Below are positions 1 through 64,000 of a stretch of 64,000 nt of DNA, piece after piece. The translations under genes were made by a program, and so were the position numbers. The first letter of the stretch is position 1. Every line of letters begins with the position of its first letter. This stretch comes from Verrucomicrobiota bacterium (GTDB taxonomy: Bacteria > Verrucomicrobiota > Verrucomicrobiia > Opitutales > Coraliomargaritaceae): assembly GCA_039815375.1 (NCBI GenBank), contig JBCBZJ010000005.1, forward strand, positions 1 to 64,000, given 5' to 3'. The notes under the pieces are model-generated. The model was not told the DNA's origin, did no database searches, and saw only the letters and a program-made list of their open reading frames with translations.

Positions 1-742
1 CGGCCTGCATCAGAAGGTCAATTTCCTTTTTGACCGTCTTCACAAGCTGGGCGCCACCCGATTCCTTGAAAGCGACCTTGTCCACGCCTTCGGGACCGTC
101 CTTGGCCTCTTGCGCGGCAGTTGGATCCACGCGCATGACCTCGACGAATTCCTGAGCAAGCTCTTTCCAGTTCGCAAAATCCATCTTCGGCGACAGAACG
201 AGATAGCTGTGGTCTCGCAGTCGGTCCGGCATGGTTTCCCAGGCCTCGATCAGTGGCGCGCTCAGTTCAGCCCCGGCCCACATCGCAATATCGGCAGCAG
301 GCAGGGTTTTGTCGGCATCGGAACATAAGGCCGTCGGGTTTTCTTCGGCGGCGACAAGGATCGACAGCTTTTTGAGCACAGGCAGGTCGATATAGATGCG
401 CACCCGTGTCGGGTTGTCATCGAACAACTGCCGGAATTCGGAGCCTTCGATCCGTCTTTGGGTGCCATCGCGGAATTGCAGGCGTGCATGCGCGACGTCC
501 CCGTGAAGGAACTGGATGCGCGCCCGTGGGATCGATGGCGAGACGACGGGCTGCCCGATCATCAGATTGATCAGCGAAATGGCGTGACGGGTATCTGTCC
601 CGAACACCGTCAGACGCAACGGCTGGGAAAGCCTGCGCAAGCAGCGCTCGGCCAAAGCCTTGTCCGCCCGCGTCAGTTCTGCGTGATCGATCAGCTCTTT
701 CAGCCGAAGGGCCGCTTCCAATTCGCCATTGTCGTCTGACAT
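1..742 (-). CDS. Hypothetical protein, possibly a degenerate dynamin-like GTPase-domain protein; runs off the window edge
   Basis: Open frame read by hand from ATG at 742 (MSDDNGELEAALRLKELID...) to position 1 with no stop. 'LRLTVFGTDTRHAISLINLMIGQPVV' resembles a decayed G1 region. Confidence 0.55.
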   Translation of the reverse strand, partial: MSDDNGELEAALRLKELIDHAELTRADKALAERCLRRLSQPLRLTVFGTDTRHAISLINLMIGQPVVSPSIPRARIQFLHGDVAHARLQFRDGTQRRIEGSEFRQLFDDNPTRVRIYIDLPVLKKLSILVAAEENPTALCSDADKTLPAADIAMWAGAELSAPLIEAWETMPDRLRDHSYLVLSPKMDFANWKELAQEFVEVMRVDPTAAQEAKDGPEGVDKVAFKESGGAQLVKTVKKEIDLLMQA

Positions 743-748
743 GTTCCC

Positions 749-1160
749 CTAACCACCCGTTGCCTGGTGAGCAAACTGCTCTCCCTGTTTCTTCGCTGCT
801 GCATCCTTGGTGCCAGCGGTCGCTGTCTGCTCGTCAACATCATCAAGCGCTGCGTCGTCGGCCAAACGTGTTGTGTGGAAATCGATCTCGGTGACATTGC
901 CACGCCGCTTGGGACGGATCACTTGCTTTTCGTGACGGACTTTAATGACCGCGAACGAGATGTTGTCCTGCTCGGGGTCGTTCAGACCCTTTACAGCTTG
1001 CAACAGTGCATTTGCGATATCCGCACTTGGTTTGCGACGGTTCCGCGTGATGATCTTGGTGATGACCTTGTCCTCAAGGAACTGCAGGCCGTCGCTGGAT
1101 ACCACAATGATATCACCGGCTTGCAGCTCAAGCGACAGGCCACGGTTGTCCATACGGGGT
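749..1160 (-). pseudogene. C-terminal fragment of a PP2C-family Ser/Thr phosphatase (5' part missing)
   Basis: LELQAGDIIVVSSDGL and DNISFAVIKV are PP2C C-terminal motifs. The frame upstream of ~1160 is an alternative frame of the PEP-CTERM gene. Confidence 0.7.
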
Positions 1161-1691
1161 CGAAGGCTCGGGGACGACTGCCGTCGTAAAAGAAATCTGA
1201 TAGTCCACTGTGGTCGAACCGGTTTCCTGGAGCCAGAATGAGTAGTCTCCTGCCGCGAGCGGTGTTGAGCTACCTTGCTGCAAATCATCAAGGACCTCGC
1301 CCGAGCTTGCGCTAAAAATAAGATTACCTGCGATGTCGCCAATCCCTTGGCCTGAGAAACTATCGCCGATTGTATATGCAAAAAAACTGCCACTACCATT
1401 ATTGCCGGAAGCAGGCGTGTAGGCATCTATATTGATCGATGTCAGCTCAAGCCCGGGATCCACTGTAAAAGTGAAATAATCGGCATCCGTTCCGTCTGTG
1501 GCACCGGTATTTCCGTTCGCACCAATTTCCCCAATCACGGTATTGATACCTAAATTGAGGGTAAAAGCGTCGGGATTTGAAAAGCTGCCGGATAGATCGC
1601 CGGAAACAGATTCATCAACCGTCAAGGCATGAAGGTTACTGAAAGCAGAGAGAAGACTGATGGCTGAGAGTAACTTTGTGCTTATGTGCAT
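1128..1691 (-). CDS. PEP-CTERM surface protein, truncated just after VPEPS
   Basis: Signal peptide and VVPEPST are present, but there is no TM helix or basic tail (ends PYGQPWPVA). Confidence 0.75.
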   Translation of the reverse strand: MHISTKLLSAISLLSAFSNLHALTVDESVSGDLSGSFSNPDAFTLNLGINTVIGEIGANGNTGATDGTDADYFTFTVDPGLELTSINIDAYTPASGNNGSGSFFAYTIGDSFSGQGIGDIAGNLIFSASSGEVLDDLQQGSSTPLAAGDYSFWLQETGSTTVDYQISFTTAVVPEPSTPYGQPWPVA

Positions 1692-1872
1692 AATGATTAG
1701 TAGTTGATTTTTGAGTTAATGGTAAGATTCAAAAATAGATGAGCGCGTAGGACTCTGGATATTCCCGAAAAAAAGCAATTTTTGTTCCGAATAAGAGGGT
1801 ATGGTGATAAACTAGGTTTTCCAAGGTCTCGAAAAGTGTTTTGCCAGTTCAGCATGCCCCTAATCACTAACA

Positions 1873-2411
1873 TTAAATACGTAGGTAGACCATATCCTCA
1901 TCATCTATGCGCTCGAAGAGTTCGATGACGTCGGTGTTGGTGAGCTCAACGCAGCCGGCGCTCGCAGGTTGGCCGATTTGGTCTTCTTGGTTGGTGCCGT
2001 GGATATAGATATATCGGTCGTAGCTGTCGCAGCCGGGGCCTGAGTTCAGGTCGGGCTCAAGTCCACGGAGACGCATGATTCTGCTGGTGATGAGCTGCTT
2101 CTCGGCTTCTTCGCCTTCGTATTCTGAAAAGTGTTTGGTGGGCAGGCGCCCTTTGAAGACCATGCCTTCGGGTTGATCGCTGCCGATTTTGTCGGCGATA
2201 GCGTGGAGACCGGTTGGGGTGCCGTAGGAATCGGCGATGCAGGAGGGCGGCTTGATTGATGTAGAGACGGTATAGACCTTTACTATCGCACCTTTTTCAA
2301 TCAGAGCCATTCGCTGGTCGGCGATGGAGACAACGAGGCGTCGGTCCGTGGGGGTGATTGACAAGGCCGTGCAGCGTTCATTTAGTCGCCGGTTTTCCTC
2401 TAGAAAATCCA

Positions 2412-2418
<7 letters not shown>
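1873..2418 (-). CDS. L,D-transpeptidase (YkuD family); start uncertain
   Basis: TPTG motif and YIYIHGT...SAGCV catalytic His/Cys motif. Confidence 0.9.
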
Positions 2419-3431
<1,013 letters not shown>

Positions 3432-3516
3432 TCGACGCTTAGAAGTTCTAATCGCAATCGACTGCGATACGTTTTGGTTGAATGATTTGGATTTCGAGAA
3501 CGATTTCGATTAACCT

Positions 3517-3924
3517 ATGGACTTACACGACCTCAGAATACTGCTCGACTTCGGTATGGTCGTCTTGCTCTGGCTGGTGCAGCGGGTGATCTACCCGAGC
3601 TTTCTGGAATGTTCTGAAAAGAATCTCGTTGTATGGCACGGGACTTACGTGAAGCGGGTGGGGCCGATCATCATTCCGATGATGTTTGCCCAGTTGCCGC
3701 TGGTTGCATGGATGACATTTCAAGCGCCAGGCCTTGAAAATATTGGAGCACTCCTCTGTCTGCTCGGCTGCTGGCTGTTAACTTTTGGTGTTTCAGTCCC
3801 GCTCCACAGGAAGATCGAAAGGGGTGACACTAGCCGCGAGACCTTGCAAAGTCTTGTCGATACGAACTGGCCGCGAACAACGCTTTGGACCGTGGCTTTT
3901 GTTCTTGGATTGATGTCGAGGTAG
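3517..3924 (+). CDS. Small membrane protein
   Basis: 135 aa with about four hydrophobic segments. Confidence 0.7.
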   Translation: MDLHDLRILLDFGMVVLLWLVQRVIYPSFLECSEKNLVVWHGTYVKRVGPIIIPMMFAQLPLVAWMTFQAPGLENIGALLCLLGCWLLTFGVSVPLHRKIERGDTSRETLQSLVDTNWPRTTLWTVAFVLGLMSR

Positions 3925-3947
3925 GGCTGAATAAAGTTCCCACTGAT

Positions 3948-5567
3948 CTAGGATGTGCACGGTAGAGATACAGTGAAGGTTGAGCCTTTGCCTGGGGCGC
4001 TCTCCACGGATAGGGAACCGTCGTGTGCATCGACGATTGACTTCACGATTGCCAAACCGAGGCCGGTGCTGCGGTGCTCATTGGTGCGATCCCGCTCACC
4101 GCGATAAAAGCGGTCAAAGAGGTAGGGTATCTGGGCCTTCTCGATTCCATTACCATTGTCTTCGACAGTGAACGAAACCCGGCCTTCGGTCTTTCTGGTC
4201 GAGACGCGTATCCGTCCACTTTCCTGTGTGTATTTGATAGCGTTACTGATAAGGTTGGTCATGACCTGAAAAATGCGCTCTTTGTCGAAGTTGGCGGCCG
4301 TGATCGGGCAGTCTAAATCAAAACCGATATGCTTCTCTTCGGCTAGTGGATCGAGGGCATGAGCTGCTTCCATCGCGATTGTGCCGAGATCGTGGTTTTC
4401 CTTCTTGAGAGAAAACTCGCCTGAATCCACGCGTGCGAGTTGGAGTAGGGATTCGACGAGCCCTCTGAGGTGTTGTGCCGATTTTTCACATTCACCAAGG
4501 GTTTGTCGGTATTTTTCTGCCTCACGATCACGGCGCAGGGCGAATTGGCATTTTGCCAAAATGACGGAAATGGGGGTTCGGAGTTCGTGTGATGCGTCTG
4601 CTGTAAAGCGCACCTGTTGCTCAAAAGAAGCGTCGAGTTTTGAGAATGTTGTGTTGAGGACCTGAACCAGTTGCCCAAGTTCGCTTTCTGTTTCTGTCGA
4701 ATCGATCCGTTGTGAAAGATCACCATCCGCTATCTGGGCTGCAGTTCTTGAGATGCTCCTGATGGGTTTAAGTGCCTGCCCGGCAAGAAGCCATCCAATC
4801 CCAAATCCAAAGCAGACGAGAGCGATACCAATAGCTAGAAGTTTCAGCCGTAGATTCATCAGTTGGCTGTTCAGTTTATCTAATGGTTGCCCGAGTATGA
4901 GGGTATATCCACGAGGGTCCACGTGTACGTATTCGCGGTAGTTACCAATGGTGCGGCTCATGTTCTGCTTTGTCATCTCGGCCTTGGCTCGATCCTCGGG
5001 GGCATTTCGGCTCCTGTCCAATTCTTCACCCTCCAGATCATATGCAATAATATAGATATTCTGTTGGACCAGTCGGCTTTCGAGACCCTCCCTGGTTGGA
5101 AGACGCGCTCTGTTTAGGCTGTTTGCCGATTCAGCATTCTGGGGGGCTTGCCGTCTGTAGGAATCGGGTTCGGGTTGAGTTCTTCCGGGAGGCCCGAACG
5201 AATCATCATACGGCCTTTGATTTGGCGGTTGATCTCTTTGTTCGAATGAGCCGCCGAACGGTGGACGTTCCCGTGGGGTGTCGCCCGGGCCAAAAGGAGG
5301 GTGACTTGGTCGTTCGCCGCGAATGCGATCGGAGGGGCCGGGTCGTCGGTTTCTGCTGCCATCGTGATCACTTGGCCGACGCTCTCCCGGGAGTGGCAAC
5401 AACTGAGGAATTGCGGGAAGGACTTGCTCAGACAACAACTGATCTAATTCGCGAAGTAGAATCTCTTTTTCATGAAAATAGAAGGCCGCGAGCAAGCCAC
5501 TGACAATCAATGTCAGCAAAAATGTATGCCAACTTTGGATACGTGATCGGAGAGAACGGCCGAACAT
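3948..5567 (-). CDS. Sensor histidine kinase (HAMP, HisKA, HATPase)
   Basis: Two TM helices, ASHELRTP, NLISNAIKY, DNGNGI, GLGLAIV. Confidence 0.95.
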   Translation of the reverse strand: MFGRSLRSRIQSWHTFLLTLIVSGLLAAFYFHEKEILLRELDQLLSEQVLPAIPQLLPLPGERRPSDHDGSRNRRPGPSDRIRGERPSHPPFGPGDTPRERPPFGGSFEQRDQPPNQRPYDDSFGPPGRTQPEPDSYRRQAPQNAESANSLNRARLPTREGLESRLVQQNIYIIAYDLEGEELDRSRNAPEDRAKAEMTKQNMSRTIGNYREYVHVDPRGYTLILGQPLDKLNSQLMNLRLKLLAIGIALVCFGFGIGWLLAGQALKPIRSISRTAAQIADGDLSQRIDSTETESELGQLVQVLNTTFSKLDASFEQQVRFTADASHELRTPISVILAKCQFALRRDREAEKYRQTLGECEKSAQHLRGLVESLLQLARVDSGEFSLKKENHDLGTIAMEAAHALDPLAEEKHIGFDLDCPITAANFDKERIFQVMTNLISNAIKYTQESGRIRVSTRKTEGRVSFTVEDNGNGIEKAQIPYLFDRFYRGERDRTNEHRSTGLGLAIVKSIVDAHDGSLSVESAPGKGSTFTVSLPCTS

Positions 5568-5570
5568 GTT

Positions 5571-6227
5571 TTATGGGGTTTCGACAATGTAGCCGGTGCC
5601 CCGGCGGGTGCGGATGAAGTTCTTTCCTAGTTTTTGCCGGAGTTTGTAGATATAGACATCCAGCATGTTGGAGAGACTGTCTTCGTTTTCGTCGAACAAG
5701 TGCTCGTAGATATATTCCCGGCTGAGGATTTGGCCGACTCTTTGAGAAAAGAGTTCAACGATCGCATATTCCCTGGAAGTAAGCTCAACGGGTTGCCCAT
5801 CGAGGGTTACTTCCTGGGAGCTGGTGTTGATGCTCACATTGCCGATTTGGATTAGAGGATTTCGGGCACCGCTATTCCTTCGAATGATCGCCCGGGTCCG
5901 CGCTACCATCTCTGAGAGGTCGAATGGCTTGGGTAGATAGTCGTCTGCGCCGCAGTTCAAGCCTTTGACCCGATCCTCGACTCCGTCTCGTGCAGTTAGC
6001 ATGAGCACCGGTGTCTCTTTTGTCTTTCTCAGTTGTTCGAGAATCCTCCACCCGTCGAGCCGCGGGAGCATAATGTCGAGCAAAATGGCATCGTAATTCC
6101 ATTCGATCGCTTTGTAGAGGCCTTCCTCGCCATCGGCGCTGCAGTCGACTGCGAAACCTTCCTCCCTTAGGGTTTCGGCAATAGTTTCCTGAAGGCCAAG
6201 TTCGTCCTCTATGACAAGCAGTCTCAT
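5571..6227 (-). CDS. OmpR-family response regulator
   Basis: LLDIMLP, GADDYLPKPF, C-terminal wHTH ending TRRGTGY. Confidence 0.95.
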   Translation of the reverse strand: MRLLVIEDELGLQETIAETLREEGFAVDCSADGEEGLYKAIEWNYDAILLDIMLPRLDGWRILEQLRKTKETPVLMLTARDGVEDRVKGLNCGADDYLPKPFDLSEMVARTRAIIRRNSGARNPLIQIGNVSINTSSQEVTLDGQPVELTSREYAIVELFSQRVGQILSREYIYEHLFDENEDSLSNMLDVYIYKLRQKLGKNFIRTRRGTGYIVETP

Positions 6228-6336
6228 ACGAATGCTAAACCGGTGAATTAGAAGTATCCCATATAGGGAACCTGATTTTGAGGGAGCTGTGGCAAGGGAG
6301 AGGCAGTTTCATTATCGGATTATAGCATTCGCAAGA

Positions 6337-6394
6337 TGAACAGGAGATGAATGAATCAGCCATTAAAAAAGCACATTCATTCATCTCCGGTTCA
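6337..6394. promoter_or_regulatory. 20-bp inverted repeat between divergent genes; candidate regulator-binding site
   Basis: tgaacaggagatgaatgaat (6337-6356) vs reverse complement of 6375-6394: 19/20 identical. Confidence 0.5.
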
Positions 6395-6456
6395 GCTAGG
6401 TAATGGTATCTTTTAGATCTAAACTTCGAAACTGACCAAAGATACCACAAATAAAC

Positions 6457-6801
6457 ATGAATAACACGATGATCCCTTCTCAATCCTCACTCATCGACCC
6501 GCTCAAAGAATCCGTAATCGTTGACACCTCAAAGCCAACACAACCGGTCTGTATAAACCTGAACAAGTTGTTTGGTTCCCATGGTTTGCAGTTCATTGTT
6601 GCAGTTGAGGACATCGACATGATCGAACCGGTCCTGATTGCAGTTCAAGGGCAGCTTTATCTCTACCCTGTGGAGGCTTCACATGCAAACGGGAAGACTC
6701 GCCTAGCAATCCGTGCCATTGACTCGGACGGCGACGCCGTGGCCACGACCATTACGATCTTTGTCTCGAACGGAGAGAAGCCTGCTGTAGCTGCCGCTTA
6801 G
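6457..6801 (+). CDS. Hypothetical protein (beta-rich, Ig/cadherin-like appearance)
   Basis: 114-aa ORF ending ...ANGKTRLAIRAIDSDGDAVATTITIFV. Confidence 0.55.
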   Translation: MNNTMIPSQSSLIDPLKESVIVDTSKPTQPVCINLNKLFGSHGLQFIVAVEDIDMIEPVLIAVQGQLYLYPVEASHANGKTRLAIRAIDSDGDAVATTITIFVSNGEKPAVAAA

Positions 6802-7325
6802 CAGTCCCGGATGGATTTCGACCAGAGATCGGCTTCGGTCTTATGGCCATGCTGGATCAGCAATGCGTGTATCTGATGCTGGTCCGGCTCCTGGACTGGA
6901 TCGTCCAGATCGCCCGGTAAGCTGGGGCGAGCCTTGCGGACTAACGCCCAGACGGCCCATGCGCGGGCTCTACGCAAGGCTTCGCGCTCACCACGTAAAC
7001 GTGTGGCCTGATGCTGGAAACTGATACGTGGGTTACCTGGAAAATCATCGCTGCCTTGGTTTGCGAGGATCCATTCAAGGGCAGCATAAGGAAGCGGCCA
7101 TTCTTCCAGGACCGGATCGTTTTCATCGATATCCGCATAGAGCGCGCGGGTGATGGCGAGGATGGCTCTGCCGGCATGCCCGGTCTGCCAGAGATAGTTT
7201 CCATATTGCAGTGCTTTGAAATAGAAGTCCGATGTATTGGTCTCTAGCTTAGTCAGGCAACGGTGAGACATTTGCAGCTCGGGGCGGGGCAGGTGGGGGC
7301 AGGATTCTTTTTCAGCGATGGACAT
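6798..7325 (-). CDS. Hypothetical protein
   Basis: ~175-aa ORF that fills the gap, with plausible composition. Confidence 0.65.
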   Translation of the reverse strand: MSIAEKESCPHLPRPELQMSHRCLTKLETNTSDFYFKALQYGNYLWQTGHAGRAILAITRALYADIDENDPVLEEWPLPYAALEWILANQGSDDFPGNPRISFQHQATRLRGEREALRRARAWAVWALVRKARPSLPGDLDDPVQEPDQHQIHALLIQHGHKTEADLWSKSIRDC

Positions 7326-7507
7326 AAAAAGCAGCAATTAATCTAACCGACAGCTCGGTGAATTCAAACCCCGATACGGGGCTAGCTATTCAACGATCTT
7401 TTTGATGATCGTCGCTGACCGTTGCTCTTGGTGTATCTTACAATACAGACTTCAATGTGGGTTTTCGGGCTTTACCGTATGCCTTGAATACGACTTCCAT
7501 AGGACCC

Positions 7508-7957
7508 ATGCGTAAACCGGGACATATTCTTTTTCTCTGCACCGCGAACTACTATCGCAGCCGCTTTGCAGAATTGTATTTCAATTTTCTGGCTGAGGGT
7601 GCTGGACTGGAGGAACGTGCCGATTCTGCGGGGCTCGAGATGCAACGCTGGCGCTTCTATAATCCTGGTGATCTCTCCCCCTACACAATAAAGGAGCTCA
7701 GTATTTTGGGCGTGGATCTGCCTGAAGTTCCACGAGAACCAAAACAGTTTGAGCTAAAAATGTTGGACCAATTTGATCAATGCACTGCATTGAGCGAAAA
7801 GGAACATCGACCGATGGTGGAGCGAATGTATCCCAATCAGGTCGCTCGTTTCGGGTATTGGACAGTTGAAGATGTCGGGATTGAGCCTATTGAAGAAGCG
7901 CTTGGTCGCATCCAGAAAAATGTTCAATTGCTCATCGATGAACTCCAACGTGGATAA
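7508..7957 (+). CDS. Low-molecular-weight protein tyrosine phosphatase / ArsC-like
   Basis: ILFLCTANYYRS (CX5R), ADSAGL, WTVED. Confidence 0.88.
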   Translation: MRKPGHILFLCTANYYRSRFAELYFNFLAEGAGLEERADSAGLEMQRWRFYNPGDLSPYTIKELSILGVDLPEVPREPKQFELKMLDQFDQCTALSEKEHRPMVERMYPNQVARFGYWTVEDVGIEPIEEALGRIQKNVQLLIDELQRG

Positions 7958-8040
7958 GCTCACAGGAGGCGTAAGGACTAGCTGAGGATTTGCTGCAGGA
8001 GTCTAAGAGTAGTCTGTTCTCTTTTCCCTTCCGTCTGTTA

Positions 8041-9390
8041 ATGTCAAATTTCTTGAAAATCTGGGAGCCTGACTTTCCGAACCGGCCTTCGAAGTTTCCG
8101 GTCTTTTACGGTTGGTTGATCGCATTTCTAGCGACTGCCGGGATCTGCGCCAGCATCCCGGGACAAACTATCGGAGTCGGGCTCTTTAAGACCCGCCTGA
8201 TGGACGCGCTGGCACTCACTTCAATGCAGTTGAGCCTAGCCTATATGATTGGGACCCTCCTCAGCGCACTCTTCCTCAACGCCGGAGGCAGCTTCTTCGA
8301 TCGTGTGGGCGCGCGAAAAGCAGTAGTCTTCTCGATCGTCGCACTTGGCTTTGTCCTCCTCGGAATGAGTATGGTCGACCGGATCGCAAGGCTTGGTGGC
8401 TATATTCCCCTGCTTAACGCTATCGTCTGGTTGCCGGCCTTCCTCACGCTGACGATTGGTTTTGCTTTTCTCCGTTACACAGGGCAGGGCATGGTAGCAT
8501 TAACTTCGCGTGCGATGTTGGGTAAATGGTTTGACCGCCGCCGGGGAGCGGTGACTGCATTTACGGGTGCAATTATCGCACTGGTCTTCTCTGCAGCGCC
8601 GATTTGTTTGGAGTATTTGATTCGCAAATTTAGCTGGCAGGGAGCCTGGCTGGTCTTGGGACTATGCTTCCTCATTGTACTCGTCCCAATCTTTTGGGCA
8701 TTTGCTCGTGACAATCCCGAAGAGTCTGGTCTGCAAATGGACGGTGGGGCAGTTGAAAAAACTAAAGCGTCTAATCCTGATGCGGTTATCTATCGAGACT
8801 ATTCGAGAGCTGAGGCGAGCCGCACCTTTTCGTTTTGGGCTTTTACCTTAATGTTTGGCTTGAGCGGTCTCGTAATCACCGCGTTCACCTTTCATATTCT
8901 GGCAATTGGTGAAGAGCTCGCCGTCTCGACCGACTACATCCTCAAGCTCTTCATTCCCGGAGCTCTCGTTTCGGTCGTTACCGGCTTTTTGATTGCTTGG
9001 TTGACCGACCTTTCCTTTGTCCGAATCAAATACCTGCTTGCTTTCATGGGTCTCGCGAGCACGGTCGGCTTCGGTTGTGTCGGGTTCGGTAATTACCCTT
9101 CGATCAGTTGGCTGCATATTATCGGATTCGGCGTTGCTGGGGGTTCATGGGGAAGCTTGAGCTCAATTATTTATCCGCGCTTTTTCGGGCGTGAGCATCT
9201 CGGTGCCATCACTGGGCTCTTTATGACTTCTGTCGTCGTAGCCAGTGCGCTGGGCCCCTTCTCCTTCAGTTTTGTTCATATGGTGGCCGGTAGCTATCGG
9301 CCCGCCTTTATGCTCTCAGCTTTTGCTGCCGCTGCACTCGGGGTCGCGGCTTTTTGGGCCGACAACCCGCAGCGAACGATGTCAAGGTGA
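8041..9390 (+). CDS. MFS transporter
   Basis: About 12 TMs, motif A-like GSFFDRVGAR, KWFDRRRG, FFGREHLGAI. Confidence 0.9.
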   Translation: MSNFLKIWEPDFPNRPSKFPVFYGWLIAFLATAGICASIPGQTIGVGLFKTRLMDALALTSMQLSLAYMIGTLLSALFLNAGGSFFDRVGARKAVVFSIVALGFVLLGMSMVDRIARLGGYIPLLNAIVWLPAFLTLTIGFAFLRYTGQGMVALTSRAMLGKWFDRRRGAVTAFTGAIIALVFSAAPICLEYLIRKFSWQGAWLVLGLCFLIVLVPIFWAFARDNPEESGLQMDGGAVEKTKASNPDAVIYRDYSRAEASRTFSFWAFTLMFGLSGLVITAFTFHILAIGEELAVSTDYILKLFIPGALVSVVTGFLIAWLTDLSFVRIKYLLAFMGLASTVGFGCVGFGNYPSISWLHIIGFGVAGGSWGSLSSIIYPRFFGREHLGAITGLFMTSVVVASALGPFSFSFVHMVAGSYRPAFMLSAFAAAALGVAAFWADNPQRTMSR

Positions 9391-9489
9391 CGACCGAAAG
9401 TATCTAAGACTGCAAGGAAAGGGTGGCCGTTACTACAACGGTGCGAGGTGTCTCTACACTGACGAGGGTGAGTCTTCTCCAAAAAGACC

Positions 9490-9600
9490 TGATTTTGAAA
9501 TTCCTTAACGATATAGTCTTTGTCGAAGGTGTTGTTTACATAGAGCTCAATTCGCACTTTTGCATTCACATAGCCAAGTCGAACATTTGTGATCGCTCGT
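9490..9600 (-). pseudogene. Remnant of a TonB-dependent receptor C-terminal region
   Basis: NVRLGYVNAKVRIELYVNNTFDKDY resembles the TBDR C-terminal 'L.V.NLFD..Y' strand; no intact gene around it. Confidence 0.45.
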
Positions 9601-10580
9601 GACGAGGATGACTTTCTGAGGTCGCAATGGAACAAGTTTCTCGAATATTCAGAAGTATATTCTTAAAACCGTTTTTAGTGATGTGGAGAAGATCGGCTTG
9701 AAGAAAGCCATCACCTGATTCGGATTACCCGGTAGCTCCAATCTAACCTATCACTTGCGTGTTTTGGTGGAAAGTGACGTGTTGGTGAAAGCCAGGAACG
9801 ACTACAGCTTTGATAATCTCCTTTTTATTTTTTTAATTCGCACAATATTTTTCGGTCAGGCGTTGCATGCCTTAATCTTGATAGAAAATAATTTCTAGCC
9901 CTAATACTTCACTACGTTAGATTTTTATAAATTTTTAAGCATTAAGCTGCTCGTGTCTTCCAATACATAGTAATTAGGATCATCTATTTATCGTTTTTTA
10001 TTACATTATACTTGTTTAAGTATTTCGTAATAACCCAGTCAGCATGTCCGCTAATTTTCCTGCTCTGAGTTATTTGCGTAGGATCGAGCATTATAAGCTT
10101 ATCGAGATATTTGAGATATCTTCCCGTCGAATGTCTGGCAACAATTTTACGTTAGGGATAGATGATCTGAATACTGCTTCTAACCATGCTCTTGAATATG
10201 AATACAGCGCAGGCAAAGAGTCTGGACTGTGTAAATATTTTGTTAGCGGAATTAATGACTTGATAAATAATGGTTTTAAGTTAAATAGATATGTATCGTC
10301 TGAAGTTAATCTTTTGCTAGTGGTAATACGTATAACCAAATACCGCTAACAGAGGCTAAATTTCAGATTTACTCCTAGCACTATACCCTCCCTACATTTT
10401 CCCCCTCTCTCTTCCTAACGTATTTTGGGAAGCGATCACTTCTGCTTTTTTCTGTCTCAGTGGTAATCAGACCACCATGTCTACCTAACTAAACGGGCTG
10501 CAGTCGCCTACCCCCTGTCGCGATTTGTTTTTCGCGAATTATGGTGCACTTGTGGCCCGTCCCACCCAAACCCTAAAAAT

Positions 10581-13500
10581 ATGATACCCCAAGCTAAAGC
10601 CTACTGGAGTCATCTGCCTTTGTGTGCCATGATGACACTTCTGACTACATTGACCTCCGCGCTTCCAGAGCAACCTGCGATCATTCGTGACGTCCACTGC
10701 AAGGATAACGAATTCAGTGGTATGCAACATACCAGACCTCACATAGCAAACTTCAGAACCACCGCTGATGGCCGCATTGCGGTGCCGGTAAGAAAAAGAA
10801 ATGAAAATGGTCTGTCAGGTCCTGGCTTTTTCCTTATTAATCCGGAGGACCTTAGTAACCATTTCACTGAAGGCAATGTAGGTACTCAGGATATTTTTAG
10901 TACGACGACGCCAGTCGTCGTTGATGAAGGCGAATTTCATGACTTGATCCCGAACAGCAATTCTATTCGGCAACTCACAATTATCGATCATACAACTGAG
11001 TTTGATGTCGGTAATGAATCTCAAAACAATCCTAGGGCGGAATGGGACTCTGTTTCTGGCACTTACAAAGACGTTTACTACATCTGGGTCTTTGCAACTG
11101 TTCAGGACAAAGATGTGCAGGTTGATTCCTACTTCCAGAAGACCCCTGTCAAAATTACTGTAGCAAATCCTAAAACAGCTAGCGCTACAATCGAATCAGT
11201 TGTTATTGATACCAATCGCTCAAAAGAACGAACAACAAATTCAATGCCAGTGGGTGATATTCTTGAACCTATGTTTACCCTTGATGGTAAGTTGTTGGTT
11301 TGTCGTATCAATACAAGAGACTATAACTGGATTCATCCAAACGATGGCACGCCTCAAACCACACCCAATGTTGACTCTGTCTACGCCTATTCGGCAGATG
11401 GTTCACTGACCGGCCTGGAAAACTTAATTCCACTTACGGTTGCACCGTTTGATAATCGGATCAATACTACTTATGGTTTTGCAATGCATCCTTTTCGTGA
11501 TGCGGAAGGTACCCCCATGCCTTTTGGTTTCGATATTCAAGGATCCTATCCTTGGATCGATGCCGAGGGAAATAATTTATTCTTCACCACCGTAGGTTCA
11601 CGTCTGGTGAGCTCCGTTGATTTAGTCGACCGGGACCGCTATCCGCTCGAGACCTACCTTTCTGCCCCCGACGGCGAACGTGTGCGATGTCAAAACAGCC
11701 TAACCCGCGGGCAATCAGTTATCGGTTTGTGGACACAGGGTAAGCTGGTTCAAATGGATAATCTCCTCAACAATACCGATTACGGTATCGAATCTGACGC
11801 AAGCAAAAGCTACAACGTCACACTTTATGATGCATCCGGTCCACTCACCGACGGAAAGGTGCGCGTCGGTTCAGGCAGAGATAACGGGGGAGGCGCACCG
11901 CCTGCAAGCAGTAGTAACACAGCCATTTTCGATTCCACAGAAAACAAGCTTTTCTACAGCGAATACTTTAAACCACGCCTTCCTCAAGACGTTGTCTGGT
12001 TTGTCAGTAACGGAAAAGCGACTGATGAGTTTCCTTTTGATGACTACCTGAACCTCGACAGCTTCATCGTCTCTCATATGACAGGAGCATTAAGCTTCGA
12101 TACGTCGATTCCGACTGGCAATGGAAAACGAAGATCACAGTATCATGATGGCTGGAACACCAGTAACTGGACTTTCGATCAACCTGTAAAACTCGCCAAT
12201 GACGGCACTGCTTTGCCGGCGCGCTGGAAAGTGCCCCCACATGGCGCAACGCACGGGACTGTTCGACTGGAGCCCATTGCGATGGGTGGTATTAACGGCA
12301 AAGGCTTCTGGCTCGATGGTTCATCTGGTGTCACCTACAATATTGATGAGAATCAACCCACCGATGTCACCACTGTGGATTGGTATTTTGGTATTTTCCT
12401 CGATTGCCGGTTCAGTGACGACAACACCTCACGGACCATTATACGATTTCCTGACGGATCTGAGATGCAACTGAAAGGAAGAGACATCGTTCATTACCTC
12501 GATTCGTCAGGGACGATAAAGCATACGATCAGTTTGCAAAGTGGACTGATATTACCAGAGGGCGGATGGGCACATATTGCAGTACAGGTTTTTGAAAATG
12601 GAACCTTCATCGATTTTTATCACAACGGTTTTTTGTTTAATAACTATAGCTCAACCACTGATCCGCTTTTCCGAATGACAGATGGGCAGTCTGGTGACGA
12701 TACCCTGCATGTTGGTAAGGTTCAAGGTGCTTCAACTGCTGGGTTTATGGGTTGGATTGATGAGTTCAAAGTCTTTGCGCAGACTTTTGACCCGGAGGTA
12801 TGCGCCAATCATGCAAGAGGCACACTCGTTGGATTTGCAGATGGTGCGCACAGTACACTGCAAACTAAGGCCAATCTCTATGGCACGATAGGCAAACTCG
12901 ACATCGATTACATGCTTAGCCACTTCGGGCAAACGACCTACCAGAATTATGCGGTCTGGTCTGACTACACGGACGATATGGCAGCACACCTTCAAAACAT
13001 ACCCGGCACAGTAACGAGTGTTCGCGGTAATCTGCTGTCTCCCGAAGGCCCTGTCTTTAGAGGGACGCACCGCCCTGATACGAGCTCCAATGCCTTTTGT
13101 CTCTCCTGTCATGGGCCGTCAAGTTTGAGTAAAGGCGGCCTTACCATTGGTGCCTTAACACTGGATAGTATTATCAATGCAGAAGACGATCATAGGCGGC
13201 AACCTTCTCAACCTTTCCGTCGTGTCTTCGGTAGCATTCCAGCAAATTGGCTCGGAACCTCTCTACCGGCTGAACAGACAAACAGTAGCGGTGCCAAAAT
13301 TGATAAGTGGGATTTGCCTCTGGTTGACCCTGCCACAAGGGAGGCGGTTACCTTATCGATGGTGGACGTGCAGAACGGAAAGCCGCTGGACGGCTTGGAC
13401 GTCTTGGATAGTTACATCATACTTGACCCAGGTAACATTGGGGTAGACCTCAGCGAATTCAACCTCCGAGCCAATCTTGATGCTGCTCAGGGTGGTGTTA

Positions 13501-14375
13501 GATATCGTATTACGAATACATCGGTTACACCGGACGTCATCGTCGTCAATGACGAGGTCGTCGATGAGCTTCCCTATAAGTTGGACATCAGCACATTGAC
13601 CGACGGTGTTTACACGATCAAGGCAACACCAGTCGAGGGTGCAACGGATGGAATACCGCTGGAACTCACTGGAGTGGAGTTCGCAAACTTCACACTACCT
13701 TATCTGCAGCATCTGGATGCGAATGCAGGCGTCAATGGAAGCCCGGTTACGGACTGGTATGATCTGAGCACCAACGACCTGCATGCGGGTAATGCATTTG
13801 GAACAATCCAGTACGATTCCTCAACCGGAATGGTCGATATGGGTGCGGCACGAAGCTATCTTGAATTGATGAGTGCAGCGGAATCAGATCAATTCCTCGA
13901 CCAAAGCTCAGGCTCAAGCAACGGCTTTTGCGTCATGATAGCTTTCAAAGTCAGAGCGATGGTAGGCAGCAGCTGGAATGATTTGATCGGTAATTCGACG
14001 GCCGTTTCATCTGGATTCGGTATGCGTTATAATGCTAGCGGAACGATGCAGGCTTGGATTAATGGCAAAACACTGAACCGGAGCAGTAGTCCGGCTCAGG
14101 TTGGTGATACCATAGTCTTTGCGTTAAATTACGACCCGACGACGGACTCATACGATTTCTGGGATTCCAAGAACAATAGTAGCAGCACAAGATCGAGTGT
14201 TCCTGAAGCGGACTTCTCTTTGAGTAACGGTATACGAATCGGTGCGACGACAAATAGTTCTCGCTATATCGACGGCTTTATTGGCGAAGTGAAGATCATC
14301 GACAGAACCCTGACCACTCAGGAGTTTCAGGACGAACTCGATACCCTTGTCGCAAAGTGGGTTGTTATTCAGTAG
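10581..14375 (+). CDS. Large secreted protein with LamG/concanavalin-like domains and one CxxCH motif
   Basis: Signal peptide; LamG-type motifs WAHIAV..FYHNG, GFMGWIDEFKVF, GFIGEVKII; FCLSCHG. Confidence 0.85.
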   Translation: MIPQAKAYWSHLPLCAMMTLLTTLTSALPEQPAIIRDVHCKDNEFSGMQHTRPHIANFRTTADGRIAVPVRKRNENGLSGPGFFLINPEDLSNHFTEGNVGTQDIFSTTTPVVVDEGEFHDLIPNSNSIRQLTIIDHTTEFDVGNESQNNPRAEWDSVSGTYKDVYYIWVFATVQDKDVQVDSYFQKTPVKITVANPKTASATIESVVIDTNRSKERTTNSMPVGDILEPMFTLDGKLLVCRINTRDYNWIHPNDGTPQTTPNVDSVYAYSADGSLTGLENLIPLTVAPFDNRINTTYGFAMHPFRDAEGTPMPFGFDIQGSYPWIDAEGNNLFFTTVGSRLVSSVDLVDRDRYPLETYLSAPDGERVRCQNSLTRGQSVIGLWTQGKLVQMDNLLNNTDYGIESDASKSYNVTLYDASGPLTDGKVRVGSGRDNGGGAPPASSSNTAIFDSTENKLFYSEYFKPRLPQDVVWFVSNGKATDEFPFDDYLNLDSFIVSHMTGALSFDTSIPTGNGKRRSQYHDGWNTSNWTFDQPVKLANDGTALPARWKVPPHGATHGTVRLEPIAMGGINGKGFWLDGSSGVTYNIDENQPTDVTTVDWYFGIFLDCRFSDDNTSRTIIRFPDGSEMQLKGRDIVHYLDSSGTIKHTISLQSGLILPEGGWAHIAVQVFENGTFIDFYHNGFLFNNYSSTTDPLFRMTDGQSGDDTLHVGKVQGASTAGFMGWIDEFKVFAQTFDPEVCANHARGTLVGFADGAHSTLQTKANLYGTIGKLDIDYMLSHFGQTTYQNYAVWSDYTDDMAAHLQNIPGTVTSVRGNLLSPEGPVFRGTHRPDTSSNAFCLSCHGPSSLSKGGLTIGALTLDSIINAEDDHRRQPSQPFRRVFGSIPANWLGTSLPAEQTNSSGAKIDKWDLPLVDPATREAVTLSMVDVQNGKPLDGLDVLDSYIILDPGNIGVDLSEFNLRANLDAAQGGVRYRITNTSVTPDVIVVNDEVVDELPYKLDISTLTDGVYTIKATPVEGATDGIPLELTGVEFANFTLPYLQHLDANAGVNGSPVTDWYDLSTNDLHAGNAFGTIQYDSSTGMVDMGAARSYLELMSAAESDQFLDQSSGSSNGFCVMIAFKVRAMVGSSWNDLIGNSTAVSSGFGMRYNASGTMQAWINGKTLNRSSSPAQVGDTIVFALNYDPTTDSYDFWDSKNNSSSTRSSVPEADFSLSNGIRIGATTNSSRYIDGFIGEVKIIDRTLTTQEFQDELDTLVAKWVVIQ

Positions 14376-14403
14376 CGAAATCAATTCCTATTTGCTGAGC
14401 AGA

Positions 14404-14438
14404 AGAGAGCCCTTCGGGAAGATCCCGGAGGGCTCTCT
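14404..14438 (+). terminator. Stem-loop after the large LamG gene
   Basis: agagagcccttcggga / tcccggagggctctct, 15/16 complementary; weak U-tract. Confidence 0.55.
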
Positions 14439-14675
14439 ATCCTATCGGATCAACTCAAATTTCGAAGATGCTTGGCTGGTCTATTGGGATCGTAATCAAG
14501 AAAAAAGTTTAACATCAGCTTGTTCCCAAAGTGATCGATCCGGATTGTAACGAAAGATGGGCTTTTCCGCATTGTAGGTACTTCAGTGACTGATTGTGCC
14601 GACCTGCTGAACGAAAACGTATTTGCTCTTATGCATATTCAGTCCGAGCTCTAGAACTTCCGCTTTCGCGTCAGT

Positions 14676-15572
14676 CTAGTGATTACTAACCGTGGGCAAC
14701 TCCCCCCATGTCAGTTTTGATGAGTCGGCGTGTTTAAGTATCTCTCGCTTCACCAGATCATATTCTTTCCATGGTAAGAAGTGGCCTTGATCCGCGATTT
14801 GTATGACGCTGACGTCTGCGCCGCTGAGCTGTTTTCGAGCATACTCGGCATTTCCTGATGGCACGAGCCAGTCCTTTCCTCCTTGAATGACGGTCACAGG
14901 CTTATCGATTGCTTTTAACTGTGATTGCAGCCGCTTGAGTTCCGAGGGCAACGACAACATTTCCTGTGTGGAGACGTTCAAGGGTTCGGGTAGGATCACT
15001 CGGCCGGCCCAAGTGTTGGCCAAGTGATGATACCAACGTTCTTTTTGCAGGACCGGGTCAATGGCTCCTGCCAGTATGATTAGGCGAGAGACGTGCTCTG
15101 GGAAATTTGCTGCGATTTCGAGTTGAATGGGACCGCCGTAAGAATGGCCAACGATCACAAAAGGTCCCGGGTGCTCTTTGAGAGCACTTTGTAGAATGAC
15201 CGACGCCTGCGTTTCCAAGGATAGGACAGGAGTGCCGGGGGCTGATTGCCCGAATCCTGGCCGATCAATTGCAAGCATGAAGGTCTTTTCCGAAAGTTCC
15301 GAATCTCCGAGAAAGCGTCCCCAAGCTTTCCAATCTCCCGGTGTGCCGTGAATGAAGAGGAAAGCCGGCTTATCATGGGACCCAGCATGCACACCTTTTA
15401 AGCGATGCTCGTTAATCGTATGTGTGAAGTGGTCGAAATTCTTTCCCATCGTCCCTAATCTTTCCTGCTCTTCGCTATCATATGGTGGAACACCTTGGCA
15501 ACCAATGACCAGCGATGTGATAAGTCCGAGCGCAGCGATGAGATTGAGTCTGCGGATTGAATTTGTTTTCAC
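14676..15572 (-). CDS. Alpha/beta-hydrolase, probable lipoprotein
   Basis: Lipobox-like LVIGC, FIHGTPG, DRPGFG, GHSYGG nucleophile elbow, D-WLVP, GHFLPW. Confidence 0.9.
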   Translation of the reverse strand: MKTNSIRRLNLIAALGLITSLVIGCQGVPPYDSEEQERLGTMGKNFDHFTHTINEHRLKGVHAGSHDKPAFLFIHGTPGDWKAWGRFLGDSELSEKTFMLAIDRPGFGQSAPGTPVLSLETQASVILQSALKEHPGPFVIVGHSYGGPIQLEIAANFPEHVSRLIILAGAIDPVLQKERWYHHLANTWAGRVILPEPLNVSTQEMLSLPSELKRLQSQLKAIDKPVTVIQGGKDWLVPSGNAEYARKQLSGADVSVIQIADQGHFLPWKEYDLVKREILKHADSSKLTWGELPTVSNH

Positions 15573-16108
15573 GAGATAAGAAGGTAGCCACCTCCAGAGA
15601 GCTCAGGAGGCTATTTAAAGTGTCGGATGTGTAAACCCAATTGTAGATGAGGTAGTGAGCTGCAATATTCCAAGAATTTGTGGAGGTGCCGGCGAGCCAA
15701 TCCCCTCATTGAAGGCTCTGTAGGGCTTAGTGACGATGACGAGCTGCTTTACCAGTGCGGGCTCGAAGTTGAATTCTTACTGCTTCATCTTGTAAAGGAT
15801 TGTCTAGAACGACCTGCTGCCTGATCGCTCCAGAGTCAATATTGCCCGTTCTTCAAGAGCGGATTCAGATAGCCTGATGGTAAATGCGGCTCATAGATCT
15901 TACCGCTCGTGTGGCTGCTGCACTTTTTATGGTTTATGCCAACTATGCGCTCTCCTCGATCGCACGAGTCCGAGCAGGTATCGTTCAAAGTGGTTACGCA
16001 TTCTTATCGATACTCTTTCTCGCCGTCTGCATACAGAAAATCGTTGTCGTATCAGGAAAGGGTGGACTCGGAAAACTCATCGCGTTCAGGGCTCAAAAGG
16101 GTGCGAGC

Positions 16109-16154
16109 AAATCGACATCCAAATCGATTTCGACCTCGATTTGGATGTCGATTT
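16109..16154. repeat. Perfect 19-bp inverted repeat built from AAATCG-like hexamers
   Basis: aaatcgacatccaaatcga - 8 nt loop - tcgatttggatgtcgattt. Confidence 0.85.
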
Positions 16155-16444
16155 CTTCCACTTTGCCTTAGAGGGTAACCATAATTAGATTTTATTGAAC
16201 GTCCTTTTAGGTGGGAAGCGCACATCGCTGCCCGACTTTTACAAAAATGTCGGCAATTTCCTCTTAATTGTGAAAATTTTGTCTAACAGCCGTGGTGTAT
16301 TTTGGATTGGATAATTATGTTGACCAAAGAGTGCAGTAATACGATTTTAGAAGTATGTTTATGAGGCAGTGAAACTTTCGTATAAATCTAAGTCGATCAG
16401 AAAGGCCGTTTCGTCCTTTTCCGGCATTTTTTCGGAAAATTTCT

Positions 16445-17056
16445 GTGGTAGGTATTATTGCGTTTCTGAGCCCTCTGACCAGCGCGATTGCTGTAATTAA
16501 TCTTGATTTTACGGAAGATGGCACAAGCCTAGTTTTGACTGTATCCGGTGTTATCGATGAACTCCCTTCGTTGACTCCCCAGAGTGTCGATAGGATCGCA
16601 CTGGTGCAGATTGATTCGCGGAGCACACAGATCTTCATATCGAGTATAGGGGTTTTCACCGCTTTTGATGAATACAGAGATGACTCAGTCAGTGCTCTTC
16701 CGCCGGGGAGCCCATTTACTGTGCCCCCTACACCGAATACGGCCAATGGAGTGTTTACTTCGGGTAGCAATTTCCGTTTAGCTCTAACAACAGGTCAATA
16801 CACGTTATCTCTCCTGCCTGGCACATTAGCTGGAGATACAGTTGGGTCTGTTACGACCTTCGCCAATACCAGTTTGGCAGACCTTGGATTGCCAAGCAGT
16901 GGTGCTGGAGTGCTCGAACTCTCAACCGTGAGTGCGCTTCCTGATATTACTTGGGGCGTTAATGGAGTTATTGTGCCCGAACCGTCGATGTTTGGTTTCG
17001 TGATGGGATGTTTTGCTTTAGGTGTTTTGGGGTGTCGGCGATCATTGAGAGGCTGA
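16445..17056 (+). CDS. PEP-CTERM surface protein (start uncertain)
   Basis: C-terminus IVPEPSMFGFVMGCFALGVLGCRRSLRG; signal-like N-terminus. Confidence 0.85.
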   Translation: MVGIIAFLSPLTSAIAVINLDFTEDGTSLVLTVSGVIDELPSLTPQSVDRIALVQIDSRSTQIFISSIGVFTAFDEYRDDSVSALPPGSPFTVPPTPNTANGVFTSGSNFRLALTTGQYTLSLLPGTLAGDTVGSVTTFANTSLADLGLPSSGAGVLELSTVSALPDITWGVNGVIVPEPSMFGFVMGCFALGVLGCRRSLRG

Positions 17057-17090
17057 TTTTCAGTTATTGAATGAGGCAGTAATAATTACG

Positions 17091-17520
17091 CTAACTCAGT
17101 GGATTGACCCAACGGGTACCTTGAAAGCGATCAAAGTCGCGGTCGCTGCTGTAAACGGTGGCAGAGTGTTCCCGGGCGTGTGCTGCGATAATAGCGTCGG
17201 TGCTCAGGTTGCCACCCATACCTGCGTCCTCCAGTAGATCAAAGAAAACGGGCAGGGCACGCTTCGAAGTTTGTATCAGCCGCACCTGTGGGCAGTCGAA
17301 CCATTGCTCTACCATTTCACGGACTTGCTCGATACTCAAGGGTGCTGCGCAGATCTGGGGATGCGTCAGGATACGGGTAAAGGCGAGTACCACTACCCAG
17401 GGGATGCCCGATGCTTTCCTCCCCGGATAGAGCCGTTTGCCACCAGTCTTTGGCTGATATGTGGTCACGGCTGGAGCGGTCGTGCGCGTAGATCAATAAG
17501 TTTGCATCAGGGAGAATCAT
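17091..17520 (-). pseudogene. vapC: VapC PIN-domain toxin, frameshifted
   Basis: MILPDANLLIYA...SGEESIG in one frame and GIPWVVVLAFTRILT...DAIIAAHA...SSDRDFDRF in another; one extra G near 17408. Confidence 0.85.
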
Positions 17521-17771
17521 TTTTCGGCGACGTGGAGGTATTCTTCGGTTTCCAGTTGATCGTAGACCTGATTCAGACTTATGCCACGATACGCGGGGCG
17601 TATACCAACAGCGTGTGTTTTGAGCCGCACGCGTTTCTTAGGTTTTGACGGAGTGGAGAGCCCCCTTTCCAGAATCTCATTTACAACCTTAGTCATGGGC
17701 CTTTTCTCAATGCGTGCTCGCTTCTTGAGTTCATCAAGAATTGCCTCTTTGATGTCAATTGTAGCTCACAT
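17517..17771 (-). pseudogene. vapB: VapB-type antitoxin with a nonsense codon at codon 2
   Basis: Reads M*ATIDIKEAILDELKKRARIEKRPMTKVVNEILERGL...; its TGA overlaps the vapC ATG. Palindrome gcatcatgatgc at 17778-17789 upstream. Confidence 0.75.
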
Positions 17772-17892
17772 AAAGAAGCATCATGATGCGTTTTTGATTC
17801 TATCGCAAGCTAAATATGGTCCATTGAAAATTCCTTTAGAATTAGTCGCCGAGGTGATCTTGAAGACGAAGTAACCGTCCCAACCTGTGGCA

Positions 17893-17955
17893 CTTGAGGT
17901 CTTCGGTTGATGACGTCGCAGACGATGCTGACGGCTTCGGGATTTAATTCGGTTT
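17893..17955 (-). pseudogene. Internal fragment of the repeated small ORF (TELNPEAVSIVCDVI)
   Basis: Near-identical to 18361-18422 with a 1-nt insertion. Confidence 0.8.
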
Positions 17956-18071
17956 TCTCATACGAAGCGCAGCAGCGCGAAAATGGTAAATCGGAACGAT
18001 TTGCCCGCAGCGTAACGGAGGGTGAGCGATGCAGGTGCCCTATGGGCGACAGAGGGAACAAAGAGTAGAGC

Positions 18072-18159
18072 AAGAGAAGGTAGGGACGGCTGCCCCCAGC
18101 CGTCCGCGACATTTAAACGACGCTCGGACGCTTGAGGGCAAGCGTCCCTACCTTCTCTT
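18072..18159. repeat. GTAG-type REP doublet (REPIN-like)
   Basis: ggtagggacggctgcccccagccgtcc ... ggacgcttgagggcaagcgtccctacc; outer arms aagagaaggtagggacg / cgtccctaccttctctt. Confidence 0.75.
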
Positions 18160-18210
18160 TTCAGATTCATAATCTCACGCGAAGAACTCAAAGGCGCTAA
18201 GTATGATTGA

Positions 18211-18292
18211 AACAGGAGGAAGCAGAGCGAGCAGAGTTATAGCTCCGCGTGATCCAAATCAAATCTCTCTGTTTACTCTGCTGCCTCCTGTT
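18211..18292. repeat. ~82-bp hairpin element (26-bp AACAGGAG..CAGAG inverted arms), copy 1
   Basis: aacaggaggaagcagagcgagcagag ... ctctgtttactctgctgcctcctgtt. Confidence 0.9.
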
Positions 18293-18315
18293 CAATTGTT
18301 CGTTTTCCTGAGCTG

Positions 18316-18510
18316 CTATCGGAGTTGTTGGTGATACTGGTCCAGAATGGTTTCGATCTGCTTGAGGTCTTCGGTGATGACGTCGCAGACGATGCTGACG
18401 GCCTCGGGATTCAATTCGGTTTGGGCGTCCGGTGATCGGGCCTCCGCCGCCACGACCTGTGCCAGGGAATCAATCCGGTCCATGAATCGGCCGGTGTCTT
18501 CTGGGGCCAT
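18316..18510 (-). CDS. Small helical hypothetical protein, copy of 23131-23361 (possibly decayed)
   Basis: MAPEDTGRFMDRIDSLAQ...LKQIETILDQYHQQLR; mostly synonymous or conservative differences from the other copy. Confidence 0.6.
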   Translation of the reverse strand: MAPEDTGRFMDRIDSLAQVVAAEARSPDAQTELNPEAVSIVCDVITEDLKQIETILDQYHQQLR

Positions 18511-18633
18511 GGGGTAGGTTTTTAATGCGTCGGTCTTCTGGATCGCGGCGCAAGACTACAGCTTTTCGTCAGCATTATCCACATCGTGGAACCTATGTTT
18601 TAGATTTTGCCTTCAATACCCTCTAGTTCTACT

Positions 18634-19050
18634 CTAACGCTGAAATAGATTGTCAATTGACTGCCGGTCGTTCTTACGGTAGATGTAAAAATCGTGGTCT
18701 ATGCTAATGACTTTACTGATGCGTTCGCGCTCGGCGATGCGCATGAGTGTCGCGTCGGCAAAGTCCATCGGGAGGTCGGAGTATTTCTCAGTAAGTTCGC
18801 AGATGCGGTTAAGGTCTTCGGTCTGGATGTCGTGGATTTGCACACCACCGTCAAGCACCCAGCTCAGGAAATCGAGCTGCGCTTGAACCGAGAAGTCGAG
18901 TAGGTGGGTGACTTCGGTCAGCACGGCGACCGTGCTGTGCAAAGAGCCGACGTAGTTCCTGAGGAAGTCGCAGATCGCTTGGTGGAACTGATCATCGCGG
19001 TCAAAGAGGGCGATGAGTGGGCCTGAATCAATGACGGCCCGTTTTCCCAC
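18634..19050 (-). CDS. vapC: PIN-domain (VapC-like) toxin
   Basis: VIDSGPLIAL, VLTEV, MDFADA, ISIDHDF. Confidence 0.9.
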   Translation of the reverse strand: MGKRAVIDSGPLIALFDRDDQFHQAICDFLRNYVGSLHSTVAVLTEVTHLLDFSVQAQLDFLSWVLDGGVQIHDIQTEDLNRICELTEKYSDLPMDFADATLMRIAERERISKVISIDHDFYIYRKNDRQSIDNLFQR

Positions 19051-19279
19051 GAAGCTTTTCCTTCAATTTCGATTTGCGGGTGGTGGAGAGGTCGCCACGG
19101 CCACTGCCAACCCGACCAAAACGCTCGCTGCCGAGCTGCCAGGGCGTGGCACGGCGCGACTCCTCCTTGAGATGTTCATCAATCAGGTTGCGGAGGAATT
19201 CAGACTTGGTCAGGCCCTGCGCCGCTGCTGTGCGATCCAGTGCCTGCTCCGTCTGCGGGTCTAAACGAACAGATAGCAT
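19028..19279 (-). CDS. vapB: RHH/CopG antitoxin
   Basis: MLSVRLD...GLTKSEFLRNLI; overlaps the toxin start; tgtatgac direct repeat upstream (19281-19300). Confidence 0.85.
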   Translation of the reverse strand: MLSVRLDPQTEQALDRTAAAQGLTKSEFLRNLIDEHLKEESRRATPWQLGSERFGRVGSGRGDLSTTRKSKLKEKLRGKTGRH

Positions 19280-19372
19280 GTGTATGACAGTGTGTATGAC
19301 GCGTGTGGCGTCAACCCGAAATCTGACTTACTGGATCGAAGTGAAGAATGGTTTTAACAGGAGGAAACAGAT

Positions 19373-19705
19373 GAAGCGCAGCAGCGCGGAAATGGTAAAT
19401 CGGAACGATTTGCCCGCAGCGTAGCGGAGGGTGAGTGATGCGGATGCCCTATGGGCGGAAGAGGGAACAAAGAGCAGAGCAAGTGTCCCTACCTTCTCTT
19501 TTTAGATTCATAATCTCACGCGAAGAACTCAAAGGTGCTAAGGATGATTGCAACAGGAGGAAACAGAGCGAGCAGAGTTTGGGTTTCTGATGAACTGGTA
19601 TTTCAAACCTCTGTTTTCTCTGCTAGCTCCTGTTCAATTGTTCGTTTTCCTGAGCTGCTAGCGGAGTTGTTGGGGATACTGGCCCAGGATGGCTTCGATC
19701 TGCTT
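19373..19705. repeat. Long direct repeat, copy 2, containing hairpin copy 2 (19552-19634) and a 3' fragment of the small ORF
   Basis: Alignment by eye to 17964-18363; extra single arms at 19356, 19711 and a partial hairpin at 19855-19924. Confidence 0.9.
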
Positions 19706-20125
19706 ATTTGAACAGGATGAAACGGAGGGAGCAGAGTCGTTGTTTCGTGTTCCCCGTTGGCTTAGTCCGGCCTTGTCGTCTCCGCATTCCTCGGAAGCGT
19801 AAATAGCGAATTAATCTAACCGCTGAGGTCGGCGGGGATTGGAGATGAGGTCTTAACAGGAGTAAAAGAGAGAGCAGAGTTGTTGCTTCGCGTGATCCAA
19901 ATTAAACCTCTGTTTTCTCTGCTAGGAGTTTCAGTCTAGTGATTGCTCGCCGCTGGCAACTCCTCCCATGTCATCTTTTGAGCCCTCTGAAGACGTAAGA
20001 CGCGAAAAGGATGATTGAAACCGGAGGACGCCCTTGATCTACGCCGCGACAAGCAGAGAGAGTAGAGGATGAGCTTGTTTCTCTATGGGCTTGATGATTT
20101 CCGCGATTTTGTAATTCTGGTGAGT

Positions 20126-20416
20126 ATGAACAACGCCGAAACAGTGCGCCAGAAGCTTGCGGAACATAGCGACCGCTTACGGGCTTTGCATGTTTCGAGC
20201 CTGTCGCTTTTTGGGTCAGCGGCGCGCGGTGAGGCGACTGTGCATGACTTGGATTTTCTGGTCGAATTTTCAGAGCCGCCTGGCCTCGTGAGTTTTATGG
20301 AGCTGAAGTTTTTCCTCGAAGAATGCTTTGGGCTGCCGGTTGATTTGCACACAGCCAAATCCTGCCCCGAGCGTTTCTATCAGCGTATCGAAAACGAATT
20401 GCAGCATGTCGCGTGA
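20126..20416 (+). CDS. mntA: Minimal nucleotidyltransferase antitoxin (MNT)
   Basis: LFGSAARGE...DLDFLVEF, PVDL. Confidence 0.88.
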   Translation: MNNAETVRQKLAEHSDRLRALHVSSLSLFGSAARGEATVHDLDFLVEFSEPPGLVSFMELKFFLEECFGLPVDLHTAKSCPERFYQRIENELQHVA

Positions 20417-20738
20417 TCCTTCTCTACGTTTGGAGGATATTCTCGAAGCCGTCGAGATGGTGGAAAACTATTTGGACGGATATGACTTCGAGCGATTTAC
20501 AAATGACCGCAAAACTGTCGATGCCGTGACACGTAGGCTGGAAGTGGTTGGCGAAGCTGTAAAGCACTTGCCCGAAACCATGACGGACGCATACCCCGAA
20601 GTGCCTTGGCGAGCGATTGCGGGTTTTCGTGATGTGATCGCACATAGTTACTTTCGCACGGAAGATTCAATCATCTGGGATGCAGCAACAGAAGGCCTGA
20701 AAGTTTTGAAGCTCGCAGTGAAGCGTCTGCTTGGGTGA
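20406..20738 (+). CDS. hepT: HEPN (DUF86) RNase toxin
   Basis: DAVTRRLEVVGEA, PEVPW, RDVIAHSY (RX4HXY). Confidence 0.9.
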   Translation: MSRDPSLRLEDILEAVEMVENYLDGYDFERFTNDRKTVDAVTRRLEVVGEAVKHLPETMTDAYPEVPWRAIAGFRDVIAHSYFRTEDSIIWDAATEGLKVLKLAVKRLLG

Positions 20739-20868
20739 ATGATTTTTTGAACCACCCGCGCCTGCGGCGCTAAAGAATACGGAGGATTGGAGAGGCGTCC
20801 AAATCGCAATCGTAATCGACGGAGCGTTTTTCTCACGCAGAGAACGCAGAGACGCTAAGGATAATTTT

Positions 20869-21012
20869 AACAGGAGGAAACAGAGTTAGCAGAGTTAGTT
20901 TTTTTATGAACTGATACTTTAATCCTCTGTGTTCTCTGCTAGCTCCTGTTCAATTGTTCGTTTTCCTGAGCTGCTAGCAGAGTTGTTGGTGATACTGGTC
21001 GAGGATGGCTTC
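20869..21012. repeat. Hairpin copy 3 (20869-20950) plus 3' remnant of the small ORF
   Basis: Same arms, then caattgttcgttttcctgagctgcta and the reverse complement of ..AILDQYHQQL. Confidence 0.88.
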
Positions 21013-21081
21013 AAATGCAAAGATAACGACATGACCCTTTTTCTGACCTGTATTACGCGACCAGCTTCCATCCAAATTCAG

Positions 21082-22821
21082 CTATTTTTTGGCTTCCCTC
21101 TTGGCCTTTTCGGTAGCTTTACGTTCAGCTTTTTCGATAGCTTCCTGGAATTTCTTTTGCGCAGGGTTTATGCGTTTGTGTTCTATGTCCGAGTCTGGCT
21201 GTGGGAAGGCAACGTTCTTTCTTGCAGCTCCTTTCTTAAATCCATTCTCCAAGTATTTACAAAGGGCTTTCTTGCCTTCTTCGCTTTTGATGTATTCCAA
21301 CCAGAGTTGGCCGTGCAGGTACTCATGGTAAAGTAGCCCTTTGTTGGAAGCAGTCTGGTTGAATTTACCGACCCAGAATAGGGCGATAATCGATTCTACG
21401 CTGAATACGATTACACCTTTTCTCAAACTGTAGGGCATACTTCCAGGTTTATACATACCATCGCCCTTTTTGTCCTTCGGCTCGTCCTTGGCGGGTTTTG
21501 GTGTTGGTCCAAACTTCCAACGGTGTTTCACCTTGATGGTAATCTCCTGCTCTTTACCGTTCACAGTCATCTTGCACTTGAATTCCAACAAAAGCTTGTA
21601 GGCGCCGCCCATGAACTTAAGGAAATCGTCCACCTTGATCGGCGCCTTGCTCTTACGCTTCAGAAAGTTGGCGTGCAGCGCCTTGTAAAGGCCATCAAAG
21701 TAATTCTTGTCGGCTTTCTCGATTTTCTTTGCATTTTTTGGATCGGTTGCCTTGGCAGCTTCTTTAGCCTTCTTCTCTGCATCGTCTACCAAGTCGCCCA
21801 AGCTCTTTTTCTTTTTCTGCGGCCCCGGTGCCTTTTGCTGCAAAAGCTTTCCTGCTTGTTCCGGTAATTTGCCGATGCGATCAATGATCTTTTTACTGGT
21901 TGATTTCGTTCTCTCGGTATCGCATTTAAGCGCACTCTCGTAAACCCGCTTCAGGCGTTTGTAGGCAAGAGCCTCTTTAAGCTGTTTAATTAAGCCGGTG
22001 ATACCTTTTTTCTTTTCTTTAATCGCTCCCTTTACTGCCGCTAAGGCTTCTTGCAATTTCTTGATCGCTTCCTCAAGTGCCTTTACGGCCTCTTGTGCAG
22101 CTTCCAGTTGCACAGTGCCTTCAAGGGAATATGGATCGAGCCTTTGCAGGTTCTTGAGGTTCGCTTTTGCTTTCCTTAACTGCTCCTTCAATTTTTTGAG
22201 GATATCTTCGGCAGCTTTTATCTCTTTGTCTGCGAATTCATTTTCAACTTGTAGGTTATTGAGCGCTTCTTCAGCCGCTCGCATACGCTTAAGCAGTTTC
22301 ACCAACGCGGGTAGCTTTTCCTTATCAACCAGCCTTACATTTACAGTTTTGCCATCTATACCCGGGACACCGGCAGAACTCTTGTCTGGCTTGGGCAACC
22401 CAAGTCTCGGGCCAGATGTATCGACACCTGCCCAAAGATATTCTTTTGCAAGTTGTGCGTACTCTTTGGTTTTAGGACCAGAACATTCTTTGGCTGCGCC
22501 GATGGCCTTCTTGATGATCTCTGCAGCTTTATCGAGCTTCTTCTGGATATCTGCAGCTATATCCCGATTTTTCTTCGCGATATTATTTAGCACATGTGAA
22601 TTTTTACTCTGCTTCTTTGCATTGTCTTCATGTCGAGCTGCAAGATCCAGATGACTCTGCCGTTTTGCCTTCCACTTTTGGCGAGCCTTCTCCGCTTCTA
22701 CAAGTGCGAACCATTTGCACGCGGCGTTGCGATCTTTGAATATAACAGAATTTCCGCCATCTTTTTTTACTCCGGGTATACCGAAGGTCGGGTTTTTGAG
22801 AGGGATAGTAATTTTTGCCAT
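21082..22821 (-). CDS. Lys/Ala-rich coiled-coil protein with a C-terminal HEXXH motif
   Basis: 579-aa ORF, heptad-like central region, LLYHEYLHGQ. Confidence 0.8.
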   Translation of the reverse strand: MAKITIPLKNPTFGIPGVKKDGGNSVIFKDRNAACKWFALVEAEKARQKWKAKRQSHLDLAARHEDNAKKQSKNSHVLNNIAKKNRDIAADIQKKLDKAAEIIKKAIGAAKECSGPKTKEYAQLAKEYLWAGVDTSGPRLGLPKPDKSSAGVPGIDGKTVNVRLVDKEKLPALVKLLKRMRAAEEALNNLQVENEFADKEIKAAEDILKKLKEQLRKAKANLKNLQRLDPYSLEGTVQLEAAQEAVKALEEAIKKLQEALAAVKGAIKEKKKGITGLIKQLKEALAYKRLKRVYESALKCDTERTKSTSKKIIDRIGKLPEQAGKLLQQKAPGPQKKKKSLGDLVDDAEKKAKEAAKATDPKNAKKIEKADKNYFDGLYKALHANFLKRKSKAPIKVDDFLKFMGGAYKLLLEFKCKMTVNGKEQEITIKVKHRWKFGPTPKPAKDEPKDKKGDGMYKPGSMPYSLRKGVIVFSVESIIALFWVGKFNQTASNKGLLYHEYLHGQLWLEYIKSEEGKKALCKYLENGFKKGAARKNVAFPQPDSDIEHKRINPAQKKFQEAIEKAERKATEKAKREAKK

Positions 22822-23025
22822 AAGAGAAGAATATCAGCTTTGTTACGTAATTACTTTTCTTCCAATCCAATAATCAAACTTATAATAGCCATAACTTAGA
22901 AAGTCTTATACAGCTAGCATGGCAGCTGCCACTGAAAAAAATATTCACCGCGAAGATATTGTGGGCCAGTTTTAGGCACCTCGACCAAGCCGCCACCGCC
23001 ACGAGTAAATACAGAGGATAGTTGT

Positions 23026-23107
23026 AACAGGAGGAAACAGAGCGAGCAGAGCTAGGTTTTTTATGAGCTGATATTTCAAACCTCTGTTTTCTCTGCTACC
23101 TCCTGTT
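23026..23107. repeat. ~82-bp hairpin element, copy 4
   Basis: aacaggaggaaacagagcgagcagag ... ctctgttttctctgctacctcctgtt. Confidence 0.9.
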
Positions 23108-23130
23108 CAATTGTTCGTTTTCCTGAGCTG

Positions 23131-23361
23131 CTAGCGGAGCTGGTCGTGGTATTGGTCCAGGATGGTTTTGATCTGCTTGAGGTCTTCGGTGATGACGTCG
23201 CAGACGATGCTGACGTCCTCGGGATTTAATTCGGTTTGAGCGTCGGGGGATCGGGCGGCCACCGCCACGATCTGTGCGAGGGAATCAATTCGGTCCATGA
23301 ACCGGCCGGCGTCTTCTCGGGCCATTGCGTAGGTTTTCAATGCGTCGGATTTCTGAGTCAC
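23131..23361 (-). CDS. Small helical hypothetical protein (longest copy of the repeated ORF)
   Basis: 76 aa; five copies or fragments in 17.9-23.4 kb. Confidence 0.65.
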   Translation of the reverse strand: MTQKSDALKTYAMAREDAGRFMDRIDSLAQIVAVAARSPDAQTELNPEDVSIVCDVITEDLKQIKTILDQYHDQLR

Positions 23362-23407
23362 GCCTGCATCCTACAGGTTCTCGTCGGTATCGTCCACGTA
23401 GTGGAAC

Positions 23408-23525
23408 TACGTTTTGGAAAGCACTTGGAGATAAAATAGCTGACCTGCGAAAGCAGGCTGGACTCACTCAGGAAAAGTTAGCTGAGATGAGCGATTATTC
23501 CGTTGAATTTATTGGTCGAAGTTGA
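23408..23525 (+). pseudogene. Truncated XRE-family HTH regulator
   Basis: LGDKIADLRKQAGLTQEKLAEMSDYSVEFIG, ending where the AIPR gene ends. Confidence 0.7.
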
Positions 23526-25260
23526 AGTCAAATTCTAACGGAACAGAAATTTTAATTTCTGATTTTGAATATTTCCTGTAAGCCTCAAAAACAAGAAGTG
23601 TGTCTGATTCTGCCTTATACTGACGTTTGGTTTTATCTAGGCTAGATTTTTCAAAGATAGCTTCGGCCTTCCTGAACAGTTCAAGTGCTATAGCTCGACT
23701 GCTCAACTCTTGTTTGAACTCCTCGCATTTTCTGTCCATCTGCTTGCTGTTCATGGGGGCAAGGTCTTCTCCCATAGACAACAGTCGTGCTAATAGGAGT
23801 ATGTGGTAGCGGATGTTTTTACTCGCCTGTTTTAGTTCACCTGTTCGAAGAAATTGCTCTACTCTATAGTAAGCCAGAGCACTTACATAATAGGGTGAGT
23901 AAACGTGGTCATTTGCAAAAATTTTACCCGTAAACTCTCTTATGATTGCCCCGTAGTAGCCGCTCACTAGGTGAGGTGAATTTAGAAACATTGAAGCAAA
24001 GGCCTTAATTTGGGTAGGTATTGAGATAATCTGTGACCTCAGGATTGTTGGGACTGAGTTGTATTGCTGGGATCTTCTTTCGTAATACAGCGGTATTTCA
24101 TCACTCTCGGCTTGAAAATAGAGTTCAAGTTTTTTCTGAAATGCATTTAAAGCTTCAAGTTGTTCAGCTTTAACTTCCGTCTGGCTGTTCGTTGCAAGCG
24201 TTATGCTTGTTTTAATATCGTCATTCTCGGTGATGACAATTCTGACAGGGACATTAACAGAATCGATGCCTTCAATTTGTTGGCACTCGTGGAGGACATG
24301 GCTCGACTGGCATCCATTTACCACCTGATAGTCTCTAATGGTGAATCTATTCCCGGCTGGAGTCAGAGATGTTGCAACGACTGTTACTCCGTTGTTCAAA
24401 ACGCAAAATTGGTCAAATTTTCCGCTTTTTAGTGTATTCTTAATCTGACGATTAACGTGGTTGTTTCCTTGGAAGTCCCGGACGTTCTCATCGAATATAT
24501 TGTGGATCGATTGGTTTTCATCCTGAATTAGCTTAAGGAACTCTGAGAGTGGTATTATTCCTATATAGGCCTCCGAGACACCCTCTATATCTGGTAAGGT
24601 AATTCTATTCTGGAAAGTGATCGTTGTAGATAATTTGTTCTTACTTTGCTGATAAAGGTTTTGAATCTCCGATGCACCTAGCGGTTCAAATTTGGTTTCT
24701 TCAAAGAGGGAAAGGGAGTCGATCTGAGTAGTTCCTTCATCGATAACAGCCCGAAGATTTTCGTCGTCCGCCCATTTGCCGGTGCACGCGTAATACAGAC
24801 GACACAGTGGTCTTCTGTTGATCATGAACGAAGACATCGAAATTAATTGTTCCCACAGAGCTTTTACATGTGCCACTTTTGAATTCTGCCGAAGCTTAGG
24901 TTGATCGCTCAAGAAGTCCTTTACTCCATGTGTGAATGTTCTCATTGCAGCCCCATCGAATGAAGAGGACGACTTGGATTGAATGAATGTTATGTCTGCG
25001 TCTATCTGGCCAGCTGCGTCTACTATGTCTTGAAGCTCATCTTCGGTTACTATGCGACCATTTACAGTGAGAAGAATTCCATCGATTCCACAGTCATTTC
25101 CTGCCCCGCAATGAATGTCTTCTAATCCAAAGCTACCTCTAAAAAGCTTCGTTGTTATCAGGTTATTGATGAAATGCTCGAATTGAGTAGCTTCAGATAA
25201 TCCATTCAACTCATATTGTGCCGAAAAAGTCGTTAGAAGGGATTTCGTTATCTTGTCCAT
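23509..25260 (-). CDS. AIPR-family protein (abortive infection phage resistance)
   Basis: DCGIDG, ENVRDFQG, LNNGVTVV, YQVVNGCQSS, ATNSQT, YYERR. Confidence 0.9.
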   Translation of the reverse strand: MDKITKSLLTTFSAQYELNGLSEATQFEHFINNLITTKLFRGSFGLEDIHCGAGNDCGIDGILLTVNGRIVTEDELQDIVDAAGQIDADITFIQSKSSSSFDGAAMRTFTHGVKDFLSDQPKLRQNSKVAHVKALWEQLISMSSFMINRRPLCRLYYACTGKWADDENLRAVIDEGTTQIDSLSLFEETKFEPLGASEIQNLYQQSKNKLSTTITFQNRITLPDIEGVSEAYIGIIPLSEFLKLIQDENQSIHNIFDENVRDFQGNNHVNRQIKNTLKSGKFDQFCVLNNGVTVVATSLTPAGNRFTIRDYQVVNGCQSSHVLHECQQIEGIDSVNVPVRIVITENDDIKTSITLATNSQTEVKAEQLEALNAFQKKLELYFQAESDEIPLYYERRSQQYNSVPTILRSQIISIPTQIKAFASMFLNSPHLVSGYYGAIIREFTGKIFANDHVYSPYYVSALAYYRVEQFLRTGELKQASKNIRYHILLLARLLSMGEDLAPMNSKQMDRKCEEFKQELSSRAIALELFRKAEAIFEKSSLDKTKRQYKAESDTLLVFEAYRKYSKSEIKISVPLEFDFNFDQ

Positions 25261-25353
25261 TTAGCCTGTAGATACTGTTAGTTTTTTAAATACCTAGCGG
25301 TCTTTTGTTCAATTAAATTAGCTCAGAGGTTGAGTTGCGTATATTTATTAACG

Positions 25354-25431
25354 AAAAAAGGCCGCTCCAGATGGAGCGGCCTTCGTGCTTAAAGCTTTGT
25401 GTGCGGACGCCTGAGAGCAGGCGTCCCTACC
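25354..25431 (-). terminator. GTAG-REP plus intrinsic terminator following a gyrA-tail copy
   Basis: REP at 25405-25431; hairpin aggccgctcc/ggagcggcct with a 6-U tract on the minus strand; near-duplicate at 28214-28290. Confidence 0.8.
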
Positions 25432-25432
25432 T

Positions 25433-25695
25433 TTACTCCTCCGCTGGAGCTTCGCCGGACTCGTCATCACCCGCTTCATCCTCCTCTGATGCTATTACTT
25501 TCGAAATCCCGATAAGTTTGTCTTTATCGCCGAGGTTGACGCCTTGGGCAGTAGAAGTTTGAAGTTAGAATAGTGAAGAGGGAGATTTGGGCACGAGAAT
25601 GGCCCTTGAGGGTGAACATCATGATCTCGTCTTCGTCGGTGACGGAGATGGCACCGGCCACTTTCTCGGACTTAATGGCGATGATGCCGGAGCCG
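25433..25695 (-). pseudogene. gyrA: Orphan gyrA 3'-end copy (two segments)
   Basis: 25600-25695 is 92/96 nt identical to 30526-30621; 25433-25550 encodes AQGVNLGDKDKLIGISKVIASEEDEAGDDESGEAPAEE*. Confidence 0.92.
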
Positions 25696-25730
25696 TAGGG
25701 GACTTAGCGCCACATCTTGAAAGTTCTCAA

Positions 25731-27134
25731 TCATCCGTGGTTGGATAATTCTTCTATCTTTGATGATGGAGCATGTAGCGCGAATAGTCTTATTGCGCCT
25801 TTGGTCACATACTTATAAAAAATATAGAGAGTTCGACTGTAGAGAAGAATATAGAAAAGATAGCAAATCAAGAGAGCAAAAGTCGCCTTGGATTGATCAA
25901 GATCAAAGTAGACGCGATGGTTCAGTATTATCACGGTCACCATTGCCATGAGGATCGCAACGCATGTGTTTCTGATAGAGCGATAAATATTAAGGTATCT
26001 CGTCAACCATGCTGACGAGGCGTCGGTTTTCTCTAGTATCCAGAAGGAGGCGAAATGATAACACTCGCTCGTTATATGTTTGATGCTTGTTATTTTTCTA
26101 CCGTCAAACTTGTCCCTCGGGCCAAATGTTCTATCAAAGTAAATTGATGCGGTTTCATTGAGTGGAGGGGTTTCACGGAGCTTATTTCTAGAGAATCTAA
26201 AGGTGATTCTATTTTTAGACGGTTTAAACCAGGTGAGAAGGTGTGAAATATCTTTGGTTCTGACACTCCGCCCCTCACTGCTTTTGAAAAGCTTGGATTT
26301 ATCGTTGTTCCGGCTTTCTACCCGACCGTAAAAACGGCCGAAAGGTTCACGGACATTTATCCCGTCGAGTTGCTGTTTGAATTTGCTACAGAATAGTTCT
26401 GTAATATCATCATCAAGTGTGCGATCTAGTCGGGTCACTCTACAAAAGATTTGAATCACGATCTCGAAAGGTCTGAAAAAATAATACATGAAGACATACT
26501 TGAACGGCAAGAATCGTGACTGATTGGAGCGAAATACGTGTGAATCTAGGCCTTGTTTCATATAAATGCCGTAAGCAAAGTTTTGAAGAAGGCGTTCAAA
26601 GGCTCGTTTAGGTTTGAATAGTGAGAACCACAGGACGCCAAATAGGTATATGATTAGAATGGTGAGGAAGATTAGAAGCAGTCTCTTATTATTCCATACA
26701 CAACACAGCAATAGGGCGATATGGAAAAAGGAAACGATAGCCCGCCATATGGTGGCTCCTCTTCTACTGTGCCTTGGCCAGAACCCCATGATTCTTTCGA
26801 ACGGATAACCAATTGATCTTCCAATGAAGATCTCCTCGATGATCATGCTACCAATGGCGGCTAGAATGTTGCCGATGAGCCAGAAAGCGAATGCGGCATA
26901 GACAGTAACAGCTACACCAGCGATTATCTGTTCCAGAGGGCTACTATTTTCAGCAATAGAAAGCTTATTAAAAGTCACAAATTTGATCACTTCTAATACA
27001 CGATCATCTCCGTATATAGCTGATATCAAAAGTAAGGTGATTGATATGTATGCGAAGGCTGGAACGACATATGTGAACATGCCAGCGCGTTGAATTAGAC
27101 TCGGGTGGTTGCTGCTATGCTCCTTATCTCTCAT
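25731..27134 (-). CDS. Hypothetical polytopic membrane protein, AT-rich
   Basis: 467-aa ORF with about six hydrophobic segments. Confidence 0.75.
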   Translation of the reverse strand: MRDKEHSSNHPSLIQRAGMFTYVVPAFAYISITLLLISAIYGDDRVLEVIKFVTFNKLSIAENSSPLEQIIAGVAVTVYAAFAFWLIGNILAAIGSMIIEEIFIGRSIGYPFERIMGFWPRHSRRGATIWRAIVSFFHIALLLCCVWNNKRLLLIFLTILIIYLFGVLWFSLFKPKRAFERLLQNFAYGIYMKQGLDSHVFRSNQSRFLPFKYVFMYYFFRPFEIVIQIFCRVTRLDRTLDDDITELFCSKFKQQLDGINVREPFGRFYGRVESRNNDKSKLFKSSEGRSVRTKDISHLLTWFKPSKNRITFRFSRNKLRETPPLNETASIYFDRTFGPRDKFDGRKITSIKHITSECYHFASFWILEKTDASSAWLTRYLNIYRSIRNTCVAILMAMVTVIILNHRVYFDLDQSKATFALLICYLFYILLYSRTLYIFYKYVTKGAIRLFALHAPSSKIEELSNHG

Positions 27135-27276
27135 TTAAGGTCTTCGCGTTTAAAGTTTGGTGTTCTTTGTGATGATTACTATTGTTCGTTCAGTGCCCGG
27201 AGGACACTCGCTTCACTCAACCCTCCGGGGCCAGCTCTGTGAGCGGACTATGGCCGATTCCCTATGGGCTCGGTCA

Positions 27277-27404
27277 TTTCACTGGATCCGGAAGCTGTGC
27301 TGTTGTGCTTCGTCTTCTAATGGCTTCGGATGCCTTTCCGCCTTCTTCAGCAGCCTGGTCCTCTTCTGAGGCGATGACCTTAGAGATGCTGATCACTAAT
27401 TCTT
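27277..27404 (-). pseudogene. gyrA: Short, degenerate orphan gyrA 3'-end copy
   Basis: Minus strand reads ELVISISKVIASEEDQAAEEGGKASEA, vs resident ELIGISKVIASEEDEAGDAEDGGEASAE. Confidence 0.8.
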
Positions 27405-27472
27405 ATAGCTGAGTTCGACGCTTTGGGTGGCGTGCTGACGACACTGAGATCCTTGATCGGAGAGTAGATAAA

Positions 27473-28108
27473 CTAGTTAATCTTGATATAGTAATAGACA
27501 GCTGCATTGACTGGACGTGTTTCGGTCGAACTTCCAGAAGGGGTGGAGCTTTTTTGAGTGCCAGACCGAGGAACTGATTCATTGTCTGATCCACCTCCAG
27601 CTCTGTGGCTCCTTGAATATCCGTCGTATTTATGGCTATGCTTCTCCATTGCGTCTCCCTGATAACTACCAGCTGTTCGTGTGTTGTCGGGGTCCGCGAA
27701 ATCGTCGTTTCGAAATGAACCAGCTTCTGAATGGTTAAGGCCTCGGAGAAAAATGCCTCTGAGATCAGGAATATTTGATTTTATTTTTTGGGCATATTTT
27801 GAACCTGCGACTAAACGGCCATCAGCCGGAACCCAGTAGGAGGCGACTGGGTCAAAAGAGCCATCATCACCGGCGAGTTCAGAAAAGTCCTTTGCTGGTA
27901 GCATTGAGGCGACAATTGTGCCGATTGGAAGCTGTCTACCAATTGCTGAGTTCACTTCGGGGACGAGCTCTTCTGTCTTTACTGGGTTTGCCATCAGTAG
28001 CTGTATGTATGATCCCGCGAATCCGAAAATTCCGGTAATCATAGCTATAACTATAGCTTGGATAGCTGTGATTTTTAGTTTTTTGATCTCAATTTCAGGA
28101 GGTGCCAT
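27473..28108 (-). CDS. Phage tail-collar-like protein with an N-terminal TM helix
   Basis: PIGTIVA, WVPADG, PDLRGIFLRG, AGSYQGDA..HSH, ETRPVNAAVYYYIK. Confidence 0.8.
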   Translation of the reverse strand: MAPPEIEIKKLKITAIQAIVIAMITGIFGFAGSYIQLLMANPVKTEELVPEVNSAIGRQLPIGTIVASMLPAKDFSELAGDDGSFDPVASYWVPADGRLVAGSKYAQKIKSNIPDLRGIFLRGLNHSEAGSFRNDDFADPDNTRTAGSYQGDAMEKHSHKYDGYSRSHRAGGGSDNESVPRSGTQKSSTPSGSSTETRPVNAAVYYYIKIN

Positions 28109-28213
28109 AACAAAACAACGTTTTTATAATAGAGGTTTGTTGGCGTGCATGTATTGTGCCTAATTCTAATGAAGTGATTTAAATTTTTCTGAGGCGATTA
28201 TTTCGATTTACGC

Positions 28214-28290
28214 AAAAAAGGCCGTCCCTTCGGAGCGGCCTTCGTGTTTAAAGCTTGGCGTGCGGACACCTGAGGGCAGGCGTCCTTACC
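28214..28290 (-). terminator. REP plus intrinsic terminator following a gyrA-tail copy
   Basis: Colinear with 25354-25431. Confidence 0.8.
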
Positions 28291-28412
28291 TTATTCCTCA
28301 GAGAGGGCTTCTTCGCCTTCCTCCTCACCCGCTTCATCCTCTTCCGAGGCGATAACTTTGCTAATCCCAATCAGCCCGCTGGCGTCGCCGAGATTGAAGC
28401 CCTGAGTTGTGC
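28291..28412 (-). pseudogene. gyrA: Orphan gyrA 3'-end copy
   Basis: TQGFNLGDASGLIGISKVIASEEDEAGEEEGEEALSEE*. Confidence 0.9.
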
Positions 28413-28543
28413 GAGTATTATCCCGATCAAGCTGTGAATGGTTAGAGTCGGGGAGGAGAGAATGTCTGCTATTTAATAGATTTGATGCAGACGCCTGCAC
28501 TCGACGAGCTCATGCCAGAAAGACCAGGTGTCCCTAGCTTAAT

Positions 28544-29338
28544 CTAGGACCAGCACCAGGAGATATCGGATTTGCTGGATAAGCAGTAGCAGAAGGCAGT
28601 TTCTGAGGCGACGAGCGACATGAAGAAGCTGGCAAACATATTGGCTTCGGCTTCCTGCCAGCTCTCCTGGATCAGCGGCCATTTCTTAGCACCATTAGAT
28701 TTTAATGCCTCTGGATCTTCCGCGAGGTGGATGCACATATGACAGAGCTCGTGCAGGTAGGAGTATAAGATGGCCCGTGTGGTTGAGATGCCGCAGAGCT
28801 CCGCCAGCTTTTTCAATGATTTTTCCCGAATGACGATAGTATAGTGTGAAATACCATTCTGCGTTTTACTCTCCGGTTCCTCATCATGTCGGAAAAGCCA
28901 GGTGCCATAGGCTCCCATTTCAGATTCCATCTCTTCAAAAGGCGGCAAGTCGGCATAGCGTTCTTCGTCTTCTGCAGTGACGATCTCGAGATTAAAGACC
29001 GATTTGTTGAAATTCAGTCTGAACCAGTCGTTGTGTTCTTTGGGAGCGGTAATCTGATTGGCTAGCAAGACGCAAGTCGTTGTCAGGTCCCACAAGGGTG
29101 ATCCGGGTGTCAGGAAGGCGAGCTTTCTTGAGGAGCCATTGGATTTCCAATTTGGAAGGCCTGGATCCGTCTCTCTGGGGCCGCCTGCATACGCATGGTA
29201 GTATGGGGCGCTGCCGTGATCTCCTGATCCTGATTGCGGATAGCGGGCTTGTTCGTGCTTATCCAGGAGATTTTCAAGCTCTTTTAAAATGGATTCAGGT
29301 GTGCGTGCCTCGTTGGTAATGACTGGTCTGAAGGGCAT
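28544..29338 (-). CDS. ImmA/IrrE-like zinc metallopeptidase
   Basis: YLHELCH followed by EAEANMFAS. Confidence 0.7.
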   Translation of the reverse strand: MPFRPVITNEARTPESILKELENLLDKHEQARYPQSGSGDHGSAPYYHAYAGGPRETDPGLPNWKSNGSSRKLAFLTPGSPLWDLTTTCVLLANQITAPKEHNDWFRLNFNKSVFNLEIVTAEDEERYADLPPFEEMESEMGAYGTWLFRHDEEPESKTQNGISHYTIVIREKSLKKLAELCGISTTRAILYSYLHELCHMCIHLAEDPEALKSNGAKKWPLIQESWQEAEANMFASFFMSLVASETAFCYCLSSKSDISWCWS

Positions 29339-29527
29339 GTGCTGAAGACAGAGTTAGATCGGTTTGTGAATCAAGTGTAAAGTAGCGTGCAATAGATTAG
29401 GGGGGAGCTGTATCTGCGCTAGCTTGTCGCAAAGCATTTCGCAAAATACCACCGCCTAGCTGGACGCAGGTTTCATGGCCAGACTCTCAGCTGGCTGGTG
29501 CTCTATTTGCCTCTTTGAGGCGCTGGA

Positions 29528-29953
29528 CTAACCTGCTTTGGCAAAAAAGCTCTGTGCGAGCTGCAGGCATCCAAGGAAGGAGGTCATATTATCCTTACTG
29601 GGTGCGATGCCGCAATTGGCACCACCCTGAGCGGCAGCAAGCTGCATGGACGATGCGCTGGCTTTGAGCATTTCTATGCCGGTCTCAGTCTCTTCACCAT
29701 TTGTCGGCTGAGCAATCGACTCATATACCCAGGCGATTTGAGATACGTTGCAGTTTTGCAGGAGTTTTTGCCACTGAAGACCGGTAAGTTGTCCAGTCTC
29801 CGGCTCAGGAGATTCCAGTAAATTGATGAAATCGTTCGGAGCCATTCCGACTAATTCGGAAAGTTCTCCAACAGATGTGTCCCCCGCTTTCAGGGAAGAT
29901 CGGATGTGATTTACCGCTCCCTTCGCAAGAGCCTGATAGGTAGTATCGTTCAT
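29528..29953 (-). CDS. Hypothetical protein with a possible N-terminal HTH
   Basis: SVGELSELVGMAPNDFINLL. Confidence 0.55.
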   Translation of the reverse strand: MNDTTYQALAKGAVNHIRSSLKAGDTSVGELSELVGMAPNDFINLLESPEPETGQLTGLQWQKLLQNCNVSQIAWVYESIAQPTNGEETETGIEMLKASASSMQLAAAQGGANCGIAPSKDNMTSFLGCLQLAQSFFAKAG

Positions 29954-30078
29954 TAATGTTTAGTTTGTTGTATGAATCCTAATGTTTCAATTAATCAGCA
30001 AGTTGCGTGTGCTTTTTACGAGAGTTATACGATTTCCTGAGGTATATTAAGTCGATTAATTCTGAGGACATATAAAAT

Positions 30079-30111
30079 AAGAATTCCTACTCAGCGGGAG
30101 TAGGAATTCTT
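30079..30111. terminator. Perfect 14-bp stem-loop downstream of gyrA
   Basis: aagaattcctactc / gagtaggaattctt. Confidence 0.65.
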
Positions 30112-30311
30112 GGAGATCGATTATGTGCTCAGTTCGGCGGGATATCCGCATATAACGATTGAATGCTATGGTTTTTGCTGATCGGCAAGCCTAAATCGAT
30201 AGGCTCTTTATGGTAGAACGGAGGCATGACCTAATGGTTCAAATGAGTTTGAATAAAGACTGGATCTAAAAAGAATGCAAGAGAATGCTTTTTATTCTGA
30301 TTCGGTGCAAA

Positions 30312-32867
<2,556 letters not shown>

Positions 32868-32950
32868 TATCTATTTCTTTGAAATGAGTGGCTCTGAATT
32901 TCTGAACTGGAGGTGACTGTTATAAGTGGTGCCAGGATGACGCTAAATTT

Positions 32951-33128
32951 AACAGGAGGAAGCAGAGAAAACAGAGGGTTTAGTGACGCTATCTCTAACA
33001 GGAGGAAGCAGTTAGAATTGAAGCATGGATTGATGCTATTTCTAACAGGAGGAAGCAGAGATAGCAGAGGAGTTCGTGATGAATACTGTGTGGTGATTTA
33101 TAAACAGGAGATAACAGAGAGAGCAGAG
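32951..33128. repeat. Four tandem copies of the AACAGGAG..CAGAG arm
   Basis: Arms start at 32951, 32997, 33044 and 33103. Confidence 0.9.
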
Positions 33129-33129
33129 G

Positions 33130-33552
33130 CTAGGCTGACGCTGTTGCGGAAGAATGTTTATTGTAGAGTCGGCTCACGCCTTCGGTGAGGCGGGCGACGT
33201 TGAAGTTGATTAGAAGTCCGACCGGGAATCGGAGGAGTCGGAGGTAGGAGAGGGTTTGCGCTTTATGCACGGGAGTGACTGCTTCGACGGACTTAAGCTC
33301 GGTGAGGACTTTATCATCGACGATTAGATCACAGCGCAGGCTCTCCTCAAAGACGAGGTCCTTGTATGCGATATTGACCTGTGTCTGTTGCTCGACCTGA
33401 TGCCCGCGAAGTTGCAGTTCATGAATCAAGCAACGCTCATAAATCGATTCCAAGAGACCAGGCCCGAGCGCACGGTGCACTTCGATCGCCGCAGCAATCA
33501 CTTTGTGTGTGAGCTCAGGATAAATGTCCTGGTTGTTGGATACGTCGTCCAT
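33130..33552 (-). CDS. GxxExxY protein (PD-(D/E)XK nuclease fold)
   Basis: LGPGLLESIYE, RCDLIVDDKVLTELKS, QTLSYL, GLLINF. Confidence 0.93.
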   Translation of the reverse strand: MDDVSNNQDIYPELTHKVIAAAIEVHRALGPGLLESIYERCLIHELQLRGHQVEQQTQVNIAYKDLVFEESLRCDLIVDDKVLTELKSVEAVTPVHKAQTLSYLRLLRFPVGLLINFNVARLTEGVSRLYNKHSSATASA

Positions 33553-33578
33553 CTCTGTTCTCTCTGCTATCTCCTGTT
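33553..33578. repeat. Inverted arm abutting the GxxExxY start codon
   Basis: Its reverse complement is 24/26 identical to 33103-33128. Confidence 0.92.
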
Positions 33579-33583
33579 AGAAT

Positions 33584-36136
<2,553 letters not shown>

Positions 36137-36302
36137 TTATCCTTTTTGGTGCGATCTGACTACTAAAAAGTGCCCAAAAGTGTCGTTTTTTTATTGTTTA
36201 GAGGCGCTTGTAGAAGCGACTTATGCAAAGAACTACGATTGCTGCTGGGGGTGTTCAGAGAATCAAGTTTACTTCTTGAGTAAAGAGCCTAACTTAAGCG
36301 CC

Positions 36303-36716
36303 GTGAAACTTTCGCATAAGCTCGAATATGCCTGCCGTGTTTTGGCTCAATTGGCCCGTTTTCAGGGCCAGTCGAAGCTGGCGCATATTGACACTCTGGC
36401 AGAGGCCGAGAAGATACCGGCGAATTATCTGGTCCAGATCCTTAACGAGTTGCGGACTGCGGGGCTGATTACGAGCAAGCGCGGCAAGCAGGGGGGCTAT
36501 GCGCTCGCTAGAGCGCCCGAAAAGATCGGTTTGGTCGAGATTGTGGAAGCGGTCGATCCGGAGCTTCTGGAGTGTAATTTCGATGCGGTGGGCCATTCCG
36601 GCGAACGCGTGGCCGAGCTCTGGAGTGAGATCGGCAAGAGCTTTGAGGCGAAAATCAAAGATTATACGCTGAGCGATTTCGTCGTCTCCGACCCGGGTGA
36701 GATGTATTATATCTGA
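36303..36716 (+). CDS. Rrf2-family transcriptional regulator
   Basis: YLVQILNELRTAGLITSKRGKQGGYALAR; lacks the three-Cys IscR motif. Confidence 0.9.
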   Translation: MKLSHKLEYACRVLAQLARFQGQSKLAHIDTLAEAEKIPANYLVQILNELRTAGLITSKRGKQGGYALARAPEKIGLVEIVEAVDPELLECNFDAVGHSGERVAELWSEIGKSFEAKIKDYTLSDFVVSDPGEMYYI

Positions 36717-36729
36717 GCTACGCTTAGAT

Positions 36730-36870
36730 GTTCTTAATCTTAATCATGCTCCTAATCGTTCCCTTTTAGTTCCGTACTCTGATTGCTCCTCGTCTATGCG
36801 GTCAGATGAGTTGCTTTGGATTAGACCGATCAGCATCGCGACGATTTCGAAGAGGCTTTCTCCGGCTGCA
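36730..36870 (-). pseudogene. Possible 3' remnant of a four-helix-bundle (IVS-type) gene followed by hexamer repeats
   Basis: IVAMLIGLIQSNSSDRIDEEQSEY resembles C-termini of this family (recalled, not searched); gattaggagcatgattaagattaag follows. Confidence 0.4.
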
Positions 36871-36994
36871 AAACCGATAGGGCCTTGAATGGCGTAGCAA
36901 AGCCTCTGGAGGCTGCGATACAGGAGTTGCCGATCAATATGGCTTGTCGCTCTATCGACGCCTATGCGGCATTCTCCGGCCTCATCCTCAAAGA

Positions 36995-37029
36995 AAAACG
37001 CCACGGAGTTCAGGACTCCGTGGCGTTTT
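36995..37029 (-). terminator. Intrinsic terminator, possibly bidirectional
   Basis: aaaacgccacggagt / actccgtggcgtttt. Confidence 0.8.
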
Positions 37030-37049
37030 CGTAAAAGTGTTTGAAACAG

Positions 37050-37856
37050 TTAGCTGTTTCTTGAGAGTCTTCGGCGGGATAGAGACAAAGACACGGCCAA
37101 GATACCACTGATCAGTCCAAAGCTGGATGGTTCGGGGACAGCGCCGTATACAAAAGCATTGGTTCCGTCACTCAACGCAGTCAAGGTTGTCCATTCGGTA
37201 TCGCCGGGGTCATTTGTTACGGTTTCTGTCGCTGCATAGTTCCAACTGCCACCTCCAAAAGTGAAGAGGTTGAGAGCACTCCCCACCTGACCGTTTGCCC
37301 ATCCATAAATGATACTATCCGAGCCGTTGTTTAAGGCGGCAATGCCTGCAGTCCAGTCTGTACCGGGGTCTCCTGTGATTGACTCGGTACCACCGGTGAA
37401 AGTCCAGGTTCCTGCACCGAAGGTGTAAACATCAAGAGCAGTGCCAATACTACCGCTTTCCCAGCTGTAGAGAACGGCAACTGTTCCATTGTCCAGGGTT
37501 GCAAAACCTGATGACCAATCTGTTCCGGAGTCGGCGGTAACTGTTTCGGCATTGTTAAATACCCAGTTGCTACTGCCGCCCAAAATGTAAACATCCAAGC
37601 TGCTTCCCACGGAACCGGAACTCCAGCCATAGCGGACGCTGTCTACGCCGTTATGCAATGAAGCGGCACCGCTATTCCATTCGGTGCCGGGATCACTTTG
37701 CGTTACATCCGTTGTTACGTAGTCCCATTCGGAAGGTGCGGATGCCGCAAATTGAAATACATTCAAATCGGGGTTTGTATTTATGGCACCGTGCAAGGTT
37801 GCTCCCAAAGCTGGTATCGCAAAAAGTAATGAGAGGGGTTTATATCGAACAATCAT
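37050..37856 (-). CDS. PEP-CTERM protein with four ~54-aa Trp-rich repeats
   Basis: VPEPSSFGLISGILAVSLSLSRRR; repeated T.DPGT(E/D)W...L.NG....Y.W..G..G..L unit. Confidence 0.9.
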   Translation of the reverse strand: MIVRYKPLSLLFAIPALGATLHGAINTNPDLNVFQFAASAPSEWDYVTTDVTQSDPGTEWNSGAASLHNGVDSVRYGWSSGSVGSSLDVYILGGSSNWVFNNAETVTADSGTDWSSGFATLDNGTVAVLYSWESGSIGTALDVYTFGAGTWTFTGGTESITGDPGTDWTAGIAALNNGSDSIIYGWANGQVGSALNLFTFGGGSWNYAATETVTNDPGDTEWTTLTALSDGTNAFVYGAVPEPSSFGLISGILAVSLSLSRRRLSRNS

Positions 37857-38098
37857 AGTGTCTATTATTTTTACGGTTAGTAAGTACCTATTAATTAAAT
37901 AGGTAATATAACCCTTTAACATATAGTAATGGCGACAAGAACTATTCTTAAATCTGATATTATTTACATTTGTTTTACATTAAAATGCCAGTGGTATGCT
38001 TCGTTAGCGAATGTCTGGATGCAAGGCTCCGGGTAGTCGGACGAATACCTCTTTAGCCTAAGCAATTATACGATTGCTCTTTCCCGCGGATCAAAGAC

Positions 38099-39916
38099 CT
38101 AGAATTCCCAGAACATTGGAACGACGAGCACGGTGACGGTGAAGCAAATCAGATTAAGTGGCAGGCCGACTTTGGTGAAGTCGAGGAATTTGTAGCCTCC
38201 GACGCCGTAGACATAGGTATTGGTCTGGTAGCCGATCGGTGTGGCGAAGCTCGCTGAAGCGGCGATACAGGAAGCGACGACAAGAGGGCGCGGGTCGACG
38301 CCCAGGGTGGCGGCTATTCCCAGGGCAATAGGTACCATCAAAGCGACTGCGGCGTTGTTCGAAAGGAACTCGGTAAAAGTCGAGGTAATGGCATAGACCA
38401 CGGCAAGCATGACGACGGCCTGAAGGTGTTCAGGGGCGATGCTCCGAATCAGTCCGACCATGCTGTCGGCGATCAATTGGCTGGCTCCCGTGCTATCCAT
38501 GGCCTGACCGAGGGCGAGCATGCCAAAAATAATGATGAGGATGGACCACTCGACGGAGGCATAGGCATCTTTTGGCTTGATGCAGCCTGTTAACATCAGT
38601 GCCGCCACGCCGAGGGCTACTGCGGCCACGATGGGAACGACATTCATGGTTGCGAGCGTAACGATGGCGGCGGCCGTCCCAATTGCAACAGGCATGCGGG
38701 TGCGGACGCTGCGGGCCGGCACCCGTGGCCGGTCGAGAATGATGATCTCGTCACTGTTGGCTAGGGAATCAATGGCTTTAGTCGAGCCCATCATGAGGAG
38801 CGTGTCACCCTCCTGGAGGCGTAGGCTGGCGAGGCGTTCCCGTTGGTTGGTCCCTTTGCGGTGAAGTGCGACGACAACCATCCGGAACCGTTGGCGGAAG
38901 TTAATTTCACCGAGGGTTTTCCCAACGATAGAAGCATGTGGAGCGACTACACCTTCAACAATGGCACCTTCATCTGTTGCGATGGTCTGGAGGCCTTCGG
39001 AAAGCTCTTCGGGCAGACTGATTCCTTTGTTTGAGTGAGCTTCGGCAACGCCCGAAGGTCGGCAGGAGAGGACGAGTCGGTCGCCGTATTGGAGCTTCTG
39101 CTCCTTTGGATTGCCGGGAACCGCAACGCCGTGACGCACAATTTCAAGAAGCCGCACGCCGCGACCTCGAAGGAGTTTACTCTCGGATGCGATTTGCCCG
39201 TGAAGCTCGGACCCGGGTTCGACGAAGGCTTCGGTGATAAACTCTTTGCGCTCTTCATCGCTCAGGATCGAAGTCAACGTTTCCCGGTGCGGCAGAAGCT
39301 TGTTGCCGAAAATAACGAGGTAAATCGAACCACAGGCAAGAATAGGCAGGCCGACGGCCGCCAGCTCGAACATTCCGATCGGAGCATGCCCTGAATCACG
39401 AAGTATTCCGCTGGCCAGAAGATTGGTGCTGGTGCCAAGAAGTGTGCAGGTGCCGCCAAAAATGGATGCATAGGAAAGCGGTATGAGCAGTTTTGAGGAG
39501 GCAACTCCCATCTCTCTGGCCAAAGAGAGCATGACCGGCATCAACACGATGACGACGGGTGTGTTATTTACAAAAGCAGATACGCCAGCCACTCCGATGA
39601 CCATGATGAAAAGAAAGCCACGGTATGGCAGGCGAACCAGCTTACGGAGCGCAGCAGTAATCAGGTCGATCGCGCCGGTCCGTTCGAGTGCCGCGCTGAC
39701 AATGAACATACCGGCAATGGTGATCGGTGCTGAATTCCCAAATACTCCGAGTGTTGCATCGAGGGAGGGCAACTCGGTGCTTCCGGTCAGCATACTGACA
39801 AAAATGAGCACACCAAACACCGTCAACGAGGTGAGGTCCGCTGAAATCTTTTCCAGAATAAAGCTGATGATGGCAAAGCCCAGAAGTCCGAAGACAAAAA
39901 CGATTTCCCAGGTCAT
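38099..39916 (-). CDS. SLC13-family permease with TrkA-C domains
   Basis: [35 protein letters not shown]. Confidence 0.92.
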
Positions 39917-40729
39917 TTAGAGTGTGGTTGCTTGGATATGTGCAGAATTGGCGGGGTCTTCCTTTTCCTCATGTCTTGCCCAAAAATAGAAGCAAGAGCC
40001 GATTATTGTAAGCGAAAATCCCATATTCACGACTTTCATGATGATGCCGCCGAGGATTTGGTCGTTCAGCGGGTCTAGATCAATGATACGTGGTGCCCAA
40101 ACATAAGTTGGGTAGATTGCCTCGCCGGCAAAGGAAAGAAAGGCGAACACGGGGATTTGGCCGACCATGAGAAGGAAGATAGTAACAATACGAACCGGGT
40201 AGCTCCGTTTCGGAACCAGCTTTGACGGAGTGAGAAAAGGCCAAAGCATAAGCATACCGAGTCCGAACATCGTCCAGTGCTCCAGCACGTGAATGAGCTT
40301 GTCCTGAAGTGCGGCTTCGTAGAGTGCAGGGATGTGCCAGACGGTGTAGACGAAGGTAAAGAGGAGTCCGCCGCAGGCAGGGTGGGTGAGAGTGCGTACG
40401 ACTCGCCGGATTAGGCCCGGTTGCAGCAATCGGTCGATCATCCAGTGAGGCGTGCCAGCATAGAAAAGAATGGGAGCGAAATAGATGAGCAACATGTGTT
40501 GTGCCATATGGGCCGAGAAAAGGAACTGTTCACCAATTTGATCGAGTGGTGAACCGACTGCGAGATAGGTTAGCACGAGCCCGGAATAGAAGGTGATTGC
40601 CCGACCCATCGGGAAACCAATTGATCCTGCAAGGCGCTCACGGAAGGGGCCGACGCCGAGTGCGTAGAGCCAGCCCACGCCGAGGAGTGTGATGAGGAGG
40701 AGTGGTTCCGTATGCCAATGAAGTTGCAC
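39917..40729 (-). CDS. ctaG: caa3-type cytochrome c oxidase assembly factor
   Basis: [29 protein letters not shown]. Confidence 0.88.
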
Positions 40730-40796
40730 GAAAAGAAATAAAAAAGACGACAGAATCTATCCTGTCGTCCCTTGAAAGCTAGAAATTAAATTCAGT

Positions 40797-41153
40797 CTAA
40801 AAGCCGGTAATTGCGTCGAAATCGACTTTGCTTCTGGAAAAGAGAAAGAGTAGCGCCGTGTAGGTGCCCGTCGCGATGGCCATGCCGGTCATAAATGCGA
40901 GGGTGAGGATGAGTTTATCGTAGATCAGGTGCATGAACCATGCAATGACCGCGCCGAATTTGAAAAGAGAGAGCGCAAGCAAAGTGCTGAAGACGAAAGC
41001 CTCGTGAAAGGGCAGGTAGACCAGAACAAGCTCTACACCCGTGATGGCCGCGAGTGCGAGCGCCAGATTGACGAAGGTATGATACTTCTCGTTCTCGGCG
41101 TTCTTACTTGAGTCCGGTGAGATGGGGATAGGTTCGTAAGCTACGTCTGTCAT
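40797..41153 (-). CDS. ctaF: Cytochrome c oxidase subunit IV
   Basis: Three TMs, [12 protein letters not shown]. Confidence 0.82.
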
Positions 41154-41409
41154 TGTCAGTAGGCTGTGCTTGGTTATATTCAAGTCCGAGAAAAATACTA
41201 CCAAGCCGGAGGTCAATTTAATTGCGAAGCAGTCGATGTTTAACACTCAAAATCAATATAAGAGCTTCGACTGATTTATCTTCGCGATTGGAACAAGAGA
41301 TCATGATCTGCGAAAAGTGAGGTCGGGATTGCTAATTTGGTGAAGTTTTGAAACGATCACGTTCGATAATTGATCCGTTTTAAATTTCATATCTCAACAT
41401 TAGTTCGGT

Positions 41410-43395
41410 TTGAGTATAATTGAATCATTTCGAGCACCGCTTGTGCTCGCAGCAGTAGCAGGCCTCTCGTCCGGGCTCGAAGCTCAGCGCTTGATTGATA
41501 GCGATGGATCAGACATGACTTTTCGCGAGACGCGGTATGTGGAGAAGGTCGCTGCCGAACGTGTCGCTTCGAAAGAAAAACGATTGCCGATCGTCACGCC
41601 TCGGATTGTAGGTGGAGACGACGCAGAAGCGGATGCGTATCCGTGGATGGTTGGTTTGCTGACTCGTGGCGAGACCGATAGGTTTCAGGCACAGTTTTGC
41701 GGGGCCGCTTTGATCCATCCGTATTGGGTACTCACTGCGGCACACTGCCTGGAGGGGGATCGCCCAGAGAATATCGATACCCTCATCGGTGCGACTGATC
41801 TGGGGGTAAATAATCAGGGCGAGCGGATCCCTGTTGTTGAGATCATTATGCACCCTGAATTCGACAATATCACTTTCGAGAATGATGTGGCGCTTCTGCG
41901 ACTTGCGACACCTTCATCTGCGCCGATCTTAAGGCTGATTAGTGACGTTGCCCTCGAGCAGCCTGACACCGCGGCCACTGTTCTTGGTTGGGGCGCATTG
42001 GACGAGGACAACACAAGCTTTCCGGCAGATTTGCAGGAGGTAATGGTTCCTCTGGTTTCTCTTGGCGATGCGAATGCTGCCAATCGTTACGACGGTGAAT
42101 TGACGTCGAACATGATTGCGGCAGGCAACATCAGCATTGGCGGGGTCGATAGCTGTCAGGGAGATAGCGGCGGTCCGCTGGTGCTGGAGGATATAGATGG
42201 GGAGTGGGCGCTTGCTGGAGTCGTGAGCTTTGGTGAAGGCTGTGCCCGGGCCGATTTTCCCGGAATTTATACGAGAATCAGCCAGTTCCGTGGCTGGGCT
42301 TTACAGTTTGTGATGCCGGAATATTACGGATGGGAGCTTTCGAATAACGTATTCGGCGAAGCGCGTGATTTCGAGGGTGATCGGCTTGTTAACTTTACCG
42401 AGTTTTCGATGGGGCAGGACCCCCAACAGGGAGGTGGAGCTGGGGTCGAAGTGAGCCATGTGCAAGGGGCTGCTTTTTTCAGTTTCACACGCCCGGATGC
42501 AGCACGCTCGGAGTCGAGCTACAGGCTGCTCTATAAGTCCGATCTGAATGTTACGACTTGGACGGAATTGGATTTTGAGGAGACTTTGTCCGCAACTGAG
42601 GACTTAACCACTGAGGAGCGCCTGACTTTTGAATTTCCGGCTGGAGATCAAGGCTTCGTTCGGGTCGATCCGGAGTGGGCGGAATATCTGAGTCATGCGA
42701 CGCGTCCTCTTCCGCCCTTTCAGACTGCTTACTCTGCTTTGACCGACAATCTACGCTTTGATTCGGTGAATCGACCGTATCAGGATTTTTTGCTCGAGGA
42801 GGTCGATGGCAGCTCCCGCTATGTTTATGGCGAATCGGATGAATTCGATATACGCTTGGAGCTCTACGATTCGTCGAATGGCCAACTTCTTGCCAGTGCG
42901 GTTGGCGACAATTATAACTCTACCGACGAATTGTTGGAATTCACTTCTGCGACTCCAGTCGTGTTGCGTGTTCTACCGGATTTTGCTTCCGGTCGAGGAA
43001 GCTATTCGGTGTTTTTCTCAGATCGGGAAAGGGCTCCAAATGAGAGCATCGGGCAGAGCCAGACAGTGACCGGTCAGCTGACGAGTGAAAGCGAGTTGGA
43101 TCCACTGTTTTTGCCGAACGACTCGTATTACAAGCAGGACTATATCCTCGAAGTGCCCGCTGGCTTTTCTACACCCATCGTTGTGACACTGACTTCAAAT
43201 GATTTCGATACCTACCTCGAGTTGATCGACATTGAAACAGGCAATCTGCTCGACGAAAATGATGATATCAGTTCCCTTAATCTGAACTCACGCTTAACCG
43301 TACAACCCTTTGATTTCGGTTTTGTGCTGATCCGGGTGACGACTGCCTTTGAATTTGAAACCGGTAGCTTTTCTCTGGAGACACGTCCGGAGTAG
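41410..43395 (+). CDS. Secreted trypsin-like (S1) protease with C-terminal PPC-like domains
   Basis: RIVGG, LTAAHC, NDVALL, GDSGGP; FDTYLEL..ENDD repeats. Confidence 0.93.
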   Translation: MSIIESFRAPLVLAAVAGLSSGLEAQRLIDSDGSDMTFRETRYVEKVAAERVASKEKRLPIVTPRIVGGDDAEADAYPWMVGLLTRGETDRFQAQFCGAALIHPYWVLTAAHCLEGDRPENIDTLIGATDLGVNNQGERIPVVEIIMHPEFDNITFENDVALLRLATPSSAPILRLISDVALEQPDTAATVLGWGALDEDNTSFPADLQEVMVPLVSLGDANAANRYDGELTSNMIAAGNISIGGVDSCQGDSGGPLVLEDIDGEWALAGVVSFGEGCARADFPGIYTRISQFRGWALQFVMPEYYGWELSNNVFGEARDFEGDRLVNFTEFSMGQDPQQGGGAGVEVSHVQGAAFFSFTRPDAARSESSYRLLYKSDLNVTTWTELDFEETLSATEDLTTEERLTFEFPAGDQGFVRVDPEWAEYLSHATRPLPPFQTAYSALTDNLRFDSVNRPYQDFLLEEVDGSSRYVYGESDEFDIRLELYDSSNGQLLASAVGDNYNSTDELLEFTSATPVVLRVLPDFASGRGSYSVFFSDRERAPNESIGQSQTVTGQLTSESELDPLFLPNDSYYKQDYILEVPAGFSTPIVVTLTSNDFDTYLELIDIETGNLLDENDDISSLNLNSRLTVQPFDFGFVLIRVTTAFEFETGSFSLETRPE

Positions 43396-43405
43396 AGCTT
43401 CGAAA

Positions 43406-44008
43406 CTAGATAAATTCGATGAGATAGACGGCCGTGAAAATCACAATCCAAACGATGTCGACGAAGTGCCAGTAGAGTCCGGCTACCTCGACATCAACAG
43501 CACTGTGATGCGCATCCATCTTGCCCGAGTAGGAATAGAAATACATGCACAGCAGCCAGAAAATTCCTATGGCTACGTGGACCCCGTGAGTGCCTGTCAT
43601 TAAATAAAAAGTCGAACCGAAGGTATTGGTCGAGAGCGTGAGACCTTCATGAACGAAATGAGCGAATTCATAGACCTGACAGCCGAGGAAGATGAGGCCG
43701 AAAAAGATAACGCCAATGACATTACGGCGGAAGCTCTTTAGCTCGCCCTTATGCATCGCCGAAACGGCGAGTGCCATGAGGAAGGAGCTCATCAGGAGGA
43801 TGAAGGTCGAGAAAGAGGTCAGCTCAAGGCTAAAGATATCTGTCGGCTCGTAGGCTTCCGGATAGAGCTTCCGGTAGATCAGGTGGGTCGAGATCAAGGT
43901 GCCGAAAAACATGCAATCGGAACCAAGAAAGAACCACATAAAGAGCTTTTTGTTGTCGATGAGAAGACTCTCATGAGCGTCATCGTGATGTGCTGCAGCT
44001 TCAGACAT
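43406..44008 (-). CDS. ctaE: Cytochrome c oxidase subunit III
   Basis: TGTHGVHV, GLYWHFVDIVW. Confidence 0.93.
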   Translation of the reverse strand: MSEAAAHHDDAHESLLIDNKKLFMWFFLGSDCMFFGTLISTHLIYRKLYPEAYEPTDIFSLELTSFSTFILLMSSFLMALAVSAMHKGELKSFRRNVIGVIFFGLIFLGCQVYEFAHFVHEGLTLSTNTFGSTFYLMTGTHGVHVAIGIFWLLCMYFYSYSGKMDAHHSAVDVEVAGLYWHFVDIVWIVIFTAVYLIEFI

Positions 44009-44037
44009 GTTCAAAAAATGATAAGATTGACCGAGGT

Positions 44038-46020
44038 TTACGCGCCTTCTTCCGGGTGCAGGTGGTAACCGCCGGGCCCTTCGACTGCCCATAGAGCAGT
44101 AAACAGGCAAGTCATGACAAGGCCGAAAATGGCAACCCAACCCATACCTGGGATACCAGCCTGCATGAGTGAGATTCCGAGACCAAGGGGGACAAAACCG
44201 ATGGATGCAAAGAGCGGGAACCAGGATTGACTTGGCATATGAATGCCTTGGCCGTGGTCGTCTTCGTAGGTGATCTTACGATTTTCGGGGCCATGCTTAT
44301 CCTCCCAAAGTGCGTCGCGTGCTGGAATGACAGGTGTCTTGCCAAAGTTGTAGACCTGCGGTGGTGAAGTCGTCGTCCATTCCAGGGTCCGAGCATCCCA
44401 TGGGTCATTGCCTGCCGGTTCACCGCCCTTGAGTAAGCGGATAATATCAACAACAAGAAGGAAAATACCGAAGGCGAGAATGTAAGCACCGATGGTGCAG
44501 ACCAGATTATAGGTTTCCCAGCCGAAGCCTTCCAGATAGGTGTGTGTGCGACGTGGCATGCCCAGCAATCCGAGGAAGTGCATAGGGAAGAAAGTGATAT
44601 TCAGGCCGACGGTTGAGAAGGCCGCTACCAATATGCTGAGTTTACCCTTCCACATTTTACCGACCATTTTCGGTAGCCAAAAATAGATGCCGGCGACGAC
44701 AGCGAGGAAGATGCCGCCGATTGCCACATAGTGGAAGTGGGCGATGACGAAGTAGCTGTCCTGCTGCTGGGCATCGGCTGGAGCTGCAGAGTGCATGATG
44801 CCGGAGAACCCCCCCATCATGAACATCCAGACGAAACCAAGGGAGAAAATCATTGGCGGTGCAAAGCGCACCCGACCGCCCCAAATCGTGCCAACCCAGT
44901 TGAAAATCTTGACACCCGTTGGCACCGCAATCGCCATCGTCAGCAAGGAGAAGGCCGCAGTGGCGACCTTTCCGAGTCCAGTCGTGAACATGTGGTGAGA
45001 CCAGACTGCGAAACCAAGGAAGCCAATTACAGCACCGGAGAAAACTACGATAGAATAACCGAACAGCGGTTTTTTGGAAAAGGTTGGAAGCACCTCAGAG
45101 ACGATTCCCATCGCAGGAAGGACCAGAATGTACACCTCGGGGTGTCCGAAGATCCAGAAGAGGTGCTGCCAGAGGATAGGCTGGCCGCCGCCTGCAGTGA
45201 CGAAGAAGTTTGTGCCGAATAGACGGTCGAACATCAACTGGCCAAGTGCGACGGTGATCGCGGGAAAGGCGAAGATGATGAGCAGGGAAACGATCAACGT
45301 CATCCAGGTGAAGACGGGCATACGCATCATCTTCATGCCGGGAGCACGCATATTGATGATGGTGACCGCGAAATTCATTGAAGCAGTCAGCGATGCGATA
45401 CCGAGAATCTGTAGCCCCATGATCCAAAAGTCCGTGCCTGCACCGGTAAATTCGAGCCCGGTTATCGGAGCATAACCAAACCAGCCCATGGCAGGAACGA
45501 AGTCATTGTTGCCCGCAGTCGGGCCGGAAGCAGCAAAAAGCCCCATCATTTCGAGGGCTTCTAGCACCCATCCAAAGTTGATCACCAGCGCGCCCGCAAT
45601 AAAGGCCCACAGACTGAAGCTGTTGACTCGTGGGAAAGCAACATCTCGTGCGCCGATCTGTAGCGGCACGAGGAAATTGAAGAAGGCTGCGTTGAGCGGC
45701 ATAACGGCGAGGAAAATCATCGTCGTGCCGTGCATCGTGAAAAGCTGGTTATAACGCTCGGCGGAGATGAGATCATTCTCCGGAATCGCAAGCTGTGTGC
45801 GGATAATCAGTGCCTCGAGACCACCGACGAGGAGAAAGAAGAGTGCGACTGCCCCATACATCAGACCGATCTTCTTGTGGTCGACAGTCGTCAGCCAGTC
45901 GATGATGATGCTTTTGCTGTGGTCGGGACGCATGAGCCCGAGGTTGCTGCGCTCGGGTTTGAGCTCGTGCGGGTGGTGGATGCTTTCGTCCGTTTGGATC
46001 TCAGTTACCGTGCTGCTCAT
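44038..46020 (-). CDS. ctaD: Cytochrome c oxidase subunit I (A-type)
   Basis: TMHGT, WIFGHPEVY, WSHHMF, AHFHY. Confidence 0.97.
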   Translation of the reverse strand: MSSTVTEIQTDESIHHPHELKPERSNLGLMRPDHSKSIIIDWLTTVDHKKIGLMYGAVALFFLLVGGLEALIIRTQLAIPENDLISAERYNQLFTMHGTTMIFLAVMPLNAAFFNFLVPLQIGARDVAFPRVNSFSLWAFIAGALVINFGWVLEALEMMGLFAASGPTAGNNDFVPAMGWFGYAPITGLEFTGAGTDFWIMGLQILGIASLTASMNFAVTIINMRAPGMKMMRMPVFTWMTLIVSLLIIFAFPAITVALGQLMFDRLFGTNFFVTAGGGQPILWQHLFWIFGHPEVYILVLPAMGIVSEVLPTFSKKPLFGYSIVVFSGAVIGFLGFAVWSHHMFTTGLGKVATAAFSLLTMAIAVPTGVKIFNWVGTIWGGRVRFAPPMIFSLGFVWMFMMGGFSGIMHSAAPADAQQQDSYFVIAHFHYVAIGGIFLAVVAGIYFWLPKMVGKMWKGKLSILVAAFSTVGLNITFFPMHFLGLLGMPRRTHTYLEGFGWETYNLVCTIGAYILAFGIFLLVVDIIRLLKGGEPAGNDPWDARTLEWTTTSPPQVYNFGKTPVIPARDALWEDKHGPENRKITYEDDHGQGIHMPSQSWFPLFASIGFVPLGLGISLMQAGIPGMGWVAIFGLVMTCLFTALWAVEGPGGYHLHPEEGA

Positions 46021-46029
46021 GGTTATAAA

Positions 46030-47346
46030 TTACTTCAAGGTTTGTAGATAGACGGATAGCTTGTGAATTTCGTCGTCTGTAAGCGGGGCAGGATCACCGT
46101 TTTCATCAATAAGTTCGGCAATGCCGCCGCCATTGGCTTTCCACATTAGGTTGCCCGGCTTAACAACATCAGTCTCCTTAATCCATTTGAAAAAGTTCTG
46201 GTATTGCAGCTCTTCGTCGATTTCGAGCGAGTCTTCGCTGGCCCGGTGATTCAGCCAGCCGGCTGCAATGGAAAGACGCTCGGCGACATTCGTAAGGTCC
46301 GGACCGGCTACGCCCAAGGCCCTTGGGTTGCCTTTAACTGCATGGCAGGTTGCACATTTTGCCCGTCCCATAAATAGCTTCAGTCCCTCGTTCGCATCGC
46401 CGGTCAGTTTGGTTGGGGCGTTGGTATAATCGTCATACCACTCGTCCCAGCTTTGCCCATCAGGTGTGCCGTGGCCGGTTTTCTGGCTGGTGATCCAATC
46501 GGCAAATTCCTGATCACTGACGACCGTTGCACGAAAGAGCATGCGGGCGTGGGAGTCGCCGCAATATTCAGCGCACTGCCCATAGTAGTAATCATGAATG
46601 TCGTTTTCGAGATAGGCCTGATAAGCTGTTTCATTGCCCTGGCCCTCGTTCTTGGCCAGCCAACGCTCGTAGCTGTCGCCAGCCTGAATCCACATCGAGT
46701 TGGTGCGCCCGGGGATGAGGTCGACCTTGCCAGCTATGCGTGGGAGCCAGAATGAGTGGATGACGTCTACAGAACGAAGATCGAGATGGATGGCTTTGCC
46801 GGCCGGGATGACCATCTCGTTTCCGGTTGTGACACCGAGCTGAGGATATTCAAAGGCCCACCACCACTGGTAGCCGATGACTTTAATAACCAGTGGGTTT
46901 TCCTTTTCCTCTTCGGCCAGATCGTCACCCGGATACCAGACACCCATATCACTGGCGGGATCGTTTGGAATCTCCTGGGTAAACCAAATCGCTTCGAGGG
47001 TGGGCACAGCAATGATGACCAGCAGTAGAACTGAGAATCCGATCAGGCCGATTTCGATAAGTGGGTTTCCATGGCCTTGTGAAGGGAGCGGGCGATCGTC
47101 ATTCGGACGTTCGCGGAATTTGATGATCGCGACGACATAGGTTCCGCCGACGAGAATGAAGATTCCGAACGTAACCCAAACCGTAATCATGAAGAGGTTG
47201 AGTTGTTCCTCAGCGACCGGTCCTTTCGCCACGAAAGTGGACATGCGTGTGTTTAATTCACAGCCACAAAGAAAAAACAGCGTGAAAAAAACTGAAATGG
47301 TTACGATGAATCGGGAGAGGCCGCGATTTAGCTGCTTCACAGGCAA
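46030..47346 (-). CDS. ctaC: Cytochrome c oxidase subunit II with fused cytochrome c
   Basis: DVIHSF, CAEYCGDSHARM (CuA), CATCH. Confidence 0.95.
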   Translation of the reverse strand: MPVKQLNRGLSRFIVTISVFFTLFFLCGCELNTRMSTFVAKGPVAEEQLNLFMITVWVTFGIFILVGGTYVVAIIKFRERPNDDRPLPSQGHGNPLIEIGLIGFSVLLLVIIAVPTLEAIWFTQEIPNDPASDMGVWYPGDDLAEEEKENPLVIKVIGYQWWWAFEYPQLGVTTGNEMVIPAGKAIHLDLRSVDVIHSFWLPRIAGKVDLIPGRTNSMWIQAGDSYERWLAKNEGQGNETAYQAYLENDIHDYYYGQCAEYCGDSHARMLFRATVVSDQEFADWITSQKTGHGTPDGQSWDEWYDDYTNAPTKLTGDANEGLKLFMGRAKCATCHAVKGNPRALGVAGPDLTNVAERLSIAAGWLNHRASEDSLEIDEELQYQNFFKWIKETDVVKPGNLMWKANGGGIAELIDENGDPAPLTDDEIHKLSVYLQTLK

Positions 47347-47487
47347 AGTTCGTCAAATTTTAGTAGTAAGCTGGTTATTAGAAAACCAAGAGGAATGAAT
47401 AAAGGCGGGTAATAAGAAGTGACAAGTTTAACTTCGATTCAGGAGATGTATCAGATTTTCTAATCCAACTATATTGAATCTTGTGCG

Positions 47488-47916
47488 TTACCACCAGACG
47501 TAGAGGAAAAAGTAGATGAGGACACCGGTAAGAGAGACGTAATACCAAATTGGAAAGGTCCACTGTGCCCAGGCCTTGTGGCTTTCCCGTTTTCCACGAA
47601 TGGCCAGTGTCAGTGTAGTCAAAACCAGCGGCACGATGAGCATGGCCAGTGCAATATGTGTGGCCAGCATGGTATAATAAAAGCTTCGCCATAAGCCTTC
47701 GCCCTCGAAGGGAGTATGCACCCCCTGAACGAGCCATTTGTGCAGCACATAGAAAAAAAGAAATGCAGCGGAGACGGCAAAGGCCGAGAGCATGCAGGCT
47801 CGGTGCTGAATTTCCCTTCCGGATTTTATAAGGATGAAGCCGGCAGTCAACAAGACCGTGGCGGTGCCGTTTAGAGCCGCGTTCAGTGTTGGCAGTGCTT
47901 CCGTAAACGAAGCCAT
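47488..47916 (-). CDS. DUF420 membrane protein
   Basis: LPTLNA.LN, HRACM, PIWYYVSLTG; cox-cluster context. Confidence 0.85.
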   Translation of the reverse strand: MASFTEALPTLNAALNGTATVLLTAGFILIKSGREIQHRACMLSAFAVSAAFLFFYVLHKWLVQGVHTPFEGEGLWRSFYYTMLATHIALAMLIVPLVLTTLTLAIRGKRESHKAWAQWTFPIWYYVSLTGVLIYFFLYVWW

Positions 47917-47918
47917 CT

Positions 47919-48842
47919 TTAGAGCAGCCAGAGGTCCAGAACCAGAGGGAAGAGAAGGGCGGGCAGATAGAAAATTGAAGCAAAAAAGAGTTTACGGGCT
48001 GCAGCGTCACGTTGCTCGGCCTTGAGGAATGCAATCGAAGGACGCAGGATGTAAACCCCACATGCGGCCGCAACGATACCGTAAAGCCAAGTAGTGTAGC
48101 CTAGTAAAAATGGGAGCAGAGAACCGAGCACGAGAGCCCCGCTGAAGGCAAAGGCCTGAAACGCAACTTTTCTACCTGTTGTATCTGCATTGGACAGCAT
48201 GACAAACCCGCCTTGCGCATAGTCATGCCGATGCGTCCATGCGATTGCGAAGAAATGTGGTAGTTGCCAAAGGAATATGATGGAAAAGAGAATCCAACCG
48301 AGCGCGCTGATGCCGCCTTCGGCAGCAGCCCAGCCAATGAGTGGGGGTAGTGCTCCGGGAACTGCACCAACTACAGTGTTCCAGGTCGTGAAGCGCTTAA
48401 GCGGTGTGTAGAGTAGAACATAGGATGCGATCGTTGAAGCGGTGAGACATCCAGCAAGAAGATTTGCACCTGAGCTCAGCAGAACGCAGCCGATAAAGCT
48501 GAGAATGAGTCCGTAAATGAGGGCGTGTAAGGGATCGACTCTTCCCGCTGGTATTGCACGGTCCTTTGTGCGGATCATTTTCGCATCTGCTTCGCGCTCC
48601 AACCACTGATTGAGCACGGCTGCCCCGCCGGCCGCGAGTGAAGTGCCGATCAGAAGGCTGAAAAGAACGCTAAGGTCTCGGGCAGGATCAGCTGCAAGAT
48701 AACCGACAATTGCGGTAATAACCGATAGGAAACTGAGGCGAGGCTTTGTCAGCTCGTAGAAATCGCGCGCGCGGACGCGGACTGAAATTACAGCTGTTTT
48801 GCCACCCGCATACTGGGATGTGCCTGTCGTGGTTTGATTCAA
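47919..48842 (-). CDS. ctaB: Protoheme IX farnesyltransferase (heme O synthase)
   Basis: ELTKPR, READAKMIRT, YTPLKR, WQLPHF. Confidence 0.94.
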   Translation of the reverse strand: MNQTTTGTSQYAGGKTAVISVRVRARDFYELTKPRLSFLSVITAIVGYLAADPARDLSVLFSLLIGTSLAAGGAAVLNQWLEREADAKMIRTKDRAIPAGRVDPLHALIYGLILSFIGCVLLSSGANLLAGCLTASTIASYVLLYTPLKRFTTWNTVVGAVPGALPPLIGWAAAEGGISALGWILFSIIFLWQLPHFFAIAWTHRHDYAQGGFVMLSNADTTGRKVAFQAFAFSGALVLGSLLPFLLGYTTWLYGIVAAACGVYILRPSIAFLKAEQRDAAARKLFFASIFYLPALLFPLVLDLWLL

Positions 48843-48883
48843 CAGAAATAGTTCGTCTTGGTGAGTAGTCGCTCGTCCGAAAG

Positions 48884-49864
48884 CTAGTTACACGCCTTTT
48901 CAGAGGCTGAACCGTCAGGACGATGAGAGAGCAAAGTTAGCGCCCACGTGGTGGCAAGTAGAAAAGCCCCGATTAAATGATGAGCGGTTGCAGAGTATGG
49001 ATTCTTTGCGGTCCAAATGGTAAGTGCGCCGAGGTATATCTGGAGGCTGAGGATGAAAGTCAGCCCGATAACACCCCATTTGTAGACGGTCTGATCGGAT
49101 TTTTCCTTCCAGAGGCGGTAGAGGTAATAAACCAGAATTAGCAGAACTGCTAAAGCGCCTATTCTATGGGCAAAGTGGATACTGACGTCGAAATTCCAAT
49201 ACGCAGGCAGCAGGCTATTTGCGGATGCAAGCGGGAATTTTGCGATGGCTAGACCCGCATCGGCATGTCGCATGATTGCGCCGATAAGAATCTGGAGGAA
49301 GACAGTAGTTGTCGCAATGGCGCCCCAGCGCCGAACGTTTATTGTGCCCGGCAGTGCATGACTCCGCTCAATCCAGAGTCTGGAGGAAGCGATGGTGATG
49401 GCGACGAGCAGACCGAGAACGATCATTGCTCCGCAGGCATGGATCACAGCAAAAGTCTGAGCGAGCAGGTTGTGCTCTGTCATCAGATTGAGCTGATCAA
49501 AGCGGACGCGGGCTCCGCCAAGCACACCTTGGAGAATAACAACCAGAAGTAGTATGCGGGACAACATACGGATCCATTTTCGTTCTTCGCGCAGCCAAGT
49601 CCAAATAAACAGACCGATTGAAAGGAATCCGATCTTCATTCCAAGCAGGCGATGGCTGTGCTCAGCAAGTTTATCCGTTTCGGAAAGCCAACCTTCCGGG
49701 TTGACCGAGCCGTTGGAAAGCGGCCAATCCAAAAAAGCCATCCCTGCCTTAATACTGGTCGTAAATCCACCTGCATAAAGTAGAAGAGTGATCCAGCAGA
49801 GAGAAAAGATACAGTAGAGCAGGAGCAGTGGCTTATAATCTGAACTGCGTCGGAGAAGTGGCAT
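48884..49864 (-). CDS. ctaA: Heme A synthase (COX15/CtaA)
   Basis: EHSHR, QGVLGG, HFAHR. Confidence 0.9.
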   Translation of the reverse strand: MPLLRRSSDYKPLLLLYCIFSLCWITLLLYAGGFTTSIKAGMAFLDWPLSNGSVNPEGWLSETDKLAEHSHRLLGMKIGFLSIGLFIWTWLREERKWIRMLSRILLLVVILQGVLGGARVRFDQLNLMTEHNLLAQTFAVIHACGAMIVLGLLVAITIASSRLWIERSHALPGTINVRRWGAIATTTVFLQILIGAIMRHADAGLAIAKFPLASANSLLPAYWNFDVSIHFAHRIGALAVLLILVYYLYRLWKEKSDQTVYKWGVIGLTFILSLQIYLGALTIWTAKNPYSATAHHLIGAFLLATTWALTLLSHRPDGSASEKACN

Positions 49865-49926
49865 GGGGGAACTTGTTTAAGGTATTGAAAATTTTTTTAA
49901 GAATGTGATTCTTTTTTGCTTACCCC

Positions 49927-50397
49927 ATGGACAAATCACAATTTTTCAACCGCTTACTTGAAACACTCCGTGAGGAATGCATCCATGCTGTTAAAGCATC
50001 GAAGGACGCGGCGGACTACGCGACGAATGAACAATCGCGAGCTGAGTCCCAGTGGGACACGCAAGGTTTAGAGGCTTCCTATCTGGCTGCCGGTCAAGCC
50101 GGCCAAGCGAGGCAATGGGCTGATGCCGTTGAAGAACTCCAGTCCGAGCGGGAGGATTTGCTCAAGTCGCGGTCCCGCATTTCGCTGGGCGCGCTCTTTT
50201 GTTGCGATTATGGCCGTAGCGTGGATTGGTTCTTTTTTGCCGGGGTAGCGGGCGGCCATATGGTGGCGATGGAGCAGGGTGATGTGACCGTCATTACGGC
50301 GCAATCGACCTTGGCCTCATCATTACTCGGCTTGAAACCGGGTGAGGCATTCACTCTACCAAATGGCAGTTCCGGCAGAGTGTTATCAGTTGAGTAG
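49927..50397 (+). CDS. GreA/GreB-like protein
   Basis: N-terminal coiled coil with DTQGLEASYLAAGQ; VITAQS.LASSLLG. Confidence 0.78.
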   Translation: MDKSQFFNRLLETLREECIHAVKASKDAADYATNEQSRAESQWDTQGLEASYLAAGQAGQARQWADAVEELQSEREDLLKSRSRISLGALFCCDYGRSVDWFFFAGVAGGHMVAMEQGDVTVITAQSTLASSLLGLKPGEAFTLPNGSSGRVLSVE

Positions 50398-51513
50398 CTA
50401 GATTTTGATCTGCTCAACAATTTCCAGATCGTAGCCGTCAAGTCCGACGACCCTTCGCTGTGTACTGGAAAGGAGACGGATTTTCTTCAGGCCGAGCTCG
50501 ACCAGGATTTGTGCGCCGATGCCGTAGTCGCGGAAGTCCATCTTCATGGGTCCGACTTCTTTTATGTCGGCGGCACCTTCGCCTTCTATTACCCGAATGC
50601 CTCCCATCGGCTGTTCGATGTAAAGCAATACGCCGTGCCCCGCTTCTGCGATAAGCTCCATCGCGTTATTGAGAGAATTGTATCCACCAAGAGCGGTAGA
50701 CCTGAAGATGTCACCTAGCAGATTTTCGCTTTGCACGCGCACCAGTGTTGGACTGCCTTCAAGTGCGCCCATACTCAGCGCGATATGCTGGCGATCGTCG
50801 AGAACGCTCCGGAACAGGTGCAGATCAAAGGTGCCGAAGTCGGACGCGAACGGACGTGTCAAAACATGCTCGATCAACTTATCTCGTGTATGGCGATATT
50901 CGATCAGGTCTGCGATGGAAATGAGTTTTAGGTCGTGCTTGGCTTTGAATTCGATCAAGTCCGGGAGGCGCGCCAGCGTGCCGTCTTGGTTAAGAATTTC
51001 GCAGATCACCCCGCTCGGGTTGAGCCCGGCGAGCTGCGCTAAATCGACTGCAGCTTCGGTATGACCAGCCCTTTGGAGAACGCCCCCGGCTTTTGCCCTT
51101 AATGGGAAAACGTGCCCCGGCTGGACCAGCATGTCCGGGTCGGAAGTCGGATCGCCGAGAATGCGTATGGTCTCTGCGCGGTCGTAGGCGCTGATACCAG
51201 TGGTAATGCCTTCCGCTGCATCGACAGAAACTGCAAAGTCCGTCTGGTGTGACTCCCGATTCTCTGAAGCCATTGGGTTGATCCCGAGTTTGCGTAACTG
51301 GTGTCCCAGCATGGGCACACAGATGAGGCCTCGGGCATGGAGTATCATCTGGTTGATCGACTGGGGTGTGGCTTTCGATGCAGCCATGACAAGATCGCCT
51401 TCGTTTTCTCGCGATTCGTCGTCTGTCACGATTACCATCTTACCTTCGGCAATATCGCGAACGGCAGCTTCGACTTCGTCGAATACATCTGGCTCTGTCT
51501 GTTTTTCTGTCAT
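50398..51513 (-). CDS. ribB: 3,4-dihydroxy-2-butanone-4-phosphate synthase fused to a degenerate GTP cyclohydrolase II domain
   Basis: [19 protein letters not shown]-domain [12 protein letters not shown] lacks the Zn-binding Cys residues. Confidence 0.92.
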
Positions 51514-51618
51514 GTCTCTAAACCTTTCTATTATCCTCATGGTGATCCCCGGCGCAATCGCGTTTTCATGATTCACATACTTGCATTCGTGCGGATGGTG
51601 GAAATGCTCTCGCTTACC

Positions 51619-52761
51619 ATGTCTGAATTTGACCCTCATGCGAAAGTCTACCGAGCTCAGGGTGGACAACACAGTATCATCGATCTTCTTGGTAGCTTCG
51701 CCGACCCTGACCTCGAAGTTGATGGTATGCCGCGCGTGTCTGATCTCCACATGAAGGTAGGTGAACCGGTGCGTTACAGGTATGATGGTCAGCTTCAGAC
51801 AATCAAAGACGGTGAGCCTCTGACAGATTCGATCATTCGCCAATTGATTTTTCCTTTGATCGGCGAAGAACAACGCCGGAGTTTTACAGAAAACCCCACG
51901 CTCGATATCGATGCCGGCTACTCATGGGAGGCCGAAAAGATCAACTTCCGACTGAACCTCTTCCGTGACCGTGATGGCATGGCCTGTGTGATGCGAATGC
52001 TCCCGAAGCATATCCCCGAGATTGATGAAATCGGGTTTCTTCACGAAAAGGTATGGCAGGATTTGGTTACTCTGAAACAGGGACTTGTTCTCGTCACCGG
52101 TGTGACAGGTAGTGGAAAATCAACCACAATCGCCAGCATTCTGGACTACATCAACAAGAGTCGAAAAGTTCGTATCATTACTCTGGAGGACCCGGTTGAA
52201 TATGTATTTTCCAGTGAACAGGCGCTCATCTCACAGCGTGAGTTGGGAAAACATCTGACAAGCTTTTCCTCCGGGCTGCGGAGCGCGCTCCGTGAGAACC
52301 CCGATATTATCTACGTCGGTGAAATTCGTGACGCGGAGACTGCCCAGCTGGCGCTGACTGCCGCGGAGACTGGCCATCTGGTGCTCTCGACACTCCACAC
52401 TAAGGACGTGAAGGGCAGTTTCAGCCGGATTGTAGACATGTTTTCGGGCGAACGTTCGAAAGAAATATCCGCACAGCTCTCCTTCTCTTTGGCTTATGCG
52501 ATCAGCCAGAAGCTGTTATCCCGGAAATCGGGTCGTGGCCGGGTCCCTGCTTTTGAGGTTTTAAAGAACAATTCTGCTGTGGGAAATATTGTGCGGACCG
52601 GAAAGCTTCATCAAATCTACGGTAAGATTGAGACCAGTCAAAACGAAGGCATGAACACACTCGAACAACAGCTGATCACGATGGTTGAGAATGGGTTGAT
52701 TACCACGAACGAGGCTGTCGTCCATGCGAACGATTCCAATATCGTAAGCCGCTTGGATTAG
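51619..52761 (+). CDS. pilT: PilT/PilU-family retraction ATPase
   Basis: [41 protein letters not shown]. Confidence 0.9.
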
Positions 52762-52798
52762 ATTTGCAAAATGGTCACTGCGTAAAATCCTTGCGCAC

Positions 52799-54193
52799 AT
52801 GGCTAATGAAAAAAAGCAGGCGACCTGGGGTGGTCGGTTCTCGGAAGGACCGGCAGAGCTCATGCTGCGGATCGGAGAATCGGTTTCGTTCGATCACCGG
52901 CTTGCGCCCTTCGATGTGCAAGGCAGTAAGGCGCAGGCATCGATGCTTGCGCATGTCGGTATCCTTAGTTCTGAGGAATGTGACTCGATTCGTGCTGGCC
53001 TGGATGCAATTCTTTCAAAAATCAAAGCGGGTGATTTCATTTGGGACCCTGGTTTTGAGGATGTCCATATGAACATCGAGCAGGCGCTGACTGCTGAAGT
53101 CCCCGCTGCCGCGAAACTCCACACTGCGCGTAGCCGGAACGATCAAGTCGCGACCGATATGCGACTCTGGTTCAAGTTCGCTGCGGATGAAGTTACTGAC
53201 TGCCTCAATCGGGTGGTTGCGGCACTCGTTGACCTTGCGGATAAGAACCAACAAATCATCATTCCCGGATATACACATTTACAACGGGCCCAGCCCGTTT
53301 CCATGGCGCATCATTTGCTGGCCTATGTTGAAATGTTCGATCGGGATCGTAAGGCGATTGAGACCTTGAAGACTCAGGCCAACGTCTGTCCGCTCGGTTC
53401 AGGCGCGATTGCCGGCACCACGCTTCCGATCGACCGGGAGTTTGTTGCCAAAGAGCTCGGATTCGTTGACGAGGCGGGTGAGCCGCAGATAACCCAGAAC
53501 AGTATGGATGCGGTTAGTGACCGCGATACCTTTATTGCCTTCGCTTCCGCGTGTGCAACGATCGGGGTGCATCTTTCACGGCTCTCGGAAGACTTTATTT
53601 TATGGAGTAGTGCTGAGTTCGGCTTCGTGAAATTACCGGATGCTTTTACGACCGGTTCCAGCTTGATGCCGCAAAAGAAAAATCCGGATGCCTTTGAACT
53701 GATCCGGGGCAAATCTGCTCGGTTAAACGGTAATCTGCAGATGCTTCTTACCATGGTGAAGGGCTTACCCCTGACCTACAATCGTGACCTGCAGGAGGAT
53801 AAACCACCGGTTTTCGATAGCTTTGATCAGGTTACGCTGATGCTCGACTCCGTTGCCGCCTGCCTTCCGGGAGTTGAAGCCGATGCGGCAAAGTGCGCTG
53901 CCGCCGTGGCCGACCCGGCGTTGCTCGCGACCGATGTCGTTGATTATCTCGTTAACAAGAGTGTGCCCTTCCGAGAAGCCCACCACGTGGTCGGTGCACT
54001 CGTTGGACTCTCGGAAAAACTTGAAACACCGCTCAACGAATTACCCTTTGTCGAAGTTTCGAAGATCCACGATGCGCTCGGCGAGGATTGGGTTGAGGTC
54101 TTTGATTTGCAAAAAGCACTCGCTGCTCGGGAAAAGCCCGGCATGCCCGGGCCGGGGCAAGTTGCTGCACGGATTGCGTATTGGCGGAGCTGA
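52799..54193 (+). CDS. argH: Argininosuccinate lyase
   Basis: [36 protein letters not shown]. Confidence 0.97.
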
Positions 54194-54919
54194 ATGGTCA
54201 TGCGATTTGTGCTACTTGGTCTTTTCCTGTTCGCTTTTACCGCTTGCGCTAAAGACAAGGATGTCGGCTTTCTCGTCGACTGGCTGCTGGAGGATGAAGA
54301 ACGGCTGGAAGATGTTCGCTTCGCCGATGTCGTTGCAGCGGTTTCGGGTAAAAGTGTTTTTGCCGTAAATCCGGAGAATGGAGTGGATGCACTGCTCCTA
54401 GCGCAGCTGCAAGATGTTCTGGGTGAGATGCTCCTCACGCTCAACGCGGCCGAGCATCCGGTTCAGAAGGTGGGTCGGGTCAACGAAGTGAGCCGGCACG
54501 TTGAGGACTTTTTACTCAAAGAGCTTGATCTGATTGATGGCCAAAGTTGCGGGATTCCTCCAAATGCGTCGGGTGAGTTGCAACGATCTGGCTATCCCGA
54601 TTTGCGCTTCGAGCACGATGCGAGCGGACGCATCTTTTATCTCGACCCAAAAGTCTACAAGGCCGGCAGCGAAACAAGCAGCTTCCGCACCTTCTATTTC
54701 GAGCCGAAGAAGGAAACCAACAAGATACTCGATGATGCCAGCCACCTTATCATAGGCATCGCGCATTCCGGTAAGGTAGATGGCCTTTGGAAATTTGATT
54801 CCTGGAAAGTTGTTGACCTGATTGACTTCCGCGTCCGGCTGAAAGCCGAGTTTCAGTCGAGTAATCGTGAGCTCTACCGCGAGGATGCGGTGCTCCTGAA
54901 AAGTCAGCTGGAAGAGTAA
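54194..54919 (+). CDS. Exported hypothetical protein with a PD-(D/E)XK-like motif
   Basis: Signal/lipoprotein-like N-terminus; SGYPDLRF...FYLDPK. Confidence 0.7.
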   Translation: MVMRFVLLGLFLFAFTACAKDKDVGFLVDWLLEDEERLEDVRFADVVAAVSGKSVFAVNPENGVDALLLAQLQDVLGEMLLTLNAAEHPVQKVGRVNEVSRHVEDFLLKELDLIDGQSCGIPPNASGELQRSGYPDLRFEHDASGRIFYLDPKVYKAGSETSSFRTFYFEPKKETNKILDDASHLIIGIAHSGKVDGLWKFDSWKVVDLIDFRVRLKAEFQSSNRELYREDAVLLKSQLEE

Positions 54920-54966
54920 AATACGCTACAGAGCCAAATTGATATATTTATGTTTTAGCCGTAAAT

Positions 54967-55228
54967 ATGGCTAATCCGAAAACGACTCTAAATTTGCGCG
55001 ATGACATCTTGCGGCGAGCTAAAGCCGGGGCAGCACGATGTGTCTAGCCGCTCGCCCGTTACATCGAAGAAGGTCTGGGGCAGCGGCTGCAGAAAGAGGA
55101 AGCATAGCCAGTTGGCACAAGCGATTGGTTAGAGTCACTGCCGAAGGTTTCGAAAGTAAGCGCGATAGAGCTGGAATCAGTTATTGCAGCTGATGACTCC
55201 CGCGAAAGTAACATAGATCGATGGAATT
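54967..55228 (+). pseudogene. Decayed RHH/VapB-like antitoxin
   Basis: MANPKTTLNLRDDILRRAKAGAA..*PLARYIEEGL with two in-frame TAGs; no toxin partner. Confidence 0.6.
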
Positions 55229-55751
55229 ACGAATGCTCCCGTCCCCAGAGCCAGAGTAGGTCGGCGAGGCGGTTGAGGTAGGCAATCAGCTCGGAGCGGA
55301 CGGTGGCTCCGGACTCCTGCAGGGTGACGAGGCCACGTTCACATCGGCGGCAGGTGGTGCGGGCGAGGTCGAAGAAGGCATCGGCGGGTGCGTTGCCCAG
55401 ATAGCTCCAGCCTTTGAAGCCGCCTTCACGAGCCTCGAGTTCGTGAACCAAGTTAGTGAGTGCCTCGACCTTTTTGCTGTCGATTAGCTTGCCATTATAC
55501 TTCTCTGCAAGCTTGGCCTGATCAGCCTCTTCAGTCGAGAGTTCGGACATCATGTAGACCAGCTCTTTCTGAATTTTCAGGATGTTTTTTTGGATGACAT
55601 GATGCGCTGCATGAGCGCGGCAAAGGCCCAATGTCGAGTTAAGCTCGTCGACACGTCCGTAAGTCATAACACGTGGGTGATTCTTGGGCACGCGTTTACC
55701 GAATAGTAGGGCAGTCGTGCCGTCGTCGCCTCGTTTGGTGGAAATGGACAT
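55227..55751 (-). CDS. Cob(I)alamin adenosyltransferase (PduO/MMAB type)
   Basis: TKRGDDGTT, YGRVDELNS, RTTCRRCER, YLNRLAD. Confidence 0.93.
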   Translation of the reverse strand: MSISTKRGDDGTTALLFGKRVPKNHPRVMTYGRVDELNSTLGLCRAHAAHHVIQKNILKIQKELVYMMSELSTEEADQAKLAEKYNGKLIDSKKVEALTNLVHELEAREGGFKGWSYLGNAPADAFFDLARTTCRRCERGLVTLQESGATVRSELIAYLNRLADLLWLWGREHS

Positions 55752-55905
55752 TTTAAGAAGTCAGAAGCTAGGAGTTAGAAGTTAGGCCAATCAAATAGTT
55801 CGAGCACCTCAATAACCAGCCTGATTCTCGAAATCGAAATCAGCGAAGTGGAAATCGGATTCGTCATCGATTTCGGTTTGGATTTTGTATGTTTGTGAGA
55901 CGCAG

Positions 55906-58074
55906 TTAGTGATCTTCTAGTAAGAGTTGAAGCATCTTCCTGGCAGAGTCAGGGATCACTGTGCCTGGACCGAAGATAGCTTTTGCACCGTACTCGTAGA
56001 GATAATCGTAGTCTTGTTGAGGAATGACACCACCGCAGACGACCATGATATCCTTGCGGCCGAGCTTCTCCAATTCCTCAACAAGTTGTGGGAGCAGGGT
56101 CTTATGACCTGCGGCGAGGGAGGACATCGCAACGACATGGCAGTCATTTTCCACGGCCTGACGGGCGGTCTCTTCAGGAGTTTGGAAGAGCGGGCCGATA
56201 TCGACGTCGTAACCGAGGTCCGCGTATCCGGTGGCAACCACCTTCGCGCCGCGGTCGTGTCCGTCCTGCCCCATTTTTGCGATCATGATACGAGGGCGGC
56301 GGCCCTCTTCTTCTTCAAATCTGGCGATGAGTTCCTTAATGTCGTTCATAGCGTCACTGCTCCCGAATTCCTTGGCGTAGACGCCGGAAATGGAGCGTAT
56401 GTTGGCCTTGTAACGACCGACCACCTTTTCGACGGCGTTAGAGATTTCACCGAGGGTCGCGCGTTTTGATGCTGCGTCAACCGCAAGCGCAAGCAGGTTG
56501 CCTCTGCCGGTCTTGGTCGCTTCGGTGATGGCTTTGAGCGCCGTCTTTACGGCTGTATTGTCGCGACCGGTCTTGAGCTCTTTGAGGCGTGCGACCTGAG
56601 ACTCGCGGACAGCGGTGTTGTCAATGTCGAGAATTTCAAGCGGGTCCTCCTTTTCGAGGCGGTATTTATTGAGGCCGACGATGGTTTCTTTGCCGGAGTC
56701 GATCCTTGCCTGACGACGTGCGGCGGCTTCCTCGATGCGAAGCTTTGGAATGCCTTCCTCAATCGCTTTGGTCATGCCGCCATAGCCTTCACACTCCTCG
56801 ATGTGTCCCCAGGCCTTGTGCATGAGCTCGTGGGTAAGGGCTTCAACATAGTAGCTGCCTCCCCATGGATCGATGAAGCGGCACATGCCGGTCTCTTCCT
56901 GAATAAAGAGTTGTGTGTTCCGTGCGATACGTGCTGAGAAGTCAGTCGGTAGGGCGATCGCTTCGTCAAGCGCGTTGGTGTGGAGCGACTGGGTATGTCC
57001 GCAGGCAGAGGCCATCGCTTCAATTGCTGTGCGAGTGACGTTGTTGAAGGGATCCTGCTCGGTGAGGGACCATCCGGATGTCTGCGAATGAGTTCGGAGT
57101 GCGAGCGACTTCGGATTCTTCGGATCGAATTGCTTTACAATCTTTGCCCAGAGCAGACGTGCGGCGCGCATCTTGGCGATTTCCATGAAGAAGTTCTTAC
57201 CGATCGCCCAGAAGAAGGAGAGACGTGGGGCGAAGGCGTCGATGTTAAGGCCGGCGTTCACCCCGGTGCGGAGGTATTCGAGGCCGTCTGCAAGCGTGTA
57301 ACCGATTTCAAGGTCGGCGGTCGCGCCAGCTTCCTGCATGTGGTAGCCGGAGATCGAGATCGAGTTGAATTTCGGCATCTGCCGGGACGTATACTCGAAG
57401 ATGTCGCCTATGATCTTCATCGATGGTGTGGGCGGATAGATGTAGGTGTTCCGCACCATGAACTCCTTGAGGATATCGTTTTGAATGGTTCCCGCCAGTT
57501 GGTCGAGGGTGCATCCCTGTTCGAGACCTGCCTGAATATAGAAGGCGAGGACTGGGAGAACCGCGCCATTCATAGTCATGGAAACGGAGACTTTGGACAG
57601 GTCGATTTGGTCAAAGAGCACCTTCATGTCTTCGATCGAATCGATCGCGACGCCCGCCTTGCCGACATCACCGACAACACGGGGGTGGTCGGAATCGTAT
57701 CCTCGGTGGGTCGCCAGATCAAAAGCTACCGAGAGGCCCTGCTGGCCCGCTGCAATATTACGACGATAGAATGCGTTCGATTCCTCAGCTGTGGAGAAGC
57801 CTGCATACTGGCGAACCGTCCATGGACGGAAGGCATACATGGTTGCATAAGGCCCGCGTAGGTTTGGAGCGATTCCTGCCGTGTAGTCGAGGTGCTCCAT
57901 GCGTTCATAGGCGTCCTTGCCGTAGAGCGGGTCGACCTTGATCTGCTCCATTGTCTCATTGACAAAATCGTCAGGGTTTTTGCCGGTTTCAGCTTTAACC
58001 TGCTCGGCCCATTCTTTCCGTGTTGCTGAAGGTTTTGGTGCTTCGTAGCCGATAGTGGAAAAGTTCGGTTTCAT
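55906..58074 (-). CDS. mutB: Methylmalonyl-CoA mutase, catalytic subunit
   Basis: RQYAGF, RIARNTQ, DGHDRG B12-binding motif. Confidence 0.97.
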
Positions 58075-58121
58075 TTTCTACCTATTTCTGTATTTGAATT
58101 CTGAATACTTCCTTCGGTTTT

Positions 58122-60269
58122 CTACAGAACGCCCAGACCTTCGAGGTAACGGCGGTTGATCTCGTAATTATTCGATTTCACAAAGATGTAGTCATCCATA
58201 CCAGCGGCTTTGAACGTCTCCTCGTTGTCTCCGGGAAAGCCAGCAAGGACGACCTGCATCTCAGGTATGGCGGTCTTGATCGCTCGAGCGAAGTCAGCAA
58301 ATTTCTCCGCATAGTCCGAGTCTGTGCCGCAGACCACGGTGATGCCTGATCCGGATTCCTTTAGAGCGGTTACAGCGTCTGCCGGCTCATCGAATCCAGG
58401 TGGCGAGATGAGCTCGAAGCCGCCTGCGGCAAAGAAACCTTTGGTGAAGTCAGCGCGTAGCTTGTGGCGACGGAGCGGCCCTAGATTGGTAAGAAATATT
58501 CTTGGTGCGCTGCCGGTTTTTTGGGCGAATTCCGCGGAAGCAGAACGGAGGTCTTCGTAGCCTGCGGCAAGGCGGATACTGGGAAGCGGTGTGATTGCTT
58601 CGGTCGGTGCAGCGTGGGCACGGATGGTGCGTGTGACCTCGCCGATCGTTGCGCCGTTTAGGATTGCTTCGACTAATGTATCGAAAGCGTTCGTGCGTGT
58701 TGACTCGAGGATTTTTCCGAGCGCAGACATGACTTTAGCATCGGTATCTTCGTCGGTCGCGGTCCGTGCTTCGGCGATTTCTTTGGCTCGGAGGTCGCGG
58801 AGCTCGGCGTAATCTGGGATAAGGCTTTCGAGTTGTTCTTCTTCGAGATTCGGGTAGACGTTGGTGCCAATCAGGCTCGTGCGGCGTTGATTGAGCTGCC
58901 TACTGTTAACGGCATTAGTCGCGGCGAGCTTTTCCGCGATAAAGCCAGAGGCCAGGGCATCGGTCATGCCGCCCTTGGCTTCGATTTCTTGGAAGAATGC
59001 CCAGGATTTCTCGCTGACTTCATTGGTCAACCACTCAATGGCCCAAGATCCACCGGCTGGATCGACCACGGAGGTGAGCTCACATTCTTCTTGTAGGATG
59101 ACTTGCGTGTTGCGGGAAATTCGGCGGCTGAATTCATCCGGAACGCGTGTGACTTCATCGAAATTACCGACACATAGACTATCAACACCACCGATCACGC
59201 CACTGAGCGCTTCTGTCGTGGTGCGCAGCATATTTACATAAGGGTCCCTTTGGGTTTTATTGTATAGACCAGTGCGGGCATGCATGTTGATCTTTTGGGC
59301 CTCAATGCTGCCTCCGAAGGCTGCTACGACTTGTGCCCAGAGCACGCGAGCGGCGCGAAGCTTGGCGATTTCAATGAAGAAGTTTCCACCGATCGCGAAG
59401 CTAAAGCGAACTTGTTTGGCTGCTAAGTCGACACTCAGGCCCCGTTCAGTCAGCTCCGTCAAATAGGCGACGCCGGTTGCCAGTGCGATACCTAGCTCCT
59501 CAACTGCAGAACCGCCTGCCTGGTGATACGGCAAGGTGGAGATGCCGACTGATTTTACACCGGGAGCATGTTTGGCACAATATTCAGCGAGAATAGCTTG
59601 TTCTTCAAATAGTGTGTCGAGATCTGCAGGCAACTGTCCGGCTGCTGCTTTTACAGCGAGCGGGTCCATGCCGAGGCTGCCTTTTAATCTGCCCGGATCC
59701 ATGCCCAGCTCCCTTAGCCAAGCAAAGACGAGAGCACCGACTGCCATGCCGGAGCATCCGGTGCGGATGTGGAAACTTATAGCCTCCGGGATGATACCCT
59801 TAAATGCGGTCCTGATGTCGTTGAGGCAGGCGAGCGAAAGACCGCAGGCTCCGACTTCGCCGGCGTTTGCTGCGTCGGGGTCGAGGCCTTTCAAGGTTGC
59901 GATATCCAACGCGACATTGAGCGAGTTTTGACCACGCATGAGGTCGGATGTTGCCGCGCGGTTAAATTCGAGCGGTGTGCCGTAGGGAAGCTCCTGGGCG
60001 ATTTCCCAAGGATCTTCACTGTAGCCGGCAGCGCTCGTGCCGCGAAGGTAGTTGTCGAAACCGGGCAGCGTCTCGGCTGCGGGTAAACGATCTAGAACGT
60101 CCTTCCAGAGCATTGGTTCCAAGAGGATGCCTTCCGGAGTTATGCGCTTCATGATCTTATCGAATGGAGCGCCTTTGAGGAGCTTTTCTGCAGCTTCCCG
60201 CCACTCCTCTTTCGTGGGTGCTTCAAACTCATCGAGGAGGGTCATGTTGTCGTCAGCTTGCTCTTTCAT
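58122..60269 (-). CDS. mutA: Methylmalonyl-CoA mutase, small (non-catalytic) subunit
   Basis: DPYVNMLRTTTE, RRISRNTQ, DPAGGSW; no DxHxxG. Confidence 0.92.
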   Translation of the reverse strand: MKEQADDNMTLLDEFEAPTKEEWREAAEKLLKGAPFDKIMKRITPEGILLEPMLWKDVLDRLPAAETLPGFDNYLRGTSAAGYSEDPWEIAQELPYGTPLEFNRAATSDLMRGQNSLNVALDIATLKGLDPDAANAGEVGACGLSLACLNDIRTAFKGIIPEAISFHIRTGCSGMAVGALVFAWLRELGMDPGRLKGSLGMDPLAVKAAAGQLPADLDTLFEEQAILAEYCAKHAPGVKSVGISTLPYHQAGGSAVEELGIALATGVAYLTELTERGLSVDLAAKQVRFSFAIGGNFFIEIAKLRAARVLWAQVVAAFGGSIEAQKINMHARTGLYNKTQRDPYVNMLRTTTEALSGVIGGVDSLCVGNFDEVTRVPDEFSRRISRNTQVILQEECELTSVVDPAGGSWAIEWLTNEVSEKSWAFFQEIEAKGGMTDALASGFIAEKLAATNAVNSRQLNQRRTSLIGTNVYPNLEEEQLESLIPDYAELRDLRAKEIAEARTATDEDTDAKVMSALGKILESTRTNAFDTLVEAILNGATIGEVTRTIRAHAAPTEAITPLPSIRLAAGYEDLRSASAEFAQKTGSAPRIFLTNLGPLRRHKLRADFTKGFFAAGGFELISPPGFDEPADAVTALKESGSGITVVCGTDSDYAEKFADFARAIKTAIPEMQVVLAGFPGDNEETFKAAGMDDYIFVKSNNYEINRRYLEGLGVL

Positions 60270-60397
60270 CTCGATTTTATTTTCTAATAGTTCGATGAGA
60301 TAGTATTAGAAATGTTTAGTCAATAAGTAAGTTTAATATAAAAATATATTGACGTAAGTTATTCTAATTATAGATTTCACTCTGAACCTGACAATTA

Positions 60398-60802
60398 ATG
60401 ATTACGAAAATTGACCACATCGGCATTGCCGTAAGCAAACTCGACGAGAGCGTTGAATACTATGAAAACGCCCTCGGGCTTCATTGCTACGGACGCGAGG
60501 ACGTTAGCTCGCAGAAAGTGAAAACTGCTTTCTTCAAAGCAGGTGATGCGCACATTGAACTGCTTGAGCCGACTTCTGAAGATAGCCCGATCGCTAAGTT
60601 TCTAGAAAAGAACGGCGAAGGGATTCATCACATAGCCTTCGCTGTCGACGACATCGATGGGCAGCTTAAGAAGGCATCGGATTTTGGAGTTCGTTTGATT
60701 CACGAAGTCCCGTTTGAAGGTGCAGCTGATAAGCTTGTCGCCTTTCTTCATCCGAAGTCGACTCACGGCGTGCTAACGGAATTTTGCATGAAGACGGACT
60801 GA
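60398..60802 (+). CDS. mce: Methylmalonyl-CoA epimerase
   Basis: IDHIGIAV, IELLEP, GIHHIAF, FLHPKS..GVLTE. Confidence 0.95.
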   Translation: MITKIDHIGIAVSKLDESVEYYENALGLHCYGREDVSSQKVKTAFFKAGDAHIELLEPTSEDSPIAKFLEKNGEGIHHIAFAVDDIDGQLKKASDFGVRLIHEVPFEGAADKLVAFLHPKSTHGVLTEFCMKTD

Positions 60803-60841
60803 GTTGGATGGTTAGAAAAAAATTTAAACGAGGAGATTGTA

Positions 60842-62392
60842 ATGGCAATTGATCCAAAATTACTTGAAGAGCTGCGGACGCGTCGCGAGACAGCACGTAA
60901 GGCCGGAGGCGAAGCGAAACTAGCAAAACGCCACGAGAAGGGAATGATGGACGCGCGGACGCGTTTGGAGTCGTTCTTTGAGCTCGGCACATTTCAGGAA
61001 TTTGGAATGCATGCTGAACATAGCTGCCATCGTTTCGGTATGGCGAAAAAAGACCTTCCCTACGATGGTGTGGTTTGTGGAACCGGTCTTGTGAATGGAC
61101 GTGCAGTCGCGGCTTACTCACAGGATTTTACTGTTAGTGGTGGGTCGCTTGGTCGGATTCACGCAAAAAAAATCTGCGACCTGATGGATTTTGCCCACGA
61201 GTCCGGCATGCCGGTTGTTGGTGTAAACGATTCCGGGGGTGCGCGTATTCAGGAGGGGGTTGATTCGCTAAGTGGTTATGGCCAGGTTTTCTTTAAGAAT
61301 GTCCTGCTCTCCGGAGTGGTTCCGCAGGTTGCTATTATTGCCGGACCCTGCGCGGGCGGTGCGGCTTATTCGCCGGCGCTGACGGACTTCCTCATTATGA
61401 CGCGCGACAACGCAAATATGTTTATTTGTGGTCCGGACGTGATAAAGGCCGCTACGGGTGAGAGCGCTAAGCTTGAGCAATTCGCCTCGGCTGCTGCACA
61501 TGCAAGTATCTCTGGAAATATTCACCTCGTGGCTGAAGACGATAAGCATGCCATGGAGCTCACTACAAAGCTGCTGTCTTTCCTGCCGAGTAACAATATC
61601 TCGGACCCACCTCACAAATTTCCAGACCTCGACTTATCTGATGACTTAAAGCTCAACGAAATCGTTCCAGCCAACGGTAAGGACGCTCTCGATACGATGG
61701 CGGTGATTGACCGGATAGTCGACAACGGAGATTTCTTCGAAATCATGCCCGATTTCGCGCGAAATATCATCGTGGGCTTTGCCCGTATCGAAGGTATTGT
61801 TGTGGGTCTTGTGGCGAACAATTCGATGGTCAAGGCCGGCACACTCGACATTGATAGCTCGGACAAGGCAGCTCGCTTCATCCGGACCTGCAATATTTAC
61901 AACATCCCAATTGTCTCGCTCGTCGACATTCCCGGCTTCATGCCGGGACTCGCGCAGGAGCAGGGCGGCATCATACGGCACGGAGCGAAAATGCTCTTTG
62001 CATATGCAGCTGCCACGGTGCCGAAGATTACTCTAATTATGCGTAAAGCCTATGGCGGTGCATATCTTGCGATGTGCTCGTCCGACCTCGGGGCAGACAT
62101 GGTTTTTGCCTGGCCGACCGCAGAGATTGCAGTGATGGGTGCTGAAGGCGCAGCCAAGATCCTTTTTCGTAAGGAGATTAGTGAGGCAGAGGACCCGAAG
62201 GCAAAAGCAGTTGAGCTTTGCGAAGGTTATCGTAGCGAGTTCTCTTCACCTTATCAGGCGGCGTCCAATGCCATGATTACCGATGTCATTGAGCCAGCAC
62301 AGTCGCGTGCAGCCGTTGCTCTGGCTCTTAGAAATACACTTAGCAAGCGCGACACCCGTCCGCCGAAAAAACACGGTAACATTCCTCTGTAA
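60842..62392 (+). CDS. mmdA: Acyl-CoA carboxyltransferase (methylmalonyl-CoA decarboxylase alpha)
   Basis: DSGGARIQEG, GPCAGGAAY, RKAYGGAY, KKHGNIPL; operon context. Confidence 0.9.
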   Translation: MAIDPKLLEELRTRRETARKAGGEAKLAKRHEKGMMDARTRLESFFELGTFQEFGMHAEHSCHRFGMAKKDLPYDGVVCGTGLVNGRAVAAYSQDFTVSGGSLGRIHAKKICDLMDFAHESGMPVVGVNDSGGARIQEGVDSLSGYGQVFFKNVLLSGVVPQVAIIAGPCAGGAAYSPALTDFLIMTRDNANMFICGPDVIKAATGESAKLEQFASAAAHASISGNIHLVAEDDKHAMELTTKLLSFLPSNNISDPPHKFPDLDLSDDLKLNEIVPANGKDALDTMAVIDRIVDNGDFFEIMPDFARNIIVGFARIEGIVVGLVANNSMVKAGTLDIDSSDKAARFIRTCNIYNIPIVSLVDIPGFMPGLAQEQGGIIRHGAKMLFAYAAATVPKITLIMRKAYGGAYLAMCSSDLGADMVFAWPTAEIAVMGAEGAAKILFRKEISEAEDPKAKAVELCEGYRSEFSSPYQAASNAMITDVIEPAQSRAAVALALRNTLSKRDTRPPKKHGNIPL

Positions 62393-62422
62393 ATCTGTGC
62401 GCGAACCGGAGACTAGGAACTC

Positions 62423-62851
62423 ATGACTGATTCAATAACAGTGGTTGCCCAAACAGGGTTTCAGGCTGCATCCGATCCGGCTGGTGTCGTTGTGGTTGGC
62501 TTTCTCTTTGTCGTTGTGGTGCTTGCTCTTTTGGCTGCTGTGACCTCTGCGATGGGATCCTGGTTTACCAAGCAGGCCGCTCGTGATCTGGCGAAGGCAG
62601 CCGAGGCCTCAAAACAAGCAGCTGAGGCTTCTACCAAAGCAACCGCATCGTTGGCCGTCGAGACATCCTCTGTAGCTCCGGCCAAGCCGTTGGTGAACAA
62701 GGAAGATCCTGCCCTTATGGCCGTGGTCGCCGCCGCCGTCCATGCGGTTTTTGAGGACACTCCTCACCGTGTTGTTTCCGTCCGTTCGGTAGGCTCGGGT
62801 TGGGCCCAGGAGGGACGTCGTCAAATCTTTTCCTCACATCGCGTGCGCTAA
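62423..62851 (+). CDS. mmdD: OadG/MmdD-like membrane anchor subunit
   Basis: Single TM, Ala-rich linker, AVVAAAV, WAQEGR. Confidence 0.8.
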   Translation: MTDSITVVAQTGFQAASDPAGVVVVGFLFVVVVLALLAAVTSAMGSWFTKQAARDLAKAAEASKQAAEASTKATASLAVETSSVAPAKPLVNKEDPALMAVVAAAVHAVFEDTPHRVVSVRSVGSGWAQEGRRQIFSSHRVR

Positions 62852-62881
62852 CTCTAAACAGAACTCTATTTTAAGAAAATC

Positions 62882-63274
62882 ATGAAACGCTTACGTATCA
62901 CTGTAGAAGGCAAAGCCTATGACGTCCAAGTCGAGCTTCTTGATGAAGACAATGCAGTGTCGGTCCCTGCGCCACGCCAAGCGGCCGCGACGCGCCTTGC
63001 TACTCCGGCTCCCGTTAAGGTTGCTGCGCCTTCAGCTAAAGCCTTGCCCGCCAATGTCGGCGAGGGTGTAGTGACAAGTCCGCTTGCTGCTGTGGTTGTC
63101 TCTATTGATGTGTCCGAGGGTGATGCTGTCGAGGAGGGTCAAAAAGTCATTACACTTGAAGCCATGAAGATGAATACGATCATCTCCTCACCAGCTGATG
63201 GAACGGTGAAGACGATCCTTGCAAGTGCGGGAGATGGTGTTGAAGAGGGGCAGGCTCTGATAGAGATCGCATAG
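62882..63274 (+). CDS. mmdC: Biotin carboxyl carrier subunit
   Basis: LEAMKM; N-terminal ITVEGKAYDV. Confidence 0.92.
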   Translation: MKRLRITVEGKAYDVQVELLDEDNAVSVPAPRQAAATRLATPAPVKVAAPSAKALPANVGEGVVTSPLAAVVVSIDVSEGDAVEEGQKVITLEAMKMNTIISSPADGTVKTILASAGDGVEEGQALIEIA

Positions 63275-63297
63275 TCAGGCCTTGTTCAAGGTGCGGC

Positions 63298-64000
63298 ATG
63301 TTTGAACTCCTACATCATCTCTACGACAACACGGGCTTCAGTCATATTGACTGGCAGATGCTACTGATGTGGTTGGTCGTCGCAGGCCTCCTTTATCTGG
63401 CGGTCTACCGGAAATTCGAACCACTGCTGTTGATACCTATCGCATTCGGTGCGCTTCTGGCGAATCTACCGACCGAAGGGATTGTGGAGGGGATGGAATT
63501 TGCAGGCCAACACGTGCCTTTCAAAGAGGATGGAACTGGGGGATTGTTCTACTACTTCTTCCAGGGCATTCATCTCGAGCTCTTCCCACCCATCATATTT
63601 TTAGGGGTGGGTGCATTGACTGATTTTGGCCCGTTGATCGCGAACCCAAAAACATTTCTACTTGGTGCGGCTGCCCAGTTTGGTGTCTTTGGCGTCTTTA
63701 TTGCCGCATTCTTAATGACTTTTGTCGGGATTGACTATAGTCTACAAGAAGCTGGCGCGATCAGTATTATTGGTGGGGCTGATGGACCTACTTCCATTTT
63801 TCTCGCAAACAAACTCGCCCCGCATCTCATCGGTGCGATTGCAGTCTCGGCCTACAGTTACATGGCCCTAGTTCCCGTCATTCAGCCACCGATTATGCGG
63901 GCCCTGACTACGGAAAAAGAACGCGAGATCAGGATGCAAAGTCTCCGTAAGGTTGGAAAGCTCGAGAAGCTCATCTTTGCCGTAGCCATTATGATGGTTT
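63298..64000 (+). CDS. mmdB: Na+-translocating decarboxylase beta subunit (partial)
   Basis: FEPLLLIPIAFG, GVGALTDFGPL, IIGGADGPT, AYSYMALVPVIQPP. Confidence 0.95.
   Translation, partial: MFELLHHLYDNTGFSHIDWQMLLMWLVVAGLLYLAVYRKFEPLLLIPIAFGALLANLPTEGIVEGMEFAGQHVPFKEDGTGGLFYYFFQGIHLELFPPIIFLGVGALTDFGPLIANPKTFLLGAAAQFGVFGVFIAAFLMTFVGIDYSLQEAGAISIIGGADGPTSIFLANKLAPHLIGAIAVSAYSYMALVPVIQPPIMRALTTEKEREIRMQSLRKVGKLEKLIFAVAIMMV

Follow-up and report, generated by a model that had tools for sequence, protein, structure and literature searches.

This locus raises the question of why a marine Verrucomicrobium has, between its two genes for DNA gyrase, a small gene of the GxxExxY family that is enclosed by inverted repeats, which also occur elsewhere in the window without a gene. 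The window is the whole stretch of DNA that was analysed, 64,000 nt in length, and the gene together with its repeats (arms) is called the cassette below.

A nuclease-fold gene enclosed by inverted arms

The open reading frame (33130-33552, minus strand) encodes 140 aa and is flanked by gyrB and gyrA. A preliminary description of this DNA had reported it as enclosed almost to the base by arms at 33553-33578 and 33103-33128 that agree at 24 of 26 positions, and both coordinates and agreement were reproduced: the arms are 26 nt each, 92% complementary, and built from 9-nt CAGAG units. The three further tandem arms it had mentioned were located at 33044, 32997 (a degenerate copy), and 32951, and the initial AAC ascribed to all arms is seen in every one. 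The cassette and its surroundings comprise the following features.

33584..36124, minus strand: gyrB, the upstream host gene (context)
33553..33578, minus strand: 5' arm of three 8-9-nt units, touching the ATG; sense strand AACAGGAGATAGCAGAGAGAACAGAG; 25/26 identical in the orthologous cassette of genome G188
33130..33552, minus strand: gene for the 140-aa GxxExxY protein, assigned by profile and predicted fold to the PD-(D/E)XK fold, Cas4/lambda-exonuclease type
33103..33128, minus strand: 3' arm 1, complementary to the 5' arm at 24/26 positions, 1 nt past the stop; inverted-repeat pair
33070..33102, minus strand: inter-arm spacer, non-coding, unusually conserved (31/33 identical in G188)
33044..33069, minus strand: 3' arm 2, tandem copy (26/26 identical in G188)
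32997..33022, minus strand: third 3' arm, a degenerate copy in the tandem (17-mer matched with 2 mismatches)
32951..32976, minus strand: 3' arm 4, tandem copy (repeat search and 17-mer match)
30312..32867, minus strand: gyrA, the downstream host gene (context)

The 27 nt of the 3' arm 1 region (33103-33129) are identical at 27/27 positions in G188, and a 46-47-nt tandem unit, which includes 3' arm 4, spans 32938-33079. No target-site duplication is evident at this cassette, no transposase or recombinase gene lies beside it, and neither a promoter nor a terminator consensus was found in 32700-33800. In RNA folding, the cassette RNA is predicted to close with a stem of ~25 bp (z -5.66), and an RNase III gene is present in the genome.

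The protein matches the profiles PF13366 (PDDEXK_3; E 5.5e-41, 140 bits against a cut-off of 22) and TIGR04256 (GxxExxY; E 1.2e-42, 145 bits against a cut-off of 35) and no other family, neither the HUH Y1 family of RAYT proteins nor a known transposase family. Residues G32, E35, Y38, D75, E85, K87, Q99, and Y103 are invariant across 33 aligned members, so that the PD-(D/E)XK residues described earlier as intact (D75, E85, K87) are indeed conserved throughout. The predicted structure (pLDDT 91) has Cas4 SSO0001 (E 1.2e-3), MGME1, lambda exonuclease, and RecE as its top Foldseek rows, all of them weak matches (E 1e-3 or worse), and a PDB search with the sequence returned nothing under E 0.4. 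GxxExxY proteins occur in 79 of the 151 sampled genomes of this order, with up to 20 matches per genome; the literature searched gives, in the parts that were accessible, no function for GxxExxY / PDDEXK_3 (PF13366).

The same design at other loci

The preliminary description had named the flanks of other GxxExxY genes as a check on the link between gene and arms, and in this order the link proved general. Counting flanking inverted repeats at a score of at least 14, we found inverted arrays at 36 of 51 sampled GxxExxY genes (20/33 plus 16/18), compared to 2 of 192 positional controls (2/121 plus 0/71), the other 15 loci being below the threshold. Cassettes of a four-helix-bundle protein share this design: of 31 genes of PF05635, the "23S-IVS protein" family, 23 have flanking inverted arrays, compared to none of 118 controls. 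In the source genome, all three GxxExxY genes and the single PF05635 gene lie between housekeeping genes, each with its own, different arms. Starting from a single protein, a query found 9 related loci, and both neighbours are co-oriented with the cassette in 34 of 72 scorable loci (77 examined, with a crude open-frame method).

We also observe that arm type follows protein similarity, the second check that had been proposed, with a Spearman r of 0.39 over 630 pairs from 36 cassettes, a value reached by none of 2000 permutations. The six proteins closest to that of the window (56-64% identity) all have arms starting with ACAGRAG, a start found for none of the 18 proteins less than 52% identical to it. 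This co-variation could reflect plain co-inheritance of gene and arms.

Gene-less hairpins, site occupancy, and copying

The arm pairs reported at 18211, 19552, 20869, and 23026, and partly at 19855, were all found, though inside larger repeats. They form 4-5 gene-less hairpins of the same arm type as the cassette, 10-15 kb away from it, with loops of ~30 nt, and give stable predicted single-strand folds (z -4.2 to -6.3). This part of the window contains the following features.

18211..18292 (arms 18211/18276), no strand assigned: gene-less hairpin 1, loop ~28 nt (motif match; fold z -5.4 / -6.3)
19356..19372, plus strand: solo arm (1 mismatch)
19552..19634 (arms 19552/19618), no strand assigned: gene-less hairpin 2 (motif match; folding)
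19711..19736, plus strand: solo degenerate arm (2-3 mismatches)
19855..19925, no strand assigned: truncated hairpin, right arm incomplete (repeat comparison)
20869..20950 (arms 20869/20934), no strand assigned: gene-less hairpin 3 (motif match; folding)
23026..23107 (arms 23026/23091), no strand assigned: gene-less hairpin 4 (motif match; folding)
23131..23361, minus strand: small ORF of 76 aa without family match, whose 3' end forms a repeated module with the hairpin

A 17-nt arm motif has 19 matches in the window at up to 3 mismatches, compared to 0.92 expected, and none of 100 shuffles reaches 19; genome-wide, at up to 2 mismatches, it has 25 matches, 15 of them in the window. Gene-less arms in the whole genome amount to these 4-5 hairpins, all within 5 kb, and roughly six solo arms. 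The four hairpins each lie inside a larger repeat of 154-402 nt that includes the 3' end of the small ORF, which means that they do not count as independent copies of just the hairpin and that local duplication accounts for their number without transposition. A second copy of the small-ORF module occupies 18316-18510, and fragments of it occur near 17893, 19640, and 20960. Paired copies had been described as lying shortly past stop codons, which fits hairpins 1 and 4, both 23 nt past the stop of a small ORF on the minus strand; no upstream arm that would make the small ORF a bracketed cassette is evident. Searching Rfam with the hairpins of the window yielded only sub-threshold miRNA-precursor look-alikes and no family match.

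When contigs from four marine metagenome runs were compared with this island, a single low-depth contig (X2, depth 4) was found to join 20956 back to 18311, an alternative order of the modules.

The arm family is essentially private to the source genome and to the one genome that shares its cassette: it has 17 matches in the source genome (G000) and 6 in G188, whereas the 99 remaining family genomes have 0-2 each. G188 has no gene-less hairpins of this family and only 2 solo matches. The source genome also carries gene-less hairpins of an AAATCGA unit, for which it has no ORF-bearing partner of that type.

Whether the gene is fixed between gyrB and gyrA had been named as a further check, and it is not. 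The two gyrase genes are adjacent in 30 of 30 loci, among which only the window's own locus has its GxxExxY gene. In a survey of the spacer in 24 family genomes, two have a GxxExxY cassette (G000, G188), two a PF05635 ORF (G007, G017), two a significant gene-less inverted repeat (G014, G002; 0/200 shuffles), seven another spacer of 106-163 nt, and 11 a spacer of at most 73 nt, so that the site is filled, differently filled, or empty. Contigs from the same four metagenome runs show related strains with the cassette at the same place and no clean empty allele, the two joints skipping 810 and 960 nt coming from low-likeness contigs with short sides.

From the stop codon through arm 2, G000 and G188 are identical at 84 of 86 positions (97.7%), compared to 102 of 172 four-fold sites (59%) in gyrA and gyrB and 47 of 64 in the ORF. 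In the single orthologous copy available, the arms are thus far better conserved than neutral sites. Since the cassette lies at one and the same site in both genomes and has diverged there about as the hosts have, it acts as an old resident here; its nearest relative outside G188 is 64% identical, and it has no recent second copy.

Near-identical pairs of cassettes do occur in three relatives, at different loci with unrelated flanks and with sharp ends. The two copies in G087 are 95.5% identical over 465 nt and both start and end within ~12 nt of the arms, those in G045 lie on different contigs and are 98.9% identical over 554 nt, the duplicated unit running 84 nt beyond the 5' arm, and two PF05635 cassettes in G129 are 98.6% identical over 511 nt. 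No target duplication was seen at the ends of these three pairs. In an apparent case of recombination, the 3' part of a cassette in an Opitutales MAG has been replaced by another cassette.

Explanations and known systems

Our preferred reading, to which we give a probability of roughly 0.45, is that the GxxExxY gene and its 26-nt arms form an optional cassette similar to the ORF-bearing intervening sequences (IVS) of 23S rRNA, likely selfish and only rarely copied to new sites. The unit arrays of the arms would be what the nuclease, which resembles Cas4 and lambda exonuclease, recognises; it would cut DNA at or near their outer AAC/GTT ends, or would cut arm-less alleles, and repair of the cut DNA would copy in the whole cassette. 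Once transcribed as part of a gyrB-cassette-gyrA RNA, the arms would form a ~25-bp stem; its cleavage by RNase III would make the insert tolerable to the host, and such excision is shown experimentally for the 23S IVS only. The gene-less hairpins of the window would then be derivative arm pairs, multiplied by local segmental duplication together with the small ORF rather than mobilised in trans.

The preliminary description had instead proposed an autonomous/non-autonomous pair analogous to RAYT/REPIN or IS/MITE, in which the GxxExxY protein would be a transposase acting on DNA hairpins, moving the gene-less hairpins in trans, and shaping the adjacent toxin-antitoxin array. Much of what this proposal is built on stood: one nearly private arm family both surrounds the gene and forms gene-less hairpins that fold well single-stranded, gene and arms are linked and co-vary, the site is not fixed, and near-identical cassettes occur at different loci in relatives. 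The transposition itself found little support. There are just 4-5 hairpins, clustered within 5 kb and each part of a duplicated module with a small-ORF 3' end, G188 shares the cassette without having them, the AAATCGA-unit hairpins lack an ORF-bearing partner, and target duplications were not found at the copies in relatives. Moreover, PF05635 cassettes of the same design, including those at the gyrB|gyrA site of two relatives, have no nuclease, which argues against the PD-(D/E)XK protein as a general transposase. We regard this proposal as unlikely, and for its extension, that the cassette drives the adjacent cargo, no link of the GxxExxY protein to the toxin-antitoxin array was found.

Somewhat less probable again is that the arrays serve the host as RNA elements, that is, as processing, insulation, terminator, or translation-control hairpins at operon junctions, with the ORFs as passengers and no interaction between protein and arms. 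The 97.7% conservation of arms and inter-arm spacer and the predicted ~25-bp stem are consistent with this, as are the gene-less hairpins in the same spacer of G014 and G002. In 51 of 59 cassettes, purines make up >60% of the upstream arm, so that SD-like GGAG/AAGG motifs lie beside the start codon. However, 11 of the 24 family genomes have no insert at gyrB|gyrA, neither a promoter or terminator consensus nor an Rfam family was matched, and arm-protein co-variation and duplicate copies at unrelated sites would be unexpected for a host regulator. Mismatches between arms comprise 50 that are G.U-compatible on the sense strand, 74 on the antisense strand, and 103 others; there is no sense-strand excess and thus no sign of selection on an RNA stem, a point that weighs on the preferred reading as well.

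We consider it improbable that the cassettes are passive cargo moved by other machinery, such as insertion-sequence ends, recombinases, or general recombination, the nuclease having an unrelated role, e.g. in repair or defence. The duplicated unit in G045, which extends past the 5' arm, and the recombination-like replacement in the Opitutales MAG would fit such passive movement, but the G087 unit begins and ends close to its arms, the window's cassette has no transposase or recombinase gene beside it, and the strong conservation and co-variation of the arms call for a role of the arms themselves.

The chances are very slim that the gene-less hairpins have no connection with the GxxExxY gene and are integron attC sites, their toxin-antitoxin cassettes making up a CALIN array. 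They are imperfect hairpins with AAC...GTT at their base and lie at cargo boundaries, and three integron integrases in the genome, each located at a contig end, score above the TIGR02249 cut-off. Nevertheless, the attC repeats beside the integrase of G014, a related complete genome, have a different core, AACGTCGCTAACGCGCCG, which at up to 2 mismatches occurs at 10 sites elsewhere in G000 and nowhere in the window's island. The flanks match RYYYAAC/GTTRRRY in the AAC/GTT triplets only, as read from the sequence, and the same arms enclose an ORF at gyrB|gyrA, unlike attC sites. An integron identity was rejected, since the repeat core differs from the attC of the clade. Chance similarity of low-complexity sequence, suggested by the short, purine-rich units, is already refuted by the positional controls (2/121, 0/71, and 0/118); the excess of motif matches and the conservation of the arms in G188 also speak against it.

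Returning to the IVS-like cassette, we note that, as four-helix-bundle cassettes have no nuclease, the nuclease cannot be the general mover. A wider reading, which we regard as speculative and rather doubtful, is that GxxExxY nucleases and Avd-like four-helix-bundle 'IVS proteins' are the residents of a single, very large and so far undescribed class of mobile cassettes bracketed by hairpins, the classical 23S IVS being only its rRNA-borne subset. Each protein would recognise its own arm arrays, and the unit would be copied, without target duplication, into co-transcribed gene junctions by a mechanism unlike known transposase families. No description of the gene-plus-arms unit was found in the literature searched, subscription journals and supplements lying outside that search. 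Linking the large GxxExxY (PF13366) family to a defined DNA partner, its own flanking arrays, opens a direct and cheap biochemical test of function. The 23S-IVS protein family, too, occurs with this design and at comparable sites, which suggests that rRNA IVS represent one part of a wider class of inserts that colonise operon junctions. Processing of the arms in RNA, if it occurs, would mean that such cassettes also alter the expression of essential operons such as gyrB-gyrA.

Among known systems, REP/REPIN-RAYT elements comprise a TnpA-REP gene of the HUH Y1 type flanked by a palindromic repeat, which is also present gene-less in tens to hundreds of dispersed doublets. The cassette resembles them in its single gene flanked by a repeat that is also found gene-less, and in a repeat type tied to the protein lineage. 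It differs in its PD-(D/E)XK instead of HUH fold, and in having 4-5 gene-less hairpins clustered in larger repeats rather than many dispersed doublets. Unlike IS/MITE pairs, it shows neither an evident target-site duplication nor a transposase of a known family.

Integron attC sites are defined by R''/R' boxes (RYYYAAC/GTTRRRY), an unpaired central spacer, and extrahelical bases. The window's hairpins share with integron cassettes the imperfect AAC...GTT hairpins bounding small, toxin-antitoxin-rich cargo, in a genome that contains integrases. Nevertheless, they belong to a different sequence family, enclose an ORF at gyrB|gyrA, and fit the R/L box layout, as read from the sequence, only in the AAC/GTT triplets.

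Homing endonuclease genes and non-splicing homing insertions such as the ShiLan element, as far as the accessible part of PMC11855218 describes them, resemble the cassette in that relatives either have or lack a small nuclease gene at one precise site, with sharp ends and no target duplication. Those elements need no terminal inverted arrays, however, and the cassette site is also taken by non-nuclease cassettes.

The closest likeness is to the 23S IVS. That of Coxiella burnetii is described, in the accessible part of PMC4990558, as a 428-nt sequence with an S23p ORF and a 28-bp stem that is excised by RNase III, and the origin of rRNA intervening sequences is there called unclear. The cassette differs in lying between protein-coding genes instead of inside a 23S rRNA helix, in encoding a PD-(D/E)XK GxxExxY protein (PF13366) instead of an S23p/PF05635 four-helix bundle, and in having arms that are arrays of a short unit. 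Judged by the same part of PMC4990558, both are inserts of ~0.45 kb that contain one small ORF and close by pairing of their complementary ends into a long stem (28 bp in the IVS, ~25 bp predicted here), and both are sporadic among relatives. In G007 and G017, it is the IVS protein family PF05635 itself that occupies the gyrB|gyrA spacer, and inverted arrays flank this family in 23 of the 31 sampled loci.

The cassette between gyrB and gyrA

In the source assembly (G000; 3.56 Mb, 66 contigs), in which the window is C12:1-64000, the minus-strand gene order is gyrB, a 140-aa ORF and gyrA. The runs that contain window DNA are marine metagenomes.

Features of the cassette and its neighbours
33584-36124, minus strand: gyrB, upstream of the cassette ORF
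33553-33578, minus strand: 5' arm, adjoining the ATG
33130-33552, minus strand: GxxExxY ORF, 140 aa (PF13366, E 5.5e-41; TIGR04256 "GxxExxY protein", E 1.2e-42)
33103-33128, minus strand: 3' arm 1, starting 1 nt past the stop
33044, 32997 (degenerate) and 32951, minus strand: three further 3'-type arms, on a 46-47-nt tandem unit
30312-32867, minus strand: gyrA, downstream of the cassette ORF

The 5' arm and 3' arm 1 are complementary at 24/26 positions, and the gene bracketed by inverted repeats, as claimed in the preliminary description, is confirmed far beyond chance. The sense-strand sequence of the 5' arm, AACAGGAG-ATAGCAGAG-AGAACAGAG, has a head led by AAC and then 9-nt units with CAGAG at the end. 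A 17-nt arm motif occurs 19 times in the window with up to three mismatches, against 0.92 expected, and the predicted fold of the cassette RNA (-171 kcal/mol, z -5.66) has a closing stem of about 25 bp. Residues G30, G32, E35, Y38, D75, E85, K87, Q99, Y103, N116 and F117 are invariant across 33 aligned GxxExxY proteins. The AlphaFold model (pLDDT 91) has Cas4 SSO0001 (E 1.2e-3), MGME1, alkaline exonuclease, lambda exonuclease and RecE as its top Foldseek rows; these matches, weakly suggestive of a Cas4/lambda-exonuclease-type fold, are consistent and in line with the conserved Q..Y motif.

Cassettes of the same design in relatives

Two further GxxExxY genes of G000, on C15 between metK and an adenosylhomocysteinase-like gene and on C40 between tRNA genes, each have inverted flanks of their own, different ones (test score 20.5 on C40, only 11 on C15). 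The sole PF05635 gene, from the four-helix-bundle "23S rRNA IVS protein" family, lies on C11 with inverted CAGAAG/CAGAGG arrays on both sides and neighbours that resemble, by eye, pyruvate-dehydrogenase E1 alpha and beta. Among 151 sampled genomes of the order, PF13366 is present in 79 and PF05635 in 71. At loci picked by protein score only, we aligned 170 nt of upstream sequence to the reverse-complemented 220 nt downstream, using the same geometry moved by 800 or 1100 nt as control. A score of at least 14 was reached at 20/33 loci of GxxExxY set 1 (2/121 controls), at 16/18 loci of the closest relatives of the cassette protein (0/71), and at 23/31 PF05635 loci (0/118). Of the 51 GxxExxY loci, 15 scored short of the inverted-repeat threshold of 14. 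Each arm is an array built from short units (CACAGAG, CGCAAAG, CACGAAG or GGCACAAAG, for example), and the purine content of the upstream arm exceeds 60% in 51 of 59 cassettes, falling under 40% in two. The window cassette belongs to a wide gene-plus-inverted-array class, common to two unrelated small protein families, which excludes the GxxExxY nuclease as the universal mover.

Some GxxExxY matches lie inside open frames of 469-547 aa (e.g. G162:C5:91561, G101:C2:261355, G071:C17:106249 and G296:C27:15459) and may have inserted in frame into larger genes.

Protein identity correlates with arm similarity across the 36 GxxExxY cassettes that have arms (Spearman 0.39; 0/2000 label permutations as high), bearing out the proposed co-variation, although kin are not independent and the correlation alone therefore does not imply recognition of the arms by the protein. 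Arms starting ACAGRAG, like those of the window, accompany all six nearest proteins (56-64% identity) and are absent from the 18 that share less than 52% identity; Planctomycetota relatives at 62-64% protein identity have (TTTT)GAACAGAAGG arms. The correlation does show gene and arms travelling together.

The gene is not fixed at its site across the clade; fixation there would have counted against the proposal of the preliminary description. gyrB adjoins gyrA in 30/30 loci, among which the GxxExxY protein occurs only at the window's own locus; a pattern search found one more genome, G188, with the cassette at the same site, extra arms included. The G188 locus is the same cassette as a Verrucomicrobiota MAG record (match 89%).

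Content of the gyrB-gyrA spacer in 24 family genomes
GxxExxY cassette: 2/24 (G000, G188)
PF05635 ORF: 2/24 (G007 with inverted arrays of AAATCGAA, matched by 0/200 shuffles; G017 with weak arms, matched by 13/200)
Inverted repeat without a gene, from other unit types: 2/24 (G014, G002; 0/200 shuffles each)
No significant inverted repeat, other spacers 106-163 nt long: 7/24
Spacers of 31-73 nt: 11/24

A comparison of G000 with G188 finds 57/101 four-fold third positions identical in gyrA, 45/71 in gyrB and, in the cassette ORF, 47/64. Identity of that ORF at codon positions 1, 2 and 3 (90.8, 97.7 and 76.2%) has the pattern expected under purifying selection on a protein. Because the ORF divergence is host-like or slightly lower, the cassette is an old resident of both lineages or was exchanged via homologous recombination, and is not freshly transposed. 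The arms and first inter-arm spacer are the best-conserved DNA of the locus: the 5' arm is identical at 25/26 positions, and the segment running from the stop through arm 2 at 84/86; the rest of the spacer towards gyrA is identical at 64/82.

Three copy pairs in relatives point to copying of cassettes as units. Two GxxExxY cassettes 2.3 kb apart in G087 are 95.5% identical over 465 nt, the identity reaching about 12 nt past the 5' arm and about 5 nt past the 3' arm; two copies on separate contigs of G045 are 98.9% identical over 554 nt, including 84 nt past the 5' arm; and two PF05635 cassettes 20 kb apart in G129 are 98.6% identical over 511 nt. The flanks are unrelated in all three pairs, in which no target-site duplication was seen. 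In the G129 pair (loci L173 810-1030 and L174 770-1050), one 5' array has 11 GGCACAAAG units and the other at least 24, the 3' arm only one or two; the arrays expand and contract rapidly, and symmetry is not required. An equal-scoring pair in G049 is not made up of close copies. In the Opitutales MAG JAJFLS010000434.1 (L128 1430-2200), a GxxExxY cassette between rfbB-like and rfbA-like genes (named by eye) keeps its arms and first ~35 codons, the remainder being replaced by a degenerate FEVY-type cassette that has arms of its own and contains internal stops.

Gene-less hairpins and their island

Arm pairs without a gene in the window
18211-18292: hairpin 1, loop ~30 nt
19552-19634: hairpin 2, loop ~30 nt
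19855-19925: incomplete hairpin, same arm family
20869-20950: hairpin 3, loop ~30 nt
23026-23107: hairpin 4, loop ~30 nt

Both strands of hairpins 1-4 fold well (z -4.2 to -6.3), the plus strand better by 3-7 kcal/mol. They lie in an island with PIN/RHH (two pairs), MNT/HepT and AIPR genes. Read as "empty", non-autonomous elements in the preliminary description, they are better explained by local duplication: each is embedded in a repeat that is larger (154-402 nt) and takes in the 3' end or all of a 64-76-aa ORF without family match, and the spacer positions between CAGAG cores share an identical mismatch pattern in 4/4 hairpins, which fits duplication of one module. The hairpins are not free-standing copies. 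Since 15 of the 25 genome-wide matches to the arm motif (up to two mismatches) are in the window, the remainder including solo arms on C40 and C38, the "non-autonomous" population is small and local. Nothing observed links the GxxExxY system to the adjacent cargo array.

The island (17000-25300) also has a 579-aa lysine-rich ORF without family match. Its segments are parted by a repeated module, the 64-76-aa ORF (no Pfam match) plus hairpin, and 3'-end fragments of this ORF lie at every boundary, an arrangement that looks like accretion of islets at a single recombination site. In a metagenome contig from run X2 (155 nt, depth 4), the right arm of hairpin 3 (20924-20956) runs into 18311-18425, the longer small-ORF copy downstream of hairpin 1 in G000, which suggests a different module order in a related strain. 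Directly left of hairpins 1-3 (18173-18210, 19514-19551, 20831-20868) stands a solo purine-rich arm of different unit type, CACGCGAAG-AACTCAAAG-GCGCTAAG or CACGCAGAG-AACGCAGAG-ACGCTAAGG; arms of differing families likewise abut in mosaics at C40:48479 and 51108, beside ATCCGCG-type units.

A second, unrelated hairpin family (18072-18159; also on C11, C14, C33, C54 and C59; at least 11 copies genome-wide) has 28-35-nt arms of GGTAGGGACGGCTGCCC... type and a loop of ~20 nt; one copy is immediately next to hairpin 1, and 19373-19483 is a partial copy. Perfect 19-bp gene-less hairpins of AAATCGA units occur at 16109-16154 and at C14:19998, C62:241330 and C38:4382 of G000. This unit type also brackets the PF05635 ORFs in the gyrB-gyrA spacers of G007 and G017; within G000 its hairpins are without ORF-bearing partner, because the PF05635 gene there has different arms.

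Integron attC sites were rejected as an identity for the hairpins. Three integrases of G000 exceed the TIGR02249 cut-off (C51:51440-52378, C10:102309-103247, C24:38892-39821), and their cassette arrays are unassembled because all three lie at contig ends. The attC repeats beside the integrase of the complete related genome G014 have the core AACGTCGCTAACGCGCCG, unlike the window hairpins; with up to two mismatches this core has 10 sites in G000, none in the island.

Proposed mechanism and closest relatives

The proposed pairing of autonomous and non-autonomous elements is supported in part. Unit character, co-variation and site polymorphism hold; local duplication accounts better for the empty copies, the nuclease is no universal mover, and the cargo array showed no tie. 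Were pairing in the sense transcript the reason for keeping the arms, mismatches compatible with G.U should predominate on the sense strand; they do not (50 sense, 74 antisense, 103 other). No fitting Rfam family or promoter/terminator consensus turned up. G000 has an RNase III gene. Given the lack of sense G.U dominance and of such fits, the RNA step of the mechanism that we infer would follow by analogy with 23S intervening sequences (PMC4990558). The literature searched contained no description of the gene-plus-inverted-array class, whose closest described relatives are the ORF-bearing 23S rRNA intervening sequences.
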